Shown: positions 1 to 64,000 of the stretch, in pieces
How positions within the stretch are numbered: the stretch's first letter is position 1
Layout: the number at the start of each line of letters is the position of its first letter
Assembly: GCA_964487845.1 (NCBI GenBank)
Contig: CAZASK010000009.1
Location: forward strand, 5 to 64,004
Source: an uncultured bacterium
GTDB lineage: Bacteria > Chlamydiota > Chlamydiia > Chlamydiales > FEN-1388
DNA length: 64,000 nucleotides
Direction: 5' to 3'
Position numbers and translations under genes: made by a program
The notes under the pieces: generated by a model
What the model saw: the letters and a program-made list of their open reading frames with translations, nothing else
The model's database searches: none
What the model was told of the DNA's origin: nothing

Positions 1-48
1 AAAAATTTCTCAAATATTTATTTGGTTAATAGGAGACTCGCGTTAAAA
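1..48. repeat. 48-nt repeat, an inverted copy of 37546..37593; cut by the window edge
   Basis: The reverse complement of 1..48 (ttttaacgcgAgtctcctattaaccaaataaatatttgagaaattttt) matches 37546..37593 at 47/48 positions. Similarity stops at position 49. The outer boundary cannot be seen. Confidence 0.8.
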
Positions 49-599
49 AATTCATGTTCTCTGTTGAGCTCTAGTGAAAGAGCTTTGCCTCCGACTGTCG
101 TTCCGATATTTTTAATTGCATTGAATCCTGCTGAGCAGAGCCAGCTACAATTTGCAATAAATCCACGTGGTTTTTCACTTTTCGGGCTAGTGTGTATTTT
201 TTTTGTGATAGCTTGCATTCTTTGTGGGAAACTAGGGCCTTGTATTCCCTTATTTTTTAACTTCGTACTGTCGATATGGTTTAAGAGAAAGTCTAATTTT
301 GTAGAAATCGTAGAGAGAAGCAGTTGTCCTGCCTCAATTGAGATTTTTTTTTCGTCACAAACCGATTCGAGGATCTTTGCGAGCAAGTGAGGGGTTTCTC
401 TTCTGGTCTGTTGTACAAATTCTGCCGTTTTCTCGAGCATTTCAACGGTAGATGAATCGAGTATTTGAGTGCGAAAGACAGTGGCAATGCGCTGGAGAAG
501 GGGATTTTCACAAGAGAAATGGTTGCCCGCATTGAATTGGTCTAATTCTTGCGATAAGTCGATTAGATAGCGTATAGATGATGGATCTACTATGCTCAT
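18..599 (-). CDS. hypothetical protein (193 aa)
   Basis: Longest ORF in the region, starting at ATG 599. No motif recognised. The last ~10 codons run into the 48-nt repeat. Confidence 0.4.
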   Translation of the reverse strand: MSIVDPSSIRYLIDLSQELDQFNAGNHFSCENPLLQRIATVFRTQILDSSTVEMLEKTAEFVQQTRRETPHLLAKILESVCDEKKISIEAGQLLLSTISTKLDFLLNHIDSTKLKNKGIQGPSFPQRMQAITKKIHTSPKSEKPRGFIANCSWLCSAGFNAIKNIGTTVGGKALSLELNREHEFFNASLLLTK

Positions 600-713
600 G
601 TTCTATGGCTTATCGTGGAATTCTTTCGATTAAATGTAAATAGATTCAATCTAATTTCAAAAGCCTGTACAATCATGGCCAGAGTTGAAGAATAGAAGTG
701 TAATCACGTTTGA

Positions 714-1139
714 ATGAGGGATATGGGTTTACCAGTACAAAAGCATAGAGAGGCCGTCTTACAATTTCTCTATAGCATGGAGTTTCATGCAAGTGGAGAT
801 GATGAGTTACTTGGCATGCTCATGCAAGAGTTGAAAATTTCAAAAAAAAATGCCCTTTTGGCTCTGATGCAAGCCAAAAAAGTGAAAGCTCAACAAGAGC
901 ATATAGATAAGCTTATTACTGAATATGTGGACAAATATGCAATTGAGCGTATTGACTCAGTTGAGCGAAATATCTGTAGACTTGCTATCTATGAGTGTGT
1001 CATAGACAAAACGTTGCCAATTGAGGTCACAGTTGCTGAAGCGAAAAGACTGGTGAGAAAATTTGGTCATCGCGAGTCTGAGCCCTTTATACAAGCAGTT
1101 GTTGATGCTATCTATAAGGATACAACAGAGGCTTCATAA
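714..1139 (+). CDS. nusB: transcription antitermination factor NusB
   Basis: 141 aa, the size of NusB. Helical pattern REAVLQFLYSMEF ... ERIDSVERNICRLAIYE ... FIQAVVDAI is typical of NusB. Confidence 0.75.
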   Translation: MRDMGLPVQKHREAVLQFLYSMEFHASGDDELLGMLMQELKISKKNALLALMQAKKVKAQQEHIDKLITEYVDKYAIERIDSVERNICRLAIYECVIDKTLPIEVTVAEAKRLVRKFGHRESEPFIQAVVDAIYKDTTEAS

Positions 1140-1142
1140 AAA

Positions 1143-2012
1143 ATGTATCAGCTGTTTCGAACAGATTGCAAGTTGTCGGATTACTCAACGTTTGGAATTG
1201 GCGGCTTTGCGCGCTATTTTTACGAAGTATATGATGTGCAGTCTTTGCAGCAGGTTATTCGCTTTGCAGCGGCTGAACATCTTCCCTATATAGTAATTGG
1301 GAAAGGGTCCAATTCGCTATTTTCCGATAAAGGATGCAACGGGCTTGTGATCCTCAATAAGATTCATTTTTATGAAGAAGAGGAGAATGGACTTATCCAC
1401 GTAGGGGCAGGATTTAGCTTTTCGCTGCTTGGGACTAAGACAGCAAAAAATGGGTGGTCAGGGCTTGAGTTTGCAGCTGGAATCCCCGGTTCTGTAGGTG
1501 GTGCTATCTGGATGAATGCAGGAGCTCAAGGAAGTGAAGTTGCAAACGTCGTCGAAGCGGTGGATTTTGTTGATGTGCAGGGAGATCTTCATTCATTTAG
1601 CAAAGAAAAACTATCATTTTCTTATCGAAAATCTATTTTTCAATCCCTTCCAGCTGTTATCACAGCCGCTCGCTTTCGACTGGTCCCTCACGAAGAAGCA
1701 AGAAAAAAGCAACGTGATTTATTGCAATATCGTATAGATACACAGCCATATAGCGATAAATCATGCGGCTGTGTGTTTAAAAACCCATTAGGTACATCAG
1801 CAGGTATGCTTATAGAAAAAGCTGGCTTAAAAGGTCTTACGATTGGTGGTGCCTCTGTGTCTTCTATGCATGCTAATTTTATTGTGAATAATGCAAACGC
1901 GACAGCAGACGATGTCTTGCAGCTGATACAATGCGTGAAGCAGAGTGTTTTAAGAGAATATGGCATTCATTTAGAATCTGAAATACGAATAATTCCATAC
2001 AACATACCATGA
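1143..2012 (+). CDS. murB: UDP-N-acetylenolpyruvoylglucosamine reductase MurB
   Basis: 289 aa. FAD-binding N-terminus TFGIGGFARYF, GKGSNSLFSD, GIPGSVGGAIWMNAGA, and C-terminal MurB segment SCGCVFKNP. Confidence 0.9.
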   Translation: MYQLFRTDCKLSDYSTFGIGGFARYFYEVYDVQSLQQVIRFAAAEHLPYIVIGKGSNSLFSDKGCNGLVILNKIHFYEEEENGLIHVGAGFSFSLLGTKTAKNGWSGLEFAAGIPGSVGGAIWMNAGAQGSEVANVVEAVDFVDVQGDLHSFSKEKLSFSYRKSIFQSLPAVITAARFRLVPHEEARKKQRDLLQYRIDTQPYSDKSCGCVFKNPLGTSAGMLIEKAGLKGLTIGGASVSSMHANFIVNNANATADDVLQLIQCVKQSVLREYGIHLESEIRIIPYNIP

Positions 2013-2818
2013 TTGATTTACATGCCCACTCAAATTATTCCGATGGCACTGCAGACCCTGTAGAACTTATCCAACTAGCACAAGCGTCAGGTGTGACAGG
2101 GCTTGCTATCACTGACCATGACAACATTGCAGCATATTCGATAGCAGCACCTGCTGCAAAACAGTTGGGAATTGAGCTGATCACGGGAGTCGAACTATCG
2201 TCTGTTTTGCAGGGGCATTCAGTACATGTTTTGGGGTATGCATTTTGCCCTCATAGCGATGTTCTAGAAGAAAAATGCAGATGGTATCAAGAACAGAGAC
2301 GTGTCCGCAATTGTAAAATGCTTGAGTTGTTGGCTGCAAAAAAAATGGTGGTTGAAGAGAGTGATCTTGGAGGCATCGGAACCATAGGAAGACCGCACAT
2401 AGCGATGGCGATGATTGCGAAGGGATATGTGAAAACAATTCAAGAAGCCTTTGCAAAGTATCTAGGAGAGCATAAATCTTGTTACGTCGCTGGAGAGCGC
2501 TGGAGTGCAGAAGAGGCAATAGCGATTATTCATGCCGCAAAAGGAAAGGCTGTTATTGCACATCCTCATGTCATCCGCAAGCAATCCATTATTCGAAAGC
2601 TGCTTGCTCTTCCTTTTGACGGAATAGAGGTCTATTATGGCAATTTTGATGCCCATACCAATCAACGTTGGCTACAAGTAGCACAAGAAAAGGGCTGGCT
2701 TGCAACGGGAGGGTCTGATTTTCATGGTGATGTCAAGCCAGATGTTCGATTAGCTTCAGCAACATGTCCAGTAACTGATTTTGAAGTGCTCAAGGCCCAT
2801 TTTTATGCGAATCTATGA
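2009..2818 (+). CDS. PHP-domain phosphoesterase (TrpH/YciV-like)
   Basis: MIDLHAHSNYSDG histidine motif, ITDHD, and GGSDFHG near the C-terminus. ATGA overlap with the murB stop. Confidence 0.8.
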   Translation: MIDLHAHSNYSDGTADPVELIQLAQASGVTGLAITDHDNIAAYSIAAPAAKQLGIELITGVELSSVLQGHSVHVLGYAFCPHSDVLEEKCRWYQEQRRVRNCKMLELLAAKKMVVEESDLGGIGTIGRPHIAMAMIAKGYVKTIQEAFAKYLGEHKSCYVAGERWSAEEAIAIIHAAKGKAVIAHPHVIRKQSIIRKLLALPFDGIEVYYGNFDAHTNQRWLQVAQEKGWLATGGSDFHGDVKPDVRLASATCPVTDFEVLKAHFYANL

Positions 2819-3995
2819 GCGCTATGTACAACGCCTTTTTGCATTGAATGCAAAAGGTTCCAGGCTCGGTCTTCGCACAATGGAGCGTCTTTTAGATGCG
2901 TTAGGTAATCCGCAAAAAAACATACCAGCCATTCATGTTGCCGGTACGAATGGCAAAGGATCTGTCACTACAAAAATTGCACGAGGACTTGAGCTGACGG
3001 GGCAGTGTGTAGGCCTCTTTACTTCACCTCATATACGGACATTTCGAGAGCGCATCGTTGTGAATCAAGTGATGATCACAGAGCAAGAAGTGGTTCATAT
3101 TCTTGATATCATTTTTCCTTTGTTAGACACGATTCCAGCTACTTTTTTTGAGATCACAACCGCTCTTGCATGGCTTCACTTTTTGAATAAAAGAGTAGAT
3201 GTGGCTGTGATGGAAACAGGCCTTGGGGGCAGACTTGATGCTACCTCAGTCTGCAATCCAAAACTTACTGTTATTACTTCTATCAGCCTCGATCATACAG
3301 CTATTTTAGGAGATTCTATAGAGGCGATTACACGTGAGAAGGCCGGTATTTTAAAAAGAGCCGTTCCTGTTGTAGTAGGCCCTACAGTTCCGCTCTCTAT
3401 CATGTATGAAGTTGCCAAACCTCTTGACTGCCCAGTACATGAAGTGCAGGGGCGTTTTTCTTCTTTTGAAGATGAAAATAGGGCTATTGCTGAGAAGGCT
3501 CTTCTTTGTATGGGAATACACAATAACGATGCATTAGAAGCTCTGCCACCATGTCGTTTTGAGGAATGGGAGTTGAATGGGAAAAAAATTATTTTAGATG
3601 TAGCACACAATCCTGATGGCATTTGTCGTTTGTTTCAGAGATTGTTGGATAAATACCCAGATCAGCGCTATGCGGCTGTCTATGGGGCTTGCCGTGATAA
3701 AGATGTGCAATCGTGTTTGCAGATTTTTTTGCCATATGTGCATGCCGTTTATTTCGTTGAAGCAGGCACAGAGAGGAAGTCGTTGACTGGAGAGCTTATG
3801 GAGTGCACGCCTGTTGAATACCGCAATATGTGCTCTGAAGAAGATACAATAGAGCATGCTATGAAGGAAGCGATTCACTCAAATGCTGCTGTGATTGTTG
3901 TTTTCGGAACTTTTTTTATTATGGCAGATGTGTTGCGCTATTTAGGGATGGAATCCGCTAAAGATAGTATGCCATTAATTGAAAAAATGATATAA
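2805..3995 (+). CDS. folC: folylpolyglutamate synthase / dihydrofolate synthase FolC
   Basis: Mur-ligase P-loop HVAGTNGKGS, TSPHI, ETGLGGRLDA, LDHT. The ORF opens at 2781. ATG 2805 was chosen to minimise overlap, so the start is uncertain. Confidence 0.85.
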   Translation: MRIYERYVQRLFALNAKGSRLGLRTMERLLDALGNPQKNIPAIHVAGTNGKGSVTTKIARGLELTGQCVGLFTSPHIRTFRERIVVNQVMITEQEVVHILDIIFPLLDTIPATFFEITTALAWLHFLNKRVDVAVMETGLGGRLDATSVCNPKLTVITSISLDHTAILGDSIEAITREKAGILKRAVPVVVGPTVPLSIMYEVAKPLDCPVHEVQGRFSSFEDENRAIAEKALLCMGIHNNDALEALPPCRFEEWELNGKKIILDVAHNPDGICRLFQRLLDKYPDQRYAAVYGACRDKDVQSCLQIFLPYVHAVYFVEAGTERKSLTGELMECTPVEYRNMCSEEDTIEHAMKEAIHSNAAVIVVFGTFFIMADVLRYLGMESAKDSMPLIEKMI

Positions 3996-4003
3996 CAACT
4001 GAT

Positions 4004-4234
4004 ATGGGACAAGTTGAAGAGTTTCTATTCTATCCAGTAGTGGTTCTCCTGGGTGTTTTCCTTGTGATACTGAGTTGTAAGCTGCTTTTTCGTTTTCTCT
4101 TATTTGCGGTTGTATTCTTTTTCTTTTGGCTTGGCCTTTCTTATCTCGGTATGGCTCCTTCACCTCTCGAGTACATCCCAATGAAGATCAAATGGATTGA
4201 AGATCGTTTGTGGATGTTATCTGTGTTTTGTTAG
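4004..4234 (+). CDS. small hydrophobic protein (76 aa), hypothetical
   Basis: Two hydrophobic stretches (VVVLLGVFLVILSCKLLF, FAVVFFFFWLGLSYL). No homolog recognised. Confidence 0.3.
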   Translation: MGQVEEFLFYPVVVLLGVFLVILSCKLLFRFLLFAVVFFFFWLGLSYLGMAPSPLEYIPMKIKWIEDRLWMLSVFC

Positions 4235-4248
4235 CAGGTATATTCATT

Positions 4249-4302
4249 AGACATACTGTAATTGCGCCTCCTTGGTTAAGAAAGCACGATTACAGTATGT
4301 CT
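4249..4302. terminator. inverted-repeat hairpin between convergent genes
   Basis: Perfect 14-bp arms AGACATACTGTAAT (4249..4262) and ATTACAGTATGTCT (4289..4302) with a 26-nt loop. ATTTTT follows. The hairpin overlaps the stop of the minus-strand gene. Confidence 0.5.
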
Positions 4303-5242
4303 ATTTTTCTTTTGGGAAAAATGGAACAATACTTGTTTTTTGTATTATTTCCCTTGTGGTGCAGTTTTTATTCACAAGTACATCCGTAAAGTTTTGCATT
4401 GTCTTGATTTGTTTTGGTTCGTGATTGACATCATATAACGTAAATTGAGTGCCATCCTTTTGGATAAGGAAGGCGTGTTTGGTCGTCTTATAGGTTTGTG
4501 TTATTTGAAAGGTGACACGGTCATTACATTTTGAAAACACTCTGATTCTTTCTAGAATGGCATTACCATTTCGCGATATCAACTTTTCGCCTCTGTTGGA
4601 TCCAATAAATCCATCATTTATATTGGCTTTTATATTAGTTTTAAATTGACACCATTTCATTTTTGATGGGAACATGTGCGCTACTTTCTTTTCCATTTTA
4701 TTGAGCTCTTTGAGTGCGCTGTTTTTTTTCTCTGTATCTAAGAGGTTTCTAGCGCCTTTTCGTAGTTTTTTTATGGCAACCGTTATTTTTATTTTCCATG
4801 ACTCGAATGTAGATTTTCCTTCGATTTTGTGAGAAGTTATTTGAGTATTGCTATAGGGTATATTGTGAGTGTGTGAAAGTTTTTTGATCGATTCGCGCAT
4901 GTTGATGTACGCATCTTCGCATGCTTCATAATACGCAAATTTCGCTAAGTGATTACATTGTAGTGCAATTGCTTGCTTGGCTGATTCATGTATGTTTGCT
5001 ACATCTTGGAATTGTTTTTCTTGGTTATTGAGTATTTTTAATAACCAAAACTTGCTGTACCCATAACATGCGCCTTCGCTAAGTTCCAGATGTACATTTT
5101 GGAGTACTTTGAAGTAATAGGCAAAATTACAGTCCAAGTCGAGTGTGGCTAGATTTTCTTTCAATTGAGTATATGTCGTGGTGTTGTTTAGTGTATATTG
5201 AAATGTCACGTGGCTGCTTTGATGTTTTTGGATTATATTCAT
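4301..5242 (-). CDS. hypothetical protein; candidate papain-like (YopT/C58-type) cysteine protease
   Basis: 314 aa counted from ATG 5242 (MNIIQKH). The track ORF extends to 5407 but that part overlaps the upstream methyltransferase. Motifs EGACYGYSKFWL (candidate Cys) and KHAFLIQKDGTQFTLYDVNHE (His..Asp-x-Asn) resemble the C58 Cys/His/Asp arrangement. Confidence 0.45.
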   Translation of the reverse strand: MNIIQKHQSSHVTFQYTLNNTTTYTQLKENLATLDLDCNFAYYFKVLQNVHLELSEGACYGYSKFWLLKILNNQEKQFQDVANIHESAKQAIALQCNHLAKFAYYEACEDAYINMRESIKKLSHTHNIPYSNTQITSHKIEGKSTFESWKIKITVAIKKLRKGARNLLDTEKKNSALKELNKMEKKVAHMFPSKMKWCQFKTNIKANINDGFIGSNRGEKLISRNGNAILERIRVFSKCNDRVTFQITQTYKTTKHAFLIQKDGTQFTLYDVNHEPKQIKTMQNFTDVLVNKNCTTREIIQKTSIVPFFPKEK

Positions 5243-5253
5243 TAGATTACCCG

Positions 5254-5847
5254 TTACTTTATTTTTTGAACAAGGATAAGTGAGGGAGCCTCTCTTCGAT
5301 TGGTAAAACGGAAAAAAAGACAGCGCCACTGTTTTTGATCTAACTTTTCGGTAAAAGAAATGAGAGCTTTTTCTTCTTCTGCGCCTTCCGTATGCCCTGG
5401 ATAGCAAGTAATAGAGACCACTCCTTCATCTTGTAGACATTCGAGTGATGCTGCAAGTGCTGCTAGTGTTGTCTGTGGCATTGTTTTGATGATTTTATCG
5501 CTGCCAGGAAGGTATCCTAAATTATATACGATGAGAGCTGCTTTTCTGCTAGCGAGTAGGGTGGTCATCGAGCTGTGGCAGTTTTCATGTAATTCAATAC
5601 ATTGCTGTTTTGCTGTATCAAGCTGCTCTTGAAGAAGTTTTTTCGTAGTACATATGGCTTGCGGTTGTATATCAATTGCAATGACAGTCCCTTTGCCATC
5701 TTGTAGTGCAAGATGAGCCAAGAAGAGTGTGTCGTGGCCATTTCCGCAGGTCGCATCAACTACAATATCTCCAGGATGCACAAGATTGCTCCAGAGCGTG
5801 TGCCCTACTGAAACGGTAGATCTTAAAATAGAGTCACTGTTTTTCAT
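5254..5847 (-). CDS. class I SAM-dependent methyltransferase (putative rRNA methylase family)
   Basis: SAM motif I VVDATCGNGHDTLFLA, followed by IDIQ and YNLGYLPG. ATG 5847 (MKNSDS) is preferred over 5880. Confidence 0.75.
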   Translation of the reverse strand: MKNSDSILRSTVSVGHTLWSNLVHPGDIVVDATCGNGHDTLFLAHLALQDGKGTVIAIDIQPQAICTTKKLLQEQLDTAKQQCIELHENCHSSMTTLLASRKAALIVYNLGYLPGSDKIIKTMPQTTLAALAASLECLQDEGVVSITCYPGHTEGAEEEKALISFTEKLDQKQWRCLFFRFTNRREAPSLILVQKIK

Positions 5848-5893
5848 TGCATTCCAACGTAAATTCAGATATTGTATCACCTGTCCTATTTTC

Positions 5894-5967
5894 GGGGTAT
5901 TAGCTCAGTTGGTTAGAGCGCCACGTTGACATCGTGGAGGTCAGCTGTTCGAGTCAGCTATATCCCA
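5894..5967 (+). tRNA. tRNA-Val (anticodon GAC)
   Basis: Hand-folded cloverleaf. Acceptor GGGGTAT/ATATCCC, anticodon stem CCACG/CGTGG with loop TTGACAT, T-arm GTTCGAGTC. Confidence 0.9.
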
Positions 5968-6026
5968 ATTACACATACGAGGTATCGATAGAGGAAGCTT
6001 TTGAAAAAAAGCTTCCTCTACAATCC

Positions 6027-7304
6027 ATGATAGACACACAAGTAAGATCCTATTCAGCTTGTCTTCTAGCAGCAGCCATGCTTGAGGTATTTCCAGATGT
6101 AAAACCCATTCAGTGGCGTGCCGACTCTTTTTCGTTTTCTTATGACTTTGCAGTTCCTCATGTTTTTGGTAGCGATGTCTTGTTTTTGTTGGAAGAAAAA
6201 ATGCGTCAGATAAAAAAGATGCATTTTGAGACAAAGAGTATGATGCGTGAAAATGCTGTTAGTTTTCTCCAGAGTAAAAGGAGAGATTTGCAAGCATCTA
6301 TTGTGAATGCACTCGATCAAAATATAGTAGATGTGGTGATAAGTGAAAGTGCTTTGGATGTAGCGTTTATGCCAGTTGCAGAGCATGAGGATGTGTCCTT
6401 TTCCTTGCTCGAATCGCAGAGTCGATTGGTCGCTTATACCGATTTAGGTGATCTTATTTTGTGGAGAATATCAGGTGTTGCCTTTCGTGAGAAAAAAGAG
6501 CTAAAGGAATATATCAAGGATTATAAAGAGGCTAAGAAGCATGATCCAGTGGCTCTGGCAGAAAAGCAGCGTCTCATTACATTTGTAGATGAATCTCATG
6601 TGTGGCTTTCTGCTGGGTTAGGGGTTCTAGCATCTCTAAAGACTTTGTGGAGAAAGGGGATCGAATACCTTCGGCTTGAAGAGGTAAAATCCTATCCATC
6701 TGACAACCTGAGAAAATCACTTGAGCCATTTGAAGAGAGCGCAGCGTATCCATGTTTGACTTCGGTGCAGCCAATTCATCAAGCGCTTCTTCTCAAAAAA
6801 TCACGCATCGCTCAAATACAAGAACGCGTTATAGCGCTTCCAGAATATAATCAAGATGGGCTTTTTTCTACTTCCACATTTGTATCTGATACGATTCATA
6901 TAGAAGTTCATGAGGGATTGGTGGAAGATGAGGTTCGTACATTTGCTTGTCTATCCCAAGCTTTGTATCGTCATCTTGGCTTTGAGTCTATAGCAATTTT
7001 GAAGTGCCCAAAACAGAGTCATTATACAAAGGCCTTTGAGAATGCAGTGCCTGATGCTGTGAAAATAGCGTCCAGACGACTAGGTCCTCGCTTGGAAATG
7101 TGGATAAAAGATCAGAAGCATAGGCCGTGGCTTGTTTCTTTCATTGAGTTAGACATAGAGATGATGCGGCCGAGGAAAAGACCTATTTTTGGGGCCTCTT
7201 TTTTTTACTCATGCGAGCGTATTTTAGCGCTGATGCTTGAAAAAAATCGAGGTCGTTTGCCGCAAACCGCAGATATCCAAGAATTTACTTTCTCTCATAA
7301 TTGA
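6027..7304 (+). CDS. threonyl-tRNA synthetase-like protein (editing N2 domain plus degenerate class II core; no TGS or anticodon-binding domains)
   Basis: Collinear with ThrRS by eye. YSACLLAAAMLEVFPDV aligns to HSCAHLL..., FVSDTIHIEV to FTQDDAHIF, GPRLEMWIKDQKHRPWLVSFIELD to GPKIEF..D..R.WQCGT.QLDF, and FFYSCERILALMLE to ILGS.ERFIG.L.E. It occupies the thrS position upstream of infC. The start was moved to ATG 6027 because 5934 overlaps tRNA-Val. Confidence 0.6.
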   Translation: MIDTQVRSYSACLLAAAMLEVFPDVKPIQWRADSFSFSYDFAVPHVFGSDVLFLLEEKMRQIKKMHFETKSMMRENAVSFLQSKRRDLQASIVNALDQNIVDVVISESALDVAFMPVAEHEDVSFSLLESQSRLVAYTDLGDLILWRISGVAFREKKELKEYIKDYKEAKKHDPVALAEKQRLITFVDESHVWLSAGLGVLASLKTLWRKGIEYLRLEEVKSYPSDNLRKSLEPFEESAAYPCLTSVQPIHQALLLKKSRIAQIQERVIALPEYNQDGLFSTSTFVSDTIHIEVHEGLVEDEVRTFACLSQALYRHLGFESIAILKCPKQSHYTKAFENAVPDAVKIASRRLGPRLEMWIKDQKHRPWLVSFIELDIEMMRPRKRPIFGASFFYSCERILALMLEKNRGRLPQTADIQEFTFSHN

Positions 7305-7387
7305 TGATTCGAGTACTATTATTGAGATCGTAGAAAATATGACTTTGCAGTTGTGCAAGTAATTTTAAAGAGGAGTGACACAAACGC

Positions 7388-7900
7388 GTGAGAGTAAATC
7401 ACGAAATCAGAGCTCGGGAGCTGAGAGTTATTAGCGCCACGGGAGAACAGTTAGGAATATTACCATTTGCTCAGGCGCTTCAACTCGCACAGGGGCAAGG
7501 GCTTGACTTGGTGGAAATTGTAGCGACGGCTACGCCGCCAGTTGCAAAGATCGTCGATTATGGCAAGTTTCGATATGAGCAAACCAAGCGTGAGAAGGAA
7601 AATAAAAAAGCCCAGCACCAAGTGAAGGTGAAAGAAATTAAGGCAGGATTAAACATTGGAGAGAATGATCTCAATGTGAAAATCGACCACGCAAAAGAAT
7701 TCTTAGAAGCTGGTAATAAGGTAAAAGTAACGATTATGTTTCGAGGTCGTGAGATGGCACATCCTGAGATGGGTACTAAGCTTGCAGCAAAGATTGTTAC
7801 GGCTCTAGAAGAGGTGGGTATGGTAGAACTGAGCCCAAAACAGCTCGGCCGTAATTTACACCTTGTTTTAGCGCCTTGTGCGAAAAAGAAAAAAACATAG
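7388..7900 (+). CDS. infC: translation initiation factor IF-3
   Basis: RVNHEIRARELRVISATGEQLGI and DYGKFRYEQTKREKE are IF-3 hallmarks. The start is GTG, because an in-frame TGA at 7376 excludes earlier starts. AGGAG at 7371. Confidence 0.9.
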   Translation: MRVNHEIRARELRVISATGEQLGILPFAQALQLAQGQGLDLVEIVATATPPVAKIVDYGKFRYEQTKREKENKKAQHQVKVKEIKAGLNIGENDLNVKIDHAKEFLEAGNKVKVTIMFRGREMAHPEMGTKLAAKIVTALEEVGMVELSPKQLGRNLHLVLAPCAKKKKT

Positions 7901-7970
7901 GGATATTTTGTTGCGAGATAGAGAAATATGTGTTATCATGCTAGCATCTTTTCACTGAAGGAGTGATACC

Positions 7971-8165
7971 GTGCCAAAAATGAAGACTGTAAAGGCAATC
8001 AAAGCGAGATTTAAAGTGACCGCGACAGGTAAGTTAAAACGAGGCCGCGCTGGGAAACGTCATATTCTGACAAAAAAGTCATCGAAGAGAAAGCATCACC
8101 TTGAAACGCCTGCTTTTGTGCATCCTACGAAAGCTGAAACATACAAGTTGTTGATCGGCGCATAA
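7971..8165 (+). CDS. rpmI: 50S ribosomal protein L35
   Basis: 64 aa, basic. [27 protein letters not shown] start with GAAGGAG upstream. Confidence 0.9.
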
Positions 8166-8208
8166 TAAGCGTCTGGAAAAAAATGAAGTGTAATTGGAGT
8201 AAAATACA

Positions 8209-8565
8209 ATGGTTAGAGTAACAAATGCCGTCGCTACGCTCAAAAGCAAGCGTCGCATGCTCAAAAATGCAAAAGGGTTTTGGGGTGATCGTAAAAACCA
8301 TTTGCGCATCACACAAGAAGCAGTTGTTCGTGCAATGGCCTACAACTATACCCACAGAAAGCTAAAAAAACGTGATTTTCGTGGTCTATGGATTGCAAGA
8401 CTCGCAGCGGCGACAAAAATCAATGAGATCTCTTACAGTAAGTTTATCTATGGTTTGAAGAGAGCAAATTGTGAATTGAACCGCAAAGTGCTTTCTGAGT
8501 TAGCTATTCACGATCCGCAAGCTTTTGCAGCGGTAGTGGCTACAGCGAAGCAAGGACTTGTTTAA
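8209..8565 (+). CDS. rplT: 50S ribosomal protein L20
   Basis: MVRVTNAVATLKSKRRMLKNAKGFWG ... RGLWIARLAAA ... typical L20. Confidence 0.95.
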   Translation: MVRVTNAVATLKSKRRMLKNAKGFWGDRKNHLRITQEAVVRAMAYNYTHRKLKKRDFRGLWIARLAAATKINEISYSKFIYGLKRANCELNRKVLSELAIHDPQAFAAVVATAKQGLV

Positions 8566-8622
8566 AAGTTTCTCCGCTTCTGTCAAAAGAAGTAGAGTTC
8601 GCGTAAACTTATGTTTATCAGA

Positions 8623-8646
8623 CCCGAGAATTCTCGGGTTTTTTTA
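8623..8646 (+). terminator. rho-independent terminator or attenuator between rplT and pheS
   Basis: CCCGAG-AATT-CTCGGG hairpin (8623..8638) followed by T7 (8639..8645). Confidence 0.6.
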
Positions 8647-8676
8647 TTCAACATCCCCTTACCAAGAGGGTACATC

Positions 8677-9705
8677 ATGCAGCAATCAATCGACACTATT
8701 AAGCAGCAATTCGAGCAAGAGCTAGCGCAGATTCATGCACTGAAAGACGTAGAAGCGCTCAATGTAAAATATTTGGGTAAAAAAGGTGTTATTGCAGACC
8801 AGATGCGTTTTTTGCGTGATGTAAGCGCTGAAGACAAGCCGCGTTATGGTAAGTTATTTAATGATCTGAAGGTAGGAATAGAAGCAGCTCTTGAGGCAAC
8901 AAAAAGCCGCCTTACACTTCAAGAAGAATCAGCAAGACTTGACTTAGAAAAAATTGACGTAACGCTGCCTGGTAGAAGGGGACACGTAGGTTCGAAGCAT
9001 CCCATTACGCAAGTGATGGATGAGATGATTTCGATCTTTGTAGAGATGGGGTTTTCGGTAGAGTCAAGTCCTGAGATCGAGACAGATTATTATAATTTTG
9101 ATATTTTGAACTTTCAGCCAGATCATCCTGCAAAGGACATGCAAGATACCTTTTATGTGGCGCCTCATGTATTGCTGAGAACTCATACAAGCAATTCACA
9201 AGGAAGGGTCATGGAGAGTTCTGAGCCACCTTTTCGCTTTATCTCGCCGGGCCGTTGCTTTCGTAATGAAACTGTTTCTGCCCGTTCACATGTCTTCTTT
9301 CATCAAATCGAAGGCTTGTATGTGGATGAGGGAGTATCGCTGCAGGATATGATGGCCACGTTAAATCTCTTTTTGCAAAAATTTTTTAAAAAACAGGTTT
9401 CCACGCGCTTTCGACCAAGCTATTTTCCCTTTGTTGAGCCAGGATGTGAGGTAGATATTGGCTGTTTTCTTTGCAATGAGCAGGGATGTGCAGTCTGCAA
9501 GCATTCAGGTTGGCTTGAGATTTTAGGATGCGGCATGATTCATCCACAGGTGCTGCGCAATTGTGGCATAGATAGTGAAAAGTATACTGGTTTTGCGTGG
9601 GGTATGGGTATTGAAAGAGTACTTATGCTGCAGTATGGAATTCCTGATATCCGAATTCTTTCTGAAAATGACCTTAAATTTTTATCACAGTATAGGTCAG
9701 TGTAG
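8677..9705 (+). CDS. pheS: phenylalanine--tRNA ligase alpha subunit
   Basis: Class II motifs: HPITQV, FRFISPGRCFRNE, GFAWGMGIERVLM. ATG 8677 is preceded by AAGAGGG. The track start at 8611 would place the terminator hairpin inside the CDS. Confidence 0.9.
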   Translation: MQQSIDTIKQQFEQELAQIHALKDVEALNVKYLGKKGVIADQMRFLRDVSAEDKPRYGKLFNDLKVGIEAALEATKSRLTLQEESARLDLEKIDVTLPGRRGHVGSKHPITQVMDEMISIFVEMGFSVESSPEIETDYYNFDILNFQPDHPAKDMQDTFYVAPHVLLRTHTSNSQGRVMESSEPPFRFISPGRCFRNETVSARSHVFFHQIEGLYVDEGVSLQDMMATLNLFLQKFFKKQVSTRFRPSYFPFVEPGCEVDIGCFLCNEQGCAVCKHSGWLEILGCGMIHPQVLRNCGIDSEKYTGFAWGMGIERVLMLQYGIPDIRILSENDLKFLSQYRSV

Positions 9706-9708
9706 TCT

Positions 9709-10578
9709 ATGCGTTTAGAGTGGATCGTAAGCCAAGAGATGAGTGGCAAAAAATTGATTGATTTTCTGAAGGCAAGTCATGAAGATAAATCGCTTTCTTT
9801 AAGACAAATCAAGCGGTGGGTAGATAAAGGGCTTTGCAGCGTCAATGGCACGTGTCAGCGCTTTAGCGCCAAGCCTATTGCATTTAGAGACCGTGTTACT
9901 CTTGTGCTACCAGAGGAAAATGAAAAGCGTATACAATTTGATGAAAGCAATATCTTGTATGAAGATGACTCTGTTTTGGCGTACAATAAGCCTATGGGTT
10001 TAGCTTGTGATCCTAAAAGCATCGCGGCCTTTTTTCCGAATACCAAGCTTCTTCTTGCTCATAGACTTGATAAGGACACAACAGGTGTGGTTTTATTGGG
10101 AAAGACTCCTGAGATTCGTGATGCAATCATGGATCAGTTCAAGGTTGGAAAAATCAAAAAAGAGTATCTTGCAATCGTTGATCATACTATTATCAAAAAC
10201 AAGGGATCTATTGTAAAGCAGCTTGCGCCTAAACGTCACTACCAAGGACAGACTGTATGGTCCGTAGTACAAGAAGAGGGGCTTTATGCTCGCACCGACT
10301 GGGAATGCGTCAAAAAGGCAAAGACTGCAAGCTTGGTGCGTTTATTCCCGCTGACAGGACGCACTCATCAGATACGTGTACACATGAGCTCTATAGGTCA
10401 TCCTCTGCTAGGAGATCGCCAATATGGCGGCCATGCCAGCCGAGCATACGAGTCGTGGAGTTATTTTTTACATGCAGAGAAGATTTCATTTGTTCATCCG
10501 ATCACCCATCAGCGAATTTTGATAACTGCCCCACTGCCGAAGCAATTTCAAGACGCGGTTTTCGCTATTTTTGGATAG
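9709..10578 (+). CDS. RluA-family 23S rRNA pseudouridine synthase
   Basis: S4-like N-terminus. Catalytic motif HRLDKDTTGVVLLGK. C-terminal LTGRTHQIRVHM. Confidence 0.85.
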   Translation: MRLEWIVSQEMSGKKLIDFLKASHEDKSLSLRQIKRWVDKGLCSVNGTCQRFSAKPIAFRDRVTLVLPEENEKRIQFDESNILYEDDSVLAYNKPMGLACDPKSIAAFFPNTKLLLAHRLDKDTTGVVLLGKTPEIRDAIMDQFKVGKIKKEYLAIVDHTIIKNKGSIVKQLAPKRHYQGQTVWSVVQEEGLYARTDWECVKKAKTASLVRLFPLTGRTHQIRVHMSSIGHPLLGDRQYGGHASRAYESWSYFLHAEKISFVHPITHQRILITAPLPKQFQDAVFAIFG

Positions 10579-11656
10579 ACTTATGCGATTTTTGATTGTA
10601 AAAACTTCTGCATTTGGTGACGTCGTTCAAGCTTTTTGTGTTCTGAACTACCTCAAGGCCATCAGGCCAGGGTGTACCATTGACTGGGTAGTTGAAAAGA
10701 AAATTGCCCCCATTGTGCGCGCGCATCCATTGGTTGACCGCGTGATTGAAATCGATGCAAAGCGTTGGAAAAAGAGAATATGGGATTATCGTTCATGGAC
10801 GGGCCTGTTTTCCTTCCTTGGAGATTTAAGAAAGGAAAGCTATGACGCTGTGTTTGATCTACAAGGGAATTTGAAATCAGGATTGATAGACTTTTTTACT
10901 CGCACGCATACACGTGTAGGTTTTGGGTGGAAGACCGCTCCAGAGAGAATTAACTGTACTTTTACATCGCACCGTTCAAATCCTCCTCGAGGGCAAAACA
11001 TTAGGCGCGACTATCTTTTTGTTGTGCAAAACTATTTTAAAGATTTTTTTCAAACGCCTTACGAGGTTATCGATTTTTCACTTACAGAAAAAGAGCAAGC
11101 TACTGTTTCCTCAATTGAGCAGCACTTAGGTCCTTGTGCATGGATGATTTGCCCAGGCTCTGCTTGGAAAAATAAAATTCTACCAGAAGAGAAGCTGCAG
11201 CAATTTTTGCTGTCATCACAAGAAGCATTTTGTCCAAAGTTTATCTTTATATGGGGGACGCCTCAAGAAAAAGAGGCTGCTGAGCGATTAGCAAAGGCAG
11301 TTCCTGGATCTATAGTATCGCCAGCACTTACTTTGCCAGAGTTGCAACAGCTTATGAAAAAAGTGGAATTGATTGTTTCAATGGATTCCTTTCCTTTGCA
11401 CTTAGCTGGAACTACAAATACAGCTACTTTTAGTTTTTTTGGACCAACGGTAAGCTATAAATATCGTCCGATAGGCGAAAATCATTTTTCATTCCAAGGT
11501 TCATGTCCCTATGGATTTACCTTTGACAAGAGATGCCGATTACTACGAAGTTGTGCGAAGGCTCCATGTCTTACAAGTCAGGAATCTGCACATCTGTTTC
11601 AGCCATTTCAAGACTGGTGGACTCAGAAAAAGAGCGCATTAGCACATCGAAATTGA
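10571..11656 (+). CDS. glycosyltransferase family 9 (LPS heptosyltransferase-like)
   Basis: RFLIVKTSAFGDVVQAFCVLNYLK N-terminus and C-terminal SMDSFPLHLA resemble the GT9 fold signature. Confidence 0.7.
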   Translation: MDRLMRFLIVKTSAFGDVVQAFCVLNYLKAIRPGCTIDWVVEKKIAPIVRAHPLVDRVIEIDAKRWKKRIWDYRSWTGLFSFLGDLRKESYDAVFDLQGNLKSGLIDFFTRTHTRVGFGWKTAPERINCTFTSHRSNPPRGQNIRRDYLFVVQNYFKDFFQTPYEVIDFSLTEKEQATVSSIEQHLGPCAWMICPGSAWKNKILPEEKLQQFLLSSQEAFCPKFIFIWGTPQEKEAAERLAKAVPGSIVSPALTLPELQQLMKKVELIVSMDSFPLHLAGTTNTATFSFFGPTVSYKYRPIGENHFSFQGSCPYGFTFDKRCRLLRSCAKAPCLTSQESAHLFQPFQDWWTQKKSALAHRN

Positions 11657-12707
11657 CATGTTCTTCTACAAGGTGAATCGCGCTGTCTACTTTTACTGTA
11701 TCTTCATTCCGAATTTTTGCAGTGAAGGTAGTGATCGTCTTCATGACGTCATAGCATGAGAGTGGCGTAAAAAGAACAGGTACCTGGCTTGCCTGTATTT
11801 TTGTAAGCGTTGCCTCTGAGGGAGCATCAGCTCCTGTTAAGATGACGCCGCATTCTAGGTGGCTATTGCTTTCTTGTAATATCTCATCCACGATGTCTAC
11901 TCTACAAGCTGGCGTTATGAGAAGTTGTTGTGGCCCCATCTCTTTGCGATAGGAATTCAATGAGCCAGCTATGAGCTTGATATCTGTGTAGTGTCTGAGC
12001 CTATGCTCGTGTCCTGATAGAAGAGAGGTGCCAAAGAGAGATTCGTAGTCTTTCATCATGGGGATGCTGAGAAGTGGCTGGAAGGGGATACATCCAATCA
12101 AAGGGATTCCATAGAGAGAGAGCGATTTGGGAAAGTACTCAAGAATCATCTCGCGCTTGCTTTCATGCACCTTATTGAGGATGACGCCACGTACAGAGAC
12201 GCCATACGCCTGACACATATTGATGTTGAGCGCTAATTCATCAAAGGTAGAGCCTAGCCCTCCAGTGGCTATCATGACAACATCAAGACCGAGATGTTTC
12301 GCGATTTTTGCATTATTGAGGTGAAAGATCGATCCAACACCAATATGGCCAGTGCCTTCTACAAGGACAAAGTCATTGTGGGCTGCCAATGTTTGGTAGC
12401 TCTTTGCTATTTTTTCCAAGAGCTTTTCTTCAGTGACTTTGTGGTCCAAAAAATCTCTAGTGAAGCCATGCGGACATATGACGGGGCTCATAGCAGCGTA
12501 GCTAGAGGAAAGGTGGAAGTGGTCTTTGAACAAGATGACATCTTTATCGACTTCAGTGCCTTCGGAAGAGAGGCGGTGCTGTTGCCCGACAGGCTTTAAA
12601 AAGCCGACTGCAGGAAGCCTCTTAGTAAGGCCCGAGAGGAGGCCAAGGCATACCGTTGTTTTGCCTACATTTTGACCTGTTGCTGCAATAAATACTGCTT
12701 TTTTCAT
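11571..12707 (-). CDS. BioD-like P-loop plus DRTGG domain protein (phosphotransacetylase N-terminal-like)
   Basis: MKKAVFIAATGQNVGKTTVCLGL P-loop, EGTGH, and C-terminal ILTGADAP...VPVLFTP (DRTGG-like). Its 3' end overlaps the convergent GT9 gene by 86 nt. Confidence 0.6.
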   Translation of the reverse strand: MKKAVFIAATGQNVGKTTVCLGLLSGLTKRLPAVGFLKPVGQQHRLSSEGTEVDKDVILFKDHFHLSSSYAAMSPVICPHGFTRDFLDHKVTEEKLLEKIAKSYQTLAAHNDFVLVEGTGHIGVGSIFHLNNAKIAKHLGLDVVMIATGGLGSTFDELALNINMCQAYGVSVRGVILNKVHESKREMILEYFPKSLSLYGIPLIGCIPFQPLLSIPMMKDYESLFGTSLLSGHEHRLRHYTDIKLIAGSLNSYRKEMGPQQLLITPACRVDIVDEILQESNSHLECGVILTGADAPSEATLTKIQASQVPVLFTPLSCYDVMKTITTFTAKIRNEDTVKVDSAIHLVEEHVNFDVLMRSFSESTSLEMAETDVQIPDL

Positions 12708-12762
12708 ATACTTTGTGATCGTATCTGATTTATTAATTAACGACACATCCTAAAAATTCAAG

Positions 12763-13389
12763 ATGAGTGTATCCATGCAACCCAATAGCCAATTTCAAAA
12801 ATTATGCGACATTATAGACACACTTCTTGGACCGAATGGCTGTCCATGGGATCGCAAGCAGACCTTAGAATCTCTCAGAGAGCACTTGCTTGAAGAGACA
12901 CATGAAGTCATTGAAGCTATCACGCACAAGCAAGGCGCCGAGGCTCTTGCGGAAGAGTTGGGTGATCTTATAGGAATGGCCATCTTTGTAGGAAAGTTGG
13001 CAGAAAAAGATAAGCTGTGTACGGTGCACGACGCTTGTCAAGCAGCTGTGGATAAACTCATCAGGCGTCATCCGCATATCTTTTTAGAAAAAAAAGACCT
13101 TTCTCCAGATGAGGTGGTGACGCAGTGGAACGAGCTGAAGAAATTAGAGAAGGGAAAGGTTATAGATGTGTATGAGCGTTTGCCAAAAACGCTGCCGGCT
13201 CTTCAGTGTGCACAAGAAATTATACGCAAATTTCCAATAGATGCCCCAGAAGGCCAGCGTAAAACAGAAGAAGAAATTGGATCTGAGCTCTACCATATTG
13301 TCGCTCAAGCAGAGGCATCAGGGGTGAATGCAGAATTCGCTCTACGTAAGACAATAGAAGAGATGCGTAAAACAAGGAATATAGTATAA
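12763..13389 (+). CDS. mazG: nucleoside triphosphate pyrophosphohydrolase MazG
   Basis: CPWDRKQTLESLREHLLEETHEVIEAI and RRHPHIF are MazG motifs. Confidence 0.85.
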   Translation: MSVSMQPNSQFQKLCDIIDTLLGPNGCPWDRKQTLESLREHLLEETHEVIEAITHKQGAEALAEELGDLIGMAIFVGKLAEKDKLCTVHDACQAAVDKLIRRHPHIFLEKKDLSPDEVVTQWNELKKLEKGKVIDVYERLPKTLPALQCAQEIIRKFPIDAPEGQRKTEEEIGSELYHIVAQAEASGVNAEFALRKTIEEMRKTRNIV

Positions 13390-13427
13390 AACAGGCTCCA
13401 GAGGGAATTGCAACGCTGGAGCAAGTT

Positions 13428-14876
13428 ATGGCAAAAGTTTTAGTCACGGGAGCAAATGGATTTGTAGGCAAGCGCCTTGTCTTGCATCTTATCCATGAAG
13501 GGCACCAAGTATATGCGTTGTGCCGTATTAAGGGGGCGCAAGTTTTCCCTGAGCATATGCCAAATCTTCACTACATATGGGGTGATCTCAGAAATCCTGA
13601 AACGATTACACTGATTCCAAAAGAGATTGAAGCGGCCTATTATCTTGTTCACTCCATGTCTGAAATCGTTGGCGATCTGATAGAAACAGAGATGGCAGTT
13701 GCACATCAGTTTTTGAAAGCTCTCAAAAATTCTGAGGTGAAGCAGATAGTTTATTTAGGCGGTATCATCAACGATGAACAACAGCTGTCTTCTCATCTTC
13801 AATCACGCTTATTAGTCGAAAAAATACTTCAGAAAAGTGGTATTCCGTGCACCGTATTACGTGCAAGTATCATCATCGGCCCAGGAAGTGCATCATTTGA
13901 AATTATAAGAGATTTATGTGAAAAGCTTCCTGTGATGGTAGCTCCTAAGTGGGTTAAATCACGCTGTCAGCCCATTTTCATTGCCGATGTTCTTTTTTAT
14001 CTTTCTCACGTGTTACTGCACGCACGATGTGTGAACAAAACTTTTGATATTGGGGGCCCTGAAGTGCTTACATTTAAAGAGGTTTTGTTAAAATATGCCC
14101 AATTTCGAAATCTCAAAAGATGGATTATCGACACACCATTTCTTACCCCTCGTTTATCAAGCTACTGGCTCGTCTTTATTACTTCTGTGCGCTATTCGCT
14201 TTGCTCCTATTTGGTTGAGAGCATGAAGACAAATAGCGTGGTACAGTTGGATGAAATAAAAAAAATCATCCCACATACCTGCTATAGTTATACGGAGGCA
14301 TTGAAATTGTCATTTCAAAAAATTTCACAAAATGAAGTCATCTCGAGTTGGATGGATTCATGGGAAGTGCTTGGAGTGGATCCCAGTCTCGAAAAATATA
14401 TTCAAGTGCCTTGTGAAGGCTGCTTACAAGATAGGCAGAAGGTCTTAGTCAAAGATTCTAAATCAGCAGCTATTGAGCGTATTTGGAGACTAGGTGGGAG
14501 CGTTGGCTACTATGCCATGGACTGGGCATGGCGTGTAAGAGGTTTGTTGGATCAGATGATAGGAGGCGTTGGCCTCAATAGAGGAAGGCGCCACCCATCA
14601 GAGATTCAAGCCGGCGATTCTATTGATTTTTGGAGAGTGGTTCTTGCAGATAAAGATGCTGCTCGTCTAATTCTTTTTGCAGGGATGAAGGTTCCTGGTG
14701 AAGCGTGGCTTCAGTTTTCATTTGAAAACGAAGGAGACAAGCTTTTTCTTGTGCAGACAGCCACCTTTCGCCCTAGGGGATTATTGGGTCGTCTGTACTG
14801 GTACGCTCTTACGCCGTTTCATTTTTTTATTTTCCGAAAGATGGCAAGGGCGTTGGCTGGTCAAACAAGAGTATAA
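13428..14876 (+). CDS. NAD(P)-binding SDR-family protein with a DUF2867-like C-terminal domain
   Basis: Rossmann motif VLVTGANGFVGKRLV. Long C-terminal extension of the kind seen in SDR-DUF2867 fusions. Confidence 0.65.
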   Translation: MAKVLVTGANGFVGKRLVLHLIHEGHQVYALCRIKGAQVFPEHMPNLHYIWGDLRNPETITLIPKEIEAAYYLVHSMSEIVGDLIETEMAVAHQFLKALKNSEVKQIVYLGGIINDEQQLSSHLQSRLLVEKILQKSGIPCTVLRASIIIGPGSASFEIIRDLCEKLPVMVAPKWVKSRCQPIFIADVLFYLSHVLLHARCVNKTFDIGGPEVLTFKEVLLKYAQFRNLKRWIIDTPFLTPRLSSYWLVFITSVRYSLCSYLVESMKTNSVVQLDEIKKIIPHTCYSYTEALKLSFQKISQNEVISSWMDSWEVLGVDPSLEKYIQVPCEGCLQDRQKVLVKDSKSAAIERIWRLGGSVGYYAMDWAWRVRGLLDQMIGGVGLNRGRRHPSEIQAGDSIDFWRVVLADKDAARLILFAGMKVPGEAWLQFSFENEGDKLFLVQTATFRPRGLLGRLYWYALTPFHFFIFRKMARALAGQTRV

Positions 14877-14883
14877 AAATCTA

Positions 14884-14909
14884 ATATATCTGCACAATAT
14901 ATCTGCACA
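14884..14909. repeat. perfect tandem duplication of a 13-mer (ATATATCTGCACA x2)
   Basis: Read directly from the sequence. Lies ~60 nt upstream of the LRR-ankyrin gene start. Confidence 0.7.
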
Positions 14910-14967
14910 CTTTTGATGTTTTTTATATATGTGCTATAGTTATGTAAAAGTTGAATATAGAGTATAT

Positions 14968-17900
14968 ATGCAGCCGATAAAAAATTTGCAGCAACTTACT
15001 CTGGATACGCTTGTTGAGCAGGTGTCTGAAGGAAAGTTTTCTCCTAAAGGTATTAGTGGTCCCATAGCCAATAAAATTGTGGAAGCTGCTTTTAAAAAAT
15101 TAAAAGAAAACGAGGCGCTTTCTGAAGAGAGATGGAGGGGGATATCGTGCACTGAACTGAACACCAACGCTTTATCTTCTACAAACATAAAAATTTTATG
15201 TAAATTATGGGGGATGGAATTAAAAAAACTGGGTATTTCAAGCGGAGATTTTAAGGATTTTATTTTTACGTCTGATCCATTTCCAAAATTGGAGTCGTTG
15301 CATATATGCAACCCAAGAGATTTAACAAAAGAGAGTTTGCTAAAATTATGCGAAAAAATACCAGAAACATTGCAAGAATTTGTTGTTACTGAGTGTGAGC
15401 ATCTCGACGATGAGGTTATAGCCATTCTTTCAAAAAAATGTCCTCATTTAAAGATATTAAACGTGAGCGGGTATAACAAGGTTACGAAAGTTGGATCACA
15501 TTTCAAAGAACTTCAAGAACTAGATGTGTCTCGTACACAATTTACGGAAAAATCAATAGAAGAACTTGGAGGGTATCAACTCGATTCTATTAATTTATCT
15601 TACACTTCGATTGAAGATAAAGGGATTGAACTCCTCTCACAAAAATGTCCTGAATTAAAGATATTACATCTGTGCGGTTGTAAAAAGGTTACGAAGGTTG
15701 GATCAAATTTCAAAAAACTGCAGGGACTTGATGTATCTTATACAAAGTTTACGGATACATCAATAGACGAGCTAAAGGAGAATCAACTTAATTCTATTAA
15801 CATATCTCATACTCAGGTTGACAACACAGGTGTTAAATCGCTAGCGAATAGTAAAAATGGAAATACTCTTGAAGCATGTGTGATGAATGGCTGTTCTTCG
15901 ATCAGTGAATTGCCGGAGAGTTTTTCAAAAATGAAGTTCTTGGGTATTGCAGGTACAAAGATCACAGCACTACCTCGTAATATGTGCTCAGCAACAACTA
16001 TTGATGGCGTTCCGATGCTGCAGCAGGCGATGATGGATAAAAACGAATCGCTTTTTTCTTTTTTACTAGAAAGTTTGAATGAGAAAGAACTGATTGCTCA
16101 GGATAGGAGTGGAAATACAGCTCTTCATTATGCTTGTAAGCAGAAACAAAAAACAAATGTACAAGCACTAATTGAAAAAATGGATCAGTCAACATTAGGC
16201 ATTCAGGATCACGATGGGAAATCGGCTCTCAACCTCGCTATCGAATATAGGCTGACGGACATTGCCGTACAGCTTATTCATAAAATGAATCCTGACGATT
16301 TGAGCCATCAAGATAAAGAATTAGGACGACCTCTGTGGCTTGCAGTCATGTTTGACATGGACGATGTTGCAGCTGCTTTGATTGAAAAGATGCATTCTAA
16401 AAACTTGCAGCTTCAAGGCAAGAATGGACTGACACCTCTACATTTAGCTTGCCTGAAGGGCCGAAGTAATGTTGCAAAAGCCTTGATTGAAAAAATGAAT
16501 GCATCGGCGCTAAGCATACAGGATAAAGAGAAGGAATTGGCACTGCATTATGCTATTGGAAAGGACATGGACCATGTTGCAGTAGAGCTTATTAAAAAAA
16601 TGAATCCCCAAGATTTGAAGCATCGAAACAATGATGGTGATACAGCTCTCCACCTCGCATGTAAACGTAAGAACCCAGAAATTGTAAGTGCTTTGATTAA
16701 AAAAATGGATCAGTCAACATTAGCTATTCAGGATCACGATGGGAGTACAGCTCTAGAATTGGCGATTGACTTTGGACTAGATGATATTGCGGGCGATCTT
16801 ATTAAAAATATGAATTCTGAAGGTTTGAAGAAGCAAGACAAGTATGGTCGTACAGTCCTTCATACAGCTTGTCTGTATAACAGAGTAGAAGTTGCTCAAG
16901 CTTTGATTAAAAAAATGGATCAGTCAACATTATGTATCCAGAATAAAGATGGACAAACAGCTCTGCACAACGCGATTGAAAATAAGGCTAGCGACGTTGC
17001 AATAGCCCTTATTGAAAAAATGAACTCTAAAGATTTAAAACTGCAAGATTGCAATATGGATACAGCGCTGCACAAGGCGGTTTGGAAGAATAAAAACGAC
17101 GTTGCAATAGCCCTTATCGAAAAAATGAACTCTAAAGATTTAAAGTTGCAAGATAATAGAGGGGACACATGCTTGCATATGGCGTGTGCGTATACGCGAG
17201 TAGAAGTAGCGAAATTGCTGATCGAAAAAATGGATGAATCGGCACTTGGTATTCAAAATAAGGAAGGACGGCTAGCGCTGTACTGGGCGATTGAAAATAA
17301 GCATAGCGACATTGCAAAAGCTCTTATCCAAAAAATGAATCCTAAAGATTTAAAACTCCAAGGTAAGAAAAAACGAACGCCTCTTCATCATGCTGCTGAT
17401 AAAGAATTTGACGACATTGCTATGGAGTTGATTCAAAAGATGGGGTTTGAGGGTTTAAAGATTCAAGATTATCAAGGTTGTACGCCTCTTCATTTAGCTT
17501 GCCTGAAGGGCCGAAGTAATGTTGCAAAAGCCTTGATTGAAAAAATGGATGAATCGGCGCTAAGCATACAGGATAAAAAGAAGGAATTGGCACTGCATTT
17601 TGCTGTTGGCAATGACATGGATGATGTTGCAGTAGAGCTTATTCAAAAAATGAATCCAGACGATTTGAAGCATCAAAACGATGATGGTGATACAGCTCTT
17701 CATGAAGCTTGCCGAAGAAGTCGTGTAGAAGTCGCGAAATTACTGATCGAAAAAATGGATGAATCGACACTTGGTATTCAAGGGCGGGGAAAAAAGACAG
17801 CCTTGCATCTTGCTATTGAAAAGAAGTTGGGCGATGTTGCGGTAGCACTTATTGAAAAGATGCGCATTGAAGACTTGAGCCTACAAGATAGTAAGAAGTC

Positions 17901-17985
17901 AAATGCTCTATGTTACGCTTTGGAATACAAATTACAAGATGTTCTCGATGTTCTGATACCGAAAGTCGAATCTGAAGATAAATAA
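14968..17985 (+). CDS. large LRR plus ankyrin-repeat protein (eukaryote-like, effector candidate)
   Basis: N-terminal third carries FBXL/AMN1-type cysteine-containing LRRs (CPxLKILxxxGCxKVT repeated). The remainder is about 20 ankyrin repeats (G.TALH.A......VA.ALIEKM). Near-identical internal DNA duplications are present. Confidence 0.85.
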   Translation: MQPIKNLQQLTLDTLVEQVSEGKFSPKGISGPIANKIVEAAFKKLKENEALSEERWRGISCTELNTNALSSTNIKILCKLWGMELKKLGISSGDFKDFIFTSDPFPKLESLHICNPRDLTKESLLKLCEKIPETLQEFVVTECEHLDDEVIAILSKKCPHLKILNVSGYNKVTKVGSHFKELQELDVSRTQFTEKSIEELGGYQLDSINLSYTSIEDKGIELLSQKCPELKILHLCGCKKVTKVGSNFKKLQGLDVSYTKFTDTSIDELKENQLNSINISHTQVDNTGVKSLANSKNGNTLEACVMNGCSSISELPESFSKMKFLGIAGTKITALPRNMCSATTIDGVPMLQQAMMDKNESLFSFLLESLNEKELIAQDRSGNTALHYACKQKQKTNVQALIEKMDQSTLGIQDHDGKSALNLAIEYRLTDIAVQLIHKMNPDDLSHQDKELGRPLWLAVMFDMDDVAAALIEKMHSKNLQLQGKNGLTPLHLACLKGRSNVAKALIEKMNASALSIQDKEKELALHYAIGKDMDHVAVELIKKMNPQDLKHRNNDGDTALHLACKRKNPEIVSALIKKMDQSTLAIQDHDGSTALELAIDFGLDDIAGDLIKNMNSEGLKKQDKYGRTVLHTACLYNRVEVAQALIKKMDQSTLCIQNKDGQTALHNAIENKASDVAIALIEKMNSKDLKLQDCNMDTALHKAVWKNKNDVAIALIEKMNSKDLKLQDNRGDTCLHMACAYTRVEVAKLLIEKMDESALGIQNKEGRLALYWAIENKHSDIAKALIQKMNPKDLKLQGKKKRTPLHHAADKEFDDIAMELIQKMGFEGLKIQDYQGCTPLHLACLKGRSNVAKALIEKMDESALSIQDKKKELALHFAVGNDMDDVAVELIQKMNPDDLKHQNDDGDTALHEACRRSRVEVAKLLIEKMDESTLGIQGRGKKTALHLAIEKKLGDVAVALIEKMRIEDLSLQDSKKSNALCYALEYKLQDVLDVLIPKVESEDK

Positions 17986-17987
17986 AA

Positions 17988-19016
17988 TTACGTAAGAAGG
18001 TTGCTATATGTTTTCAGTGCAATGTCAACTACACCATTGGGCTCAAACATGGCAATGAAATGTGTATACATCTCAAGCCTATTTGAGTGTTGATCATCAG
18101 GTTTTTTTATAAGCAGAGCCTCCGCATATTCAGCAATATCTTCTATAATTCTTTCACATCTATAGTATGCCAAGAGAGGTAAATTGATATCTGAACTTCC
18201 ATATCCTTGATAAAACGCGACTTCCTCTTCGGGGATATTCCATGCATTTCCCACGCCGCCACCGATAAACATGAGATCTCGCTCTTTGGGAGCTATGATA
18301 GGCTCATCCCAGTCTACTATGTAGAAGCTGCCATTTTCTTGTATCAACACATTGCCGGCGTGAATATCGGAATGGCAGAGCACATATTGTACTTTCTTGG
18401 TTTTGATGCTATTACATAGCTCTTCCGCTTGATTTATGAGTGTATGAATCAATGCTCTCTGCTCTCTCATCGAGTCTAAAAAATTTTGCGATATCTGATC
18501 CTTAGAAGTGGAGCGCTGTTGAATAGCAGCATCGAGTGCACGCACAGCTTGCCTATATTTCGAGGAATATGATTCATGTCTTATATTTTGAAGATCGGGG
18601 GTATGTATATCGATTTCATGAATACGCCTGAATGCCTTGCCGAGCATCGTCCACTGCTGGTGTGTTAATTTTTGAGTAAAGCCATTTTTCCCTTCAATAA
18701 ATGGGTACATAACGATGGCATATTGATCGAGGTGTAGGGCAAAATGACCATGGATAGTTTTGATTGGTGAGATGATCTGCTCTACTCCAGCATCATCTAA
18801 AAGAGAGAGGATATGAGTAGGTGTCTTGCGTTCATTGCCATATTTTAATTTTACAAAGTAGAAGAGATGGTCAGAAGCGTGTGCCTTATATGTTGCTGCA
18901 TGAATGTCTGCCCCTTCAGCAAGTGGTGTAATGGCTTGTACATCAATCGCATAGTGAGCTCGCAAATGATCGATCAGCTGTGTGTCTAAGGAAACATGTA
19001 TAGGTAATTTATGCAT
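17988..19016 (-). CDS. aminoglycoside/choline-kinase-type phosphotransferase (APH family)
   Basis: Catalytic loop LCHSDIHAGNVLI followed by FYIVDWDEPIIAPKERDL. Start set at ATG 19016 (MHKLPIH). The upstream 90 codons in the track look non-coding. Confidence 0.75.
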   Translation of the reverse strand: MHKLPIHVSLDTQLIDHLRAHYAIDVQAITPLAEGADIHAATYKAHASDHLFYFVKLKYGNERKTPTHILSLLDDAGVEQIISPIKTIHGHFALHLDQYAIVMYPFIEGKNGFTQKLTHQQWTMLGKAFRRIHEIDIHTPDLQNIRHESYSSKYRQAVRALDAAIQQRSTSKDQISQNFLDSMREQRALIHTLINQAEELCNSIKTKKVQYVLCHSDIHAGNVLIQENGSFYIVDWDEPIIAPKERDLMFIGGGVGNAWNIPEEEVAFYQGYGSSDINLPLLAYYRCERIIEDIAEYAEALLIKKPDDQHSNRLEMYTHFIAMFEPNGVVDIALKTYSNLLT

Positions 19017-19152
19017 ATGTTTTTGTGAATAGTATGAGATGGTTTTCGAAAAATGTTTTTGAGTAATATGGCGTTCTGTGTTATCAACACATGCTTGCAA
19101 ACTAAGCGTAGCGGAACATATGTATTTTTTTAAGTATTTTGTAGAAGAGTAG

Positions 19153-19473
19153 ATGAATAATGATGAGATAATGAAAAGAGTCTCTATTTTATTGACAGTA
19201 CAAAAGGCTCTATGGGGAGAAGTAACGCCAAATCTTCGAGCTGTTTTTATTGGATGGTCTGATTTAACAGATGACTGTTCTATCAAGCTATATTTTGTTT
19301 ATGATGGGGAAATTTCAGATGATGATAAAGATAATGGAGAATGTGTTACTGCAGAAGTTTTAGCAATTTTTTCTGATAATGACGTGGCAGCAGAATTTTT
19401 GCAAATTGATTATCCGAATAAAATACCAGCTCTAGGAAACGAGGGTATCTATTTTCGGAAAGAAGATTATTAG
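19153..19473 (+). CDS. small acidic hypothetical protein (106 aa)
   Basis: Protein-like composition. No motif recognised. Confidence 0.4.
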   Translation: MNNDEIMKRVSILLTVQKALWGEVTPNLRAVFIGWSDLTDDCSIKLYFVYDGEISDDDKDNGECVTAEVLAIFSDNDVAAEFLQIDYPNKIPALGNEGIYFRKEDY

Positions 19474-19587
19474 TCTGAATTGAGGTGTCACCAGTATACA
19501 GTAACAGAGCATTGCTGGAATTTTTTTCTTGCTCCATTTTAATATACATATAATCAGTATATGCCCTATACTTGCTTTACAATTTTT

Positions 19588-19686
19588 TGTCGGGGACCTT
19601 GTGGAATGAACCGGTCTGAACCAGGTCAGGATCGGAAGATAGCAGCCTTAAGGATATTCAGGGCATGCCATAAGTCATCTCCGACA
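19588..19686 (+). ncRNA. ffs: signal recognition particle RNA (small bacterial 4.5S type)
   Basis: CCAGGTCAGGATCGGAAGATAGCAGCC matches the conserved helix-8 core CCAGGUCAGGUCCGGAAGGAAGCAGCC with its GGAA tetraloop. Terminal helix TGTCGGGGA/TCTCCGACA. T5 follows. Confidence 0.8.
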
Positions 19687-19698
19687 TTTTTCTTAAAT

Positions 19699-19861
19699 AG
19701 ACTTCTTTCGAAACTCGCTTTGGTTGGAAAAATTGATGATTTTTGTGCAGGTTTAGTTGCAAATTTTGAGAGCAATATGTAAGCATATGGTCGAAAAATT
19801 TGCAGCTAAAAATGCCAAAAATGGTAATTTTAACAACCAAATGGAGTTTCGAAAGAAGTCT
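19699..19861 (+). mobile_element. MITE-like element, copy 1 (163 bp)
   Basis: 18-bp perfect terminal inverted repeats AGACTTCTTTCGAAACTC / GAGTTTCGAAAGAAGTCT. About 92-94% identical to 26167..26329 and, inverted, to 49180..49341. AAT flanks both ends. Confidence 0.8.
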
Positions 19862-19880
19862 AATGCTCTATAATACATAG

Positions 19881-21770
19881 TTATCTTTTCATAAGCGGAA
19901 GTAGCTCTTCAATACGTATCGGCTCCTGACGTTTTGACATCGGCCTGTCAATAAATAGAAGCATCCATATTTCGAGAATAATCAAGGCATACAGAATTTT
20001 AAACGAGGAACTGCTAGCTCGTTTTAAAAGAGCGCGGATATATTCTGATGATACAAATCCACTTTCCACGAGTATTCCACGGGTAAGTGCATGAAAATGA
20101 GCCATGATAGTTGGATGCTGCATCCATATCGAAAACACATGCTCGTCTGCGGCAGCTATTGGGGTATACGTGTGCACCGTTTGGAGTGCGAACGCAGGAA
20201 ATGACGGCAAAATATCAGGGCTTGCCCAGATAGTCTCATCAAGTGAAGCGAATGTTTCAAGTAATGCAAGGTCCAAAAATGGATTTTCCGCTGTCACGCC
20301 ATATGCTCTTGCAATTGCATTTCGCGCGGTATGAATCTTATCAATAACAGTGGTTTTCATAGTGAGATAAAAGAGTGCTGCCGGGTGAGAAGGTATTTTT
20401 GGTAAATGATAAAACTGATGCAGAAATAGATCGGGCTGAAAATAGCGATGCAGGGTAGGAGATAATCGCTTGAGTTCTTGTAAAGGTACGAGAGCATTTG
20501 TTTCAACAAATTGAATCAATGGATCGTGTTGAAATTTTCTTAATAACTGGAGTATCTGCTTTGGGAATAGCTGTAGTGCACTTCTTGAAAATGCAGTTCC
20601 TAAAGTGTTGAGGAGTTGCGAAGCAAAGGCGTGTGTTTTATTTTGTGACCACGTAATTTGTGATCGTTCAGTATCATAATGACAAAATTGATTTTCAAAT
20701 CCTGTATCGAAAAATGCCCTTAAATTATGATGTGAGCACCATTGAACATGTTGATATGTTTGGATGTGGTTGATTTCGGCGATGGGCATCTCCATGGCTG
20801 TCACAAGAGGAATGAGGCTTTGTATAAATGATTGCGGTCCGATCAGAGTGTTTGAGCGAGTATGAGTAGTGGTTTTTTCATCATCTTCGGAAAATCGAAT
20901 GGATGATGAGGGGATGAGCTTTGATTGTGTGAGGAGATATTTTTCTATCAAGCATGATCCAGCAGTCCCCGAGAAGATAGCAGGACATGAGAGCTCTTCT
21001 GTTGCTAAGCCTTCTTTTATTCTTGCATCAAGACCCGAATAAATAGTGTTTAAAAGATGAGTGTAGAGTTCTTCATAGGTTTCAAAATGTTGGGTGTGTT
21101 GTTTGCTAAAGGACTTGCTGAATGACCAGTAGGGTTGACTTGTTAATTTTCCTGAAAGAGATTGTTTCAGAAAATAACCAGGGAGGAGCCTATTGACATT
21201 GTGAACGGCTGTTTTATCTTGTGAGATGTAGCCATTGCTGAGATAGGCAGCACACGCTTCCAAATCTGGTGCCTGAGAGATGATTCCTGTTGTAAGAAGG
21301 GATTGCAAAGAGCTTGAAAAAAGAAGAGCGTGATCATTTCTGTGCCAAAAAAAATCAGAAGAGCCAGTTCGATCGCGCACAATAAACAATTCCTGACAGC
21401 CTTGATCGAGCAATGCTAAAGCAAAGTCTCCATCGAGATATTGAAACGCTCTTTCTCCTAGCACTTGAAATAGCGTGGCTACAAGAGCCGCATCTTCAGT
21501 CGAAATGGGCAAGCTGTGATCTTGTAGGATAGAGATACAAGAAGTAGTGCGAATGAGCTTCCCCATAAGAGCGACTTTTATCTCTTTATTCGGACTTTCT
21601 TGAATCGATGTAAAATTTTGTAGACCCAGGCAGCTATTGTGAAACTGTATAAAATCTTGATTTGTGGAAGCTGTTTTTTGATGAGCAAACCAACTCAGCA
21701 TGGACTGAAGTTTTTCTAAAGGATAGAGTACATCAAAGCTGACAACACCGGCTATACCATTCACATCCAC
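19881..21770 (-). CDS. asparagine synthetase (AsnB)-like protein, apparently catalytically degenerate
   Basis: FALALLDQGCQELFIVRDRTGSSDFFW...LLFSSSLQSLL aligns to the AsnB glutaminase domain. However, the N-terminus is MDVNGIAG rather than MCGI, and the PP-loop SGGLDS is replaced by FSGTAGSC. Confidence 0.65.
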   Translation of the reverse strand: MDVNGIAGVVSFDVLYPLEKLQSMLSWFAHQKTASTNQDFIQFHNSCLGLQNFTSIQESPNKEIKVALMGKLIRTTSCISILQDHSLPISTEDAALVATLFQVLGERAFQYLDGDFALALLDQGCQELFIVRDRTGSSDFFWHRNDHALLFSSSLQSLLTTGIISQAPDLEACAAYLSNGYISQDKTAVHNVNRLLPGYFLKQSLSGKLTSQPYWSFSKSFSKQHTQHFETYEELYTHLLNTIYSGLDARIKEGLATEELSCPAIFSGTAGSCLIEKYLLTQSKLIPSSSIRFSEDDEKTTTHTRSNTLIGPQSFIQSLIPLVTAMEMPIAEINHIQTYQHVQWCSHHNLRAFFDTGFENQFCHYDTERSQITWSQNKTHAFASQLLNTLGTAFSRSALQLFPKQILQLLRKFQHDPLIQFVETNALVPLQELKRLSPTLHRYFQPDLFLHQFYHLPKIPSHPAALFYLTMKTTVIDKIHTARNAIARAYGVTAENPFLDLALLETFASLDETIWASPDILPSFPAFALQTVHTYTPIAAADEHVFSIWMQHPTIMAHFHALTRGILVESGFVSSEYIRALLKRASSSSFKILYALIILEIWMLLFIDRPMSKRQEPIRIEELLPLMKR

Positions 21771-21880
21771 TTCCTTAGAATTTTTCTTTGCACTGTGGCA
21801 TGTTTGAGAATATTTTCACATTGGAAATATAGTCCCATTTCGTTATGGTTACATACAATGAGATTGTTCGTGAGGTGAGT

Positions 21881-22537
21881 ATGTATCTTTTCTTCTTCGT
21901 ATTATCCCTATTTTGTTCTGTAAGTTGTTCTACTCAGTACTCTGATTTTTTTCCTTACCATGATGATGGAACGTTGAAGCCTTATGTAAGTATACTACCT
22001 CTCGGTGATCACTCAAATAGTGGGCTTGCATGGAATTTGTCAGAGGAGCTCACAGGCAAAGTTCGTCATCGCCTGATGCAAGATGGGAGGTTGTTTGTCC
22101 CTCCAGCCACACAGATTCATAAACAGCTGGTGGCCTCCGGAGCACAAGATCTCACGACATCTGCTGACTTAGCTCCTTTTCTGTCATTTCAACCAGCACA
22201 CTTTGTCGTTGTTATGGATTTAATTGAGCATCGAATAGTCCCTTATCAACGCGGAGCAATCAAGCCAATATATCCTGCAAATATCGCCTCAGATCGTGCT
22301 GTCGTGCTTTTGATGAAGCTTCGACTTCGTGTAGTAGACATCCGAGGGGGGCAGCCTCATGTTGTTCGCCAAGAACTTGTTGAAAGTAATCATGTCATGG
22401 ATAAGCTTGCTATGGATGAGTCGATTCATAAAAGAGGCACTCCTACATATGGTTCAACAGCTCTTGCTATGGCGCACGCCCGATTGGTAAGCGATGTCGT
22501 GGCTAAAATAGAACAGCTCACTTGCTTTAGAGGATAA
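21881..22537 (+). CDS. putative lipoprotein, hypothetical
   Basis: MYLFFFVLSLFCSVSCS signal with a lipobox-like Cys. GAGGTG precedes ATG 21881. Confidence 0.5.
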   Translation: MYLFFFVLSLFCSVSCSTQYSDFFPYHDDGTLKPYVSILPLGDHSNSGLAWNLSEELTGKVRHRLMQDGRLFVPPATQIHKQLVASGAQDLTTSADLAPFLSFQPAHFVVVMDLIEHRIVPYQRGAIKPIYPANIASDRAVVLLMKLRLRVVDIRGGQPHVVRQELVESNHVMDKLAMDESIHKRGTPTYGSTALAMAHARLVSDVVAKIEQLTCFRG

Positions 22538-22540
22538 GAC

Positions 22541-23398
22541 TTGTGCTCATGTATAAGTCTCTTTGATCTTCTTTTGCTAGCCACTGTACTACTGAGTGTC
22601 TGTATAGTGTACAAGTGGCGCCTTTTTGCATTGCCAAAGACAGGGTGGATGCAGCTGCCATCTTCCCGTGTTAGCTTCATGACCACACTCATTGCCTATT
22701 CACTCTATCTGTCCATGCATCTCTTAGTCCCAACTTGTATGGATGCTGTTTTTAAAGTAGCCAGTATCTATTTTTCTGTCTCACCTTCTCCTAGTGCCCA
22801 AATAGCATGCACACAAATTGCCGTCATAGCGACTGCATGTCTGGTACTTGTATTTTTGAGTCACCTATATGAAAAAGAAAAGAAGGTGATTTGGGGGAGT
22901 GTGAGTAGTCGCTTGCGTATGCTCTTGAAAGGAATGGGTATAGGTCTCGTCGTGTATCCGATGATTATTGGCGTTATACAGGCCGTTTATTGGTTGATTT
23001 CGTGCTATGTAGCATTTGCACAGACAGAACAAGTAGCCGTTATGCAGTTAAAGCAGGCCGCCGCAACTCCTATTTTGTTTTCAATATTATTAGTCCAAGT
23101 AGTAGTGATGGTTCCAGTAGTGGAAGAGTTATTGTTTCGAGGATACATTCAAAATTTTTTCATGGGAATATGTGGAGCCAAGAGCGCAGTTATTCTTTCT
23201 TCACTCCTTTTTGCTGCTTTTCATTACTCTGCGCAACAGCACTTGAGCAATATTCAGCTTCTTGTAGGCCTCTTTGTGTTGTCTTCTCTGATCGGGACTG
23301 TCTATATAAGAGAGCGCTCCTTATTTGTGTCTATTGGTATCCACGCAGGTTTTAACCTGATCAGTATTTTTTTTATGGTGTTCAGTAATTCCTTCTAG
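22541..23398 (+). CDS. CPBP-family intramembrane glutamic endopeptidase (CAAX protease-like)
   Basis: Polytopic membrane protein with EELLFRGYIQ, FAAFH and HAGFN motifs. TTG start, uncertain. Confidence 0.8.
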   Translation: MCSCISLFDLLLLATVLLSVCIVYKWRLFALPKTGWMQLPSSRVSFMTTLIAYSLYLSMHLLVPTCMDAVFKVASIYFSVSPSPSAQIACTQIAVIATACLVLVFLSHLYEKEKKVIWGSVSSRLRMLLKGMGIGLVVYPMIIGVIQAVYWLISCYVAFAQTEQVAVMQLKQAAATPILFSILLVQVVVMVPVVEELLFRGYIQNFFMGICGAKSAVILSSLLFAAFHYSAQQHLSNIQLLVGLFVLSSLIGTVYIRERSLFVSIGIHAGFNLISIFFMVFSNSF

Positions 23399-23472
23399 AA
23401 AAATTCTTTGTAATTTGCTAGAGTCCAGGCAATTATGTAACTCACCTTTGGTAAGGATCGATAATCTGTAGT

Positions 23473-24261
23473 ATGGAAACTCGAAACGTGCCACTTCAGA
23501 TTTTGACATATGGTCTTTCGGATCCAGGCCTGGTCAGAAAAAACAATGAGGATGTTTGGGGGTGTCTTCCTGAACATCACATCTATGTCCTTGCTGACGG
23601 TATGGGTGGTCATCAAGCAGGCGAAGTGGCGGCTCGAGAAGCAGTTATTCACCTCTGCTCTTTACTCCGCGCTGCATTAGAGTCTGGTGTGGAGCGTGAT
23701 TCTATACAATCGATGGTTGCGGCCATTCAACAAGCGATGGCTGCGACTAATCATTTTATTTATGAGCTGGGACAGACGGATGAACTGCTCCATGGCATGG
23801 GCACGACACTTCTATGTCTTCAGTTTTTTTCGGGGCATGTCATTGCAGCGCATGTAGGCGACTCTCGCATTTATCGGTTGCGTGATCAGAAGCTACAACA
23901 GCTTACACAAGATCACTCCTTACTGCGTGAGATGATTGACACTGGCAAGGTCTCAAGTAGTCAAGCAAGCGATTCTCCATACAAAAACATACTGACACGC
24001 GCTATCGGCACCTCCTCGGCAGTAGAGGCTTCTTTTGCTATCTCAGTACCTTGTGAAAATGATCTCTATTTGATGTGTTCTGATGGGCTCTCTGACTTGC
24101 TTTCCGAGCAAGAAATAGAGGTTGTTCTGAATCAACCTCTGTCTATAGAAGAAAAAGTGCGCTCTCTTATTGCTGCAGCAAAACACAAAGGTGGGTATGA
24201 TAATATAACCGTTGTTTTGATTGAAGTAATAGGAACAGATGCAAAAGAGAGTATATCTTGA
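23473..24261 (+). CDS. PP2C-family Ser/Thr protein phosphatase
   Basis: RKNNEDVW, LADGMGGHQAGEVA, VGDSRIY, CSDGLSD, DNITVVL. Confidence 0.85.
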   Translation: METRNVPLQILTYGLSDPGLVRKNNEDVWGCLPEHHIYVLADGMGGHQAGEVAAREAVIHLCSLLRAALESGVERDSIQSMVAAIQQAMAATNHFIYELGQTDELLHGMGTTLLCLQFFSGHVIAAHVGDSRIYRLRDQKLQQLTQDHSLLREMIDTGKVSSSQASDSPYKNILTRAIGTSSAVEASFAISVPCENDLYLMCSDGLSDLLSEQEIEVVLNQPLSIEEKVRSLIAAAKHKGGYDNITVVLIEVIGTDAKESIS

Positions 24262-25384
24262 TAATAATGCCACAACAGAGCTCGATCACGAGGTAATTCA
24301 AGCCGTTGTCCAGAATTTGGCGCTCTATGGAAATCCTTCTAGTGCTCATTATCATGGCCAACAAGCAAAAAATGTTTTAGTGAAAGCTCGCTCCCAGGTG
24401 GCCTCTTTTTTCAAAGTAAAACCAAAAGAGGTAATTTTCACCTCGTCAGGAACAGAAGCGAACAATCTTATCATACGAGGATTTTTTGGTAGCCAGCCTT
24501 CAGGTCATATTATTACATCAGATGTAGAACACTCCTCGGTTTACAATACTCTGCAAGCAATGGAAGCTATGGGTTGTACGGTCAATTATTTGCCGGCAGG
24601 GCGCCATGGTGCTGTTTCTGTGGACCAAGTGCAAGCGGCAGTGCGACCCGATACGCGTTTGATTTGTCTTCTTGGAGCCAATAATGAAACAGGTGTAAAA
24701 AGTGAGATCGATGCTATTGCAGCTTTTGCCCTTGATCGTCAGATACCTTACATGGTAGATGGTGTGTGCATGGTTGGAAAGAGTGCATTTTCCTTACCGA
24801 GAGGGGTTTCCTTTTTTAGCGTAAGTGGTCATAAATTTCATGCACCTAAGGGGATTGGTTGCGCTATTGTTCGAGAAAAATATAAACTTCAACCCTATAT
24901 GACCGGAGGTCCTCAAGAGTGGGGGCTACGAGCTGGAACGGAAAATGTTGCCGCTATTGCTGGATTTGCAACTTCACTGCAGCTTCTTGAACGAGAAATG
25001 ACATCAATGTTATCGGAAGTAAAGCGACTTCGAGATTATTTTGAGAGTGAGTTGTTCCGCTATCTTCCCGATATACAGATCAATGGATCGGGTGATCGTC
25101 TTGTAAATACATCAAATGTTCTCTTTCGAGGCATAGACGGGGAATCATTGTTAATTCGCTTAGATTTGCAAGGGCTATCTGTAAGCCATGGTTCAGCATG
25201 TGCGTCGGGAGCTCTTGAGCCTTCACGTGTGCTTCGTAATATGGGCTTGACATACGAAGAGGCGGCAGCTTCCATTCGTTTTTCGCTCTCGCGCATGAAT
25301 ACGCAAGCAGAAATTGATCAAGCAGTTGCCATCATCGTAAAAAGCGTTGAAGAGCAAAGACGCATGAGTGGAAAAAGCCTCTAA
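24239..25384 (+). CDS. cysteine desulfurase (NifS/IscS class V aminotransferase)
   Basis: YLDNNATT, TSSGTEANN, PLP-lysine context SVSGHKFHAPKG, and active-site loop SHGSACASG. Confidence 0.85.
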   Translation: MQKRVYLDNNATTELDHEVIQAVVQNLALYGNPSSAHYHGQQAKNVLVKARSQVASFFKVKPKEVIFTSSGTEANNLIIRGFFGSQPSGHIITSDVEHSSVYNTLQAMEAMGCTVNYLPAGRHGAVSVDQVQAAVRPDTRLICLLGANNETGVKSEIDAIAAFALDRQIPYMVDGVCMVGKSAFSLPRGVSFFSVSGHKFHAPKGIGCAIVREKYKLQPYMTGGPQEWGLRAGTENVAAIAGFATSLQLLEREMTSMLSEVKRLRDYFESELFRYLPDIQINGSGDRLVNTSNVLFRGIDGESLLIRLDLQGLSVSHGSACASGALEPSRVLRNMGLTYEEAAASIRFSLSRMNTQAEIDQAVAIIVKSVEEQRRMSGKSL

Positions 25385-26085
25385 GTCATTTTATTTTGTA
25401 TGGAGATTTCTTCTATTTTTCTGCGTTCTTTGTATGCTTTTTCAATAGCATTCGTGACCTCATCAGGGTCATCGCAGATAGTAAAGAGCTCCATATCTTG
25501 TTTTGAGATGCAGTCATTGTGAAGTACGGTGTCTTTCAACCAGTGCATGAGTCCCTTCCAAAAAGATGATCCCATGAGAAATACAGGCACGGGCTGTGTC
25601 TTTCGGGTTTGAATGAGGGTAAATATCTCAAAGAGCTCGTCTAAAGTTCCAAAGCCTCCTGGAAGAAAAATAAAGCCTTGAGCATATCGAGCAAACATTA
25701 CCTTTCGAATGAAAAAATAACGAAACTTAAGACGCAATTTTGGATCAATATAAGCATTTGGCTCAGATTCAAATGGAAGGTCAATGATCAGTCCACAAGA
25801 ATTACCTTTGCCTTTTTGTGCTCCCATGTTGGCGGCTTCCATGATTCCAGGGCCTGCACCAGTAACAATAGAAAAGCCTTTTTTGACAAGCTTTTCAGAT
25901 AGTTGAATAGCAAGTTCATAGTAAGGAGACGTAGCAGTAAGCCGAGATGATCCGAAAATGGAGATGCAAGGTCCAATTGTTGAAAGCGTCTCAAATCCAT
26001 CTACAAATTCTGAAATGAAGCGGAATAATTTCCACGCATCACCACTTGGTACTGCCACATCATGAGAATGAATAAAATCGTTCAT
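25381..26085 (-). CDS. LOG-family / TIGR00730 Rossmann protein (cytokinin riboside 5'-monophosphate phosphoribohydrolase-like)
   Basis: GAGPGIMEAAN and LPGGFGTLDELFE motifs. Confidence 0.85.
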   Translation of the reverse strand: MNDFIHSHDVAVPSGDAWKLFRFISEFVDGFETLSTIGPCISIFGSSRLTATSPYYELAIQLSEKLVKKGFSIVTGAGPGIMEAANMGAQKGKGNSCGLIIDLPFESEPNAYIDPKLRLKFRYFFIRKVMFARYAQGFIFLPGGFGTLDELFEIFTLIQTRKTQPVPVFLMGSSFWKGLMHWLKDTVLHNDCISKQDMELFTICDDPDEVTNAIEKAYKERRKIEEISIQNKMT

Positions 26086-26166
26086 AACTCTCTGTTCCTT
26101 GGTGTATAAGATATCTCATTTTTACCTTACCTCATTTTCAAAAATTGTTACAAAAGACTTCTTCTA

Positions 26167-26329
26167 AAACTTCTTTCGAAACTCGCTTTGGTTGGAAAAA
26201 TTGATGATTTTTGAGCAGGTTTAGTTGCAAATTTTGAGAGCAATATGTGAGCATATGGTCGAAAAGTTTGCGGCTAAAGATTCCAAAAATGGTAATTTTA
26301 ACAGCCAAATGGAGTTTCGAAAGAAGTCT
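26167..26329 (+). mobile_element. MITE-like element, copy 2 (163 bp)
   Basis: Same orientation as copy 1, with about 9 substitutions by eye. The left terminus reads AAACTTC instead of AGACTTC. It ends 32 nt before the ubiA start. Confidence 0.8.
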
Positions 26330-26360
26330 AAACAGCAAAATAGTCTTTTCGAGGTTGTAT

Positions 26361-27206
26361 ATGAGAGCAAATATAAAAAAATGGCAAGATGTGCTGATGT
26401 TGCCACACACCTTGTTTGGTCTTCCCTGGGTAATTATTGGCGCGCTCCTGCCATTTGTATTACGCATTCCTGCGACCGTCCAGGGGGTACAATGGTTCTC
26501 TATAGCCCTTGCATTTTTTTCAGCACGGTTTGCTGGGATGGCATTGAATCGTTATATTGACAGTACGATCGATCAAAAAAATCCACGGACAAGGCAGCGA
26601 GCATTGCCTCGAGGTGATGTGACTCATGCAGAGGTTTTTGCGGTTATCCTCGTCTCCTTAGCGTTGTTTTTTTTCGCATGCTGGCATATTAATACGTATA
26701 CACTCTATTTAGCACCTCTTGTGTGTACTTTATTGATCCTCTATTCATACACGAAACGTATTACCTCTTTGTGTCATTTTGTGTTAGGGCTGATCCATTT
26801 TTTTGGTCTTGTGGTAGCTTTTGCAGCAGTAGCTGGAGTTATGACTATGGCTCCCATTATCATAGCAACGGCCCTGTTGGCAATCATTGCATCAGGAGAT
26901 ATTTTCTATGCGCTTCAAGATGTTGATTTTGACAGAAGCTATGGGCTCTATAGTATTCCAGTGAAATTAGGTGTTGCAAAAGCAACCTTACTTGCAAGAC
27001 AGCTACAAGTAGCGGCTATCTTGCTTCTTCTTTATTTTGGGGTACATACAGGTTTATCGATGATCTATTTTAGCGGATGTATGATTGCGGCAAGCATGTA
27101 TGCGGTGAGTTATTTTCAAAATAGATTGGTTTTCTTCATGAATAGTTATGTTGGAATTGTTATGATGCTCGCTTTGATAGGAGAGTACGTGTGGCAAAGA
27201 TTGTAG
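26361..27206 (+). CDS. UbiA-family aromatic prenyltransferase (quinone biosynthesis)
   Basis: NRYIDSTIDQKNPRTRQRALPRG and a second Asp-rich motif YALQDVDFD, in a polytopic membrane protein. The track start at 26247 lies inside the MITE, so ATG 26361 is used. Confidence 0.8.
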   Translation: MRANIKKWQDVLMLPHTLFGLPWVIIGALLPFVLRIPATVQGVQWFSIALAFFSARFAGMALNRYIDSTIDQKNPRTRQRALPRGDVTHAEVFAVILVSLALFFFACWHINTYTLYLAPLVCTLLILYSYTKRITSLCHFVLGLIHFFGLVVAFAAVAGVMTMAPIIIATALLAIIASGDIFYALQDVDFDRSYGLYSIPVKLGVAKATLLARQLQVAAILLLLYFGVHTGLSMIYFSGCMIAASMYAVSYFQNRLVFFMNSYVGIVMMLALIGEYVWQRL

Positions 27207-27790
27207 TTGGAATTGCAGGCGCCTCTGGGATTATTCTTGGTTATAAAACGATTGATTATCTGACTCGCTATGGACACACCGTTTTTCTTGTGATGACAAA
27301 AGATGCATGTATGACCGCTCGTGAAGAGATGGATCAGAGATTATCTACTCCACAAAAAATGATTCAAAGTCTTACTGAGCAGCAACAGTCACGTATTCAT
27401 CTGTATCAAAATAGCGATTTTTATGCGCCCATAGCAAGCGGAACATATAAGGCCGATGGGATGGTTCTTGTGCCCTGTAGCATGACAACACTAGCAGCAG
27501 TTGCATGTGGGCTATCTGACACACTTTTGAGGCGTGCAGCTGATGTTACATTAAAAGAAAAGAGGCCGTTGGTTGTAGTGCCTCGCGAGAGTCCTTTTAG
27601 TGAAATTCACCTGGAAAATATGTTAAAGCTTGCGCGCTGTGGAGCTACTATTGTACCCCCGATGCCCGCTTGGTATCTGAAGCCACAAAATATGGAAGAT
27701 GTTGAGTTAACAATCGTAAGCAGGATCTTTGATGCTTTGCGTATAGAAAATGATTTTTCGAAGCGCTGGGCAGAAAAGATGGTGTTTTAA
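27191..27790 (+). CDS. ubiX: flavin prenyltransferase UbiX
   Basis: IVVGIAGASGIILG, VPCSMTTLAAVACG, LKEKRPLVVVPRESP. GTG start overlapping the ubiA end. Confidence 0.85.
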   Translation: MAKIVVGIAGASGIILGYKTIDYLTRYGHTVFLVMTKDACMTAREEMDQRLSTPQKMIQSLTEQQQSRIHLYQNSDFYAPIASGTYKADGMVLVPCSMTTLAAVACGLSDTLLRRAADVTLKEKRPLVVVPRESPFSEIHLENMLKLARCGATIVPPMPAWYLKPQNMEDVELTIVSRIFDALRIENDFSKRWAEKMVF

Positions 27791-28719
27791 ATATGCAGTG
27801 CTTTTTGAGCTATTGCTGATACCTTCTTTTTCCCAAAGAAAGTTACGCCGCCATGTTTTCCAGCAGATACTTCATGAAGATTTTCGATTGCCATGAAAGC
27901 TCGTGGATCAATGCCGTAGATGAGCTCTTTTAATTCAGATAGGTGTAGGCGTTCAGTGACCACATAGAGTACTTCCAAAGATGTGCCCGAAAATCCACCG
28001 CGTCCATACAAGACAGTAACACCAAGTCCCAACTCTTTGAGAATGGCTTGTGTGATTTCCTGCGGTTTGCTTGAGATTACAAGGACTGATTTTGATTCGT
28101 CAAGACCTACGATTACTGCATCCATGATCTTTACCACGACGACGTATGCTATAAGAGATAGGATAGGAGGGTGCCAATCTTGAAAGACAAAGCCTGCTGT
28201 GCTAAATACAAAGATGTTACAGACGAGTACTACTTGTCCTACTGTAAAGCCCTGTTTGCGATTGGTAATGATCCCTAAGATTTCGGTACCATCTACGCAA
28301 CCGCCTCCGCGGATAATCAACCCAATTCCAACACCTAAAATTGCACCACCAATTACAACTACTTCTAGGTTGTCGCCGATAAATGGAGTCGGGAAAAGGT
28401 GAGGCAGAATCGCCAAGCATATGGAAAATGAAATAACGGCAAATACGACATGAGCTACAAATACCTTGCCGACATGGCGATATGCGAGGACAATAAATGG
28501 CAGGTTCAAAATGAGAAGGAAAAATGGAATAAGGTTGTTGCCAAAAAGGCGCCCGCAGATCATCGCAAGACCTACAGTTCCACCGTCAATTAAATTGTTA
28601 GGTAAGAAAAAAACTTCAATTGCAAAAGCCGAAATAAAGGCCCCAATGAGCATCCAAATGTAGGGTATCAAATGTGTGAGGGTGCTTTTTTTTACTGATG
28701 GTTGATTTTCTATAGGCAT
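27787..28719 (-). CDS. YitT-family membrane protein (DUF2179)
   Basis: N-terminal polytopic region with LIDGGTVGLAM. C-terminal soluble DUF2179-like domain. Confidence 0.75.
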   Translation of the reverse strand: MPIENQPSVKKSTLTHLIPYIWMLIGAFISAFAIEVFFLPNNLIDGGTVGLAMICGRLFGNNLIPFFLLILNLPFIVLAYRHVGKVFVAHVVFAVISFSICLAILPHLFPTPFIGDNLEVVVIGGAILGVGIGLIIRGGGCVDGTEILGIITNRKQGFTVGQVVLVCNIFVFSTAGFVFQDWHPPILSLIAYVVVVKIMDAVIVGLDESKSVLVISSKPQEITQAILKELGLGVTVLYGRGGFSGTSLEVLYVVTERLHLSELKELIYGIDPRAFMAIENLHEVSAGKHGGVTFFGKKKVSAIAQKALHI

Positions 28720-28862
28720 CTATAATCACACTGGTTTATAAGTCTAGACTCGAGCACAAAATAACTCAATAAAGAAAAGATAACAAGAAGTTGTTTTGTG
28801 ATTGAAAAACAAGTTTTTTGAAATGGCTGGTATTTATACTTAGCTATTTCATATAGAAAACA

Positions 28863-28936
28863 CGCGGGAGACGGGACTCGAACCCGCAACTTCCGGCGTG
28901 ACAAGCCGGTGCTCTAACCAATTGAACTACTCCCGC
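28863..28936 (-). tRNA. tRNA-Asp (anticodon GTC)
   Basis: The reverse complement is GCGGGAGTAGTTCAATTGGTTAGAGCACCGGCTTGTCACGCCGGAAGTTGCGGGTTCGAGTCCCGTCTCCCGC+G. Anticodon loop TTGTCAC. Confidence 0.9.
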
Positions 28937-28944
28937 AAGTGCTA

Positions 28945-29017
28945 TGGGCGCAACAGGGCTCGAACCTATGACCGCCTGTGTGTAAGACAGGTGCTCTACC
29001 AACTGAGCTATACGCCC
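28945..29017 (-). tRNA. tRNA-Val (anticodon TAC)
   Basis: The reverse complement is GGGCGTATAGCTCAGTTGGTAGAGCACCTGTCTTACACACAGGCGGTCATAGGTTCGAGCCCTGTTGCGCCCA. Anticodon loop CTTACAC. Confidence 0.9.
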
Positions 29018-29078
29018 GCAAAGTGCAACCAATGTACACGCAATGGCTGTTTTTTCACAAGTGGAAATTCAGATAATT

Positions 29079-30140
29079 TTATAAATGGTCATGAAATTGC
29101 TTTTTTTTCAGCTGCTTTTCTAGCTGTTGTATGGTTCTGCGGGCTGATTCTAATATGTGTTGAAATTCATCAGAGATCGTAGGTTCAATTACTGTTATTT
29201 CTTCTTGGAGGTCTGCAAGAAGTTGGCTAGTCTCCGCAAACACTTGTGGATTGAAGTTGTCTTCTTGTTCGAGGAGTTGTAGGAGGGTGTAGGCTTTATC
29301 CTCCATTTTTTTTATTTCGCTCATCTGAGAAGTAGTCTCTTCTGCTTGATCTTCTATATGAAGATGTGTTGGACGATGAAGTATTGAATCTATTGTGATA
29401 AGTCCGAGTTCGGTAAGAGCGCCTCTTTGAGTGTCGATGTGTGTTTTCCATAAAAAAAGCTCGTGAAGATCTTCTGAAGCAAATTCAGAATCCAAGAGCT
29501 TAGAAAATTCTGTGAAAATAGGTGCTAATTTCTGAGTGATTAACGGTTCTATTGTATCTTGGTCGGATGTGAATAGAATTTCATCTTGCAGAAGGTGTGC
29601 TTTATAGTTTTGTAGGATTTCACAATCTTTGATAATAGCATGGTGTGTTGCGGACACTGCCTCTTGGATGATTTTCTTTTTCAGTTTTTTTTCACTGTTG
29701 AATTGGTTGTACAAGCTGACAGAATCGATGGCTGTATCGAGCAAGCTTCGTAGTTCATGTGAACTTGTTGTCAATTGAATGTCTTTTGCTAATCTCGTAA
29801 CGTGTGCAATCATCGGATCGATGGATCGAGAAATAAAACCATGGGATGAATCCCCAAACTCGGCAAGAAGATGCGCTTTGAGTTGTGATAAGGTATTTGT
29901 AATATTATTGAACTGCTCAAGCGTTGTTTCGATTTGTTGTTGAACTGAAGTAACTCGTTCTTTTAAGGATTGCACCGGGGGGGCATCTGTTTGAAAATGT
30001 GAGATAAGATGTAACGAGAAAGATGGCTTGGAGTGTTGAGCGGGTGTTTCTTGTTGGATTGGGTGTTCGATCGTTTTATTTGGAGGGAGTTTTTCTGATG
30101 ATGGATTTTGAAAAGTCATCTTCGCTATCCTTTCTCTCAT
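29079..30140 (-). CDS. hypothetical coiled-coil protein (353 aa)
   Basis: Long ORF with helical, Q/E/L-rich composition. No motif recognised. Confidence 0.45.
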   Translation of the reverse strand: MRERIAKMTFQNPSSEKLPPNKTIEHPIQQETPAQHSKPSFSLHLISHFQTDAPPVQSLKERVTSVQQQIETTLEQFNNITNTLSQLKAHLLAEFGDSSHGFISRSIDPMIAHVTRLAKDIQLTTSSHELRSLLDTAIDSVSLYNQFNSEKKLKKKIIQEAVSATHHAIIKDCEILQNYKAHLLQDEILFTSDQDTIEPLITQKLAPIFTEFSKLLDSEFASEDLHELFLWKTHIDTQRGALTELGLITIDSILHRPTHLHIEDQAEETTSQMSEIKKMEDKAYTLLQLLEQEDNFNPQVFAETSQLLADLQEEITVIEPTISDEFQHILESARRTIQQLEKQLKKKQFHDHL

Positions 30141-30200
30141 AAAAGGATTATAACTTATTTTTTAATTTATTTCTATTCAATTCTTCTTTAAAATAAAATC

Positions 30201-30992
30201 ATGAACAGAAAGAAAAAGAATATTTTAATTACAAATGATGACGGGATATTGGCTCCTGGAATTAGGCACCTTGCAGCAGCACTCTGTAGTGACTATACAA
30301 TCACTGTTGTAGCTCCAGCGCAAGAAAAGTCGGGGAGTGGGGCGTCGATTACCGTGTCTGACTCTTTGCATGTAAGAAAAGTTGATTTTCCTGTGCCAGT
30401 AGCTGCATGGAGTGTTACAGGAACTCCTGCCGACTGTACACGCCTTGGGGTCATTGCTATTTTAGATACGCCGCCTGATCTTATTGTATCTGGAATCAAC
30501 CGAGGTTCAAATCATGGAAGAACTGTGTTATACAGTGGAACCATAGGCGGTGTCATTGAAGGAGTATTTCGTGGTATTCCAGGGATCGCTTTTTCATCGT
30601 ATAATTATTACATGCCTGAGTACGCTGTATTTGAGCCATATATTCCTCGTATTGTGGACTATGTGTGTCAGCACCCTATGCCATCAGGAACTTTGCTCAA
30701 TGTCACTTTCCCTGACACAACAGGTCTCAAGGATGGTAAAATATCTGGAGTGAAGATGACCTCGCAAGGTCGCCAGTATTGGCGCGAAGATCGTGATCGT
30801 CTTCCTGAGCAAAGAGGTGAAGGTGAGTATATTATCGACTCAAAGATATCCAATTGTAGCGAAAATGAACATAGTGATAGCTACTGGCTTCAAAAAGGGT
30901 GGATCACTGCGGTTCCAGTGCATGTGGATGAGTTAACAGATTGGCGCTACATGAAGAATCAAAAAGAACATTTTGATTATATCCATCAATAG
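30201..30992 (+). CDS. surE: 5'/3'-nucleotidase SurE
   Basis: ILITNDDGILAPGI, SGINRGSN, YSGTIGG. Confidence 0.9.
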   Translation: MNRKKKNILITNDDGILAPGIRHLAAALCSDYTITVVAPAQEKSGSGASITVSDSLHVRKVDFPVPVAAWSVTGTPADCTRLGVIAILDTPPDLIVSGINRGSNHGRTVLYSGTIGGVIEGVFRGIPGIAFSSYNYYMPEYAVFEPYIPRIVDYVCQHPMPSGTLLNVTFPDTTGLKDGKISGVKMTSQGRQYWREDRDRLPEQRGEGEYIIDSKISNCSENEHSDSYWLQKGWITAVPVHVDELTDWRYMKNQKEHFDYIHQ

Positions 30993-30994
30993 CT

Positions 30995-31387
30995 TCAACG
31001 CAGAAGAGTTCTTTCATATTGTTGTAGTTTGCAAAGAGCGGTATTTTGACATTTTTCTATAATGATTTTAGCTCCATCAAAGCGTAAAATACGGTGCATT
31101 TCATGACGTAGTTGATCTCCTAACGCAAGGTCCTCGTCGCTTGCTTCCCATGTTATTCCATGAGCTATTTGATATTTTTTTATTTCGATCAAAAGATGAA
31201 CAAGGTGCGTGAAAGAAAGTTCTACAGTGTGTTGCCGTTGAACAAGCTCTTCAATTGAGCTAATACTTTCAAAAATCTGTATAAGTTCTGTGAGTTGTTG
31301 GCGCGCTTCTTCTTGTAAGCTGCTAGAAGATGTGTACGAGCAGCTTGTAGTAGATAAAAATATGGCCAATAACAAAAGGTGTATCAT
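30995..31387 (-). CDS. small secreted protein or lipoprotein, hypothetical
   Basis: MIHLLLLAIFLSTTSCS signal-like N-terminus. Confidence 0.4.
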   Translation of the reverse strand: MIHLLLLAIFLSTTSCSYTSSSSLQEEARQQLTELIQIFESISSIEELVQRQHTVELSFTHLVHLLIEIKKYQIAHGITWEASDEDLALGDQLRHEMHRILRFDGAKIIIEKCQNTALCKLQQYERTLLR

Positions 31388-31432
31388 TTCTTAATCAAGC
31401 CTTAATAGATCCTAAGTACGCTTCATATAACT

Positions 31433-32305
31433 ATGATAGGAGAATGTATGCAATCTACGAATAATGCAACCACAACTTCAAGCAGTTACTTTTCGCAAGT
31501 GTGTCAACTGCCAAGTAAACTTGTCCATGCTGTAGCGAATTATATGTTTCCAACAAAACCTATTCCAGAAGCGTACAATGGTGCAGTAAGTGGTAAGATT
31601 ATCCCTAAAATTCGTATTATCTATGTAAATGGGATTCTCAACACGCCACTTGATTGTATAACATCGACGCAAAAAATTTCAGACGTTTTCAACCAGTCCA
31701 AAGTCTATTTTACGCATGTTACTTCCCAAGGCGGCGTACGTGATACATGTGCTGTGCTTTCAAGTCTTGCACGAAAAATAGAGTATAAGTCTGCAGCGCA
31801 GCAGGTGCTGATTGACAATATTAGAAAGCGCCTTGCAGATTTAGATTGTGAAGATGAGGAATTGCAAACACGAGAGGTGTCTGAGGAGAAATCGGAGGGC
31901 GTATTACAGGTAGATGATTCTGGTGCCATTGAATGTGGAAAGAGAGTGATTGTAATTACTCATTCGGCTGGAGGACTTTTGCTTGAGCAGGTAAGTAAGC
32001 ATCTATCAGAGAAGGAACGCGAATGTCTTTATGTATATACACTAGGTTCCGCAGTTTTACTTAGTAAAAACATATTTAAAAAAGCAGAAAATCATATCTG
32101 TCATTCCGATAGCATTCCATCGATTTGTGATAAGATATCAAGAAGAAACAGAGAAAAAGATGTGCATAGTAATTATTTTAAATGGCCTCACAAGATAGGT
32201 TCTATAGAGTCGCACTATTTTTTAGGATCTCCCTACCAATCAATGCTTGCTTTGATTAAAGAGTCGGTGCTGCCTTCTGAAAAAGAAGAAGTCTATATTT
32301 CATAA
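31433..32305 (+). CDS. hypothetical protein, possible alpha/beta-hydrolase (lipase-like)
   Basis: IIYVNGILNT, then the nucleophile-elbow-like VIVITHSAGGLL, then later YTLGS and HSDS. By-eye call only. Confidence 0.35.
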   Translation: MIGECMQSTNNATTTSSSYFSQVCQLPSKLVHAVANYMFPTKPIPEAYNGAVSGKIIPKIRIIYVNGILNTPLDCITSTQKISDVFNQSKVYFTHVTSQGGVRDTCAVLSSLARKIEYKSAAQQVLIDNIRKRLADLDCEDEELQTREVSEEKSEGVLQVDDSGAIECGKRVIVITHSAGGLLLEQVSKHLSEKERECLYVYTLGSAVLLSKNIFKKAENHICHSDSIPSICDKISRRNREKDVHSNYFKWPHKIGSIESHYFLGSPYQSMLALIKESVLPSEKEEVYIS

Positions 32306-34087
32306 GATATACTCATTAGCAATAGCTCGGCGATGATGACCATCGAGTACATGAAATATCTGTACCTTTCGTATAGCAAGTTTTGAAAATTGACTGATGG
32401 GAGTATAGAGCAACTTTTTTCCTTGTGTTCGAGCGTATTGTTTGAGTTTTTCCTTAGGAGGATGTGCTGCGACGTAAATGATTACCGGTTTTACTGAATA
32501 ATCGATTGCAGCACACGTAAGTACTTCTGCCTTTGAAGAGCAGACATCATAGTCAGGATCTGTCCATATATCGAGCATTCGCCTTGGAGGATATGACAGG
32601 AGAAATCCTCCGTACGTACATTTTGCAATCCCTGGTCCTATCACATTTTCTTGATAGTTGGTCGCGAAAAATGCCATATCCGATTCTTGTTCATTTTCTC
32701 CAAGCCAGGTGAGCTGCCACGGATATTTTTCGATAGGCTCTTGATCCTCATCGAAGATGACAACAACAGATCCTGCCCCAGCTATTGGTTTACCTGTCGT
32801 TTTTACAAACAGTTTCTTTTCAGTACAATGTCGGATGGTTTCTTTAACATCTACCCCATCTTCTAAACTTGTCGAAAATGGGATACTGCGACTTACTGCC
32901 TCACGTGCTTGAGAGAGGCTCTTTTTTTTGATATAGCGACTAAAATCTTCTACGATACCATCTTCAGGAGTGTGTGAGCACAAAGTAAATGGGTTGAGCG
33001 GGGTAAAGTGAATAGCTTGTTTTTCTTTTTTTAACCGTTTGAGAAAAGAGCTTTTTTTCGATACATTCTTTTTGTGAAACCATATCTGCTTTGATGAACC
33101 CCAAACTTCTTCGATACTTGCTGCTGACTCTGGCAAATTATCTGTGTTACGCAAAAATGGATATTCTACGGCTATTTTCCACACCTCATAGGCAAAATTA
33201 TGATCGATGCAGGACTTGCTAGCGGTGAGCAGTTGGTAAAGGTCTGGCAGGAGTTTTTGTTTGATGTGGGCATACTTACGAAGATAGCGCATGATAAGAG
33301 AGAGCCCGTACACGGGAAACGTGGTTCTTGTTTCTTGTTCATAGGGCAAGATAGCTGCTTTTAAAAGAGAATAGATACATTTTTGTCGATCAAGAGCTTG
33401 CGTGGTGTGGTGATTTCTCCAAGATTCATAGTGTGCTGATATCCATCCATATTCAGCCATAATCGACAATGCGGTCTCTTGAGTGGGTGTAGTGAGTGTT
33501 TTTTTTGTGTACTCTATATGTGGATATGTGACAAATGAGTTTTTATTCAAAAATTGGGAAATGGAGTGTACGTGGCTCATGCCGACTACGATTACTATTT
33601 TTTCATAAGAAAAAGAGAGCTCTTTGAGCCTCCTTGCCATATGCTCTTCTCTTTCATGATCAAGGATATTCGGAGAGAAAGGGTGTCTACGGAGGAGTTG
33701 ATAATATTTTTTGAGACCAATTCGATAGATGGCATATGGATCAGGAATATGATCTTCGTAGAGGGGATATGAACTGACATTTAAATCGATGCAAAATGAG
33801 GCAATACGCATCTCCAAGGCAGATCGTAGTGCTTCAAAGGCTGCGTCACAAGGTTCTGCTAGTAGAATTTTCTTCTCGCCCTTACTATCTTCTGTGTGAA
33901 TGAGAGTAAGATCAGGCAGGCGTGCTGCTGCATGAAGACATTCTTGTTGAAGTGGCTCTGGGAGTTCGACAGCGATGCAGTCTGGTTGTATTTTTTCAAT
34001 TGCCTTGCGAACTTCTACTGCGCATTCCATCGTGTAGTGCAAGATAGGGACAAAGTAAAATGGGGGATTGTCGTCGTAGAGCCGCAT
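32300..34087 (-). CDS. large uncharacterised protein with a TraB/ChaN-like N-terminal module
   Basis: FYFVPILHYTMECAVEVRKAIEKIQPDCIAVELPE and EREEHMARRLKEL...IVIVVGMSHV resemble the TraB/PrgY/GumN pattern (GT.HvS..S...V...I....PD.V.VEL; RE..Ma..l....vvaVvGagH). Lies 21 nt downstream of the AAA_5 ATPase. Confidence 0.4.
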   Translation of the reverse strand: MRLYDDNPPFYFVPILHYTMECAVEVRKAIEKIQPDCIAVELPEPLQQECLHAAARLPDLTLIHTEDSKGEKKILLAEPCDAAFEALRSALEMRIASFCIDLNVSSYPLYEDHIPDPYAIYRIGLKKYYQLLRRHPFSPNILDHEREEHMARRLKELSFSYEKIVIVVGMSHVHSISQFLNKNSFVTYPHIEYTKKTLTTPTQETALSIMAEYGWISAHYESWRNHHTTQALDRQKCIYSLLKAAILPYEQETRTTFPVYGLSLIMRYLRKYAHIKQKLLPDLYQLLTASKSCIDHNFAYEVWKIAVEYPFLRNTDNLPESAASIEEVWGSSKQIWFHKKNVSKKSSFLKRLKKEKQAIHFTPLNPFTLCSHTPEDGIVEDFSRYIKKKSLSQAREAVSRSIPFSTSLEDGVDVKETIRHCTEKKLFVKTTGKPIAGAGSVVVIFDEDQEPIEKYPWQLTWLGENEQESDMAFFATNYQENVIGPGIAKCTYGGFLLSYPPRRMLDIWTDPDYDVCSSKAEVLTCAAIDYSVKPVIIYVAAHPPKEKLKQYARTQGKKLLYTPISQFSKLAIRKVQIFHVLDGHHRRAIANEYIL

Positions 34088-34108
34088 CGGATCCCTTTAG
34101 TCTCTGGA

Positions 34109-34966
34109 TTATGAAAAGGCTATAGCGTCATCGCCAAGAGTCATGACGATGGCTTGCCTGAGCATGTTTTCGATCTCTTTTGGACCCTTCTTGGGTAGAT
34201 TATGTAATCTTTTTGCCGCATAGCGGGCGATATTGATGCCATCACGGATAGTGAAGTTCTCATTGTGGCCATGTGCACGTTGTAGAAAGTGAACAACGTA
34301 GTCGACGATCTCCTCTTCAATGAATGGCAGGTTTTCTTTTAGGATGCGCCTTTCTTCTTCAGCCTCTGGGAAATCAAGGTAGATTTGTGGTTGTAGCCTG
34401 GAGTGGATGTATTCGGGGATCTCGTAGGTGGAAGCGTCTTCATTGGTGGTTACTGCTATGCGAAATTGCGGGTGTGCGCTTATTTTTAAACCAGATACAA
34501 TTGACTCGATATAGCGACGAGCGTCTAAGAGGGGAGCGAGTGAAGCCCATGATTTTTCACTCATGCGGTTGCCTTCATCTAAAATGCAGACTCCGCCACG
34601 AATCATAGCGCTTACAAGTGACGAGGCTACATATCGTATGCCTCCTGTGGAGCTAATAACAGGGGTGATAAGAAGGTCTTCAGGGCGAGTATCCATGGTG
34701 CATTGAAAAATATAGACAGAAGCTCCTATTGCTTTTGCTGCAGCATAGGCGAGTGTGGTTTTCCCAACGCCTGGCTTTCCTACAATCCGTGGATTGAGAG
34801 GAAGGTCATTTTTGTCGATGACGAGCCATGCTGCCAACAGCTGTTCCATCACATCTTGCTGTCCTATCCAATGGAAAGGGAGGTCGTCTGGACAGCTGAG
34901 AGCAAGCTCTACACCTTGAATGGTGATTCTATCTTCTTGCGCAGTTGCTGTCTTGATGTTTGTCAT
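34109..34966 (-). CDS. AAA_5 / MoxR-like ATPase
   Basis: Walker A GKPGVGKTTLA and Walker B CILDEGNRM. Size and layout are typical of CbbQ/NorQ/MoxR-type ATPases. Confidence 0.8.
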   Translation of the reverse strand: MTNIKTATAQEDRITIQGVELALSCPDDLPFHWIGQQDVMEQLLAAWLVIDKNDLPLNPRIVGKPGVGKTTLAYAAAKAIGASVYIFQCTMDTRPEDLLITPVISSTGGIRYVASSLVSAMIRGGVCILDEGNRMSEKSWASLAPLLDARRYIESIVSGLKISAHPQFRIAVTTNEDASTYEIPEYIHSRLQPQIYLDFPEAEEERRILKENLPFIEEEIVDYVVHFLQRAHGHNENFTIRDGINIARYAAKRLHNLPKKGPKEIENMLRQAIVMTLGDDAIAFS

Positions 34967-34975
34967 GTCTATTTT

Positions 34976-35734
34976 CTAACCTTCTTCTGCTTTTTTAGAT
35001 CCATACAGCAGGCCTGCGAGTGCGATGTTGTCTCTTGCATTTGGGAAAAGAGTTTCAATTTGTTGGAGCAACTCTTTTGTCTTTTGCCGCATAGAATTTT
35101 GGCCTACTGGACATCTGCAGGTGATTCTTGCAAAGCCATACATTTTAGCAAAGTCTATAATTTCTCTTTCCGCAACATAGATAAGTGGCCTGATAATGCA
35201 GATGTGATAGCGCTGCATAAAAAGGTTAGGGAGATTGCCTGCGAATTCACCTTTGTGAAAAAGGTTCATTAAAATTGTATGAGCATTGTCATCTTTATGA
35301 TGTCCAAAGGCAATTGTTTTACAGCCCGCTTCTTTTGCTGCTGCAAACAAAAGTGAGCGACGTTCTCTTGAGCAGCTATAGCATTCAAGATTTTCTAATT
35401 TTTTTTGAGATGTGCGTTGTATCAAAGGTACTTCGAGACGGTCACATATTGCTTGAAGATAGCCTTGACCGACTCCTGCTCCACACGAAAATTCACCGCC
35501 GACGTTGATTGCTGTAATTTCGAGAGGTGGCATGCCACGACCTGAAATAGCTTTCAGAAGAAACAAGAGGGTGAGACTGTCTTTTCCTCCGCTGAGAGCT
35601 ACTGCGATTTTAGATCCATTGTCGAGCATGCGAAAGTCAAAGATAGCTTTACGAACCATGCTTTCGAGGCGTTTGCCAAGGCCTGACCAAGGAGGGGTTG
35701 CTATTGGAGCTAGATCATCCATCATGTGATACAC
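34976..35734 (-). CDS. ttcA: TtcA-like PP-loop tRNA 2-thiocytidine synthase
   Basis: PP-loop VALSGGKDSLTLL with cysteine clusters CYSCSRERR and CRCPVG. Confidence 0.8.
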   Translation of the reverse strand: MYHMMDDLAPIATPPWSGLGKRLESMVRKAIFDFRMLDNGSKIAVALSGGKDSLTLLFLLKAISGRGMPPLEITAINVGGEFSCGAGVGQGYLQAICDRLEVPLIQRTSQKKLENLECYSCSRERRSLLFAAAKEAGCKTIAFGHHKDDNAHTILMNLFHKGEFAGNLPNLFMQRYHICIIRPLIYVAEREIIDFAKMYGFARITCRCPVGQNSMRQKTKELLQQIETLFPNARDNIALAGLLYGSKKAEEG

Positions 35735-35806
35735 ATAAAAATAGCATGTATGGTAACTTCTTTAGTTTGCTATGTCAACAACTCAAACGCTTATGAGGAT
35801 CGTATA

Positions 35807-36082
35807 ATGGATAAGGCACATAATAGAAATGAACCCTGCCCATGTGGCTCAGGGAAAAAATATAAAAAATGTTGCGGGGTAGTGCATCAAGCTCGCAGGC
35901 AGATGAAGGCGAAAGTAATGGCGCAAGGTCCAATAGGCGCGATTTTCAATCAGGTAACGCAGTCGATGACAGGTGATTTTTTTAAAAACAGCAAAATCAC
36001 ACAGATTCAGCAGTCAAAAAATATGACAGCTTTGGATTCTTTTAAAGAAAAGCAAAAGAAATCGGTTGAGGAGAAAGTGTAA
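35807..36082 (+). CDS. SEC-C motif (zinc-binding) small protein
   Basis: NEPCPCGSGKKYKKCCG at the N-terminus. ATG 35807 is preferred over 35726. Confidence 0.65.
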   Translation: MDKAHNRNEPCPCGSGKKYKKCCGVVHQARRQMKAKVMAQGPIGAIFNQVTQSMTGDFFKNSKITQIQQSKNMTALDSFKEKQKKSVEEKV

Positions 36083-36104
36083 AACTGATATAAATTCACC
36101 ACTC

Positions 36105-36177
36105 GCTGACATAGCTCAATTGGTAGAGCACTCGACTTGTAATCGAGCGGTTGTGGGTTCAATTCCTACTGTCAGCA
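36105..36177 (+). tRNA. tRNA-Thr (anticodon TGT)
   Basis: Acceptor GCTGACA/TGTCAGC, anticodon stem CTCGA/TCGAG with loop CTTGTAA, T-loop TTCAATT. Confidence 0.9.
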
Positions 36178-36196
36178 TTTCTACCATCTTTTTGAT

Positions 36197-36278
36197 GGGG
36201 GTGTCGCATAGTGGCAATTGCAAGAGACTGTAAATCTCTCCTCTTCGGAGTTCGCCAGTTCGAGTCTGGCCGCCCCCA
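36197..36278 (+). tRNA. tRNA-Tyr (anticodon GTA), long variable arm
   Basis: Acceptor GGGGGTG/CGCCCCC, anticodon stem AGAGA/TCTCT with loop CTGTAAA, variable arm CTC-TTCG-GAG, T-arm GCCAG/CTGGC. Confidence 0.9.
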
Positions 36279-36367
36279 TTCATATTCCGGCTACCTTTAT
36301 TCGATATTATAGTCGATTAAATTTTGTATGACGCATTTTGACCTGCGAGCTTTCAAGAAATACTCAT

Positions 36368-36538
36368 TTAATTAGGCCAGAGGTACACCCAGTAAGCATT
36401 AAGGAGTTCTTGCTGCTCAATCGTCAAAGGGTCGAGTACAATATAGCTTTCATCATTGCGTGTGAAGGATGATTTGGACCAGTTGGCAGACCCGTTTACT
36501 AAAATTGGGTAGTTATAAACAGGTAGTGATGAAGAGGT
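36368..36538 (-). pseudogene. phospholipase D-family gene fragment (C-terminal ~56 codons only)
   Basis: The minus-strand frame reads TSSSLPVYNYPILVNGSANWSKSSFTRNDESYIVLDPLTIEQQELLNAYWVYLWPN*. GSANW..S...N.E is the tail of an HKD motif. An in-frame TGA lies immediately upstream and there is no start codon. Confidence 0.55.
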
Positions 36539-36588
36539 TCAAATTTATGAAAGTTTCGATATACTGACTGGAAAAACTAGGAAAGCTT

Positions 36589-37500
36589 ATGCAAGTTATA
36601 AGTCGTTTTGCTGTATTTGACCGAAGTGAATTCTTTCTCGCTAAAATTTCATCTGAGAAGCAATTTTATAACGAGTTTCATTTCAGAAGGCGCTACATAA
36701 GTGTATTGCAACAAGTTGCTAGCGAATGGTCCAAAACAAAACTATCCGAAGAAAAATGCTTTAAGATCAAATTTTCAGAGCCAAACTTCAATTTAAAGAA
36801 AATGAATGAGTCGTATTCTTCAGAGATAGTCGGTTATTTCACTGAACAAGGTCTTGAAGATAAACAAGTCTATGCAATAAACGGTTTAATTTATAACGCT
36901 GATCTTAGTTTCTACAATTCCAGTAAGCAATTAGATTTTGAAACAGGTGATGGTGAGATGATTGTAATGGACCGCTTAGGAAACATGTTTATCGCTCCTA
37001 AGGAACGAGGTATATTTCATCACTCATCGTTTTTTAGTGGAAAGCCTGTAGCTTTTGCTGCCTTATGTTTCATAAAGGATGGCAAAATCCAAGAACTGCT
37101 TAGATACAGTGGGCATTATTCGCCAAGTGAACAAGAAGAATGTGCCTTCACAAAACAATTGCAAACCAACTATCTTGTTGAAGAACGGGCTTATAGTGAT
37201 CTAAAAATTGATAGTACAGGTTGTTTAATACAAAGAATTTCCATCCTGTCCAAAGAAAAAGTTGAAGACTTATATAATGCTATTGCTGAATTAGGGGGAT
37301 TTTGCAGATCACGCTTGCACCTTATCAGTGGTGATAAGGTTGTTCCCTCTGCAAAGTTAGTAGATAAACAATTTGTTGATATGACAATAGCAGAATCTAA
37401 CTTAAAAAATCACTGTATAATTGATGCAGATGAATTCACCTACACTCCTTATCATAGGATATACCCTATTAGCAAATTTGAGTTGATCATTAACGATTAG
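36589..37500 (+). CDS. hypothetical protein (303 aa)
   Basis: Long ORF. Contains the conserved-looking block MDRLGNMFIAPKERGIFHHSSFFSGKPVAFAALCFIKDGKIQELLRYSGHYSP. I cannot assign a family. Confidence 0.5.
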   Translation: MQVISRFAVFDRSEFFLAKISSEKQFYNEFHFRRRYISVLQQVASEWSKTKLSEEKCFKIKFSEPNFNLKKMNESYSSEIVGYFTEQGLEDKQVYAINGLIYNADLSFYNSSKQLDFETGDGEMIVMDRLGNMFIAPKERGIFHHSSFFSGKPVAFAALCFIKDGKIQELLRYSGHYSPSEQEECAFTKQLQTNYLVEERAYSDLKIDSTGCLIQRISILSKEKVEDLYNAIAELGGFCRSRLHLISGDKVVPSAKLVDKQFVDMTIAESNLKNHCIIDADEFTYTPYHRIYPISKFELIIND

Positions 37501-37545
37501 TACATGAGAGAGCAGTAATTTTATATAAATATTGCTGACCCTCTA

Positions 37546-37593
37546 TTTTAACGCGGGTCTCCTATTAACCAAATAAATATTTGAGAAATTTTT
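37546..37593. repeat. 48-nt repeat, an inverted copy of 1..48
   Basis: 47/48 identical to the reverse complement of 1..48. Lies 46 nt after the stop of the 36589..37500 gene. Confidence 0.8.
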
Positions 37594-37869
37594 AGATAGA
37601 AAAACAACCTACGTTGAGAGTAAAAAGTTTGTGACTAACGAACAACTATAATCTCAATCAAAAACGGCATGAAGAGGACTCTTGCAATGGCAGCTAGATT
37701 GATTGGTCAGCCGATTACATGTTAATGCTGGACACATTGAAGGGCGCGCAGCGTGACGTTCACTTTCTTCCCGTCTACCGAATTTCATGGTATGAAAGGT
37801 GTAATTCTTGATATACACCTCCTTTTAATAGCGGCCAAAGGTCATTAAAAAAAACAGACAAGCTTGTTT

Positions 37870-38595
37870 ATGCTACAGTGGATATGTATTTTTTTATTTT
37901 ATGTCACAGCTTCTCTCTGTGCTCAAGATGCATGGGTGTCTTTCAAAAATGAGACTGTTTTAGAAATGAAGGCTATACCCGGGTGGTGTTCCTCAGAAAA
38001 GGCTCTCTTCATCATGGATATTATAAAAGAGAATAAATGCCAGTATTGCATTGAAGTTGGGGTTTTTTCAGGTATGTCCTTACTTCCTATAGCTAAAGCT
38101 CTACAATATAACGGATCAGGTACAGTTTTTGCTATTGATGCCTGGGATCCCTTTGAAGCGATAAAAGGTTTTAGTTCTTCTGACCCTAATTATATATGGT
38201 GGAGCCAGCTGGACTTTAACCATTTTTATGGACAAACTGTAGATTTAATTAATAAAAATAAACTAAATAATTTTTGTGACATCATAAAAAAGCCTTCACA
38301 TAATGCGGCATGTCTATTTATTGATGAAACCATAGATTTTATCCATTTGGATGGAAATCACAACGAAGAGTGTGCGTTTCAAGATGTAATTGACTACTTC
38401 CCCAAAGTGAAAGATGGCGGATATATTTTACTTAATGATCCAAACTGGTTAAGCATGAAGCGCTCTCTGGTTTTTCTTTTGGAGAGAGCTGAGCTGGTTT
38501 CTCTTTTTTCACCCTCCGCAACATATTTTCTTTTTCGTAAAAACAACCAGCGAGAAAAAAGTGCAAATATTTTATTTAAAAAATTAACTTCTTAA
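37870..38595 (+). CDS. class I SAM-dependent methyltransferase (Methyltransf_24-like) with an N-terminal signal/anchor
   Basis: MLQWICIFLFYVTASLCAQDAW N-terminus. CIEVGVFSGMS (motif I-like), AIDAW, IHLDGNH. Confidence 0.6.
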   Translation: MLQWICIFLFYVTASLCAQDAWVSFKNETVLEMKAIPGWCSSEKALFIMDIIKENKCQYCIEVGVFSGMSLLPIAKALQYNGSGTVFAIDAWDPFEAIKGFSSSDPNYIWWSQLDFNHFYGQTVDLINKNKLNNFCDIIKKPSHNAACLFIDETIDFIHLDGNHNEECAFQDVIDYFPKVKDGGYILLNDPNWLSMKRSLVFLLERAELVSLFSPSATYFLFRKNNQREKSANILFKKLTS

Positions 38596-38608
38596 CTGAG
38601 TGTCTTTT

Positions 38609-39454
38609 ATGAATATAAAATATTTTAGGTATTGCACTTTTCCATTTTTCATCACGCTCTTTACATGCGTAGCACAGCTGTGTCATTCAGAAGATTCGAT
38701 GTTTTGGTGGCAATCTAGTGAAGGGATTAATTTTGGAGATGATTTATCAAGAGTCATTGTAGAGAAAATTCTCGGTCATTCTGTTAAGTATAGATCTTTA
38801 GAATCAGATGGAAAACTGTTATTAGCGGCAGGATCAATCTTGCATTATGCTAGAGATGGTGATGTTATTTGGGGATCAGGTTTTCGAGAAAACCCCTTAT
38901 CAGAAAATAGATTCTCTCATCTTCATGTAAGAGCTGTGAGAGGGCCAAAAACAAGGGAATTTCTTCTTAAGATGGGCATCAATTGTCCTGAAATATATGG
39001 AGACCCGGCAGTATTAATGAGCTATTTATTTCCAGAGTTCAAACAAGAAGCGCCAATTTATGATTACATCATCATACCGAATATTGGAGAAATACAGTGC
39101 TTTCTAGGTTACAAAAATATCGTTTTACCCACGCGTCCATGGCAGGAAATTGTAAAAAAAATGATGCAAAGTAGACTAGTGATTTCTAGTTCTTTACATG
39201 GGATAATCGTCGCCGAATCTTTTGGAATACCTGCTCGCCTGCTTAAAATGACATGGATTGAGCCCTTGTTAAAATATCAGGATTACTATGAATCGAGTGG
39301 TAGGCCAAACTTCCGATACGCAACCTCAGTTCAGGAAGCTTTGCAAATGGGGGGTGAAGACCCAAGTAGCCTAGACATACATCCTCTCATAGAATCTTTC
39401 CCATGGGATTATTTTGAGAGCAATCATGATATTGATAAGCCAATACAGGAGTGA
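38609..39454 (+). CDS. polysaccharide pyruvyl transferase-family protein with a hydrophobic N-terminus
   Basis: NFGDDLS..I, GSIL, RGP.T, and SSSLHGIIVAESFGIPA match the PS_pyruv_trans pattern. N-terminus is MNIKYFRYCTFPFFITLFTCVAQLC. Confidence 0.65.
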   Translation: MNIKYFRYCTFPFFITLFTCVAQLCHSEDSMFWWQSSEGINFGDDLSRVIVEKILGHSVKYRSLESDGKLLLAAGSILHYARDGDVIWGSGFRENPLSENRFSHLHVRAVRGPKTREFLLKMGINCPEIYGDPAVLMSYLFPEFKQEAPIYDYIIIPNIGEIQCFLGYKNIVLPTRPWQEIVKKMMQSRLVISSSLHGIIVAESFGIPARLLKMTWIEPLLKYQDYYESSGRPNFRYATSVQEALQMGGEDPSSLDIHPLIESFPWDYFESNHDIDKPIQE

Positions 39455-39602
39455 TTGCTGCTTGAATGTACTAACTTTTAGAAGAATAAGCCTTGGCGAT
39501 ATAACCATTCCCGTGAAAGTTGGTTTACACTGTTTTTACACTTGGAATTACCAACGGAATCCTATATAAATATTTAAGTTTTATTATTGTGAAGAGGTCT
39601 CA

Positions 39603-40172
39603 ATGAAAATAGCTATCATCGGCACGCATGGAGCTGGGAAGACAACGCTTTCGTATCTCATGGCGGCTGCGTATAAAAAAATAGGGACGAATGTAAAAAT
39701 TGTGCAAGAGGTAGCAAGAAGTTGTCCGTATCCTTTGAATGAGGGGATGAGTCGAGAGGCATGTCTGTGGATTTATCATGAGCATGTAAAAAAAGAATTA
39801 GATGCGATACAAAAGCATGATATCGTTATCTGTGATCGTTCTGCTTTAGATTCTTTCATGTATGCGAAAGCTCAAAATTGTTATGATTATACAGATCGAG
39901 GAATCAATCTTTGCTTTGAAAGCGCTTCTCATTGGATGAAGACATACGATCAAATTATCTATGTAAAACCAGGCAAGATTAAGCCCATGGAAGATGGAGT
40001 GCGCTCCGTAGATTTAGAATTCCAAAGACGAGTTGCAGAGCAATTCAATGAGTGGTTTTTGAACAATAGCACTGTGATCAAGTCTGCAGAGCTAGACGCA
40101 GACGCAATATTTGATCAAGAGAACCTTATGGAAAGATTACTTGAAAAAGCACGCTGCTGCATCGCATCGTAG
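39603..40172 (+). CDS. AAA_28 P-loop kinase (NadR ribosylnicotinamide-kinase-domain-like)
   Basis: MKIAIIGTHGAGKTTL P-loop, VQEVAR, ICDRSALDSFMY. Confidence 0.55.
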   Translation: MKIAIIGTHGAGKTTLSYLMAAAYKKIGTNVKIVQEVARSCPYPLNEGMSREACLWIYHEHVKKELDAIQKHDIVICDRSALDSFMYAKAQNCYDYTDRGINLCFESASHWMKTYDQIIYVKPGKIKPMEDGVRSVDLEFQRRVAEQFNEWFLNNSTVIKSAELDADAIFDQENLMERLLEKARCCIAS

Positions 40173-40230
40173 TCTCACTATAGATTCGATATGTAGCCCG
40201 TGTGTATAATTTCTGAACAAGGAGATAAAA

Positions 40231-40458
40231 ATGTTTATTTGGGTGATTACAGCAATTGCTCTTTTTGGAACCTGGTTAAATGCAAAGCAGAATGCATATG
40301 GCTTTTTGTTTTGGATGGTGTCTAATGCCGCATTTTGTATATGGAATTACCAAATAGAGCAATATGCTCAGTCTGTATTGTTTTTTGTCTATTTATGGCT
40401 GGCTATATTTGGGTATGTAAGCTGGCGCAAAAAAGAACGAAAAGTAGAAGCTGCATAG
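40231..40458 (+). CDS. 3-TM mini PnuC-like membrane protein (75 aa)
   Basis: Strong RBS AAGGAGA. Three TM segments. The pattern LNAKQN..GFLFWMVSNAAFCIWNY......SVLFFVYLWLAIFGYVSW resembles the C-terminal triple-helix bundle of PnuC nicotinamide riboside transporters. Confidence 0.5.
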   Translation: MFIWVITAIALFGTWLNAKQNAYGFLFWMVSNAAFCIWNYQIEQYAQSVLFFVYLWLAIFGYVSWRKKERKVEAA

Positions 40459-40483
40459 CGCTCGTAAGAGAGCGCCCTAAAAA

Positions 40484-40849
40484 TTAAGAAAAAATATCTT
40501 CTTTCTTTTTGCTAGCTAGCTCGCCGTCGTAAAAAAGATCAAATCGCGCGATCAAATTGTCTTTGAAAGTAAGGAGTGAGGCTCCTGGAAAGTTTTTACT
40601 CACGCCAGGCATGTCTACTTCGTAGACAATGATGGCTTGGTTTTTATTTCCAAATTTTGCTCGTATTGTCAGTGATTCAATTGCATGTATAAAATTGCTC
40701 ACCGTTTCGTAAACTGCTTCTTTCCCTTTTACTGTAGCGAGTGGGCTGTAGAGCTCAACATCTGGATCAAGGTAGTGTGCAATTTCAGCGACCTTTTTTT
40801 CGCCTATAAGAGTGTAGTACTCTTCTGCTTGTGTTGTAAGGTTACTCAT
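40484..40849 (-). CDS. SnoaL/NTF2-like small protein
   Basis: 121 aa. Alpha+beta cone-like pattern (YLDPDVELYSPL...G.EAV). Divergent from the TetR gene. By-eye call. Confidence 0.45.
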   Translation of the reverse strand: MSNLTTQAEEYYTLIGEKKVAEIAHYLDPDVELYSPLATVKGKEAVYETVSNFIHAIESLTIRAKFGNKNQAIIVYEVDMPGVSKNFPGASLLTFKDNLIARFDLFYDGELASKKKEDIFS

Positions 40850-40951
40850 ACAATCTCCTTATTTTTTGACGCCTCCATTACATCGACGAGTAATTGAGGT
40901 GTATATATTCGTTGCTTGATATAACATAGAGAACAACTCAGTGTTGAATTA

Positions 40952-40969
40952 AATATAGCAAACTATATT
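40952..40969. promoter_or_regulatory. palindrome AATATAG-CAAA-CTATATT; candidate TetR operator
   Basis: 7-bp perfect inverted repeat in the divergent SnoaL/TetR intergenic region, 24 nt upstream of the tetR ATG. Confidence 0.35.
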
Positions 40970-40992
40970 AAATATGTCAAGGTGTATTGGAT

Positions 40993-41622
40993 ATGTCGCA
41001 GGAGAAGCGTGCTTATCACTCAAAATCAAGAGGTATACAAGCTGCTCGTACAAGGAGTCGTATCTTATGTGCGGCAAAAACTCTTTTTCAATCTGAAGGA
41101 TTTGACCGAGTTACTATCGGTAGGATTGCGAAAGAGGCTGAAGTAGCAACGCCAACTCTTTATGCTCTTTTCAAGTCGAAACGAGGGGTGCTGCAGGCGC
41201 TTATGGATGAAGCTTTACCAGTGACTCAATTCGAGGCTCTTGTAGAAGCAGGGCGCCAAGAAAAATGTCCGAAAAGGCGTTTGAAGATAACGGCACAGCT
41301 GGCGAGGCAGCTTTATGACAACGAAAGAGAGTTAATGGACATTCTTCGTGGCGCCTCAGTAGTTGCGCCAGAATTCAAAGAGCTGGAACAGGAAAGGGAG
41401 AGTCGGCGATATGCAAGACAAGAAGAGAGTGTTCGTGCTCTGATGGAAGAAAACGTCTTGGCAAAAGGATTAACTCTTGCCAAGGCGCGTGATCTATTTT
41501 GGGCCTTTACTGGACGCGATCTCTATCGTATGCTCACAATCGAGCGTGGATGGACCTCTGATGAGTATGAAAGATGGCTTTCACAGCTGCTTATCTCATC
41601 ATTACTCAATAACGAGGTCTAA
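40993..41622 (+). CDS. TetR/AcrR-family transcriptional regulator
   Basis: HTH region RILCAAKTLFQSEGFDRVTIGRIAKEAEVATPTLYALFKSKRGVL. Confidence 0.85.
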   Translation: MSQEKRAYHSKSRGIQAARTRSRILCAAKTLFQSEGFDRVTIGRIAKEAEVATPTLYALFKSKRGVLQALMDEALPVTQFEALVEAGRQEKCPKRRLKITAQLARQLYDNERELMDILRGASVVAPEFKELEQERESRRYARQEESVRALMEENVLAKGLTLAKARDLFWAFTGRDLYRMLTIERGWTSDEYERWLSQLLISSLLNNEV

Positions 41623-41664
41623 TATCTATCAGAATCTTGGATAGAGATAAATGCAACATGAGCT

Positions 41665-43047
41665 TTAGCGGTTGCTCATGTATGGTAGTTTGTGAGGCTC
41701 TGAAAAGCTGGGGGTTGTATTTTTTGGATCAGTTAGGTCCCATAGCTGGATGTAGCCATTTGTTTCTCCGCTACGAGCAGAACCTGCAGTGACAAGAAGA
41801 TTGTTATCGGGTAAAAGACCGAGATTTGTATGGCGATGATTCGTGCCATTGAAGGAGCAAATATTCTGGAATCGAGGTTTCTGCTCGTATTCTGTATTAA
41901 GATGATAGAAGCTGATATTTCCATTGGCTAGATTTACTGTTTGTGTACGATTTTGTGTGCTGTTTGTGCGTGGTCTGAGTGTTGTAGCTAGGGTGTTATT
42001 TTCTGTAAATAAAAGTCGTGTAATCGCATGAGCAATCTTGAGTTGATGAATTGGTTCTTCTGACTGAATGTTGAGTGAGTGAAGGGTGCCGTCCTTTAGG
42101 CCTCCACCAGCTACAAGCTCAGTGCTGGAATAAGGATTCCAAGAAACTTGCATAGCAGCATAATTGATTGGATCGGCTAAGATAGTAATAATTTCCGCAT
42201 CTTCAATATTTTTTCTTATGTCATAAATTTTGACTGTTCCATTGTTCATGCCGGTGGCAAATAGAGACGGATTTTTTTGAGATACGGAGACGCTAGCTAA
42301 TTTGTCTGCCACATCAAATATTTTGCTTTCAACCATCTCATTTATTCGAAAGTCGCATAAAAGAAGACTTGTTTGTGACCGTTCACTTGGTAAGGCGCCG
42401 ATTAAAAATGTATTATTATCGATAGAAGTAAGTTGATTGGGTGTATGATCCGGTATCTCCAATAGATGTATCCTCTTCTGGCAATTCACATCGTATGACC
42501 AAACAGAAAAAGAGTTGGTAATCCGATTCATTACAGAGGTGAAAACTGTATGTGCATTACCCCACTGTATGTCATGAGGTAGGAATGTTTTATAAGTATT
42601 CTTTTCTTCATCTTCACATATGCCTGGAAATGGAATGGTGTGCTTAACTTTGTAATTTTTCGAAAATCCAAGGGTATCTTGTGGCACCGTTAGAATGTGC
42701 ACACCGTTATCTATTGTGCTGTGGTCATTGACAGTGTAAGCAATAGCGTTTCCGCGGCAGGTGATATTTTTTGTATAGTAATCATCCGTTATCCCTTCAT
42801 AGGGGATTACGTGTTTTGCTATTGGATTGATTGTATTTCGTTTGTTTTTGAGTTGTTCGTTGAGGTTTTTTTGTAGTAATTTATTGGATATAATTTTACT
42901 TGCAATAGTGTCAATTGGCAGGTCGAGAGCTTTGAATAACGATGGTTGTTCTACACACTGAGGATTTGTTGTTGCATAATATAGGGATGAGAGATTTAGT
43001 GGGTGCCCTCTATGTGAATCTACTCGTGTCATTACTGGGTTGTTCAT
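41665..43047 (-). CDS. WD40-like beta-propeller protein (eukaryote-like)
   Basis: Repeated blade endings: GTVKIYDI, GYIQLWDL, SVWSYDV, GNISFYHL, GTLHSLNI. Confidence 0.55.
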   Translation of the reverse strand: MNNPVMTRVDSHRGHPLNLSSLYYATTNPQCVEQPSLFKALDLPIDTIASKIISNKLLQKNLNEQLKNKRNTINPIAKHVIPYEGITDDYYTKNITCRGNAIAYTVNDHSTIDNGVHILTVPQDTLGFSKNYKVKHTIPFPGICEDEEKNTYKTFLPHDIQWGNAHTVFTSVMNRITNSFSVWSYDVNCQKRIHLLEIPDHTPNQLTSIDNNTFLIGALPSERSQTSLLLCDFRINEMVESKIFDVADKLASVSVSQKNPSLFATGMNNGTVKIYDIRKNIEDAEIITILADPINYAAMQVSWNPYSSTELVAGGGLKDGTLHSLNIQSEEPIHQLKIAHAITRLLFTENNTLATTLRPRTNSTQNRTQTVNLANGNISFYHLNTEYEQKPRFQNICSFNGTNHRHTNLGLLPDNNLLVTAGSARSGETNGYIQLWDLTDPKNTTPSFSEPHKLPYMSNR

Positions 43048-43281
43048 TTTTATTTTATCCTTATAAAAGCAAGTACTGTTTTCGTGATATTGTAGATGTT
43101 TTATTTTATTTATTCAATTTAATTGTTGAATTACTTTCGGTTGTATTTTGCTTTCTATAAGACGATATCGTTTTGAGTTGAGCAAGCTACATAAAACCCA
43201 AAAAAGTGTTTTCTTGACATTTTTTTTAAAAAAAATATTATTACATTCACTGCTCTACAATTTTTAAAGGAGATGAAGGGT

Positions 43282-44787
43282 ATGAATAAAATAGTTGCAA
43301 CGTTTCTGGCTACAGCTGCAATGACACAGTCATTATGCGGAATAGATGGCGATCCTATGCTTGTCGAAAAATGCACTGAATATAATTATCTAGCGAATCA
43401 AAAAGTTATTTCAAAAGAAGTGGTTGTCTCTGTGCATACAGCTCCTGAATTGACTACTGCTATTCAAAATGCTGCAGTAAATCTTGATTCATCTACTACG
43501 ATTAATGTTCATGGAGAAATTATTGGTCATTTTTGTGTGCCCGCTACTGTACATACGATTCGGCTTATTGGAGCTACCTCAGATGCCACTCTCAACGCAA
43601 ACGGTTGTGGCATTCCTTTGACTGTAAAACTTGGAGGAAAAGTTGAAGTTGAAAAATTAACTATTACAGGCGCGGATGATTGTTCAGATTATGGTGTAGT
43701 GAACTTCGGTTCATTAAAAATTGTCAAATCATCGGTAGTGAATAATGGAGAAGGTGGGGGGGTTTTAAACCACGGCAATTTATTTGTTCATAAGTCATCT
43801 ATTAGTAACAACTGTGGAGTTGGTCTCTATACGCAAGTGGGGGGAATCACCAAAATTACAGATTCTGCTATCGACAACAACTCTTCAAAAGGCCTGTATA
43901 CATATGCAGGATCTGTGGATATAGCTCACTCGACGGTCAATAGAAATGGATGTATAGGGCTCTATAATTACTACGGAGCTAAATTGACGGTTGATGATGT
44001 AAAGATTATAGAGAATAGGGGGTATGGTATTAGCAATGATTATGCGTCTATTGTTACAGTATTGGAATCTGATATTACAGGCAACTTAGGGGGCGGGATT
44101 TATAATGAAGGAACGTTGTGTAATATTGCAAAATCGCTGCTTTCAAGTAATACGGGACCCGGGTTCGATAACTATGAATATTCTGTAGCATATATAGATG
44201 ATTGTTTTTTCCAATATAACACCACTGGTGGTATCCGAAATAGAGATACGTCATCTTTATTTATCGTTGAATCGCGATTTGACGGTAATGTTTCGACAGG
44301 TCAAGGAGGTGCTATCTATAACGATGGCTCAAGTTCAGTAAATATAAATACAAGTGTATTTGAGAATAATAGAGCAGAAAGCGGTGGAGCGATTTATAAT
44401 GCGAATCTTCTTGCTGTCGATGATACAAAATTTGAAAATAATTTTGGTACATGCCGAGGAGGTGCAATTTCCAATTCTTGCGAAGGAAGTTGTGTAATCA
44501 AAGAGTCTAAGTTTGTCTCAAATTCAACAAATGGAGATGGTGGCGGCTTAGAGAATGCTGGTACTGCAACTGTGCAAGATTCGCACTTTAAAGAAAACAC
44601 TGCTCAAAGAGGTGGTGGACTTGCTAATGTGAGTTCAGGTGTGTTGTTAGTTACTCAGTCAAAAGTGACAAACAATACAGCAACAAATGGTGTTGGGGCA
44701 GGTGGTGGAATCTTTAGTAACGGGTCGTCATTGACTGTTCTAGATTCAAATGTTGTCAATAACATTTCTGATGATATTGTAGAGTAA
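43282..44787 (+). CDS. Pmp-like (polymorphic membrane protein repeat) beta-helix protein without an autotransporter barrel
   Basis: Signal peptide MNKIVATFLATAAMTQSLCG. At least 8 GGA[ILV]/GGG[ILV] motifs (GGAIYN x2, GGAISN, GGGIYN, GGGLEN...) alternate with FxxN (FENN x2, FVSN, FKEN). The protein ends after the repeats at 501 aa. Confidence 0.75.
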   Translation: MNKIVATFLATAAMTQSLCGIDGDPMLVEKCTEYNYLANQKVISKEVVVSVHTAPELTTAIQNAAVNLDSSTTINVHGEIIGHFCVPATVHTIRLIGATSDATLNANGCGIPLTVKLGGKVEVEKLTITGADDCSDYGVVNFGSLKIVKSSVVNNGEGGGVLNHGNLFVHKSSISNNCGVGLYTQVGGITKITDSAIDNNSSKGLYTYAGSVDIAHSTVNRNGCIGLYNYYGAKLTVDDVKIIENRGYGISNDYASIVTVLESDITGNLGGGIYNEGTLCNIAKSLLSSNTGPGFDNYEYSVAYIDDCFFQYNTTGGIRNRDTSSLFIVESRFDGNVSTGQGGAIYNDGSSSVNINTSVFENNRAESGGAIYNANLLAVDDTKFENNFGTCRGGAISNSCEGSCVIKESKFVSNSTNGDGGGLENAGTATVQDSHFKENTAQRGGGLANVSSGVLLVTQSKVTNNTATNGVGAGGGIFSNGSSLTVLDSNVVNNISDDIVE

Positions 44788-44803
44788 GCGTTATTTCTAT
44801 ATG

Positions 44804-44833
44804 GTGCCCATAATATATTTGTGGGCACTTTTT
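44804..44833 (+). terminator. rho-independent terminator
   Basis: GTGCCCA-N11-TGGGCAC followed by T5. Confidence 0.6.
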
Positions 44834-44929
44834 ATCGACGAATCCAACAGTTGTTTCTATAAAATTCGTGCAATTTTTTTGTTGTAATTGATAGTTTCAT
44901 GATTTTTTCATGCATGTCTGGATTTGATT

Positions 44930-60147: not shown

Positions 60148-61752
60148 ATGTACAAATTCACATTTATTATAATTTTTTTGCATTATCTCGCAATGCCAAA
60201 TCATGTTATTTCGGTTCCTTTACACATGTCAATCCAAGAGAAGGTAGGTCAGCTTCTGATGGTCTCTTTTGAGGGAGAGGTGATCAATGAAGATGCAAGA
60301 GTGCTCATTCAAGATGTTGGGGTGGGTGGAGTTATTTACTACACGTGGAGCAATGGCCTTACCTCTCAAGAGCAAGTGAAGCAGTTAAGTGATGGCCTAC
60401 AATCGCTCACTCGGTCAAACAAGCATCCTCTCCCTCTTTTTATTGCAATCGACCAAGAAGGAGGGATTGTGAATCGTCTGCAGAAAGAGTGTACGCTTTT
60501 TCCTGGGAATGCAGCTCTAGGTGCGGTGACAGATCCACAGCTTGTAGAAGAGGTCTCCTTTGCAATGGGACAAGAGTTGCAAGCTGTAGGAGTGAATATG
60601 AATTTTGCTCCGGTAGTTGACGTGAATGTGAATCCGAACAATCCTGTTATAGGCTTGCGCTCGTTTGGGGCTGATCCCGAGGTGGTGGCGCAGTTGGGCA
60701 AGAGTGCTGTCGAAGGATATAAGCGAGCTCATGTTATTGCTACGTTAAAGCACTTTCCAGGACATGGAGATGTAGAAGTAGACTCTCATGAAGAATTACC
60801 TATTATTTATAAATCGATGCAGGAATTAGAGAGCGTTGAGCTTTTGCCATTTGCACGCCTTTCTCCTTCTGTAGAAGCAGTCATGACAGCGCACCTACTT
60901 GTGCCTGCAGTTGATAAAGAGAACTGCTCTACTTTGTCTAAAAAAACAGTACACTATCTAAGAAATACAATTGGCTTTCAAGGAGTTCTTATCTCTGATT
61001 CACTTACGATGCAAGGAGTATTGAAAAAATGTGATACGATAGATGAAGCAGCTATTCGTGCGCTGCAAGCTGGTTGCGATATACTTTTACTAGGTGGAAG
61101 AGTGCTCGTTGATGGTGATAAAACAGCAGGACTTACAGCGGCTTCTATTCAACGCATTCATCGTGCTTTAGTAAAGGCAGTACAAGATGGCAGAGTGCCA
61201 GAAGAAAGAGTAAATGAAGCAGTAGAAAGAATACTCGACTTGAAATTACGCACTCTCTCTTCAAATGTCGCAGAGGAGGCTCGTCCTTGTGATCTGCAAA
61301 AGCATGCACTGCTTGCTGAAAAAGTGGCCATGCGTGCAATAAAAAAACAAGGAGAGCTTCCCTATAATCCACTCATGCTTCATCAAAAAAATATTGTCCT
61401 CGTGGCCCCTCAAACGCTCCAGGCGTGTGTGGAATCTACTCAATTATTACGACTGGGAAAATCAGTAGAGCCTCTTTTCTTTACAAGTCTCAACCCGACA
61501 CAAGAAGAAGGGAAGAAGATCATCTCGAGAGCTCAATTGTCAGATATTGTGATAATGTGTTCGTATAATAGCTGGAAAAATCCAGAGCAAATAGCTCTTA
61601 TTGAAGCTCTGATTGAAAGTGGAAAACCGTTTGTTTTGGTAGTAACACGAGATCCTCTCGATGCCAAGCTGTTTTCTCGTGCCAGTGTTGTTTTTACAAC
61701 GTATAGCCCTACGGCTGTCTCTCTTCAAGCTGTGTGCAACCAGTTGAGATGA
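60148..61752 (+). CDS. glycoside hydrolase family 3 (NagZ-like beta-N-acetylhexosaminidase)
   Basis: DQEGG, NFAPVVDV, KHFPGHGD, and the nucleophile context GVLISDSLTM. Carries an extra C-terminal domain. Confidence 0.85.
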   Translation: MYKFTFIIIFLHYLAMPNHVISVPLHMSIQEKVGQLLMVSFEGEVINEDARVLIQDVGVGGVIYYTWSNGLTSQEQVKQLSDGLQSLTRSNKHPLPLFIAIDQEGGIVNRLQKECTLFPGNAALGAVTDPQLVEEVSFAMGQELQAVGVNMNFAPVVDVNVNPNNPVIGLRSFGADPEVVAQLGKSAVEGYKRAHVIATLKHFPGHGDVEVDSHEELPIIYKSMQELESVELLPFARLSPSVEAVMTAHLLVPAVDKENCSTLSKKTVHYLRNTIGFQGVLISDSLTMQGVLKKCDTIDEAAIRALQAGCDILLLGGRVLVDGDKTAGLTAASIQRIHRALVKAVQDGRVPEERVNEAVERILDLKLRTLSSNVAEEARPCDLQKHALLAEKVAMRAIKKQGELPYNPLMLHQKNIVLVAPQTLQACVESTQLLRLGKSVEPLFFTSLNPTQEEGKKIISRAQLSDIVIMCSYNSWKNPEQIALIEALIESGKPFVLVVTRDPLDAKLFSRASVVFTTYSPTAVSLQAVCNQLR

Positions 61753-61806
61753 GCGCGGCAAAAATAAATGAAAAACCTGAAGTAGCTGACAAATAGTCTA
61801 GAAAAG

Positions 61807-61854
61807 GATATTGTCTCGTAATTTGCACAACCATGCAAATTACGAGACAATATC
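61807..61854. terminator. perfect 21-bp hairpin; bidirectional terminator candidate
   Basis: GATATTGTCTCGTAATTTGCA-caacca-TGCAAATTACGAGACAATATC, 54 nt after the GH3 stop. Confidence 0.65.
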
Positions 61855-62266
61855 AAAATAAAGAAGAAATTAACACAAGACTCTCTATTTCAATCACTTG
61901 AGTATGCAATTTCCGCAATATCCGATCAGCGATTGTTTTCTTATAGGCTTTTGAATGGGAATGTTCTAGATTTCCGGTTTGCATTTTACGAGCTATCTAA
62001 CGATAGATTGTGGAAATTCCCGCCTTAAAAGCTGACTTGCCTTTGTTTTGTCTTTTGTTTCCTCAATGTATTCAAGCACTCTTTGCCGTGGTCTACTAAG
62101 TAAGGTCGGATCATTTGTTCTCTCATCGGTAAAAAAGAAGAAAATATCGCGTTATCGATATTTTTTTAAATGACTATAATGGCGTTGTGCCCCGTATGAA
62201 GAGAATGGGGTTAGGAAAACAACGCTAGCCTAGAAAAAATCCAAGCTAGCTGATAATATTAGAGTT

Positions 62267-64000
62267 TCAAAGAGAACTTAATTGGAAAGTAAATTCCTGC
62301 CTTTGATATCCATTTGCTAAATATGTATAGGGATTTTTGAAGGCATTGTGATACGCTGTTTCTTGGGTATCTCTTATTTCTTTTGACTCTTCGTAAGCTT
62401 CCTTTCGTTTTTCATACTCAGCTAAGAATTTCTCTCCATCGTTAGGATCCAATAAAAGATCTTTTAAAGTCTTAATCGAGTCAAATTGCGGTTCAGTTGG
62501 AGAAAAGTCTTTAAATTCAGTATCGATAAAGTAAATGCCATCCTCAGCGAAAATGAAATTGTCTCCAAAAAAGTCACTATAGCCTGTCTTTTCAAGGATG
62601 ATCATAAATTCAATTGCTTCTTCCAAGGATAGCTTTCGATCAACAGGTTTAATACGTTCAGCATATATTGTTAGTTGATCATTTTTAGACACAAGCTCTA
62701 AACTCCTTGCAATATTGAACGAAACATTTTCTAATCCATTCTTGATAACGGCAATTTTTTTAGGAACTTTTATATGTTTTAGTCCATTTTCTTTAGCAAG
62801 TCTTTCTATAAAGTTTTTACCTTGAATACGGCCAATTTGATATATTTTGCTAATATATTTGCTTTTATCTAATTTACTAAATTCCTCTTCTGTAAGTAAT
62901 AGGCCTTCTTTTTTTAGATCTTTGAGAAAATTTTCCATAACAGCTCTTGCTGTAACAATATCCATATTACCAGCGAAAATATCAGGACCTGGCCAAAATA
63001 ATGGCACTTGATCCATTCCGAGAGGTTTTAGCTTTTTAACCATATTTTCGTTAGCAAAAGCATTTGCCACGAAGAAAACTTTGATTTTTAAGTCTTGATC
63101 TAGCTGGGCAAACTCTTCTTCAGAAAAGTTACAGTCATTTTTGAAGGCTCTTTTGATCCACACTTCTTCTAGAGATAAGACAATATTTTCCTTTTCCATC
63201 GCATCTATCAAAATATCAGCTTCTTCTTTTGATCTATTTAAAGCTGCTTCCACAAATGCCGACTTTATTTGCCCTTGAGTTTGCCTAATTACAGAAGGAT
63301 CTAACTCCAACATGATCCCCGTAATTTTGGCATCGCCTTTTCCTGCCCATAAAGTAAATAATGTTTCACCTTCGGGAGTTTTATCATTTAAGTTTATAGG
63401 GATGTTCTTTTCTTTAATTATGTTTAATGCTTCTAATGTGCTAGCAGAATTTAAGGTGAAAATTCTTGGAGCTCCAGTCTGATCTTTTTCTAGAATAAAT
63501 GTGAAAAATTCTTCTTCAGTAACAATTGAATTATTGGGATGTTGTAAGAAATAACCGATCGGCGAGCCATAGTTCTTGCCTAACTGATACATCAATCTGG
63601 GCTCTTTATTTTGAGCTAACTTTAAAAGTGCTTCAAGAGCTGAGCCCTCGTATGTTGTGTATTCTTTGCCGTATTGGGCACCTGTGACAGCCACCAATTT
63701 TTCTTTTTTATCTATCTCAACAAGAGCAAAGTTCAGCTCCTGACCTTCCGAAATTTTAGATCCACCAAACAAAAGCTTTGGTTCTATATAGACAATTTTA
63801 CCCTGTTCAATTTTAAATTTAGTCTGCTCTTCGAGAATGCCAAAACAAACGCTTACTTTAGATTGTGTAAACAAATTTCTGACAGATTTTGAGAATAGAG
63901 CTAGGCAGAGAGTAAAAACAACTGCTATAACCCCTAGAAAACCTCTTTCAATACGTTCTGGAGTAGAGAACGTCCTTTCTCTTTTTTCAATAAGTCGATA
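62267..64000 (-). CDS. hypothetical membrane-anchored protein with a kinase-like C-terminal region; 5' end lies outside the window
   Basis: The frame stays open from 63874 to 64000 (…ERGFLGVIAVVFTLCLALFSKSVRN-LFTQSK) with no stop, so the TTG start in the track is artificial. The C-terminal region has KKIAVIK, SDFFGDNFIF (DxxxxN) and IYFIDTE (DFG-like). Confidence 0.5.
   Translation of the reverse strand, partial: YRLIEKRERTFSTPERIERGFLGVIAVVFTLCLALFSKSVRNLFTQSKVSVCFGILEEQTKFKIEQGKIVYIEPKLLFGGSKISEGQELNFALVEIDKKEKLVAVTGAQYGKEYTTYEGSALEALLKLAQNKEPRLMYQLGKNYGSPIGYFLQHPNNSIVTEEEFFTFILEKDQTGAPRIFTLNSASTLEALNIIKEKNIPINLNDKTPEGETLFTLWAGKGDAKITGIMLELDPSVIRQTQGQIKSAFVEAALNRSKEEADILIDAMEKENIVLSLEEVWIKRAFKNDCNFSEEEFAQLDQDLKIKVFFVANAFANENMVKKLKPLGMDQVPLFWPGPDIFAGNMDIVTARAVMENFLKDLKKEGLLLTEEEFSKLDKSKYISKIYQIGRIQGKNFIERLAKENGLKHIKVPKKIAVIKNGLENVSFNIARSLELVSKNDQLTIYAERIKPVDRKLSLEEAIEFMIILEKTGYSDFFGDNFIFAEDGIYFIDTEFKDFSPTEPQFDSIKTLKDLLLDPNDGEKFLAEYEKRKEAYEESKEIRDTQETAYHNAFKNPYTYLANGYQRQEFTFQLSSL

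Follow-up and report, generated by a model that had tools for sequence, protein, structure and literature searches.

The 64,000-nucleotide stretch of DNA analysed here (hereafter the window), from an uncultured member of the Chlamydiota, carries an ORF at positions 6027 to 7304 of the forward strand that lies directly upstream of infC and whose product resembles threonyl-tRNA synthetase (ThrRS). An initial annotation of this region, made from the sequence alone, described the ORF as a degenerate ThrRS paralog that has been retained for a non-canonical role. The question raised by this locus is whether the gene encodes an unusual synthetase, a decaying remnant, or a folded protein that serves another purpose, and, in the last case, what that purpose might be. 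Sequence comparisons and structure modelling indicate that the ORF codes for a well-folded, catalytically dead copy of ThrRS that occupies the former place of thrS just upstream of infC.

Gene position and synteny

The predicted protein is 425 amino acids long and comprises an N2 domain, linker helices, a reduced class II core and a 13-residue tail. Because a longer ORF beginning with a GTG codon at position 5934 runs into the overlapping gene for tRNA-Val(GAC) (5894 to 5967, forward strand; predicted by ARAGORN and matched by the Rfam tRNA model with 66.8 bits), the ATG at 6027 was assigned as the start codon. The resulting N-terminal sequence, MIDTQVRSYS, agrees with that of relatives, which reads MQSVRSYS. 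The 59-nt spacer between the tRNA gene and this start codon contains a hairpin with a perfect 14-bp stem, a GAAA loop and no U-tail (5989 to 6020, forward strand), whose predicted folding energy of −22.8 kcal/mol corresponds to a z-score of −7.0 against shuffled sequences. This hairpin is absent from the other loci, in which the spacer spans only 2-24 nt.

Four genes follow on the forward strand. The infC gene, which encodes IF3 (7388 to 7900; GTG start; Pfam IF3_N and IF3_C), is separated from the ThrRS-like ORF by an 83-nt spacer and is preceded by its own Shine-Dalgarno sequence, GAGGAG, at 7370-7375. Next are rpmI for ribosomal protein L35 (7971 to 8165; Pfam Ribosomal_L35p), rplT for L20 (8209 to 8565; Pfam Ribosomal_L20) and pheS (8677 to 9705; Pfam tRNA-synt_2d and Phe_tRNA-synt_N). 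The ATG at 8677 is the probable start of pheS, and a longer pheS ORF from 8611 spans a terminator-like hairpin at 8620-8641 that was detected by a terminator scan. On the other side of the tRNA gene, a divergent gene on the reverse strand (5254 to 5880) encodes a SAM-dependent putative rRNA methylase (Pfam rRNA_methylase, E=1.6e-41), which is also the upstream neighbour in loci L011 and L013 and, further off, in L015. A scan of positions 5000 to 10000 with Rfam models returned the tRNA alone and revealed neither a T-box nor any other known leader.

The same arrangement recurs among relatives of the ThrRS-like gene. In nine independent loci (the window, L001, L002, L003, L011, L013, L014, L015 and the contig of relative P0004), infC is located directly 3ˊ of the family gene, with infC at L002 counted without Pfam confirmation, and rpmI, rplT and pheS come next wherever the contig extends far enough. 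The tRNA-Val(GAC) gene is found 2-59 nt upstream of the ORF in six loci, at a distance of 59 nt in the window and 2-24 nt in L011, L013, L014, L015 and L016. At locus L012, which carries a real thrS gene, the layout is tRNA-Val(GAC) followed by thrS-infC-rpmI-rplT. The ThrRS-like gene has inherited the position of thrS in a tRNA-Val(GAC)-thrS-infC-rpmI-rplT-pheS cluster, and the genomic context given by the initial annotation is confirmed in each respect, from the tRNA-Val gene upstream and the ancestral position before infC to the identity of the genes that follow.

The spacing of these elements also bears on expression. In L003, L013, L014 and L015, the stop codon of the ORF overlaps the TTG start codon of infC. 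Given this overlap in four loci and the 2-24 nt that separate the ORF from the tRNA in many members, the ORF is almost certainly transcribed together with the tRNA and, in the lineages with overlapping stop codons, translationally coupled to IF3.

Fold and active-site residues

Homology to ThrRS is evident from several types of searches. The protein matches the thrS model TIGR00418 (NCBIfam) with E=1.6e-14 and 53.7 bits, which does not reach the equivalog cutoff of 383.65. A phmmer search against the PDB matched the ThrRS structure 6vu9 with E=5.6e-10, and the profile of the family to which the protein belongs matched PDB ThrRS entries with E=1.6e-108. Among Pfam models, tRNA-synt_2b scored below its cutoff (E=0.05; 14.1 bits versus 29.3), and there was no match to PF07973 (tRNA_SAD) or to the anticodon-binding domain PF03129. 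The AF2 model has a pLDDT of 90.2 and a pTM of 0.87, and in Foldseek it comes closest to full-length ThrRS structures from bacteria, led by 1qf6_A (E=4e-25) and then 6vu9 and 1nyq, with E values of 4e-25 to 1e-22 across the three. The AlphaFold prediction that the initial annotation had recommended points to ThrRS. Judged from these sequence and model comparisons, the similarity is far beyond what chance can produce.

The protein carries the three-dimensional fold of the ThrRS N2 domain and class II core, as judged by AF2 and Foldseek, and the order of its parts is collinear with that of the enzyme. The N2/editing-domain-like part spans approximately residues 1-153 (6027 to 6485, forward strand) in an alignment to 11 real ThrRS sequences, in the AF2 secondary structure and in PDB alignments. 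The part resembling the class II catalytic core spans approximately residues 184-412 (6576 to 7262, forward strand), as delimited by alignments, the AF2 model and Foldseek. Relative to real ThrRS, about 75 core residues are deleted, and both the TGS domain and the anticodon-binding domain (ABD) are missing. The protein ends 13 residues past a sequence reading GRLP, which aligns to the GAFP found just before the ABD in real ThrRS. In all these respects the alignment agrees with the initial annotation, which had the protein lacking TGS and stopping where the ABD should begin.

The residues needed for catalysis were compared in a global MAFFT alignment of the protein to the 11 real ThrRS sequences. 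Positions are given in E. coli ThrRS numbering, which is consistent with a constant offset of +7 in the core. None of the four editing His/Cys residues is kept, since H73, H77, C182 and H186 correspond to S8, C12, A113 and V117, respectively. Of the zinc triad, only H385 (H291) remains, with C334 replaced by Q248 and H511 by G389. In motif 2, R363, E365 and R375 are replaced by I269, L271 and S281, and in the threonine pocket D383, Y462, K465, T482 and Q484 are replaced by T289, L352, R355, F372 and E374. The motif 1 region reads KSYP, and the E-R pair of motif 3, whose ATP-binding arginine is R520 in E. coli, is kept (E397 and R398). Overall, 2 of 12 synthetic-site residues are retained. The initial annotation had correctly read YSACLLA in place of the editing HxxxH motif and ALPEYNQDGLF, with no fRxE, in the motif 2 region. 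The protein descends from a bacterial ThrRS and, on this residue evidence, is unable to aminoacylate or to edit.

A family of ThrRS-like paralogs

The protein in the window is one member of a large family, comprising at least about 200 sequence clusters, for which no published name was found. Among the best 150 cluster representatives (clustered at 50% identity), all are degenerate and all lack HxxxH, and 45 more were recovered in a later search; the protein in the window is the top match of the family profile. Family members keep at most 6 of the 12 synthetic-site residues, with a median of 2, and none has all three zinc ligands. All 11 reference ThrRS sequences have 12 of 12, a further 60 real ThrRS sequences have at least 10, and there are no intermediates between these enzymes and the family. 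Likewise, no member keeps more than three of the four editing residues, and occupancy of the TGS columns is zero. A single branch separates the family from the 11 real ThrRS sequences in an NJ tree that left out the protein in the window owing to poor hmmalign coverage; in another, rough NJ tree this protein nests inside the family. Divergence within the family is deep (NJ distance of 0.75).

Most family members come from metagenome contigs. The few that bear organism names are labelled 'Chlamydiae bacterium RIFCSP...' or 'Chlamydiota bacterium', in accordance with the reference to Chlamydiae in the initial annotation, and one, P0180, is labelled 'Verrucomicrobia bacterium'. The family apparently belongs to the Chlamydiota and is apparently conserved across environmental members of this phylum. 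Searches of metagenome contigs with protein P0001 and with an alignment of a three-member clade yielded no confirmed relative. In a scan of genome contigs with a family alignment, the matches listed were dominated by real ThrRS from unrelated phyla and included no family member. CT832 was considered as an ortholog in Chlamydia trachomatis and was rejected, as CT_832 is called nusB (PMC13524934). The Chlamydiaceae may lack the gene. In public records (IMG and NCBI), family members are named 'threonyl-tRNA synthetase' or 'threonine--tRNA ligase' or are left unnamed, and our full-text literature searches found no description of a catalytically dead ThrRS paralog from bacteria.

The absence of an ABD from the protein in the window is not typical of the family. 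This domain is kept in about 70% of members, including the relatives P0003 and P0004, and is absent from about 30%. Moreover, it is the best-conserved part of the family, with a conservation ratio relative to real ThrRS of 0.89; the corresponding values for N2 and the core are 0.71 and 0.66. The equivalent of E600 is Glu in 106 of 108 members and that of R609 is Arg in 104 of 108; we take these to be the residues that read G35 of tRNA-Thr in the 1qf6 complex. Because most members retain a highly conserved ABD, its absence from the protein in the window is a secondary, lineage-specific loss. On the rough NJ tree, the ABD has been gained or lost at least about 28 times, and some of these events may reflect truncated gene calls.

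Evidence for selection comes from comparisons with relatives. Two relatives that share 47-50% identity with the protein in the window have intact ORFs, with pN values of 0.33-0.38 against saturated pS values of 0.72-0.74. Three pairwise comparisons, one of them between two genes that lack the ABD, gave dN/dS values of approximately 0.13-0.22 at saturated dS. A decaying pseudogene is ruled out by these ratios, the intact ORFs and the confidence of the AF2 model. At the same time, the ThrRS-like protein is the fastest-evolving in its cluster (47% identity versus 62-94% for its neighbours), and in several lineages the core has been trimmed further, to give forms of 319-404 amino acids, the minimum being 319. 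Fast evolution and further core loss fit a weak or shrinking function. The sequence comparisons and the model show that the gene codes for a protein that folds and is under purifying selection, and it is very probable that this protein is a selected, non-catalytic pseudoenzyme. The proposal of the initial annotation that the gene is retained for a non-canonical role, which included a call for dN/dS estimates, is thus supported by the intact ORFs, by the substitution ratios and by the existence of a large and equally dead family.

Possible functions

The best overall explanation, to which we assign a probability of roughly 0.5, is that the gene encodes a non-catalytic, translation-linked binding factor derived from ThrRS. 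The protein would act through binding rather than catalysis, and there are about even odds that its role is the translation-linked binding of RNA or protein. Members that bear an ABD most likely still bind the anticodon arm of tRNA-Thr or an mRNA mimic of it, and could serve as non-catalytic sensors or regulators tied to the IF3/L35/L20 operon. Such an activity would resemble the repressor function of E. coli ThrRS split from the enzyme. We regard the view that the family is a regulator that binds tRNA-Thr or an operator as tentative. That model depends on the ABD, which the protein in the window and about 30% of the family do not have. With its ABD gone, the protein in the window may retain the N2-core scaffold only and perform a reduced version of the role, probably with dimerisation via the class II core and possibly with binding to an acceptor arm or a partner protein.

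Several known systems provide points of comparison. Bacterial ThrRS (TIGR00418; structures 1qf6, 1nyq and 6vu9) shares with the family its ancestry, the N2 and core folds, the slot before infC-rpmI-rplT-pheS and, in most members though not in the protein in the window, the ABD. It differs in that the family lacks TGS and has both the editing and synthetic sites destroyed. Repression by E. coli ThrRS presumably relies on its ABD, its N-terminal part and dimer formation, and catalysis is expected to be unnecessary for it. In that system, the enzyme represses its own mRNA via anticodon-like hairpins (PMC11088916). Apart from TGS, the parts of the E. coli repressor are those best kept in the family, whereas any regulation here would fall to a separate, dead paralog and not to the enzyme, and the protein in the window lacks the ABD.

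Other synthetase-like proteins have taken a comparable path. HisZ is a HisRS paralog without an anticodon-binding domain that serves as the regulatory subunit of ATP phosphoribosyltransferase, with HisG as its partner, and SLIMP, the HisRS-like domain of Gcn2 and the catalytic-like domain of PheRS beta are further pseudoenzymes related to aminoacyl-tRNA synthetases (aaRS). Pseudoenzymes of the HisZ type are likewise class II aaRS paralogs that have lost aminoacylation and adopted a binding or regulatory role. The analogy is functional only, as the parent enzyme of HisZ differs and no partner enzyme is encoded near the ThrRS-like gene. The mitoribosomal protein mL39 (MRPL39) is a non-catalytic part of the translation machinery that derives from the ThrRS N-terminus and is not known to have a class II core. 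It has the ThrRS-type N2 region in common with the family, but mL39 chains are described as containing a TGS domain, whereas the family joins N2 to the core, lacks TGS and may or may not carry the ABD. Trans-editing proteins such as AlaX and the archaeal ThrRS editing paralogs share a tRNA_SAD-type fold with the N-terminal half of the protein. However, their defining HxxxH/CxxxH residues number 0 of 4 in the protein in the window and at most 3 of 4 in the family.

Alternative explanations differ in how much of this evidence they accommodate. It is unlikely that the gene is a cis-acting relic, namely a co-transcribed and coupled leader ORF that delivers ribosomes to the weak TTG or GTG start of infC while its protein erodes without a function in trans. 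The short distance to tRNA-Val in several loci (2-24 nt), the four stop-start overlaps with infC, the fast evolution of the protein and the repeated loss of domains (every member lacks TGS, about 30% lack the ABD and the 319-404-residue forms lack parts of the core) are all consistent with this possibility. However, a spacer ORF would not be expected to preserve a fold and RNA-binding residues over such deep divergence, and it should have shrunk far below 319 amino acids. The dN/dS values, even at saturated dS, the high-confidence fold and the retention of ABD residues in about 95% of the 108 members argue against erosion. Furthermore, coupling is unneeded in the window because infC has its own Shine-Dalgarno sequence and an 83-nt spacer, yet the ORF is intact. 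Slightly less likely is a role as the partner of a real ThrRS or another class II enzyme, in which a heterodimer formed via the core would influence how active or stable the enzyme is or how it receives tRNA. In favour of this role, the protein still has the core fold and the motif 1 region, whose T-P pair is found in 62-73% of family members, and about 86% of members (72-73% in a stricter alignment) keep E-R in motif 3. Anabaena, moreover, has two ThrRS copies, T1 and T2, of which T2 takes over at low zinc (PMC9437257). Because the ABD is so strongly conserved in most members, however, the ligand is more likely to be RNA than protein, and no gene for a partner enzyme is apparent in the neighbourhoods of the family loci examined.

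Less probable still is a ribosome-associated or assembly factor, for which the ThrRS N-terminal fold would have been recruited as a structural component, as in mL39. The family profile matches mL39 chains through the N2 region (E ~5e-6), and the gene is embedded in the operon for IF3, L35 and L20. This resemblance reflects no more than the common descent of both N2 folds from ThrRS, and the absence of TGS and the acidic to neutral pI speak against such a role; the pI of the protein in the window, 6.5, is unremarkable and is uninformative as a hint of RNA binding. Finally, the names given in public records and the absence of another thrS from the 64-kb window would suit a protein that, despite its unusual active site, is the ThrRS used by the organism or an editing factor that acts on its own. 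Both were rejected on the basis of the residue table and are extremely improbable, as the protein has substitutions at 10 of 12 synthetic-site positions, at two zinc ligands out of three and at all four editing His/Cys positions, the whole ABD and much of the core are missing, the TIGR00418 score is far below its cutoff, and residue counts are strictly bimodal, at most 6 of 12 in the family against at least 10 of 12 in real enzymes.

A binding factor derived from ThrRS accordingly remains the preferred reading. In a more specific and rather speculative form, the family would be a catalysis-free reader of tRNA-Thr, whose ABD senses this tRNA or binds an mRNA mimic. Transcribed along with tRNA-Val and coupled in translation to infC, it would tune the synthesis of IF3, L35 and L20. 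If so, the enzyme and repressor functions of ThrRS would have been separated into two genes, and forms without an ABD would be later derivatives that act via the N2-core scaffold only.

Pseudoenzymes derived from aaRSs, such as HisZ, SLIMP, mL39 and the HisRS-like domain of Gcn2, have repeatedly revealed new regulatory biology. Current misannotation of the family can distort counts of marker genes in the Chlamydiota as well as their metabolic reconstructions and aaRS phylogenies. The locus also provides a clean evolutionary example in which the original thrS locus has turned into a pseudoenzyme gene while another copy of thrS presumably takes care of the essential function. The Chlamydiota that host this family are obligate intracellular bacteria, and this group includes relatives of major pathogens. 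In this family the ThrRS-like gene is wired into an operon with tRNA-Val, IF3, L35 and L20.

A ThrRS derivative without its active sites

The 425-amino acid product of the + strand ORF at 6027-7304 (P0001) resembles threonyl-tRNA synthetase (ThrRS) beyond chance. It matches the NCBIfam thrS model TIGR00418 with E = 1.6e-14, although it scores just 53.7 bits where the cutoff is 383.65, and its sole Pfam match, to tRNA-synt_2b, is sub-threshold. The ThrRS entries 6vu9, 1nyq and 1qf6 were matched by phmmer among PDB sequences (E from 5.6e-10 to 7e-5), and a profile from 40 members of the family of dead ThrRS derivatives delimited below matches 6vu9 with E = 1.6e-108. An AlphaFold2 model computed from an input alignment of 40 family sequences has a mean pLDDT of 90.2 and a pTM of 0.87. 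Its top Foldseek matches in the PDB are full-length bacterial ThrRS proteins (1qf6_A with E = 4e-25, then 6vu9 and 1nyq), followed by ThrRS entries with the catalytic domain only.

Residue losses were read from a global alignment of P0001 with 11 real ThrRS proteins of diverse phyla and 15 bridging family members. The E. coli residue numbers are those we take from the ThrRS structural literature, and they agree with a constant +7 offset to the reference protein P0158 in the class II core. In the editing site, H73, H77, C182 and H186 are replaced by S8, C12, A113 and V117, and D180 is kept (D111). The zinc triad retains H385 (H291) and has Q248 and G389 for C334 and H511. Motif 2 carries I269, L271 and S281 in place of R363, E365 and R375; the threonine pocket T289, L352, R355, F372 and E374 in place of D383, Y462, K465, T482 and Q484; and motif 3 Y394 in place of G516, with its E-R pair kept (E397, R398). 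About 75 core residues are deleted, mostly between motifs 1 and 2. The TGS domain is absent, and the chain ends 13 residues past 'GRLP', which aligns with the 'GAFP' directly before the anticodon-binding domain (ABD) of real ThrRS. The initial annotation had described a degenerate ThrRS paralog that lacks TGS, stops where the ABD should begin and has lost editing and motif 2 residues, and it is accurate in every particular that was checked.

The ancestral thrS slot

The longest + strand ORF (5934-7304) shares its first 34 nt with a tRNA-Val(GAC) gene (5894-5967, + strand) that adjoins the ThrRS-like gene on its 5ˊ side, and therefore the real start is the ATG at 6027. The N-terminus, MIDTQVRSYS as compared with MQSVRSYS at the related loci L001 and L002, supports this start. 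Pfam matches identify a putative rRNA methylase on the opposite strand upstream and, on the + strand downstream, infC (7388-7900), rpmI (7971-8165), rplT (8209-8565) and pheS (probably 8677-9705), then a pseudouridine synthase and a GT9 glycosyltransferase. The infC gene has a GTG start at 7388, a GAGGAG Shine-Dalgarno sequence and an 83-nt spacer after the ThrRS-like gene. Just 3ˊ of rplT, a GC-rich hairpin with a run of T residues resembles a terminator (8620-8641, within 8611-8676). The longest pheS ORF would include it in its 5ˊ end, so pheS probably starts at the ATG at 8677 instead, and its transcription may be separate from that of rplT. Further along the window, a 1018-amino acid ankyrin-repeat protein (14929-17985), whose likeness to Legionella Dot/Icm Ank effectors is below cutoff, is encoded beside a 432-amino acid APH(9)-like phosphotransferase (17988-19286); both are of kinds that symbionts of eukaryotic cells typically encode.

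Between the tRNA gene and the start codon is a perfectly paired 14-bp hairpin, capped by a GAAA loop (5989-6020; dG of -22.8 kcal/mol, z = -7) and lacking a U-tail. No counterpart occurs at related loci, where the tRNA-to-start spacer measures just 2-24 nt. The hairpin might serve in processing or stability, or in translational control.

At every family locus retrieved (L001, L002, L003, the P0004 contig, L011, the 2.22-Mb contig L013, the 3.12-Mb contig L014, and L015/L016, which are one locus in two assemblies), infC lies directly 3ˊ of the dead gene, the downstream ORF of L002 being taken as infC without a Pfam check, and rpmI, rplT and pheS come after it wherever the contig reaches. A tRNA-Val(GAC) gene is directly 5ˊ in the window (59 nt from the start codon), L011 (8 nt), L013 (13 nt), L014 (24 nt) and L015/L016 (2 nt). 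Several representative proteins open with translated tRNA-Val sequence, so this adjacency is wider still. In L003 (1049-1052), L013 (6445-6455), L014 (6754-6764) and L015 (6565-6581), infC is called from a TTG that precedes the end of the dead gene, so that stop and start overlap by 4-17 nt, an arrangement that suggests translational coupling in several lineages.

L012, a locus with a real thrS, has tRNA-Val(GAC) (7074-7148), about 850 nt, then thrS-infC-rpmI-rplT, where rpmI is inferred from a 67-amino acid ORF lacking a Pfam match. The called thrS ORF (8001-10256; P0157, 751 amino acids) is falsely extended by about 107 N-terminal amino acids, a stretch that contains the tRNA-like translation 'EVAGSNPA' but in which ARAGORN called no tRNA. 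From this layout, the dead gene sits, as first proposed, in the ancestral thrS slot, and that slot includes the tRNA. At L011, about 5 kb separate the dead gene from nusB and murB on its 5ˊ side. In Chlamydia trachomatis, we take CT_833 to be infC. CT_832 is given as nusB (PMC13524934). If both identities hold, the two genes are neighbours with nothing between them, and the dead gene may have disappeared entirely from the Chlamydiaceae. ThrRS is essential, and the window contains no functional thrS in its 64 kb; given the incapacity of the dead protein, one is presumably located elsewhere in the genome.

A family of ThrRS-derived pseudoenzymes

A profile search across 1.84 billion cluster representatives yielded 4225 matches at E<=1e-3, of which 504 had E<=1e-30. 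The editing-site HxxxH is missing from all of the best 150 of the 4225 matches (319-612 amino acids), which usually read R-x-x-A-A-E-L-L-A there. We scored 12 synthetic-site positions and four editing residues. Reference ThrRS proteins scored 12/12 (11/11), whereas 154 family members scored 0-6/12 (median 2), with at most three of four editing residues and never a complete zinc triad. A second search added 105 proteins, 45 dead (<=4/12) and 60 live (>=10/12), with nothing in between. On a neighbour-joining tree, one branch parts the family from real ThrRS, and mean distance is 0.75 inside the family compared to 0.52 among real ThrRS of different phyla.

The ABD is present in 109 and absent from 46 of 155 aligned proteins, with at least 28 state changes on a rough tree; some short ABD-less forms are possibly truncated gene calls, while the stops of P0001 and P0002 were verified. 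Where present, it is the most constrained part (commonest-residue frequency relative to real ThrRS of 0.89, compared to 0.71 for the editing-type N2 part and 0.66 for the core). ThrRS-invariant ABD residues are retained in about 95% of ABD-bearing members, including the equivalents of E600 (Glu in 106/108) and R609 (Arg in 104/108), presumably the positions reading G35 of tRNA-Thr. By this conservation, the family looks like ThrRS without its chemistry but with anticodon-arm recognition kept, which the lineage of the window has given up as well with its ABD. In a short subfamily (P0006, P0032, P0049, P0083, P0130 and P0153, 319-404 amino acids; also L003 72-1052), both the ABD and most of the core motif 2 region are missing. 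Three of the six (P0006, P0032 and P0153) have a CxGPH-like motif, and P0006 has a Pfam tRNA_SAD match. What is always kept, at the least, seems to be the N2 half.

Members carry labels such as 'hypothetical protein [Chlamydiae bacterium RIFCSP...]' and 'His/Gly/Thr/Pro-type tRNA ligase C-terminal domain-containing protein [Chlamydiota ...]', and from these names the family looks chlamydial, or at least PVC. NCBI labels P0180 'hypothetical protein [Verrucomicrobia bacterium]'; this is the protein of L015 (GCA_018240065.1, JAFEGH010000007.1) and L016 (GCA_044223355.1), with full tRNA-Val/dead-thrS/infC synteny. The label of the MAG may be wrong; otherwise, the family reaches past Chlamydiota within PVC. 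The source annotations examined hold no name for the family. ThrRS names on its members are systematic misannotation: IMG uses 'threonyl-tRNA synthetase' for P0014, P0017, P0043, P0073 and others, and P0176 (588 amino acids, NCBI Chlamydiota MAG), the member checked individually, is labelled 'threonine--tRNA ligase' yet keeps 2/12. Pseudoenzymes resembling aminoacyl-tRNA synthetases are a known kind, but full-text literature searches found no description of this family, and a review of synthetase duplications lists for ThrRS only Anabaena T1/T2 and eukaryotic ThrRS-L (PMC9437257).

Selection and possible role

The closest relatives of P0001 are P0002 (422 amino acids, 50% identity, without ABD) and P0003 (508 amino acids, 47%, with ABD). 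Nei-Gojobori estimates give pN of 0.33-0.38 against a saturated pS of 0.72-0.74, and dN/dS of ~0.13-0.22, a range that also covers the pair of two ABD-less genes. Because of this ratio and the intact ORFs of both relatives, a pseudogene was rejected. Between the window and L001, the dead ThrRS (47% identity) diverges faster than its neighbours (infC 75%, rpmI 94%, rplT 82%, pheS 73%, the remaining two 62% and 67%). The protein derives from ThrRS, is folded and under selection, and is catalytically dead. The proposal that it is retained is supported, and we place the probability that it is a selected pseudoenzyme at about 0.9.

The gene is almost certainly expressed from the tRNA-Val/IF3/L35/L20 transcription unit, and its product would act through binding. 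A translation-linked binding role has roughly even odds. For ABD-bearing members, the best fit, although a tentative one, is a non-catalytic binder of tRNA-Thr, or of an mRNA mimic of it, that would regulate this translation operon. Repression by E. coli ThrRS requires its ABD, N-terminal part and dimerisation, and catalysis is presumably dispensable. That enzyme represses its own mRNA via anticodon-like hairpins (PMC11088916), which provides a precedent for such a regulator. In the ABD-less protein of the window, the N2-core scaffold might bear a reduced role, with probable dimerisation via the class II core and possible contacts with the tRNA acceptor arm or a partner protein.

Tight gene packing and domain erosion would also suit a relic ORF that acts mainly in cis by supplying ribosomes to infC, but dN/dS is low and both the fold and the ABD residues are conserved, which makes this unlikely. 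Somewhat less likely again is a heterodimer partner of the real ThrRS. The family profile detects the ThrRS-like N2 region of mL39 (E ~5e-6), as would suit a ribosome-associated factor of that type, which we consider improbable, and a working enzyme or editing factor is very hard to credit with the residues lost.

The selected pseudoenzyme is part of a finding wider than the initial annotation could know. The family of ThrRS-derived pseudoenzymes that the window represents with one ABD-less protein is large, apparently chlamydial, uncharacterised and in part misannotated.

Follow-up and report, generated by a model that had tools for sequence, protein, structure and literature searches.

The nearest precedent for the repeat described here, to judge from the accessible part of its report, is a pair of elements in Orientia tsutsugamushi, where ISOt1, an IS5-family element close to IS1381, is accompanied by a cognate MITE, mISOt1 (PMC2575882). 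Like the chlamydial element, mISOt1 carries the TIRs of an IS5-family (ISL2 group) IS and has been amplified in an obligate intracellular bacterium. The host phylum is different, and a full-length palindrome or covariation is not reported in the accessible part of that source, with which the comparison is by description only (PMC2575882). The same clade includes ISCaa3 of Amoebophilus asiaticus, an IS5-family, ISL2-group element of 914 bp with two ORFs, a -1 frameshift and a 275-aa product, which has relatives in Orientia, Legionella, Regiella and Parachlamydia; the clade is common to amoeba-associated intracellular bacteria, and exchange among them has already been proposed (PMC3196728). The putative partner IS of our repeat resembles ISCaa3 and ISCaa2 in size (~905-915 bp), in its two ORFs and -1 frameshift, in its 275-aa transposase (65% identical) and in its related TIR. 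Neither direct repeats nor a MITE were reported for ISCaa3 (PMC3196728), whereas the chlamydial IS and MITEs show a clear 3-bp ANT duplication.

Correia/NEMIS (Neisseria), ERIC (enterobacteria), RUP (pneumococcus) and MITECca01 are likewise 100-250 bp long, with TIRs, hairpin potential and a mostly intergenic location, but they have other TIRs and partners, the chlamydial target being ANT and the partner an ISL2-group IS. Correia and RUP duplicate TA. MITECca01, the "widespread MITE" of Cardinium, has been tied by its TIRs to the parental IS982-family ISCca4 and, being IS982-derived, is unrelated to the chlamydial element (PMC9769881).

The window, the whole 64,000-nt stretch of DNA that was analysed, contains a repeat that is very probably a ~163-bp MITE mobilised in trans by the transposase of an ISL2-group IS. 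It is shorter than 300 bp and lacks a transposase, it has TIRs, a fixed 3-bp TSD and dispersed copies, and a cognate IS shares both the TIR and the TSD. Among named sequences, the closest homologues of the window proteins come from Chlamydiia and Parachlamydiaceae MAGs; no close relative was returned when the window was compared by blastn with all collected loci. All three copies described in a first-pass annotation were recovered (19699-19861, 26167-26329 and, inverted, 49180-49341) and can be aligned end to end, while a relaxed terminus search detected exactly four such elements in the window, the fourth of which (54859-55024) the annotation had missed:

19699-19861, plus strand: putative MITE copy 1, 163 nt, family A, perfect 18-nt TIRs
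26155-26329, plus strand: putative MITE copy 2, core 26167-26329 beginning AAAC, plus a duplicated partial terminus
49180-49341, minus strand: putative MITE copy 3, 162 nt, inverted, flanks ATT/GTT
54859-55024, no strand assigned: fourth, related hairpin MITE (putative), 166 nt, variant TIR, TSD AAT

A hand count on the alignment of the three copies gave 8, 8 and 11 pairwise differences per 163 positions, or 93-95% identity, close to the ~92-94% estimated earlier. The repeat search scored copy 1 at 96% against copy 2 and at 88-89%, ungapped, against the inverted copy 3. Similarity among the three ends exactly at the TIR ends. The terminal 15-mer AGACTTCTTTCGAAA is present six times in the window, at both ends of all three copies, compared to 0.27 occurrences expected, and this count was reached in 0 of 100 shuffles. 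The TIR, AGACTTCTTTCGAAACT[C], is perfect over 17-18 nt in all three copies; in copy 1 the perfect 18 nt seen in the first pass lie inside 37-nt arms with 89% complementarity. The window copies are 162-175 nt long and, as stated in the first-pass annotation, hold no transposase gene and are crossed by short mechanical ORFs only. No transposase with these ends and no IS copy was detected within the 64-kb window.

A clean TSD was present in the window for copy 1 and the fourth element only. For copy 1, AAT at 19696-19698 and 19862-19864 had been guessed to be a target duplication; the guess was correct, and the duplication takes the general form ANT across elements. The fourth element, flanked by AAT at 54856-54858 and 55025-55027, has the TIR AGACCTCTTGCGTAATTA(AGG) and an interior unrelated to that of the three copies, and is also predicted to fold into a stable structure (-88 kcal/mol, z = -16). 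The flanks of copy 3 are ATT/GTT and those of copy 2 are CTA/AAA or AAA/AAA, depending on where the end is placed. Copy 2 has undergone a rearrangement at its left end: 12 nt upstream of the core start there is another, partial terminus, AGACTTCTTC (26155-26164), and deleting the 12 nt CTAAAACTTCTT (26164-26175) gives back the canonical end with flanks AAA/AAA.

The target site became clear from copies elsewhere. For family A, the flanking triplets are identical in 32 of 43 copies, compared to 13.7 expected from the marginal frequencies, and the central base of the triplet covaries between the two sides. Among the matches listed, 113 of the 171 TIR-bounded elements with both flanks have an identical triplet (AAT 56, ATT 45, ACT 7, AGT 4 and AAA 1), preceded by Y and followed by R. 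The target is therefore a palindrome, Y-ANT-R, with a 3-bp duplication. A filled site, TTTCAATC-ACT-[163 nt]-ACT-TTAAAAATTC (L042), could be compared with an empty one in a related sequence of the same MAG, TTTCAATCGCTTTAAAAATTC (L021), which aligns ungapped, as expected for precise insertion. The comparison is paralogous, and this is the single clean empty site among the collected loci; the other candidates are mostly trivial tandem dimers, and one (L116/L165) carries an extra 33-nt indel.

The family is dispersed across genomes of one bacterial group. When one genome per prokaryotic species was scanned with a 26-nt end-plus-subterminal pattern, 58 contig stretches from 13 assemblies were found, 12 of these assemblies being titled Chlamydiota or mislabelled relatives. 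The carriers include a Simkania-like MAG, several "Chlamydiae bacterium" MAGs, Parachlamydiaceae MAGs and Chlamydiales 38-26, together with two "Verrucomicrobia" MAGs and one "C. trachomatis" that we read as mislabelled; the sole match outside Chlamydiota titles is an "uncultured bacterium" (L032). No Orientia contig matched this pattern in the genome collection. An nhmmer profile search gave 43 full-length copies (158-164 nt) and 30 partial ones, mostly at contig ends, and a metagenome scan with the 19-nt TIR gave at least 120 loci. With the metagenome loci added (nhmmer and TIR pairing), family A comprises, among the matches listed, about 50 distinct copies, all at different sites. The first-pass annotation had weighed an insertion against an ancestral conserved leader, and the presence of related copies at non-orthologous sites in many genomes indicates mobility. 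No match to the 163-mer was found by blastn in the plasmid collection.

Family A copies are mostly intergenic, in 16 co-directional, 8 convergent and 7 divergent gene arrangements. Many abut stop codons, partly because the target T-AAT-R contains TAA and partly because the junction T/AG creates TAG. No bias in the orientation of the copies relative to genes was seen, with 14 sense and 16 antisense downstream of 3´ ends and 10 and 12, respectively, upstream of 5´ ends.

The autonomous element with the same TIRs, for which the first-pass annotation had suggested a search, was found among the metagenome loci as an ISL2-group IS. Three pairs of TIRs 903-911 bp apart, in L113 (903 bp), L108 (905 bp) and L105 (911 bp) among the loci listed, have AGACTTCTTTCGAAACT at both ends, the TIR common to IS and MITE being AGACYTCTTTCGAAACT. 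The flanks are AAT/AAT for L113 and L108 and AAT/ATT for L105, and a 579-bp internal-deletion derivative of the IS (L090) is flanked by ATT/ATT. Over its size range of 903-915 bp the partner IS has 17-18-nt TIRs and 3-bp ANT repeats, and its two overlapping ORFs are fused into a 275-aa transposase by a -1 frameshift at an A7-8 run (A8 in the metagenome elements). The transposase matches the Pfam families HTH_Tnp_4 and DDE_Tnp_4/DDE_Tnp_1 as well as NCBIfam NF033581 "IS5 family transposase", for which its two halves score 85 and 134 bits and cover profile positions 2-285. Its relatives are found in a Chlamydiae MAG (83% identity), Neochlamydia sp. AcF84 (76%), Orientia tsutsugamushi (68%) and the "ISCaa3 family" of Amoebophilus (65%), and further in Legionella, Fukatsuia, Wolbachia, Rickettsia and Spiroplasma. 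The copies on the Neochlamydia sp. AcF84 chromosome (L180) and in the Chlamydiae MAG (L181) read ATT-AGACCTCTTTCGAAACT...AGTTTCGAAAGAGGTCT-ATT. The Orientia IS (L182) has ANT triplets at its flanks and the TIR AGACTTCTTTCGAAACT, identical to that of the MITE, and the TIR of ISCaa3 is the related AGAGATCTTCTGAAAC. The nominal ISfinder size for elements of the ISL2 group is ~850-1200 bp, and they have short TIRs and direct repeats of 2-3 bp. By sequence, the partner is assigned to the IS5 family, ISL2 group, ISOt1/ISCaa3 clade.

From the identical ends and the identical duplication, we infer that the ISL2-group transposase would be the mobilising enzyme. The genome from which the window comes presumably has, or formerly had, a copy of the IS, and the MITE family may still be active at present. 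Among the genome-collection loci, no TIR pair 350-4000 bp apart surrounds a transposase, and the ORFs beside solo termini in L005, L013, L022, L035 and L044, considered as IS candidates, are ordinary genes. Similarity between MITE and IS is confined to the first 17-18 nt, with none seen beyond. The interior is not recognisably IS-derived, so simple deletion within the IS does not account for the MITE. The ...ACTC variant, which typifies the right end of the IS, is found at both ends of the MITE; this is a hint, no more, that the MITE may have been born by fold-back of one IS end. Two of the IS contigs look like nests of mobile elements: in L113 a 369-aa ORF (954-2060), which by its sequence alone we take for an IS256/mutator-type transposase, abuts the ISL2-group IS, and in L155 the IS copy (126-1107) is disrupted by foreign DNA.

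We propose the following mechanism. The non-autonomous unit would consist of two 17-18-nt TIRs around a non-coding interior, the whole being an imperfect palindrome. The DDE transposase of the ~905-bp IS would recognise the common TIRs, insert the unit at Y-ANT-R and duplicate the central ANT. Copies would then build up where they are tolerated, in intergenic DNA, often at stop codons, and occasionally in frame in genes, as for copy 3. Effects on neighbours would be side-effects and would include UTR hairpins, the gain of stop or start codons, assembly breaks and false ORF extensions.

Among the matches listed, the same TIR also surrounds several unrelated interiors. A more GC-rich family of 140-144 nt has at least 80 copies and is extremely dense in the metagenome Ga0210402, a 257-262-nt family is an internally duplicated (fused dimer) form of it, and three further small families are 144-145 nt long. 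Every family with this TIR is a full-length imperfect palindrome. The unrelated interiors suggest repeated MITE birth around one IS end and, as the IS clade spans several phyla, these other hairpin families need not be chlamydial.

Two observations concern the behaviour of these families. On the Ga0210402 contigs, the 142-nt family frequently forms tandem dimers with a spacer of exactly 3 nt (L070 4268-4554, L075 6481-6767, L094, L116, L126, L142 (two), L145, L147 and L175). The outer triplets of the dimers match in 12 of 13 cases and the middle triplet is often different, as in ACT / AAT / ACT, which suggests that the ~287-nt dimer moves as a single unit. The variant terminus AGACCTCTTGCGTAATTA occurs in the same chlamydial MAGs (L037 1098, L043 5094, L052 2878 and 5148, L055 3895-4057), where it bounds a family-A-like interior in L055, as it bounds the unrelated interior at 54859-55024 of the window. 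The site at L052 5148 was considered as a possible partner IS for this variant and is not followed by a transposase. At L052 2680-2700, a family-A copy adjoins the end of a variant-TIR element (flank ATTAGACCTCTTGCGTAATA, then AGAC...), which indicates that MITEs land in or beside other MITEs.

The first-pass annotation had placed every copy in the window exactly at a gene boundary. This holds for copies 1 and 2, which are intergenic, and fails for copy 3, which lies in frame eight codons into a binding-protein gene. Copy 1 starts 10 nt past the 3´ end of the SRP RNA (Rfam match 19589-19688; a gap of 12 nt had been given), just beyond its T-run, and lies 19 nt from the stop of a convergent, minus-strand GATase/asparagine-synthase-like gene. 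A divergent LOG-like gene (25381-26085, minus strand) and ubiA are separated by 275 nt, of which copy 2 makes up 175; the ubiA ATG at 26361 is 31 nt away from the copy rather than the 32 nt counted earlier. The intergenic DNA outside this copy amounts to only 69 and 31 nt, and transcripts of ubiA would therefore have to start in the element or read through it. In Logan contigs from SRR11567520, an independent assembly of the genome that the window comes from, the loci are reproduced and contigs end inside copies 1 and 2, which is the usual behaviour of multi-copy repeats in short-read assemblies.

Copy 3 is inserted after codon 8 of a gene for an SBP_bac_3 amino-acid-binding lipoprotein. The ORF (49156-50052), whose start codon, the ATG at 49156, overlaps with the stop codon of argR (49161-49163), encodes MYKKIAYI, then 54 element-encoded codons, then VFIFCFLVCVLCS... 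with the lipobox. Homologues are 57-69% identical and 237-246 aa long, and at their N-termini M-(Y/K)-K-K precedes a run of hydrophobic residues, as in MYKKIVVLIV... and MYKKLLILLS.... The element (162 nt) and the duplicated triplet (3 nt) together add 165 nt, or 55 codons, so that the signal-peptide region has received an in-frame insertion. No stop codon interrupts the ORF within copy 3, and the NCBI record annotates the binding protein at 298 aa (P0132). An ATG inside the copy, at 49255, together with the TIR-encoded KFRKKS, could possibly provide a restart with a new charged N-region.

Open frames are a general property of the element. As the first-pass annotation had warned of spurious ORFs, mechanical ORFs pass through all of the copies. 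There is a mild depletion of stop codons: the three window copies have one open frame in common, and in some subfamilies up to four of the six frames are open (P < 0.002 compared to shuffles). Rickettsia palindromic elements (RPEs), short palindromic repeats of an obligate intracellular bacterium, can lie in frame within protein-coding genes and are not known to have a cognate transposase or a TIR/TSD system. The likeness is one of behaviour only, in that copy 3 adds 55 stop-free codons in a signal peptide and stops are depleted in several subfamilies, whereas most chlamydial copies are intergenic.

Folding of the whole unit predicts a single hairpin on both the plus strand (-83 kcal/mol, z = -15) and the minus strand (-66.8 kcal/mol, z = -13), as the mirror-image halves had led the first-pass annotation to expect. 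Across 48 distinct family-A copies, 92% of the stem cells are paired compared to 34-57% in slid-register controls, compensatory double changes are seen in 32 of 68 pairs, and the covariation score is 0.285, whereas no control exceeds 0.084. Variation is greatest where alignment columns 60-66 pair with columns 112-119, each position there showing four to six pair types. The apical 40 nt and the internal loops close to the TIRs are constant, and the apical 40 nt and phased A/T tracts are kept across subfamilies. Pairing is therefore maintained in the variable stem while the sequence drifts. On the strand of copy 1, G·U cells outnumber A·C cells by 206 to 76. The same excess is present in 15 subfamily consensuses (56 vs 19, at 32 vs 12 distinct positions), always on the same strand.

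Neither the hairpin covariation nor the strand-specific G·U excess is predicted for a purely selfish, decaying repeat, and both count against the MITE interpretation. Together with the apical 40 nt and phased A/T tracts kept across subfamilies, they speak for a rival reading in which the hairpin is kept for the host, as a structured RNA with a function or as a leader or terminator acting in cis, its repeat nature being secondary; it would then be a domesticated element or a small RNA gene family. An explanation for the G·U excess was sought in gene orientation, in promoter/terminator consensus sequences and in Rfam, and none was found. Orientation relative to genes is unbiased, as described above, scans in and around the three window copies detected no promoter or terminator consensus, and nothing in Rfam overlaps the elements at gathering thresholds, the best match being MIR7996 (37 bits compared to a threshold of 119) and all matches being generic long-hairpin plant miRNA precursors. 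Further, the copies occupy non-orthologous sites with TSDs in both orientations, one of them inside a coding region, and the same TIRs surround unrelated hairpin interiors. We therefore consider a host-serving RNA highly unlikely. A long palindrome with G·U strand asymmetry would also suit a single-stranded intermediate, as expected for REP/BIME-like repeats or IS200/IS605-type PATEs moved as single-stranded hairpins by RAYT or TnpA Y1 (HUH). However, genuine TIRs bound the element and its insertion duplicates 3 bp, which does not happen with Y1-transposase elements (IS200/IS605), and a DDE IS that produces this duplication has identical ends. REPs are also much shorter than the 163-bp element, 20-40 bp with GTAG or CGTC heads according to the accessible part of PMC3733652, and this origin appears extremely unlikely. 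Finally, the small number of copies in the window (three, two of them without a clean TSD) could bring to mind remnants of segmental duplications or an assembly artefact. We give such an origin practically no credence: it is refuted by the sharp ends, the dispersal and the TSDs, as similarity stops at the TIR ends, the 163-nt unit is present at other sites in more than 12 other genomes, and the loci recur in the independent Logan assembly, where contigs are broken at the copies.

For the preferred interpretation, a MITE moved by the ISL2-group transposase, the covariation and G·U asymmetry could speculatively be ascribed to selection for transposition competence, given that the ends of a 160-bp element must meet and that cruciform extrusion or the phased A/T tracts could help. 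An RNA role and a mutational asymmetry in master copies are further speculative causes. It is also conceivable, though we think it unlikely, that the hairpin is selected in one single-stranded form (RNA or an ssDNA intermediate), for which the compensatory covariation and the threefold G·U excess over A·C would speak, and that it is, in an RPE-like manner, shaped for tolerance inside genes, for which the depletion of stops and the up to four open frames would speak. If so, copy 3 would be a live example, with KFRKKS as a new charged N-terminus and possibly a new start codon for a lipoprotein signal peptide.

As far as the open-access literature searched shows, this is apparently the first MITE family described for Chlamydiota; no chlamydial MITE was found in open-access texts, which is absence of evidence only. 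The partner IS clade (ISL2 group; ISOt1/ISCaa3) and a MITE of this clade in Orientia were already known. What appears to be new is the 163-nt family, its spread in environmental Chlamydiota, the Y-ANT-R target and the strength of the hairpin covariation. The element breaks short-read chlamydial assemblies and yields false ORFs and N-terminal extensions, and a family model would clean many chlamydial MAG annotations, for example that of the 298-aa binding protein with its 237-246-aa homologues. The family could also serve as a sequence marker for IS exchange between amoeba-associated intracellular bacteria, and the native TIR-transposase pair with its simple ANT target is a possible starting point for chlamydia-like transposon tools.

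The window contains several other repeats and features. Within 53857-54826, a 57-nt direct repeat (53925-53981 and 54770-54826, 88% identity) comes after a tRNA (53857-53928) and brackets two small minus-strand ORFs, one of which (54014-54316) matches PF21716 (addiction-module antidote) and the other (54303-54644) has no Pfam match. The region looks like an 845-bp tRNA-site islet with a toxin-antitoxin pair, and the fourth MITE lies 32 nt past its right repeat. A 48-nt inverted repeat (AAAAATTTCTCAAATATTTATTTGGTTAATAGGAGACTCGCGTTAAAA; 1-48 and 37546-37593, 98% identity), one copy of which runs off the start of the window, could represent a further repeat family or one end of some larger element. 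A 1018-aa ORF (14929-17985) is composed of 105/210-bp tandem repeats in at least eight copies with 60-83% identity, and a minus-strand ORF (46184-47026) with 9-bp periodic repeats at 46686-46856 may be collagen-like. A TPP riboswitch (52378-52488; 68 bits, above the gathering threshold) lies upstream of an ORF at 52546-53787.

Follow-up and report, generated by a model that had tools for sequence, protein, structure and literature searches.

Gene organization at the locus

The window analyzed here is a 64,000-nucleotide stretch of DNA from an uncultured bacterium. Three open reading frames on its minus strand were confirmed in the ORF list, encoding a TtcA-like protein of 252 aa, an AAA_5 ATPase of 285 aa, and a protein of 595 aa (Table 1). 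Reading the sequence across the intergenic regions gave a gap of 9 nt between the TtcA-like and ATPase genes (positions 34967 to 34975) and a gap of 21 nt between the ATPase gene and the gene for the 595-aa protein (34088 to 34108), in line with the tight, same-strand packing of these genes described in an earlier note on this DNA. The best promoter-like site lies just upstream of the TtcA-like gene, and no terminator-like sites were found between the three genes. In this chlamydial genome, the ATPase gene and its partner are probably co-transcribed with the upstream TtcA-like gene.

Table 1. Positions of genes, protein domains, and a promoter-like site in the window
Feature	Position	Strand	Description
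TtcA-like PP-loop tRNA thiolase gene	34976..35734	-	252 aa, GTG start; first in probable operon
MoxR-class AAA_5 ATPase gene	34109..34966	-	285 aa; putative motor of module
595-aa partner protein gene	32300..34087	-	TraB/Tiki-like N-domain, helical domain, linker, C-terminal domain
Alpha/beta N-domain, TraB/Tiki fold	33485..34060	-	Residues 10-201; hhalign and Foldseek
All-helical middle domain	33098..33481	-	Residues 203-330; AF2 secondary structure
Lys/Arg-rich low-confidence linker	32978..33085	-	Residues 335-370; pLDDT < 50 at 346-365
C-terminal alpha/beta domain	32303..32977	-	Residues 371-595; most conserved part of family
Best sigma-70-like promoter match	35750..35778	-	TTGACA-17-TACCAT, 10/12; consensus match only

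The ATPase and the TtcA-like protein

The 285-aa protein was assigned to AAA_5 by Pfam (66.4 bits, cut-off 22; E = 3.5e-18), and among proteins of solved structure it is closest to midasin AAA modules, NorQ, and CbbQ. Across seven lineages, the motifs GKPGVGKTT and ILDEGNRM and the residues T173/N175, R190, and R241 are invariant, which covers both Walker motifs (A and B), sensor-1, and the arginine positions; with this score and these catalytic motifs intact, the MoxR/AAA_5 type originally given to the protein stands. In the same comparison, bacterial and Asgard archaeal ATPases share 52 to 63% identity, which over that range points to a task under strong constraint, probably a housekeeping one.

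The 252-aa protein matched the PP-loop family (PF01171; 1e-18) and the NCBIfam TtcA model (E = 5.6e-49; 167 bits, under the 272-bit equivalog cut-off). Its translation contains SGGKDS, CYSC, and CRC motifs, which correspond to the PP-loop SGGxDS signature and three Cys ligands of a [4Fe-4S] cluster. Because TtcA is by far the best family, yet the score remains below the cut-off, TtcA-like is the safe name for this protein.

Domain architecture of the 595-aa protein

Pfam and NCBIfam searches with the 595-aa protein returned weak matches to TraB (2.6e-3), TIGR00261 traB (3.1e-7), and DUF5682 (2.8e-4), all confined to residues 133 to 182, with no match in either library outside this region. The two TraB-model matches cover only the second-half motif (residues 135 to 182) and fall short of their cut-offs (PF01963, 18.1 against 26.8 bits; TIGR00261, 29.7 against 178 bits). 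The DUF5682 match (PF18934) reached 19.8 bits against a cut-off of 26 and covered only model positions 160 to 207 of 727; similarly weak DUF5682 matches were seen in 20 of 30 members of the partner family. When profiles were compared using hhalign, the N-domain aligned with DUF5682 over residues 12 to 179 (probability, 96 to 97; E, 2e-9 to 8e-11), and the C-terminal two-thirds of the protein was unrelated to it. Significance was obtained with a diverse alignment (Neff 5.6); a chlamydia-only alignment (A2, Neff 2.4) gave an E value of 0.22, owing to its depth. The TraB-like N terminus proposed in the earlier note was recovered as a domain homologous to DUF5682, with scores for the TraB and DUF5682 family models below the cut-offs.

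Structure comparison agreed with this assignment. In BFVD, Foldseek ranked a Marseillevirus protein of the TraB family first for the N-domain (E = 6.9e-6; probability, 1.00; 220 of 220 target residues aligned), and the search of the PDB for this fold returned only BcR135 (E = 2.4). As modeled, the N-domain has the alpha/beta TIKI fold, built around a parallel beta-sheet. Residues His17, Glu41, Arg146, Glu147, and His172 are each kept in 76 to 86% of 123 diverse representatives, and misalignment may explain some of the 14 to 24% that lack one of them. His17, Glu41, and His172 occur in the expected motifs and Arg146-Glu147 in an "RE" motif; placement of the second Glu needs structural superposition. 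The active site of the TIKI superfamily has been described as 2His/2Glu (PMC6254334), and the kept His and Glu residues appear from their motifs to correspond to it. Such Tiki-type residues point to a hydrolytic role at least as much as to the chaperone-like maturation system that the earlier note put forward as a possibility. Some proteins of the superfamily, ChaN and PMT among them, are not enzymes.

The helical domain by itself gave no significant match, an alignment with Escherichia coli YehM extends to residue 281, and the basic character of the linker is kept within Chlamydiota, with the corresponding region variable in the wider family.

The C-terminal domain carries the motifs CSxPPED, FSxSLEDGxDxxETIRH, GE[HN]xQESDM, and GPGIxRCxYGGF, and its conservation profile contains many invariant acidic residues. 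Its model is confident (pLDDT, 89.6; pTM, 0.81). No sequence match to this domain was found in Pfam, NCBIfam, or the PDB, and neither the single sequence nor the profile of the whole 595-aa protein matched PDB sequences. Foldseek searches of the PDB with the full model and with the isolated domain returned nothing below an E value of 0.1 (best for the C-terminal domain, 0.21); matches to proteasome Rpt and DRTGG were disregarded, being short or having a TM-score of ≤0.2. A VWA domain hidden in this region was rejected by the structural search, and a duplicate of the N-domain by hhalign, in which no internal duplication was seen. The remaining ~400 residues, which had been said to match nothing, did so in both sequence and PDB structure searches, and the C-terminal domain may represent a new fold and family, absent from Pfam and, as modeled, with no structural relative in the PDB and BFVD libraries.

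Conservation of the gene pair

The large gene was immediately preceded by the ATPase gene in ~63 of 66 chlamydial loci (59 by a strict rule and 4 near or overlapping) and in all 5 Desulfuromonadales loci. Of 10 contexts in Planctomycetota, Fibrobacterota, Asgard archaea, and other bacteria, 9 showed this arrangement, and there the stop codon of one gene often overlapped the start codon of the next. An adjacent ATPase was absent from three chlamydial loci (L007, L059, and L063) and from a Sumerlaeia locus (L084). The order of the pair is kept in Planctomycetota, Promethearchaeota, Hermodarchaeota, Chitinispirillaceae, and four further bacteria, with gaps of -8 to +27 nt. Its retention in different phyla and domains puts the pairing far beyond chance. 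The earlier note had named a lack of conserved co-occurrence in other genomes as grounds for refuting its reading; these surveys of Chlamydiae and other phyla found the pair persisting. The conserved functional unit is a gene for a single-module MoxR-class ATPase and the next gene, encoding ~600 aa. A third conserved gene was sought and rejected, as no neighbor recurs around the pair.

The partner protein is a family of its own, comprising 1523 clusters at 50% identity (E < 1e-3), and every named member is annotated as a hypothetical protein. At least 590 genomes at species level carry the pair; it belongs to the core gene set of environmental chlamydiae, and Planctomycetota and Asgard archaea have it as well. 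Identity matrices of the ATPase and its partner correlate closely (r = 0.95; the observed value was reached in 0 of 999 Mantel permutations), a correlation also expected from plain vertical descent. Literature searches found no publications on either the ATPase or the partner family, and none linking MoxR with TraB/Tiki or with chlamydial biology.

No VWA domain was detected in the 595-aa protein or encoded within ~5 kb on either side (Pfam/NCBIfam), and no VWA partner was found among the Pfam-annotated genes of the ten distant contexts or the scanned neighbors of four Desulfuromonadales loci. The absence of a VWA partner described in the earlier note extends to these distant contexts.

Comparison with known systems

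A close counterpart in gene layout is YehL-YehM of E. coli, in which an AAA_5 ATPase gene likewise lies directly upstream of a gene for a large protein with a TraB-like N-domain. This N-domain is homologous to that of the partner (hhalign probability, 97; E = 8e-11), and the same His, Glu, Arg-Glu, and His positions are conserved in the alignments of both families. However, only the N-domain is shared, the C-terminal two-thirds of YehM being unrelated to that of the 595-aa protein; YehL shows no significant pairwise BLAST similarity to the ATPase; and yehLMPQ additionally encodes YehP, a VWA_CoxE protein, and YehQ, a SWIM protein, neither of which accompanies the pair. No literature was found for DUF5682 or on the function of yehL or yehM.

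CbbQ-CbbO is a Rubisco activase, and NorQ-NorD acts in nitric oxide reductase maturation. Both resemble the pair in having an ATPase of the same class and size with an adjacent partner gene; as noted above, their ATPases count among the nearest solved relatives of the 285-aa protein. In contrast to CbbO and NorD, the 595-aa protein has no VWA/MIDAS by sequence or fold, carrying instead a TraB/Tiki domain along with one of unknown fold.

We know of no TIKI/TraB superfamily member that works with an AAA+ ATPase, and none was found in the literature searched. The partner resembles the TIKI/TraB/PrgY/erythromycin-esterase/RRSP/ChaN superfamily in the fold of its N-domain and in His and Glu residues matching the catalytic motif (PMC6254334); it differs in its ~400 residues of additional domains and in scoring under the Pfam and TIGRFAM cut-offs. 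By analogy, McrB-McrC may also offer a model, as an AAA_5 motor gene is there followed by a larger effector, often translationally coupled, with no VWA adaptor. The McrC effector, a PD-(D/E)xK nuclease, plugs into the ring of McrB, a GTPase that has a DNA-binding domain. The pair described here has no DNA-binding or nuclease domains, and no sequence relationship to McrB-McrC was found.

Proposed function of the pair

MoxR-class ATPases are among the least understood branches of AAA+ proteins, and to our knowledge the few solved cases all employ a VWA adaptor. The best overall explanation of our findings, to which we give a probability of roughly 60%, is that this widespread two-gene module encodes an ATP-driven remodeling and hydrolase complex, a variant of the MoxR two-component design in which the VWA adaptor is replaced. 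In such a complex, the ATPase would form a ring that binds the partner, as modeled on CbbQ-CbbO, NorQ-NorD, or McrB-McrC, and ATP hydrolysis would remodel or feed a client. The Tiki-type site may cleave a peptide or ester bond of the client, or may bind a metal or cofactor for it, and the C-terminal domain would stand in for the VWA adaptor domain, docking the client or the ring. The pair would then be a compact alternative to the VWA-adaptor design and, through the shared combination of ATPase and TraB-like domain, offer a handle on E. coli yehLMPQ (DUF5682).

A bolder version, which we put forward only tentatively and judge rather unlikely, is an unrecognized ATP-dependent hydrolase machine in which a MoxR ring would be directly coupled to a Tiki-type peptidase or esterase, with substrate or ring docking by the novel-fold C-terminal domain, forming the minimal core that was elaborated into the four-gene YehLMPQ-type systems. 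If true, a VWA-free machine would be shared by PVC bacteria, Desulfuromonadales, and Asgard archaea.

It is improbable that the pair is a haem or metal device, in which the TraB/ChaN-like domain would bind haem or metal and the CobS/NorQ-like ATPase would drive insertion or extraction in the manner of a chelatase or metallochaperone. ChaN is a haem-binding lipoprotein. It is listed in the TIKI/TraB superfamily (PMC6254334), to which the N-domain is related. In two Geobacteraceae genomes the pair is preceded by hemE, a gene for an alpha/beta hydrolase, and hemH, and at one locus (L090) by a CCP_MauG di-haem peroxidase gene; the invariant acidic residues of the C-terminal domain and the kinship of the ATPase with NorQ and CbbQ would also be consistent with such a device. 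However, the haem-gene neighborhood is limited to those two genomes, which are related, whereas genes for DNA ligase, photolyase, or HAD proteins lie beside the pair at other Desulfuromonadales loci, and the catalytic-type His and Glu residues are kept, as they are in superfamily members that act as enzymes.

There is also little likelihood that the ATPase and its partner constitute a TtcA maturation system, inserting or repairing the [4Fe-4S] cluster of TtcA or acting on tRNA thiolation. The proximity of the TtcA-like gene, with one promoter-like site and no internal terminator, is compatible with this idea, as are the tRNA synthetase genes downstream of the pair in two Asgard loci and the similarity of the ATPase to NorQ; the assembly of metal centres involves the MoxR relatives NorQ/NorD and CoxD. 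A TtcA-like gene lies upstream on the same strand in 51 of 62 chlamydial loci and is directly adjacent in 41, and synteny with ttcA and surE is kept across chlamydial families. Yet gene order conserved in a single phylum may reflect inheritance with no functional link, and outside Chlamydiota, where the pair persists, TtcA was adjacent in 0 of 15 cases (0 of 5 Desulfuromonadales loci and 0 of 10 distant contexts). Because its adjacency is restricted to Chlamydiota, TtcA, which the earlier note had grouped with the other two genes, falls outside the functional unit; we infer that it is a lineage-specific chlamydial neighbor.

MoxR-like ATPases occur in several conflict systems, and the ATPase has weak, generic PADLOC matches (TRIP13, 2e-5); at two loci (L089 and L090) the surroundings include transposase or antitoxin genes, and the pair occurs patchily among phyla. 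A mobile conflict or defence module made of a MoxR-type NTPase and an effector is nevertheless very improbable, as the partner has no PADLOC match, each locus examined holds one copy, the ttcA/surE synteny is stable, the neighbors elsewhere are housekeeping genes, and the ATPase is very highly conserved, unlike fast-evolving defence genes. Incidental adjacency to an ordinary DUF5682 or TraB member, suggested by the weak Pfam matches, is scarcely credible, being contradicted by the context survey, with pair order kept over bacterial phyla and Asgard archaea, and by the profile comparisons, in which scores fell under family cut-offs and the ~400 residues beyond the DUF5682 alignment had no counterpart.

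The pair has cultivable hosts, for example, Geobacter hydrogenophilus DSM 13691. As minor observations on gene surroundings, unannotated and mutually unrelated ORFs lie downstream of the pair in L082 and L085, and a HAD hydrolase gene precedes the ATPase in L079 and L082.

Organization of the locus

The TtcA-like, ATPase and 595-residue partner genes are packed tightly on one strand, and both the ORF list and the inspected gap sequences agree with the spacing given in the earlier note (9 nt between the TtcA-like and ATPase genes and 21 nt between the ATPase and partner genes). Base composition across the region is even. The best minus-strand sigma-70-like match in a consensus scan (TTGACA-17-TACCAT) lies just upstream of the TtcA-like gene, and the same scan returned no terminator-like site between the three genes; a single transcript spanning all three is therefore plausible on the basis of pattern matching. 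The genes of the ATPase-partner module are probably co-translated.

The TtcA-like protein is a PP-loop enzyme (PF01171, 1e-18) containing the motifs SGGKDS, CYSC and CRC. TtcA is its best NCBIfam model (5.6e-49), at 167 bits, which is under the 272-bit equivalog cut-off. A divergent gene encodes a small SEC-C zinc-motif protein (1.8e-10), and its 5' end shares 9 nt with that of the TtcA-like gene as annotated from GTG. Translation of the TtcA-like protein therefore more likely begins at one of the ATGs located 9 to 12 nt farther downstream. Convergent with the partner gene, and overlapping its 3' end by 6 nt, is an ORF that has no Pfam match and no tblastn match in 80 related loci. This ORF looks lineage-specific from these searches and contains an HSAGG motif that recalls a lipase or esterase nucleophile elbow.

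Features of the window and domains of the partner protein
Feature	Position	Strand	Source or size
TtcA-like gene	34976..35734	-	ORF list, 252 aa, GTG start
AAA_5 ATPase gene	34109..34966	-	ORF list, 285 aa
Partner gene	32300..34087	-	ORF list, 595 aa
Partner N-domain, alpha/beta	residues 10-201		AlphaFold2 model
Partner all-helical domain	residues 203-330		AlphaFold2 model
Partner Lys/Arg-rich low-confidence segment	about residues 335-370		AlphaFold2 model
Partner C-domain, alpha/beta	residues 371-595		AlphaFold2 model
Sigma-70-like match	35778..35750	-	consensus scan
SEC-C protein gene	35726..36082	+	118 aa
Convergent ORF	31433..32305	+	290 aa
AAA_26/CbiA-like NTPase with DRTGG domain	11571..12746	-	391 aa
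LRR and ankyrin-repeat protein, eukaryote-like	14929..17985	+	1018 aa
WD40 beta-propeller, eukaryote-like	41665..43047	-	460 aa
Collagen-repeat protein	46184..47026	-	280 aa
Two small overlapping genes	54014..54644	-	upstream ORF 113 aa

Conservation of the gene pair

The ATPase and its partner very probably constitute a conserved two-gene module. By a strict rule, the ATPase gene is directly upstream of the partner gene in 59 of the 66 chlamydial loci with enough upstream sequence; in 4 more it is overlapping, partial or 630 nt away, and 3 surveyed loci (L007, L059 and L063) have no adjoining ATPase. It is directly upstream in all five Desulfuromonadales loci, and an AAA_5 gene lies immediately upstream, at gaps of -8 to +27 nt, in nine of ten distant contexts (L082, L083, L085, L086, L087, L088, L089, L090 and L091), the exception being L084 from Sumerlaeia. 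Co-occurrence in other genomes, which the earlier note had set as a test, was thus found in all three groups, and the note's other refuting outcome, placement of the large protein in a well-characterized family, did not come about either. That note had also seen no VWA partner, and the distant contexts likewise hold no VWA gene or other recurring neighbor; two unannotated ORFs downstream of the pair in these contexts are mutually unrelated. In L079 and L082, the gene before that of the ATPase encodes a HAD hydrolase.

The assignment of the 285-residue protein to the MoxR/AAA_5 ATPases holds, with an AAA_5 score of 66 bits (cut-off, 22). Its nearest solved relatives are midasin AAA modules, followed by NorQ and CbbQ. 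ATPase identity is 52 to 63% among this chlamydia, Geobacter, Planctomycetota, Fibrobacterota and Asgard archaea. All catalytic motifs are invariant over these lineages; the enzyme appears catalytically competent from its sequence. Over the same range partner identity is 26 to 40%. The identity matrices of the two proteins correlate (r = 0.95; Mantel 0/999), and inheritance as a unit fits; vertical descent alone would also give a correlation. In the ATPase alignment, the proteins from lineages other than Chlamydiota and Geobacter (L082, L083, L085, L086 and L088) have an acidic extra C-terminal tail of 30 to 45 residues (DFFxxxDDxDLNPD-like), which the window and Geobacter ATPases lack. The tail may serve in regulation or docking and have been lost in the latter two lineages.

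Architecture of the partner protein

The partner family is large, with more than 1000 matches in the first search, almost all from Chlamydiota, and 1523 cluster representatives at 50% identity with E < 1e-3 (377 with E < 1e-30). Its members occur in 592 or more species-level genomes. When distant members served as queries, the search reached Planctomycetota, Sumerlaeia, Chitinispirillaceae, Desulfuromonadaceae, Promethearchaeota and Hermodarchaeota. All members with a name carry the annotation "hypothetical protein." The records retrieved include none from cultured Chlamydiaceae; Geobacter hydrogenophilus DSM 13691 is a tractable carrier.

The 595-residue protein itself gave no PDB sequence match and below-threshold matches only, all within residues 133 to 182 (DUF5682, 2.8e-4; TraB_PrgY_gumN, 2.6e-3; TIGR00261 traB, 3.1e-7). 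With 120 homologues as input, AlphaFold2 gave a confident model (mean pLDDT, 87.6). When the full model was compared with predicted viral structures, the top match was a "TraB family protein" from a Marseillevirus, aligned over its entire length (E 6.9e-6; probability, 1.00), which supports a TraB/Tiki fold for the modeled N-domain. A profile of 123 diverse sequences, with identities as low as 25% (Neff, 5.6), matched the profile of DUF5682, the family of E. coli YehM, with a probability of 96.2 and an E value of 2.1e-9 (residues 11 to 281 against YehM 5 to 312); the N-domain alone gave a probability of 97 and an E value of 8e-11, and the comparison failed with a chlamydia-only alignment. The TraB-like N terminus proposed in the earlier note is thus essentially right.

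His17, Glu41, Arg146, Glu147 and His172 are retained in 76 to 86% of the 123 representatives, in motifs that align with the invariant His, Glu, Arg-Glu and His of DUF5682. The TIKI superfamily, whose members include Tiki, RRSP and the erythromycin esterases, has a 2His/2Glu catalytic constellation; ChaN and PMT are non-enzymatic members (PMC6254334). Judged from the alignment, the five residues would correspond to this constellation, and the predicted Tiki-type site is largely preserved.

The remainder of the protein, which had matched nothing recognized at first reading, has stayed that way: profile comparison found no counterpart of its middle and C-terminal parts in DUF5682, and Pfam, NCBIfam and PDB profile searches with the C-domain were all empty. 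Conservation in the family is highest in the C-domain, which has the motifs CSxPPED, FSxSLEDGxDxxETIRH, GE[HN]xQESDM and GPGIxRCxYGGF; a model of this domain by itself is compact and of high confidence (pLDDT, 89.6; pTM, 0.81). Residues 375 to 397 form a long helix. Foldseek returned no match in the PDB (best E, 0.21; TM-score, ≤0.21). With no structural relative among solved structures and viral models, the C-domain is a candidate new domain. Profile comparison ruled out that it duplicates the N-domain. Only its last beta-alpha-beta units showed a weak structural resemblance, to a DRTGG domain, and no relationship is implied; a DRTGG domain also occurs in an NTPase of the window.

Comparison with known systems and proposed function

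YehM of E. coli is a genuine member of DUF5682 (2.4e-98), encoded in the order yehL (AAA_5), yehM, yehP (VWA_CoxE) and yehQ (SWIM); the placement of an AAA_5 ATPase beside a TraB-like domain thus recurs. In contrast to yehLMPQ, the present pair is without VWA and SWIM partners, the C-terminal two-thirds of the partner is unrelated to that of YehM, and the ATPase has no specific relationship to YehL. We found no literature on DUF5682, on yehL or yehM function, or on any MoxR-TraB link. In read-archive assemblies, some DUF5682 entries of the E. coli type (P0271, P0273, P0280 and P0283 in our match list) look fused to AAA_5, VWA_CoxE or SWIM; these are probably frameshifts or assembly read-through of the operon rather than true fusions.

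The pair is a widely distributed, uncharacterized variant of MoxR-type two-component systems, and it merits experimental study; the combination of an AAA+ motor with an adaptor or effector is, as a general design, already familiar. The best overall explanation, with a probability of roughly 0.6, joins the conserved module to the following mechanism. As in CbbQ-CbbO, NorQ-NorD and McrB-McrC, taken as analogues, the ATPase would form a ring that binds the partner, and ATP hydrolysis would remodel or present a client. The C-domain would supply docking, the role of the VWA domain in canonical systems, and the TraB/Tiki domain would work on the client. Hydrolysis is the activity we prefer for this last step, by analogy and at odds well below even.

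A device for haem or metal handling is an improbable alternative: ChaN belongs to the same superfamily, hemE and hemH lie upstream of the pair in two Geobacteraceae genomes, and L090 has a MauG-like gene, but none of these features recurs. In the two Geobacteraceae loci (L075, 2..3171; L078, 1784..4948), genes for uroporphyrinogen decarboxylase, an alpha/beta hydrolase and ferrochelatase precede the pair on the same strand; in L075 the first two were assigned by size match only and ferrochelatase by Pfam. Slightly less probable still is a maturation device for TtcA. TtcA is upstream of the pair in 51 of 62 chlamydial loci (directly adjoining in 41) and near it in none of the 15 non-chlamydial loci, an adjacency specific to Chlamydiota that argues against this role and removes TtcA from the unit in which the earlier note had placed it. 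A defense module is very unlikely, given that the partner has no PADLOC match and that the contexts of the pair are housekeeping and syntenic, and adjacency of the two genes by chance is the least credible reading of all.

Other features of the window

Elsewhere, the window encodes Chlam_PMP repeats and ankyrin/LRR and WD40 proteins; these features and the names of the homologues assign the window to an environmental chlamydia of the Chlamydiota. The LRR and ankyrin-repeat protein and the WD40 beta-propeller, the latter with weak CDC20/Fizzy-like matches, are candidate host-interaction effectors. In another protein, G-x-y repeats of the collagen triple-helix type (Pfam Collagen, 9.6e-7) precede a non-repetitive C-terminal domain, which is unusual in a chlamydial genome. 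Two small overlapping genes, the upstream without a Pfam match and the downstream with a match to "probable addiction module antidote protein" (2e-14), are probably a toxin-antitoxin pair.

Follow-up and report, generated by a model that had tools for sequence, protein, structure and literature searches.

Among the described enzymes that resemble the pair reported here, the bacterial pyruvyl transferases GumL, CsaB, WcaK, and ExoV lack a signal peptide and work at the cytoplasmic side of the membrane, and their genes lie within polysaccharide gene clusters. In the textbook view the bacterial periplasm is devoid of ATP, SAM, PEP, and nucleotide sugars, and the steps that take place there use lipid-linked donors, so the building and decoration of glycans with such activated donors is confined to the cytoplasmic face. 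The nearest precedents for what we propose are two sets of chlamydial proteins. The GlgA, GlgB, and GlgX enzymes of C. trachomatis are of cytosolic type and depend on a nucleotide sugar, and they operate beyond the cytoplasm of the bacterium on a donor that the host supplies (PMC6717882), as we propose for the pair; GlgA and GlgB are active in the inclusion lumen, where UDP-glucose arrives via a recruited host transporter (PMC6717882). They differ from the pair in being delivered by type III secretion, in lacking a Sec signal peptide, in belonging to other families, and in having a role in the metabolism of a storage polymer and not in the decoration of glycans. The second set, CPAF, HtrA (cHtrA), CT311, CT795, and Ptr, is Sec/type II-secreted (PMC6717882). 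These proteins have the Sec signal peptide in common with the pair and reach the inclusion lumen or the host cytosol (PMC6717882, PMC3107777), but they are proteases or proteins without an assigned function, and none of them depends on SAM, PEP, ATP, or an NDP-sugar.

The window analyzed here is a stretch of DNA of 64,000 nucleotides from a chlamydia-like symbiont of amoebae, in which two open reading frames adjoin on the + strand (37864/37870..38595 and 38600/38609..39454). The first is the methyltransferase gene (37870..38595, +), encoding 241 residues that resemble a class I SAM-dependent O-methyltransferase of the Methyltransf_24 family. An intergenic spacer of 13 nt (38596..38608, +) separates it from the pyruvyl transferase gene (38609..39454, +), whose product of 281 residues is a PS_pyruv_trans member of the small GumL/ExoV-like type. 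The adjacency of the two genes is kept in loci L001-L014, L017, and L020, and the pair is a self-contained, portable bicistronic module of the Chlamydiota. Its surroundings say little about the substrate: no conserved third neighbor was found across the pair-bearing loci, a GT2-TPR protein recurs in three loci only, and the Vicinamibacterales and Babeliales loci were uninformative in their context. A scan for promoters and terminators gave background level. The chlamydial pyruvyl transferase shares its family with GumL, CsaB, WcaK, and ExoV and is about the size of GumL, but it differs from them in its predicted signal peptide and in having no polysaccharide cluster around its gene. Searches of the available literature found nothing relevant on pyruvyl transferases that bear a signal, or on chlamydial GT92 enzymes and pyruvyl transferases, and no earlier description of such an exported enzyme pair was found there.

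Based on the sequence comparisons presented below, we propose, with a probability of about 0.55, that both enzymes have a genuine cleavable Sec signal, are exported, and decorate a glycan with the help of SAM and PEP drawn from the host. The assignment of the first enzyme to a SAM-dependent family is secure at the level of profile and fold. It matches Pfam PF13578 (Methyltransf_24) with an E value of 4.5e-18 and 66.5 bits, against a cutoff of 26.3, and its predicted structure (pLDDT 95) has a Rossmann-type methyltransferase fold, for which all 50 of the top 50 PDB matches are SAM methyltransferases and the best is the sugar 1-O-methyltransferase MeT1 (6g7d; E 3e-12, TM 0.67-0.73). Motif I, IEVGVFSGMS, aligns with LEIGVFTGYS of CCoAOMT; within it G64 and G68 are invariant among the homologues and E62 nearly so. 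The acidic residue that closes strand 2 (D90) is also invariant, as is D161 of the putative metal-site motif, in which G162 and N163 are conserved. Cation-dependent O-methyltransferases of the CCoAOMT/MeT1 type bind their metal through an Asp/Asp/Asn triad, and LNDPNW of the chlamydial enzyme may align with the motif of the second site in CCoAOMT. The enzyme has SAM motif I, and perhaps also the metal-site motifs with their acidic and Asn residues, in common with M. hassiacum MeT1 and with Mg-dependent CCoAOMT-type enzymes, but it is only 15-20% identical to these, and they are cytosolic and without a signal peptide. NCBIfam has no specific family for this protein, nor for the ATP-grasp and GT92 proteins discussed below. 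We infer that it is probably a metal-dependent, sugar-type SAM O-methyltransferase, with the use of SAM and a glycan substrate suggested by family membership alone.

The second enzyme matches Pfam PF04230 (PS_pyruv_trans) with an E value of 3e-15 and 57.3 bits, against a cutoff of 25.3, in an alignment that spans only positions 96-274 of the 280 in the profile, and homologues carry the JGI name 'pyruvyltransferase'. Its score on the CsaB equivalog TIGR03609 was 15.4 bits, far below the cutoff of 213.1, and a search of PDB sequences with the pyruvyl transferase profile gave no match even at E≤10. For the predicted model (pLDDT 91) the best solved matches are 6x1l and Pvg1p (5ax7), the latter found by Foldseek with a probability of 1.0, yet weak in its superposition (TM 0.44-0.45, rmsd of about 9 Å, 15% identity). 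The family has 47 invariant positions, with many basic and acidic residues among them, including R111, R116, H197, R210, K222, and R232, and the basic residues are compatible with a PEP-dependent ketal-pyruvyl transfer to a sugar. The SSSLHG motif of the protein may be the counterpart of the 'RLH' PEP-binding motif of Pvg1p, with Ser replacing Arg. From its family alone, the protein would be a small GumL/Pvg1-like ketal-pyruvyl transferase that uses PEP on a glycan.

It could be argued that the two proteins are exported but repurposed, such that SAM and PEP are no longer used and the proteins bind host metabolites or act as hydrolases or lyases on methylated or pyruvylated glycans. SAM and PEP are not known to occur in the periplasm of free-living bacteria, the phrases 'periplasmic methyltransferase' and 'extracytoplasmic methyltransferase' are absent from a searchable literature of 8 million papers, and neither subfamily has a characterized member, all of which would fit such a change of function. 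The residues do not: the methyltransferase has kept SAM motif I, the acidic position that follows strand 2, and the D-G-N of the putative metal site, and the 47 invariant positions of the pyruvyl transferase include Arg, Lys, and His suited to an anionic donor. Moreover, the relatives without a signal, from Vicinamibacterales and from viruses, have these motifs too, and hence there is no sign of an active-site decay specific to the exported clade. We therefore regard repurposing as unlikely.

The N-terminal segments are what set the pair apart from its cytosolic relatives. In the methyltransferase the predicted signal peptide comprises residues 1-18 (37870..37923, +), MLQWICIFLFYVTASLCA followed by QD, with the cleavage position placed by the (-3,-1) rule, and in the pyruvyl transferase it comprises residues 1-27 (38609..38689, +), MNIKYFRYCTFPFFITLFTCVAQLCHS followed by EDSMFWW, where the cleavage position is likewise a prediction. 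The two N-termini quoted in the original prediction, MLQWICIFLFYVTASLCA and MNIKYFRYCTFPFFITLFTCVAQLC, are exact, but the basic n-region it gave to both is absent from the methyltransferase of this genome, which has no basic residue there; in the homologues of this enzyme the n-region is basic, typically MKK. Similarly, the hydrophobic segments it described are real, while the length of 15-20 residues it gave for their cores is at odds with a family median of only 14. Export was judged by our own hydropathy, charge, and (-3,-1) heuristics. The initial heuristic was too permissive, scoring 23 of 56 open reading frames, including Rossmann N-termini and membrane proteins, and it was replaced by comparison at the level of families and by a stricter core.

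On this heuristic basis a strong hydrophobic core is present in 64 of 72 methyltransferase homologues and in 100 of 116 pyruvyl transferase homologues. Across the two families the charge of the n-region is +1.5 to +2, with +1.5 in the methyltransferases, and that after the core is -1; the 15 residues past the core are net negative, against a positive n-region, in 56 of 64 methyltransferases, and the n-region is more positive than the post-core stretch in 95 of 100 pyruvyl transferases. The sequence of the segment itself drifts, with an identity of 21-23% compared with 49-62% for the mature domains, and its character is kept, with a mean hydropathy of +0.9 to +1.1 compared with -0.2 to -0.3 for the mature part. 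In homologues of the pair, and of two further enzymes of the window described below, the segments end in motifs such as SLCA|QD, SLFA|QD, CYS|ED, VFS|LSPP, and LSA|YEL, with small residues at -3 and -1. By the same heuristics the segments have the features of Sec export and signal peptidase I cleavage (a positive n-region, an uncharged core of 7-15 residues, and small residues at -3/-1), and the catalytic domain starts 3-8 residues beyond the core with no stalk between them. The short core together with the small residues at -3/-1 indicates cleavable signal peptides rather than anchors, and we infer that the segments are short signals of Sec type to which the catalytic domain is attached without a linker, with export and cleavage both predicted. 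The central claim of the original prediction, that N-termini of signal or anchor type stand on enzymes of SAM- and PEP-using families, holds up; the Pfam matches lie above the cutoffs and the segments are conserved in homologues.

Several other types of N-terminus were considered. A lipoprotein signal, which we defined by the lipobox L-[AS]-[GA]-C with an invariant Cys at +1 for signal peptidase II, does not fit the methyltransferase, whose homologues vary at the Cys (SLFA, SLFS, and PLTA occur), nor the pyruvyl transferase, in which C-[YH]-S is frequent in close orthologues but L, P, T, M, or V, and not G, A, or S, precedes the Cys. No RR motif of a Tat signal (S/T-R-R-x-F-L-K in the n-region) is present in the proteins of the window or in the listed homologues. 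The bilobed domain of 40-60 residues of chlamydial Inc proteins is absent, with one short hydrophobic run at the extreme N-terminus in its place. Conserved cysteines were set aside as a sign of periplasmic disulfides because the Cys of the GWC motif is also conserved in viral relatives without a signal.

An alternative that would remove the cofactor paradox altogether is that the segment is an uncleaved N-terminal anchor in an N-out, C-in orientation, with the catalytic domain at the cytoplasmic face using cytoplasmic SAM and PEP and the enzymes held beside undecaprenyl-phosphate-linked intermediates. The usual substrates of bacterial pyruvyl transferases and glycan methyltransferases (GumL, CsaB, and WbdD-type enzymes) are indeed lipid-linked intermediates, met at the cytoplasmic face, and the uncharged n-region of this genome's methyltransferase would also be in line with such an orientation. 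However, the positive-inside rule opposes it, since the 15 residues after the core are negative in the large majority of both families (56/64 methyltransferases and 95/100 pyruvyl transferases). A core with a median of 14 residues is also too short for a stable transmembrane helix, the small residues at -3/-1 lie just before the domain, and the Vicinamibacterales orthologues have no such segment at all. A membrane tether is, in our view, distinctly improbable.

A more trivial explanation is that the segments are artefacts of the start codons, the true starts being M34 in the methyltransferase and M31 in the pyruvyl transferase, which would make both enzymes ordinary cytosolic proteins. In-frame ATGs are indeed found at or near the start of the mature domain at these two positions in this genome and its closest orthologues, neither of the upstream ATGs has a clear Shine-Dalgarno sequence before it, and gene callers begin several homologues at an internal position (P0017, P0018, P0029, and P0055 for the methyltransferase; P0088, P0091, P0096, P0109, and P0137 for the pyruvyl transferase). 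On the other hand, when 78 loci of the pyruvyl transferase were compared, about 60 had a codon that is not a start (CTT, TTA, CTC, CTA, or ATT) before the FWW/YYW motif at the domain boundary, and in those loci an ATG lies 22-45 codons upstream and is followed by a hydrophobic run. The methyltransferase residue W22, upstream of M34, is nearly invariant, and in locus L003 the reading frame stays open 5' of the called start, where its translation resembles a signal. Untranslated DNA would also not keep its hydrophobicity and charge asymmetry despite such sequence drift. Independent gene calls agree on the starts of both genes; the NCBI/Logan call for the methyltransferase is the 37870 start, and the pyruvyl transferase homologue P0076, which is 100% identical, has a matching start position. 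Alternative downstream starts therefore do not account for the hydrophobic segment in either gene, and we consider an artefact of this kind extremely unlikely. Given the in-frame ATGs at M31 and M34, a minor cytosolic isoform may be made alongside the exported form. As an aside, gene callers sometimes trim signal segments, so that information on localization is lost in annotation.

Relatives of both families that lie outside the clade were compared for the segment. A hydrophobic N-terminus is found in none of about 70 viral relatives of the pyruvyl transferase and in none of about 50 viral relatives of the methyltransferase, those that stand alone starting at the catalytic domain. A gene pair from Vicinamibacterales, in the 70% GC genome of a free-living acidobacterium, likewise has both genes without a signal. 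The signal peptide is a clade-specific addition that is absent in the outgroup relatives. Close cytosolic bacterial homologues with the same N-terminus would have spoken against export, but the close homologues retain the signal and those without it are distant viral ones or come from the free-living acidobacterium. Signal-bearing relatives of the pyruvyl transferase also occur in MAGs labelled Verrucomicrobiae, Bacteroidetes, and Myxococcales. If these organisms are free-living, host-supplied donors are not the general explanation; the low GC of such MAG loci (0.41-0.46) may mean that some are mis-binned.

The original prediction had likened the pair to Golgi type II membrane enzymes and had suggested that the genes may have been acquired from a eukaryote together with their targeting sequence. 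In the same vein, both could be Golgi-type enzymes derived from a eukaryote or a giant virus and have arrived with a type II signal anchor. The viral relatives, from giant viruses and phages, are the closest outside the clade, according to IMG/VR and BFVD, and they also give the best structural matches. For both families, relatives that are 27-42% identical lie on large IMG/VR contigs, including GVMAG contigs, and they have the signatures GWC...EKA...VEIGVFGGxSL and NFGD...YGDP in common with the chlamydial pair. In the viral library the pyruvyl transferase is structurally most similar to predicted giant-virus enzymes of Mimivirus, Pithovirus, and Klosneuvirus type (E 1e-16 to 1e-14, TM 0.64-0.73), far more so than to Pvg1p. 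GT92, another family of this window with the pattern, is best known from eukaryotic Golgi enzymes. Furthermore, Pvg1p of S. pombe is a Golgi pyruvyl transferase of the same Pfam family (5ax7), whose two-lobe, GT-B-like fold the chlamydial enzyme may have as well, with its catalytic domain in the Golgi lumen, likewise outside the cytosol and acting on PEP that needs to be imported.

An anchor of that type, defined here as a hydrophobic span of about 18-22 residues and then a stalk before the catalytic domain, is nevertheless not what the chlamydial proteins have. Their core is about 14 residues long, with no stalk and with an AxA-like site directly before the catalytic domain. Being a type II membrane protein of a eukaryote, Pvg1p has an anchor, and with about 330 ordered residues it is larger than the chlamydial enzyme, which has a short bacterial signal peptide that is predicted to be cleavable and no stalk. 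The viral enzymes, many of which are domains of larger multi-domain proteins, lack the segment. In a rough NJ tree, rooted on the viral sequences by choice and without support values, these fall outside the signal-bearing radiation. The nearest outside relatives are bacterial or viral, and the matches include no eukaryote-labelled protein. For these two genes neither the resemblance to Golgi enzymes nor the transfer of a eukaryotic targeting sequence is borne out, and we judge arrival with an anchor to be very unlikely.

We now return to the proposal that the pair is exported and fed by the host. Both enzymes would cross the inner membrane into the periplasm, from where type II secretion or vesicles could take them onward into the inclusion lumen or the host. 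Their chemistry would be retained there, and O-methyl and pyruvate-ketal groups would be added as caps to a glycan of the bacterial envelope or to a host glycan that faces the symbiont. Life inside a eukaryotic cell would give the bacterium access to SAM and PEP, and host small molecules that are imported anyway would reach the periplasm via outer-membrane pores. Chlamydiae take up host SAM (PMC3104491) and host nucleotides (PMC5381601). The premise of the original prediction that SAM and PEP are not available in a bacterial periplasm is hence weaker for obligate intracellular bacteria, which import host SAM and nucleotides across the inner membrane (PMC3104491, PMC5381601). The further suggestion that the enzymes are exported toward the inclusion or the host is plausible by analogy with the secreted chlamydial proteins and with the glycogen enzymes of the inclusion lumen (PMC6717882).

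The pattern is repeated elsewhere in the window, in a second operon. There a TupA-like ATP-grasp protein (56720..57658, +; Pfam E 8.9e-25) has a predicted signal peptide at residues 1-20, ending in IFS before VSPP; about 33 of 35 close homologues have the signal and distant ones (25-30% identity) do not. Directly 3' of it lies the gene of a GT92-like glycosyltransferase (57661..58533, +; Glyco_transf_92, E 1.1e-21) with a predicted signal peptide at residues 1-19, ending in SVVA before NERE. Of 9335 matches to this protein the best 150 were considered; 110 representatives among them stand alone, and 100 of these have a signal-like N-terminus. Under a lax criterion 18 of 54 open reading frames in the window are positive, most of them integral membrane or genuinely exported proteins, with two evidently cytosolic false positives, and the housekeeping enzymes of the window are without the segment.

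Since the ATP-grasp and GT92 enzymes would be relocated in the same way as the pair, it looks as if glycan tailoring has moved lineage-wide to the extracytoplasmic side. At least four donor-dependent families in an obligate intracellular phylum appear to have conserved predicted export signals, and their free-living and viral relatives do not, which suggests that the rule restricting such donors to the cytoplasm is relaxed where the 'outside' is a host cell. In its widest form, which we offer tentatively and on balance lean against, the hypothesis is that the Chlamydiota and perhaps other intracellular lineages (as in a Babeliales MAG, L010) have relocated a donor-dependent glycan-tailoring set outside the cytoplasm. 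The set would comprise SAM methyltransferases, PEP pyruvyl transferases, ATP-grasp amidoligases, and NDP-sugar glycosyltransferases. Together they would amount to a 'Golgi-like' pathway of modification, located in the periplasm or the inclusion lumen and fed by activated donors of the host, and the signal-less copy of the operon in the free-living acidobacterium would be a natural reversal. On this view, usable amounts of ATP, SAM, PEP, and nucleotide sugars would be found in the periplasm or inclusion. If the rule is indeed relaxed, the enzymes would give a testable handle on a long-standing question, namely which small molecules the chlamydial periplasm and the inclusion lumen contain. It would also mean that methylated and pyruvylated glycans, hitherto unknown, exist at the symbiont-host interface, and it would add a class of Sec-dependent candidate effectors.

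The recurrence of the pattern had been predicted for four other proteins of the window, and it stands for the ATP-grasp and GT92 proteins and, less strongly, for myo-inositol oxygenase (51481..52341, +; Pfam E 1.2e-98). The gene call of the latter starts at 51481, and its N-terminus (MLKKILLGAYCFSGAMSNQVNAC...) is weakly signal-like with a borderline hydropathy score. The fourth, said to be a ROK-ankyrin protein (44924..46159, +), has a hydrophobic N-terminus that is predicted to be a signal peptide. Its N-terminal 287 residues, the supposed ROK part, had no Pfam match at E≤1, while the ankyrin repeats were found at its C-terminus (Ank_2, E 3.6e-30).

The two co-oriented ORFs of the module lie on the forward strand 13 nt apart: a methyltransferase ORF (37864/37870..38595; 241 aa from the ATG; Pfam Methyltransf_24, E 4.5e-18) and a pyruvyl transferase ORF (38600/38609..39454; 281 aa from the ATG; Pfam PS_pyruv_trans, E 3e-15). 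Both score far over the curated Pfam cutoffs and bear out the families named in the original prediction, whose quoted N-termini were also exact. A 64,447-nt NCBI contig and a Logan assembly both encode identical proteins from those start codons, and the named homologs of both come from Parachlamydiaceae or Chlamydiia MAGs.

We assessed the N-terminal segments by comparative evidence across homologs. In nearly all full-length homologs an M-K/R-rich stretch comes first, then a hydrophobic run free of charges, and positions -3/-1 carry small residues, with cleavage motifs such as SLCA↓QD, SLFA↓QD and CYS↓ED. A strong hydrophobic core, with a median length of 14 residues, is found in 64/72 methyltransferases and 100/116 pyruvyl transferases. 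The n-region has a charge of +1.5 to +2 while the 15 residues past the core average -1, and it is the more positive of the two in 56/64 methyltransferases and 95/100 pyruvyl transferases. This charge asymmetry, together with the short core, speaks against an anchor that leaves the enzymes facing the cytoplasm, which we regard as unlikely, and the likeness to Golgi type II enzymes drawn earlier fails in that no homolog N-terminus has a long anchor with a stalk. The sequence of the segments drifts but their character is kept: pairwise identity is 21-23% versus 49-62% in the mature part, and mean hydropathy is +0.9 to +1.1 versus -0.2 to -0.3. Neither a lipobox, a twin-arginine motif nor a bilobed Inc-type domain is present in the N-termini of the module proteins or their homologs.

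A start-codon artefact, in which translation begins downstream and the segment is never made, is highly improbable. The conserved FWW/YYW motif is directly preceded by CTT, TTA, CTC, CTA or ATT in ~60/78 pyruvyl transferase loci, with an ATG 22-45 codons upstream, and the nearly invariant W22 of the methyltransferase lies upstream of the internal Met34; alternative downstream starts thus do not explain the segments, although in-frame ATGs at M31 (pyruvyl transferase) and M34 (methyltransferase) in the window genome would allow a minor cytosolic isoform. Based on the conservation across homologs, the drift with retained character and the start-codon and motif evidence, we propose that both segments act as Sec signals cleavable by signal peptidase I, with a predicted N-in, C-out orientation. 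The public gene calls of nine homologs (P0017, P0018, P0029, P0055, P0088, P0091, P0096, P0109 and P0137) begin at the internal Met, so that the signal peptide is lost from the annotation, and at one homologous locus (L003, 5215-5949) a signal-like segment can be read in the open upstream frame, which lacks an ATG; this implies a non-ATG start. In close pyruvyl transferase orthologs (P0076-P0108; window 38675-38689) the predicted cleavage site reads C-[YH]-S↓E-D. Its retained Cys, two residues ahead of the cut, does not fit a lipobox; the -3 residue of a signal peptidase I site is one possible role.

The methyltransferase model (pLDDT 95) is closest to MeT1, a mycobacterial sugar 1-O-methyltransferase (E 3e-12), followed by Mg-dependent CCoAOMT-type O-methyltransferases, and motif I, D90 and D161-G-N163 are conserved. 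The pyruvyl transferase model (pLDDT 91) has weak matches in Pvg1p and in an uncharacterised Klebsiella protein (TM ~0.45) and good ones among giant-virus pyruvyl transferases (E 1e-16 to 1e-14, TM 0.64-0.73), and 47 positions are invariant in 30 diverse sequences. NCBIfam has no model for either subfamily, and neither has characterised members. That the proteins were exported and then repurposed is improbable, if less so than a cytoplasm-facing anchor, as the cofactor motifs are conserved and the conserved motifs and positions give no sign of active-site decay peculiar to the exported clade.

Phage and giant-virus relatives (IMG/VR; 27-42% identity) have the family signatures in common with the chlamydial proteins, NFGD...YGDP in the pyruvyl transferases and GWC..EKA...VEIGVFGGxSL in the methyltransferases, but begin 10-20 residues ahead of the first motif, with a hydrophobic N-terminal segment in 0/~70 stand-alone viral pyruvyl transferases and 0/~50 viral methyltransferases. 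The signal is a clade-specific addition. Acquisition from a eukaryote or virus together with the targeting sequence, as originally suggested, is therefore very improbable, the viral relatives being signal-less and the window signals bacterial-type. Adjacency of the two genes is kept in an orthologous group of loci (L001-L014, L017 and L020) that takes in one Vicinamibacterales contig (L014, 5311-6762; 70% GC) from a free-living-type acidobacterial genome. Its methyltransferase (MWEACKQSVIDEIRGLPGWC) and pyruvyl transferase (MASPIDPSEDGPLFWW) both lack a signal. A rough NJ tree that has no support values and was rooted by choice on the viral sequences makes this copy sister to the chlamydial ortholog group within the larger signal-bearing radiation; the position of the copy and its missing signals suggest that the pair was transferred to a free-living host and lost both signals. 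Across Chlamydiota, more distant paralogs of the pyruvyl transferase are common (431 relatives in a genome scan, at times several per genome) as solitary genes with signals, and some of the MAGs with signal-bearing relatives carry the labels Verrucomicrobiae, Bacteroidetes or Myxococcales. Three contigs with chlamydia-like signal-bearing pyruvyl transferases (L040, L043 and L033, labelled Myxococcales, Bacteroidetes and Acidobacteriota) have a GC of 0.41-0.46, unusually low for Myxococcales at least, and because of this some such MAGs may be mis-binned. The pair is also present in a Candidatus Babeliales MAG (L010, 356-1940), where the pyruvyl transferase (66% identity) has a signal peptide and adjoins a phage-type integrase; this Dependentiae-type MAG belongs to another lineage of amoeba-associated intracellular bacteria. 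One locus (L011, 3481-7491) has a tandem duplication with two copies of each gene, and at two others (L012, 4437-5987; L017, 4293-5972) the methyltransferase ORF is ~516-560 aa, >2x the usual length, which suggests an N-terminal fusion.

The claim that the pattern recurs in the window held for the TupA-like ATP-grasp (56720..57658, +) and GT92-like glycosyltransferase (57661..58533, +), a second adjacent pair with signals that are also seen in homologs. Close ATP-grasp homologs (46-65% identity) all have ...FS↓(L/V)SPP signals and both distant matches (25-30% identity) have none. An exhaustive search started from the GT92 protein gave 9335 relatives; of the 110 stand-alone proteins among the 150 best representatives, 100 have a signal that ends ...A↓YEL and abuts the first domain strand. 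The N-terminus of MIOX is signal-like but weaker, and profile search recovered no "ROK" domain in the ankyrin protein. The window's housekeeping enzymes, among them MurB, a Mur ligase, PheS, a class V aminotransferase and an enzyme of the GT9 heptosyltransferase type, have ordinary N-termini. Signal-bearing proteins of other kinds are a collagen triple-helix repeat protein (46184-47026, -; E 9.6e-07) and one with no family match (47254-47844, +). Downstream of the myo-inositol oxygenase gene lies that of an MFS sugar-type transporter (52546-53787; both within 51481-53787), and the two might serve together in the utilisation of inositol or glucuronate.

What is conserved, then, is a two-gene module with an export signal on each product, for which we put forward a hypothetical mechanism. 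Both proteins would be exported via Sec through the inner membrane and cleaved, and would act in the periplasm, or in the inclusion or host after type II or vesicle release, placing O-methyl and pyruvate-ketal groups on a glycan; no conserved neighbour at the module loci hints at the substrate. The donors would be host-derived. Chlamydiae import SAM (PMC3104491) and nucleotides (PMC5381601) through the inner membrane, so these must cross the periplasm. There is precedent for both halves of the mechanism, as CPAF, HtrA, CT311, CT795 and Ptr are Sec/type II-secreted (PMC6717882, PMC3107777) and GlgA and GlgB are active in the inclusion lumen on UDP-glucose from a recruited host transporter (PMC6717882). 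The module would most resemble a bacterial Sec-dependent counterpart of Pvg1p, which tailors eukaryotic glycans in the lumen, and is also similar to the inclusion-lumen glycogen enzymes, although each differs from it in secretion route, signal type or enzyme family. In the searchable literature, which leaves most subscription journals outside, we found no description of signal-bearing bacterial pyruvyl transferases or of the module families in Chlamydiae, and zero mentions of periplasmic SAM methyltransferases, all of which is no more than absence of evidence. The broader reading, in which host donors feed a Golgi-like pathway of extracytoplasmic tailoring, is tentative, at roughly one chance in three.

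The window comes from a chlamydia-like organism, as seen, besides the named homologs and identical proteins, in its GC of ~0.40, a Chlam_PMP/beta-helix protein and the ankyrin, LRR and WD40 repeat proteins typical for amoeba-associated chlamydiae, including three with eukaryote-like repeats, a 1018-aa ankyrin and LRR protein (14929-17985), a WD40 beta-propeller protein (41665-43047) and an LRR protein (48042-48578). The context of the module differs from the window's at every other locus. The stretch 36000-40500, directly downstream of tRNA-Thr and tRNA-Tyr (36105-36279), has a GC of 0.367-0.371 versus 0.446 in the 34-36 kb bin and 0.415 in the 40-42 kb bin, contains an ORF of 303 aa (36589-37500) that matches no family, and may be an acquired islet. 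At 39603-40458 a 75-aa ORF comes after an AAA_28 (NadR-like kinase/ATPase) gene; this ORF matches only positions 113-175 of 175 (the C-terminal 63) of the NMN transporter (PnuC) profile and looks like what truncation has left of a NadR-PnuC pair.

Follow-up and report, generated by a model that had tools for sequence, protein, structure and literature searches.

A single-repeat Pnu homologue encoded beside an AAA_28 kinase as a candidate minimal uptake-and-trap module

Transporters of the Pnu family are facilitators that rely on trapping of their substrate by a kinase, with which they are typically co-located (PMC5749112). In the PnuC/NadR system (PnuC structure 4QTN; PF04973, TC 4.B.1), facilitated diffusion is followed by trapping through the AAA_28-type ribosylnicotinamide kinase (RNK) domain of NadR, and the best experimental case of such a dependence on metabolic trapping is that of PnuT and the thiamine kinases. 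[quoted passage not shown] NARP3 rescues from NAD+-depleting defence.

Two points are openly disputed: a common three-helix ancestry of PnuC and SWEET proteins, and the number of helices, three or four, in the repeat unit of the Pnu transporters (PMC7162841, PMC7176098). In the accessible literature, a natural half transporter appears to be present only as the hypothetical ancestor, and the literature searched yielded no description of natural half-size Pnu proteins, of which an earlier mention is possible.

A two-gene locus and its features

The window, by which is meant the whole 64 kb stretch of DNA that was analysed, contains a kinase gene and a small downstream gene at the positions given in the initial annotation, and the ribosome-binding site AAGGAGA claimed for the smaller one was found as well. 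The features, in order of position, are as follows:

39603..40172, + strand: stand-alone AAA_28 (NadR-RNK-like) P-loop nucleoside/nucleotide kinase, 189 aa, ATG start
39621..39647, + strand: Walker A / P-loop GTHGAGKTT (kinase residues 7-15), read from the translation
40219..40225, + strand: Shine-Dalgarno AAGGAGA, read from the sequence, 5 nt before the ATG of the small ORF
40231..40458, + strand: predicted half-size ("Semi") Pnu transporter, 75 aa, ATG start, 3 transmembrane helices
40303..40326, + strand: F25-L-F-W28-M-V-S-N32, equivalent to the ligand motif WxxW(x)3D/N in TM6 of Pnu proteins
40390..40425, + strand: Y54 to W65, putative external-gate Tyr and cytoplasmic-gate Trp at the end of TM3
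40458..40475, strand ".": inverted repeat GCGCTC-gtaaga-GAGCGC, read from the sequence, between the convergent small ORF and a SnoaL-like gene

The NCBI record apparently annotates the product of the small ORF as 71 aa, a length that would agree with initiation at the fifth codon, GTG; the more plausible start is the ATG preceded by the Shine-Dalgarno sequence. The inverted repeat may be a candidate bidirectional transcript end; no T-run follows it, and it is absent from the output of the terminator scan. The two ORFs occur in identical order on five independent metagenome contigs, on which the copy of the window is unchanged. This copy is chromosomal and has a host-like GC content. A prophage setting was considered and rejected, as the surroundings contain neither structural nor integrase genes and the nearby PHROG matches are generic.

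The 75-residue protein and the Pnu repeat

The PnuC-like character that had been proposed for the small ORF was borne out by its match to the Pfam profile NMN_transporter (PF04973), which lies above threshold (E=1e-8, 35.8 bits, cut-off 27.3) and falls on the C-terminal repeat of the profile (positions 113-175 of 175). The NCBIfam model TIGR01528 (PnuC) places the same ORF on the N-terminal repeat (13-73 of 187), a divergence that is to be expected when only one copy is present of a fold with an internal duplication, and the threshold of this full-length equivalog is missed (23 bits vs 42.45), as is expected for half a protein. PF04973 is likewise matched by 69 of 71 family members of the 75-aa protein, and a family HMM of the half-size proteins matches both halves of seven full-length PnuCs, with 31-54 bits each.

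In its AlphaFold model (pLDDT 97.4), the protein consists of helices at residues 2-18, 24-41, and 45-74, in agreement with the claim that the ORF encodes one triple-helix bundle only. The top PDB fold match found with Foldseek is PnuC 4QTN (probability 0.98, TM 0.73), on which the model superimposes with an rmsd of 1.6 Å over 64 columns; the corresponding values for SemiSWEET 4X5M are an rmsd of 5.5 Å and a probability of 0.51. The conserved core of seven TM helices (3+1+3) in one polypeptide, which characterizes PnuC, is therefore reduced here to a single repeat, lacking both the linker TM4 and the extra N-terminal helix, and with three helices and no second repeat in the window the protein is to be regarded as a homologue of one Pnu repeat and not as a canonical Pnu member. 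The possibility that it is the 3' end left over from a broken full-length gene, which the initial annotation had named as a refuting outcome, was rejected, there being no second PnuC-like frame in the 64 kb window and complete single-domain ORFs in 54 loci.

The three peptides from which PnuC-like positions had originally been read are all found in the ORF (LNAKQN, 16-21; FWMVSN, 27-32; IFGYVSW, 59-65), and the positions that coincide with the Pnu ligand and gate residues are F25xxW28xxxN32 together with Y54/W65. Across 71 family members, F25 is kept in 67, W28 in 70, and N32 in 64, with Asp in six others, while the gate positions hold Y54 in 51 (and Phe in ten) and W65 in 68. The spacing of 11 residues between Y54 and W65 matches that of Y77/W88 and Y188/W199 in PnuT, and the replacement of the first Trp of the motif by Phe (F25) is of a kind tolerated in PnuT, where the W159F variant still binds (PMC5749112). 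The PnuT motif differs in ending in Asp (D166), whereas Asn predominates in the half-size family. Lys and Arg are, on average, concentrated in loop 1 (2.2) and the C-tail (2.0) relative to the N-terminus (0.28) and loop 2 (0.41), a distribution that indicates one fixed topology, N-out/C-in, equal to that of each PnuC repeat. Profile score, ligand and gate motifs, PnuC-like fold, and fixed topology together support the assignment of the small protein as a true single-repeat Pnu homologue.

The fixed topology, as predicted from these charges, would be compatible with a parallel homodimer, and it is dimerization that we infer: the conserved residues line the central cavity in PnuC, and a lone three-helix bundle would not be expected to enclose such a cavity. 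The arrangement proposed here would resemble that of the SemiSWEETs, which likewise have one triple-helix bundle per gene and form a parallel homodimer equal to the duplicated full-length transporter. The relation to the SemiSWEETs is an analogy only, with no detectable sequence homology (no PQ-loop/MtN3 Pfam match of the 75-aa protein at E<=1) and a different arrangement of the helices.

The survey for further half-size PnuC genes that had been suggested at the outset proved productive. An exhaustive search returned 661 related clusters at E<=1e-3, and single-bundle proteins make up 143 among the best 150 of these 661 clusters. Judged from these sequences, the half-size Pnu proteins are a real, selected family. 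Other searches yielded little: a word-indexed protein search with the 75-aa protein gave no match beyond itself, the first genome-contig scan with it gave none, and a protein search with a 71-sequence profile of the family recovered 12 proteins only. When 50,697 records of isolated phages were searched by tblastn, none of three family members gave a match, and the family is thus, at this sequence similarity, essentially confined to uncultured phages. Short viral proteins labelled PnuC are on record (84 aa in Gordonia phage Avazak, 100 aa in Mycobacterium phage Shrimp, 77 and 93 aa in uncultured Caudovirales; phrog_2421), which are of the same fold and size (BFVD TM 0.58-0.84) but distant in sequence (11-30% identity), and for which no paper on a half-transporter nature or a kinase partner was found. 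In the dispute over the ancestry of the fold, a large family of Pnu repeats that occur in nature as free-standing three-helix proteins would offer a concrete object for crystals, assays, and trees.

Gene pairing and phage context

The initial annotation had treated the kinase and the half-size PnuC as one module, and the two genes do recur as a conserved cassette across phage contigs and genomes. In all but one of the lineages examined, the half-size gene immediately follows that of the kinase, often with an overlap of 4-25 nt, which indicates co-translation. It is present at 31 of the 80 IMG/VR kinase loci, including all 20 with a kinase E<1e-50, and at 2 of 47 genome loci, those of the two best-scoring kinases; among the closest kinase loci the count is 22/22. 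One close kinase (P0005) lacks a half-size PnuC partner. Among species-representative genomes, the pair is confined to two, of which one is a Chlamydiia MAG.

Most copies of the cassette are carried by phages, which had not been foreseen, and in this it resembles NARP3, with which the phage relatives share a two-gene organization and an enzyme gene immediately upstream of the transporter gene. The two differ in their components: the NARP3 transporter is full-length, has a mass of about 24 kDa, and assembles into a trimer, whereas the present one is half-size, and the NARP3 enzyme is bifunctional and makes NAD+, whereas the present one is kinase-only, with NMN as its predicted product. In the window, the gene order is likewise that of NARP3, but this copy is chromosomal and has no phage genes in its vicinity.

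Small proteins with three TM helices are frequent among phage membrane effectors, and an improbable alternative would take the 75-aa protein as not autonomous, either modulating or poisoning the host PnuC via mixed assemblies or acting as a holin-like or exclusion membrane protein of the phage that has a Pnu repeat as its origin only. The related PHROGs (phrog_2421, phrog_19093, and phrog_14697) are annotated as "unknown function", and the Chlamydiia homologue of the 75-aa protein lacks the gate Trp, both of which would suit such a role. It has to be noted, however, that the residues kept at 25-58% identity are exactly the Pnu ligand and gate residues, none of which a holin or an inhibitor needs, that the strict pairing with a nucleoside-type kinase suits metabolic trapping, and that the phage cassettes are located in early/accessory regions, among recombination and replication genes (ERF, YqaJ, and DnaC-like), and not in lysis cassettes. 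The chromosomal position of the window copy, its host-like GC content, and its unchanged state on five contigs argue in the same direction.

In about four phage lineages, the kinase lies near genes of the RNA-repair type: Metallophos and HAD_PNKP genes are found in the vicinity in L006/L007 and L009-L011, a Metallophos homologue in L022, and RtcB adjoins the cassette in L102/L103, being directly upstream of the kinase in L103. These neighbours would be explained if the kinase belonged to an RNA-repair set, as a 5'-OH polynucleotide kinase, and stood beside a membrane protein by chance, a reading that we regard as very improbable, given that the repair genes are limited to those few lineages while the half-size PnuC accompanies every one of the 22 closest kinases, that no repair genes occur near the window or Chlamydiia copies, and that the gene overlaps point to co-translation of kinase and transporter.

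Kinase family, substrate, and proposed mechanism

The kinase had been read as an AAA_28 protein akin to the RNK domain of NadR, and this assignment stood. It matches PF13521 with E=5.5e-14 (53.1 bits, cut-off 27), and its best whole-domain PDB sequence match in a profile search is the NadR-type RNK domain of Bas30_86 (9X6F residues 174-325, E=5.4e-7; the chain, of 357 residues, is numbered as the native protein of 351 residues plus 6), which makes the NARP3 domain the closest solved relative of the family. Mutation of E230 or D275 in Bas30_86 abolishes NAD+ regeneration (PMC13464706), and in the profile alignment to 9X6F these residues align with E65 (52/52) and D116 (Asp in 38/52) of the kinase, the lid motif DGxR being common to both proteins. 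Across 52 homologues, P-loop residues G7, H9, G12, and K13, the motif GTHGxGKT, and the lid D131-G-x-R134 are invariant; 396 homologues are 170-190 aa long, and the AlphaFold model has a pLDDT of 94.6. Unlike NadR, the 189-aa kinase is stand-alone and has neither the NMN adenylyltransferase (NMNAT) nor the HTH domain, and TIGR01526 (NadR) is aligned at positions 164-317 only, with 20.4 bits against a cut-off of 341. Lacking an NMNAT domain, the module cannot synthesize NAD+ by itself.

On balance, we lean toward a model in which the two genes constitute a minimal uptake-and-trap module, made of a parallel-homodimeric "SemiPnu" facilitator and a trapping kinase that most likely converts nicotinamide riboside (NR) to NMN. 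In this model, the 75-aa protein would be one three-helix Pnu-type repeat, inserted into the membrane N-out/C-in, two copies of which would associate as a parallel dimer, so that their six helices restore the pore formed in PnuC by TM1-3 and TM5-7, with one FxxWxxxN ligand motif and one Tyr/Trp gate pair supplied by each protomer. The molecule taken up would be a nucleoside-like vitamin, uncharged or cationic, with nicotinamide riboside as the most likely candidate; it would enter down its gradient, following which the adjoining AAA_28 kinase would phosphorylate it to NMN. Since the phosphorylated product could not exit, the inward substrate gradient would be kept, and NMN would then feed the NAD+ pathway of the cell itself. 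Every computationally testable part of the original interpretation held.

The sequences are compatible with more than one substrate. The same mechanism may serve a deoxynucleoside or ribonucleoside (e.g., thymidine) or another vitamin and feed phage DNA synthesis and not NAD+, which we consider rather unlikely, if not without weight. In a Foldseek search with the kinase model, thymidylate and deoxyadenosine kinases outrank NadR (rank 42), the closest folds being those of thymidylate kinases and the Mycoplasma deoxyadenosine kinase (TM 0.6-0.72); this similarity to thymidylate kinases is high, but the fold is common to the whole superfamily. The triplet D78-R79-S80 (DRS) is invariant in the kinase family and is, as we take it, closer to the "DRY" motif of TMK and the "ERS" motif of dNK than to what the RNK of NadR has at the same position. 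The best PHROG of the kinase is phrog_2107, "thymidylate kinase" (E=1.5e-25), and in the PHROGs and JGI names of its relatives, "thymidylate kinase" and "nicotinamide riboside kinase" are equally frequent. A nucleoside substrate would also accord with the recombination and replication genes around the phage cassettes, with a dUTPase gene adjoining one distant kinase homologue, and with the existence of non-NR members in the Pnu family, such as PnuT. Against this, the kinase passes AAA_28 but falls far below the thresholds of Thymidylate_kin (PF02223; 5.8e-5, 23.3 vs 27), dNK (PF01712; 1.9e-3, 18.4 vs 27), and TIGR00041 (20.9 vs 83), and a true RNK domain comes first, over the whole domain, in the profile-to-PDB search. 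Moreover, the last residue of the transporter motif is the Asn of PnuC and not the Asp of PnuT, and the substrate of a true thymidylate kinase is dTMP, whereas phosphorylated compounds would not pass through a Pnu facilitator.

With nicotinamide riboside as the preferred substrate, the phage cassette would represent a stripped-down counterpart of NARP3, and the window copy a cassette captured by the chromosome of an uncultured bacterium that is probably intracellular and Chlamydiia-like, a direction of evolution that we infer. A bolder version of the model, which we put forward as possible but decidedly tentative, would make "SemiPnu" parallel homodimers with their dedicated kinase the smallest known NAD+-precursor salvage module, a widespread tool of phages against NAD+-depleting immunity that obligate intracellular bacteria have captured. 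With a smaller and far more widespread cassette in uncultured phages, counter-defence through metabolites would reach far outside the enterobacterial phages of NARP3, and a Chlamydiia-type organism with a chromosomal cassette may tap the nucleoside or vitamin pools of its host. If the 75-aa protein is a true transporter, it would also be an attractive minimal engineering part.

Distant homologues of the kinase occur in CPR, DPANN, and Acidobacteria, where their neighbours are mixed and include dUTPase, isochorismatase, TatD, and MFS genes.

The kinase gene and the half-size PnuC gene

The two genes lie on the same strand, the ORFs being separated by 58 nt, and an AAGGAGA ribosome-binding site is found 5 bases ahead of the ATG of the second:

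39603-40172, + strand: kinase gene, 189-aa ORF (Pfam AAA_28)
40231-40458, + strand: half-size PnuC gene, 75-aa ORF (Pfam NMN_transporter, PF04973)

Reading of the ORFs and comparison with Pfam and NCBIfam bore out, in every detail, the placement of both ORFs and of the ribosome-binding site in the initial annotation. Both proteins score above the cut-offs of the Pfam families it had proposed, the kinase matching AAA_28 with E=5.5e-14 (53 bits, cut-off 27) and the 75-aa protein matching PF04973 with E=1e-8 (35.8 bits, cut-off 27.3). The latter alignment occupies the final 63 of the 175 model positions, whereas in the NCBIfam PnuC model the same residues align to the first repeat and not the last, as is to be expected when only one copy of an internally duplicated fold is present.

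The initial annotation had seen no upstream PnuC-like frame of which the small ORF might be the 3' remnant. The family HMM, run on every stop-to-stop frame in the 64 kb, agrees with that, its sole match being the small ORF itself (E=2.9e-35; next hit E=0.017). With no other PnuC-like frame in the window, a gene fragment is ruled out. The GC content of the locus (kinase 0.40, small ORF 0.36) is like that of its surroundings (window 0.40), and an identical 75-aa protein with the same neighbours is present on 5 independent metagenome contigs. As to the start of the gene (40231-40245), an NCBI-derived cluster member (P0280) of 71 aa would be accounted for by translation from a GTG at codon 5; in favor of the ATG, which is 4 codons upstream of that GTG, are the strong AAGGAGA site and homologues that align from residue 1-3.

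According to Pfam, a Methyltransf_24 methyltransferase and a polysaccharide pyruvyl transferase are encoded upstream on the same strand, and a convergent SnoaL-like gene, a TetR regulator, and a WD40 protein downstream. The block 36589-40458, comprising a 303-aa ORF of unknown function, the methyltransferase, the pyruvyl transferase, the kinase, and the half-size PnuC, begins just after tRNA-Thr and tRNA-Tyr (36105-36279) and might be an island inserted beside tRNA genes.

The small protein as a single Pnu repeat

When 1.84 billion cluster representatives were searched exhaustively with phmmer (E<=1e-3), 661 proteins related to the 75-aa protein were returned. Among the best 150 of these, 113 are no longer than 105 aa and only 7 are two-repeat, full-length PnuCs (172-210 aa), the other longer proteins consisting of one three-helix domain with a soluble extension before or after it; the survey for further half-size genes thus uncovered a large family. 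Both halves of 7 full-length PnuCs match the half-size family HMM (31-54 bits each).

Mutagenesis and structures of PnuT and PnuC have defined a ligand-binding motif in TM6, WxxW(x)3D/N, an inner gate formed by a Trp at the cytoplasmic end of TM3 and TM7, and an outer gate including a Tyr located 11 residues upstream of the inner-gate Trp (PMC5749112). The 75-aa protein carries F25xxW28xxxN32, Y54, and W65, the last two again being 11 residues apart. In an alignment of 71 half-size family members G13 and G61 are invariant and F25, W28, N32, L50, and W65 are conserved in at least 90%. The AlphaFold model built on a 71-sequence alignment has three helices (mean pLDDT 97.4), and its best fold match in the PDB is the PnuC structure 4QTN (probability 0.98, query TM-score 0.73, rmsd 1.6 Å over 64 columns); with so small a query the fold-search E-values are weak. 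SemiSWEETs align to the model at about 5.5 Å rmsd. Profile, residues, and fold together uphold the earlier description of the protein as a PnuC-like single bundle.

Basic residues are concentrated in loop 1 and the C-tail (family means 2.2 and 2.0, versus 0.28 at the N-terminus and 0.41 in loop 2), a distribution that gives the half-size family a single, fixed N-out/C-in topology, as in each PnuC repeat. Such a topology permits a parallel homodimer and argues against a dual-topology antiparallel one.

A three-helix “semiPnu” has been treated only as a hypothetical ancestor (PMC7162841), a 7-TM core has been described as present in all Pnu members (PMC5749112), and both the size of the repeat unit (3 or 4 helices) and the relatedness of Pnu and SWEET proteins are disputed (PMC7176098). 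No description of natural half-size Pnu proteins or of their kinase partner was found in the literature searched, the coverage of which was incomplete. Numerous proteins of 68-101 aa sharing this fold are contained in a viral structure library, some of them named “nicotinamide riboside transporter PnuC”, from sources including uncultured Caudovirales, Gordonia phage Avazak, Mycobacterium phage Shrimp, an iridovirus, and an entomopoxvirus, and small PHROGs families of unknown function match the half-size family weakly. The existence of such proteins is therefore recorded at the annotation level; no earlier description appears to exist of the half-transporter architecture, the family size, or the obligate kinase coupling. 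Single-repeat Pnu-like folds of 80-111 aa are seen in BFVD entries W8W1N3, W8W2D6, and Q9EN45 (invertebrate iridoviruses and Amsacta moorei entomopoxvirus AMV001), and on these models the half-size form may extend beyond phages to eukaryotic viruses.

The kinase and the candidate substrate

The 396 homologues of the kinase that were detected are nearly all stand-alone proteins of 170-190 aa, and the residues invariant in 52 aligned members include the P-loop GTHGxGKT, E36, R39, E65, D78-R79, Y115, and D131-G-x-R134. When the kinase profile is compared with PDB sequences, the top whole-domain match is 9X6F (residues 174-325, E=5.4e-7), ahead of deoxyguanosine kinase, thymidylate kinases, and L. 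lactis NadR, in keeping with the NadR-type ribosylnicotinamide kinase (RNK) domain suggested earlier. 9X6F is Bas30_86, the NadR-like RNK-NMNAT enzyme of the phage NARP3 system, whose RNK domain spans native residues 167-351. Once the alignment is offset for the deposited chain, which is 6 residues longer than the native protein, its E230 and D275, mutation of which abolishes NAD+ regeneration, align with E65 and D116 of the kinase family, as does the lid motif. Fold comparison of the AlphaFold model (pLDDT 94.6) gives TM 0.6-0.72 for thymidylate and deoxyadenosine kinases and 0.62 for E. coli NadR, so that the predicted fold does not discriminate among substrates. The superfamily assignment is secure and the RNK affinity moderate.

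Pnu transporters are facilitators, and net uptake requires that the substrate be phosphorylated by a kinase, the gene for which usually lies close by (PMC5749112). NARP3 puts the same principle to use in phages, restoring NAD+ after its depletion by Sir2-HerA; its transporter gene directly follows the enzyme gene (PMC13464706). The cassette in the window shares this gene order and a homologous kinase domain but has only half a transporter and no adenylyltransferase. In the most economical reading, a parallel homodimer of the half-size PnuC would rebuild a six-helix pore, nicotinamide riboside (NR) would enter through this putative pore, and the kinase would trap it as NMN, which would feed the cell's own NAD+ pathway. 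NR as the substrate is favored by the best profile match of the kinase (AAA_28/RNK), by the conserved RNK-site residues, and by the transporter motif, which ends in Asn as in PnuC, PnuT having Asp. A (deoxy)nucleoside nevertheless stays the main rival, on four points that speak against NR specifically: thymidylate and deoxynucleoside kinases are the closest folds, a DRS triplet is invariant throughout the kinase family, the database annotations of the kinase relatives are mixed, and the phage cassette is placed among replication and recombination genes.

The cassette in phages and in genomes

The kinase and the half-size PnuC make up a cassette that is conserved and carried mainly by phages. 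The closest kinase homologues (57-68% identity) are on contigs of roughly 22-46 kb carrying portal, terminase, ERF, YqaJ, and DnaC-like genes, and are followed by a half-size PnuC of 68-105 aa that often overlaps the kinase stop by 4-25 nt. In IMG/VR a half-size gene, in every case a single-repeat ORF, is within 3 kb of the kinase in 31 of 80 loci (30 of the 31 downstream on the same strand) and in all 20 loci where the kinase has E<1e-50 with the family HMM; in a close kinase lineage (P0005), a soluble 71-aa ORF is found where it would be. Among species-representative genomes the pair occurs at only 2 of 47 kinase loci, those of the two best-scoring kinases, in an Opitutales MAG and a Chlamydiia MAG (locus L106):

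JBBSJT010000136.1, 1989-2225: Chlamydiia half-size PnuC, overlapping the kinase by 19 nt

After this gene come a 246-aa ORF and a 428-aa protein-kinase-like ORF, and no phage genes are present at the locus. Its product keeps GFxxWxxxN and lacks the cytoplasmic-gate Trp (…GNGLRIS…).

No phage structural genes were found anywhere in the window by Pfam and PHROG comparison; ordinary chromosomal functions (MurB, FolC, NifS, SurE) are encoded, as are ankyrin, WD40, and collagen-like proteins. The window kinase is 65-68% identical to phage homologues versus 49% to the Chlamydiia copy, which suggests acquisition of the cassette from phages. The gene content fits a host-associated bacterium: two ankyrin-repeat proteins like Dot/Icm Ank effectors, a CDC20/Fizzy-like WD40 propeller, and a collagen-like BclB-related protein (14929-17985, 41665-43047, 44924-46159, and 46184-47026) together suggest an intracellular or amoeba-associated lifestyle.

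In several phage lineages RNA-repair-type genes (Metallophos, PNKP-type HAD phosphatase, RtcB) adjoin the kinase, whether or not a half-size PnuC accompanies it:

L009-L011, 6063-7401: kinase near RNA-repair-type genes
L006/L007, 4841-6030: the same
L103, 251-1420: the same

The kinase might have a second role there, or such loci may be accessory-gene hot spots. Distant kinase homologues without a half-size PnuC have neighbours that hint at different substrates, namely an isochorismatase/nicotinamidase-family gene overlapping the kinase stop in a Magasanikiibacteriota MAG (L120, 4608-5234) and a downstream dUTPase in a Woesearchaeota MAG (L109, 4686-4964). At one phage locus (L037, 1777-1950) a second half-size PnuC-like ORF, with a weaker match (58 aa, E=6e-8), precedes the kinase by about 1.5 kb; this ORF might encode the partner in a heterodimer or be a copy in decay.
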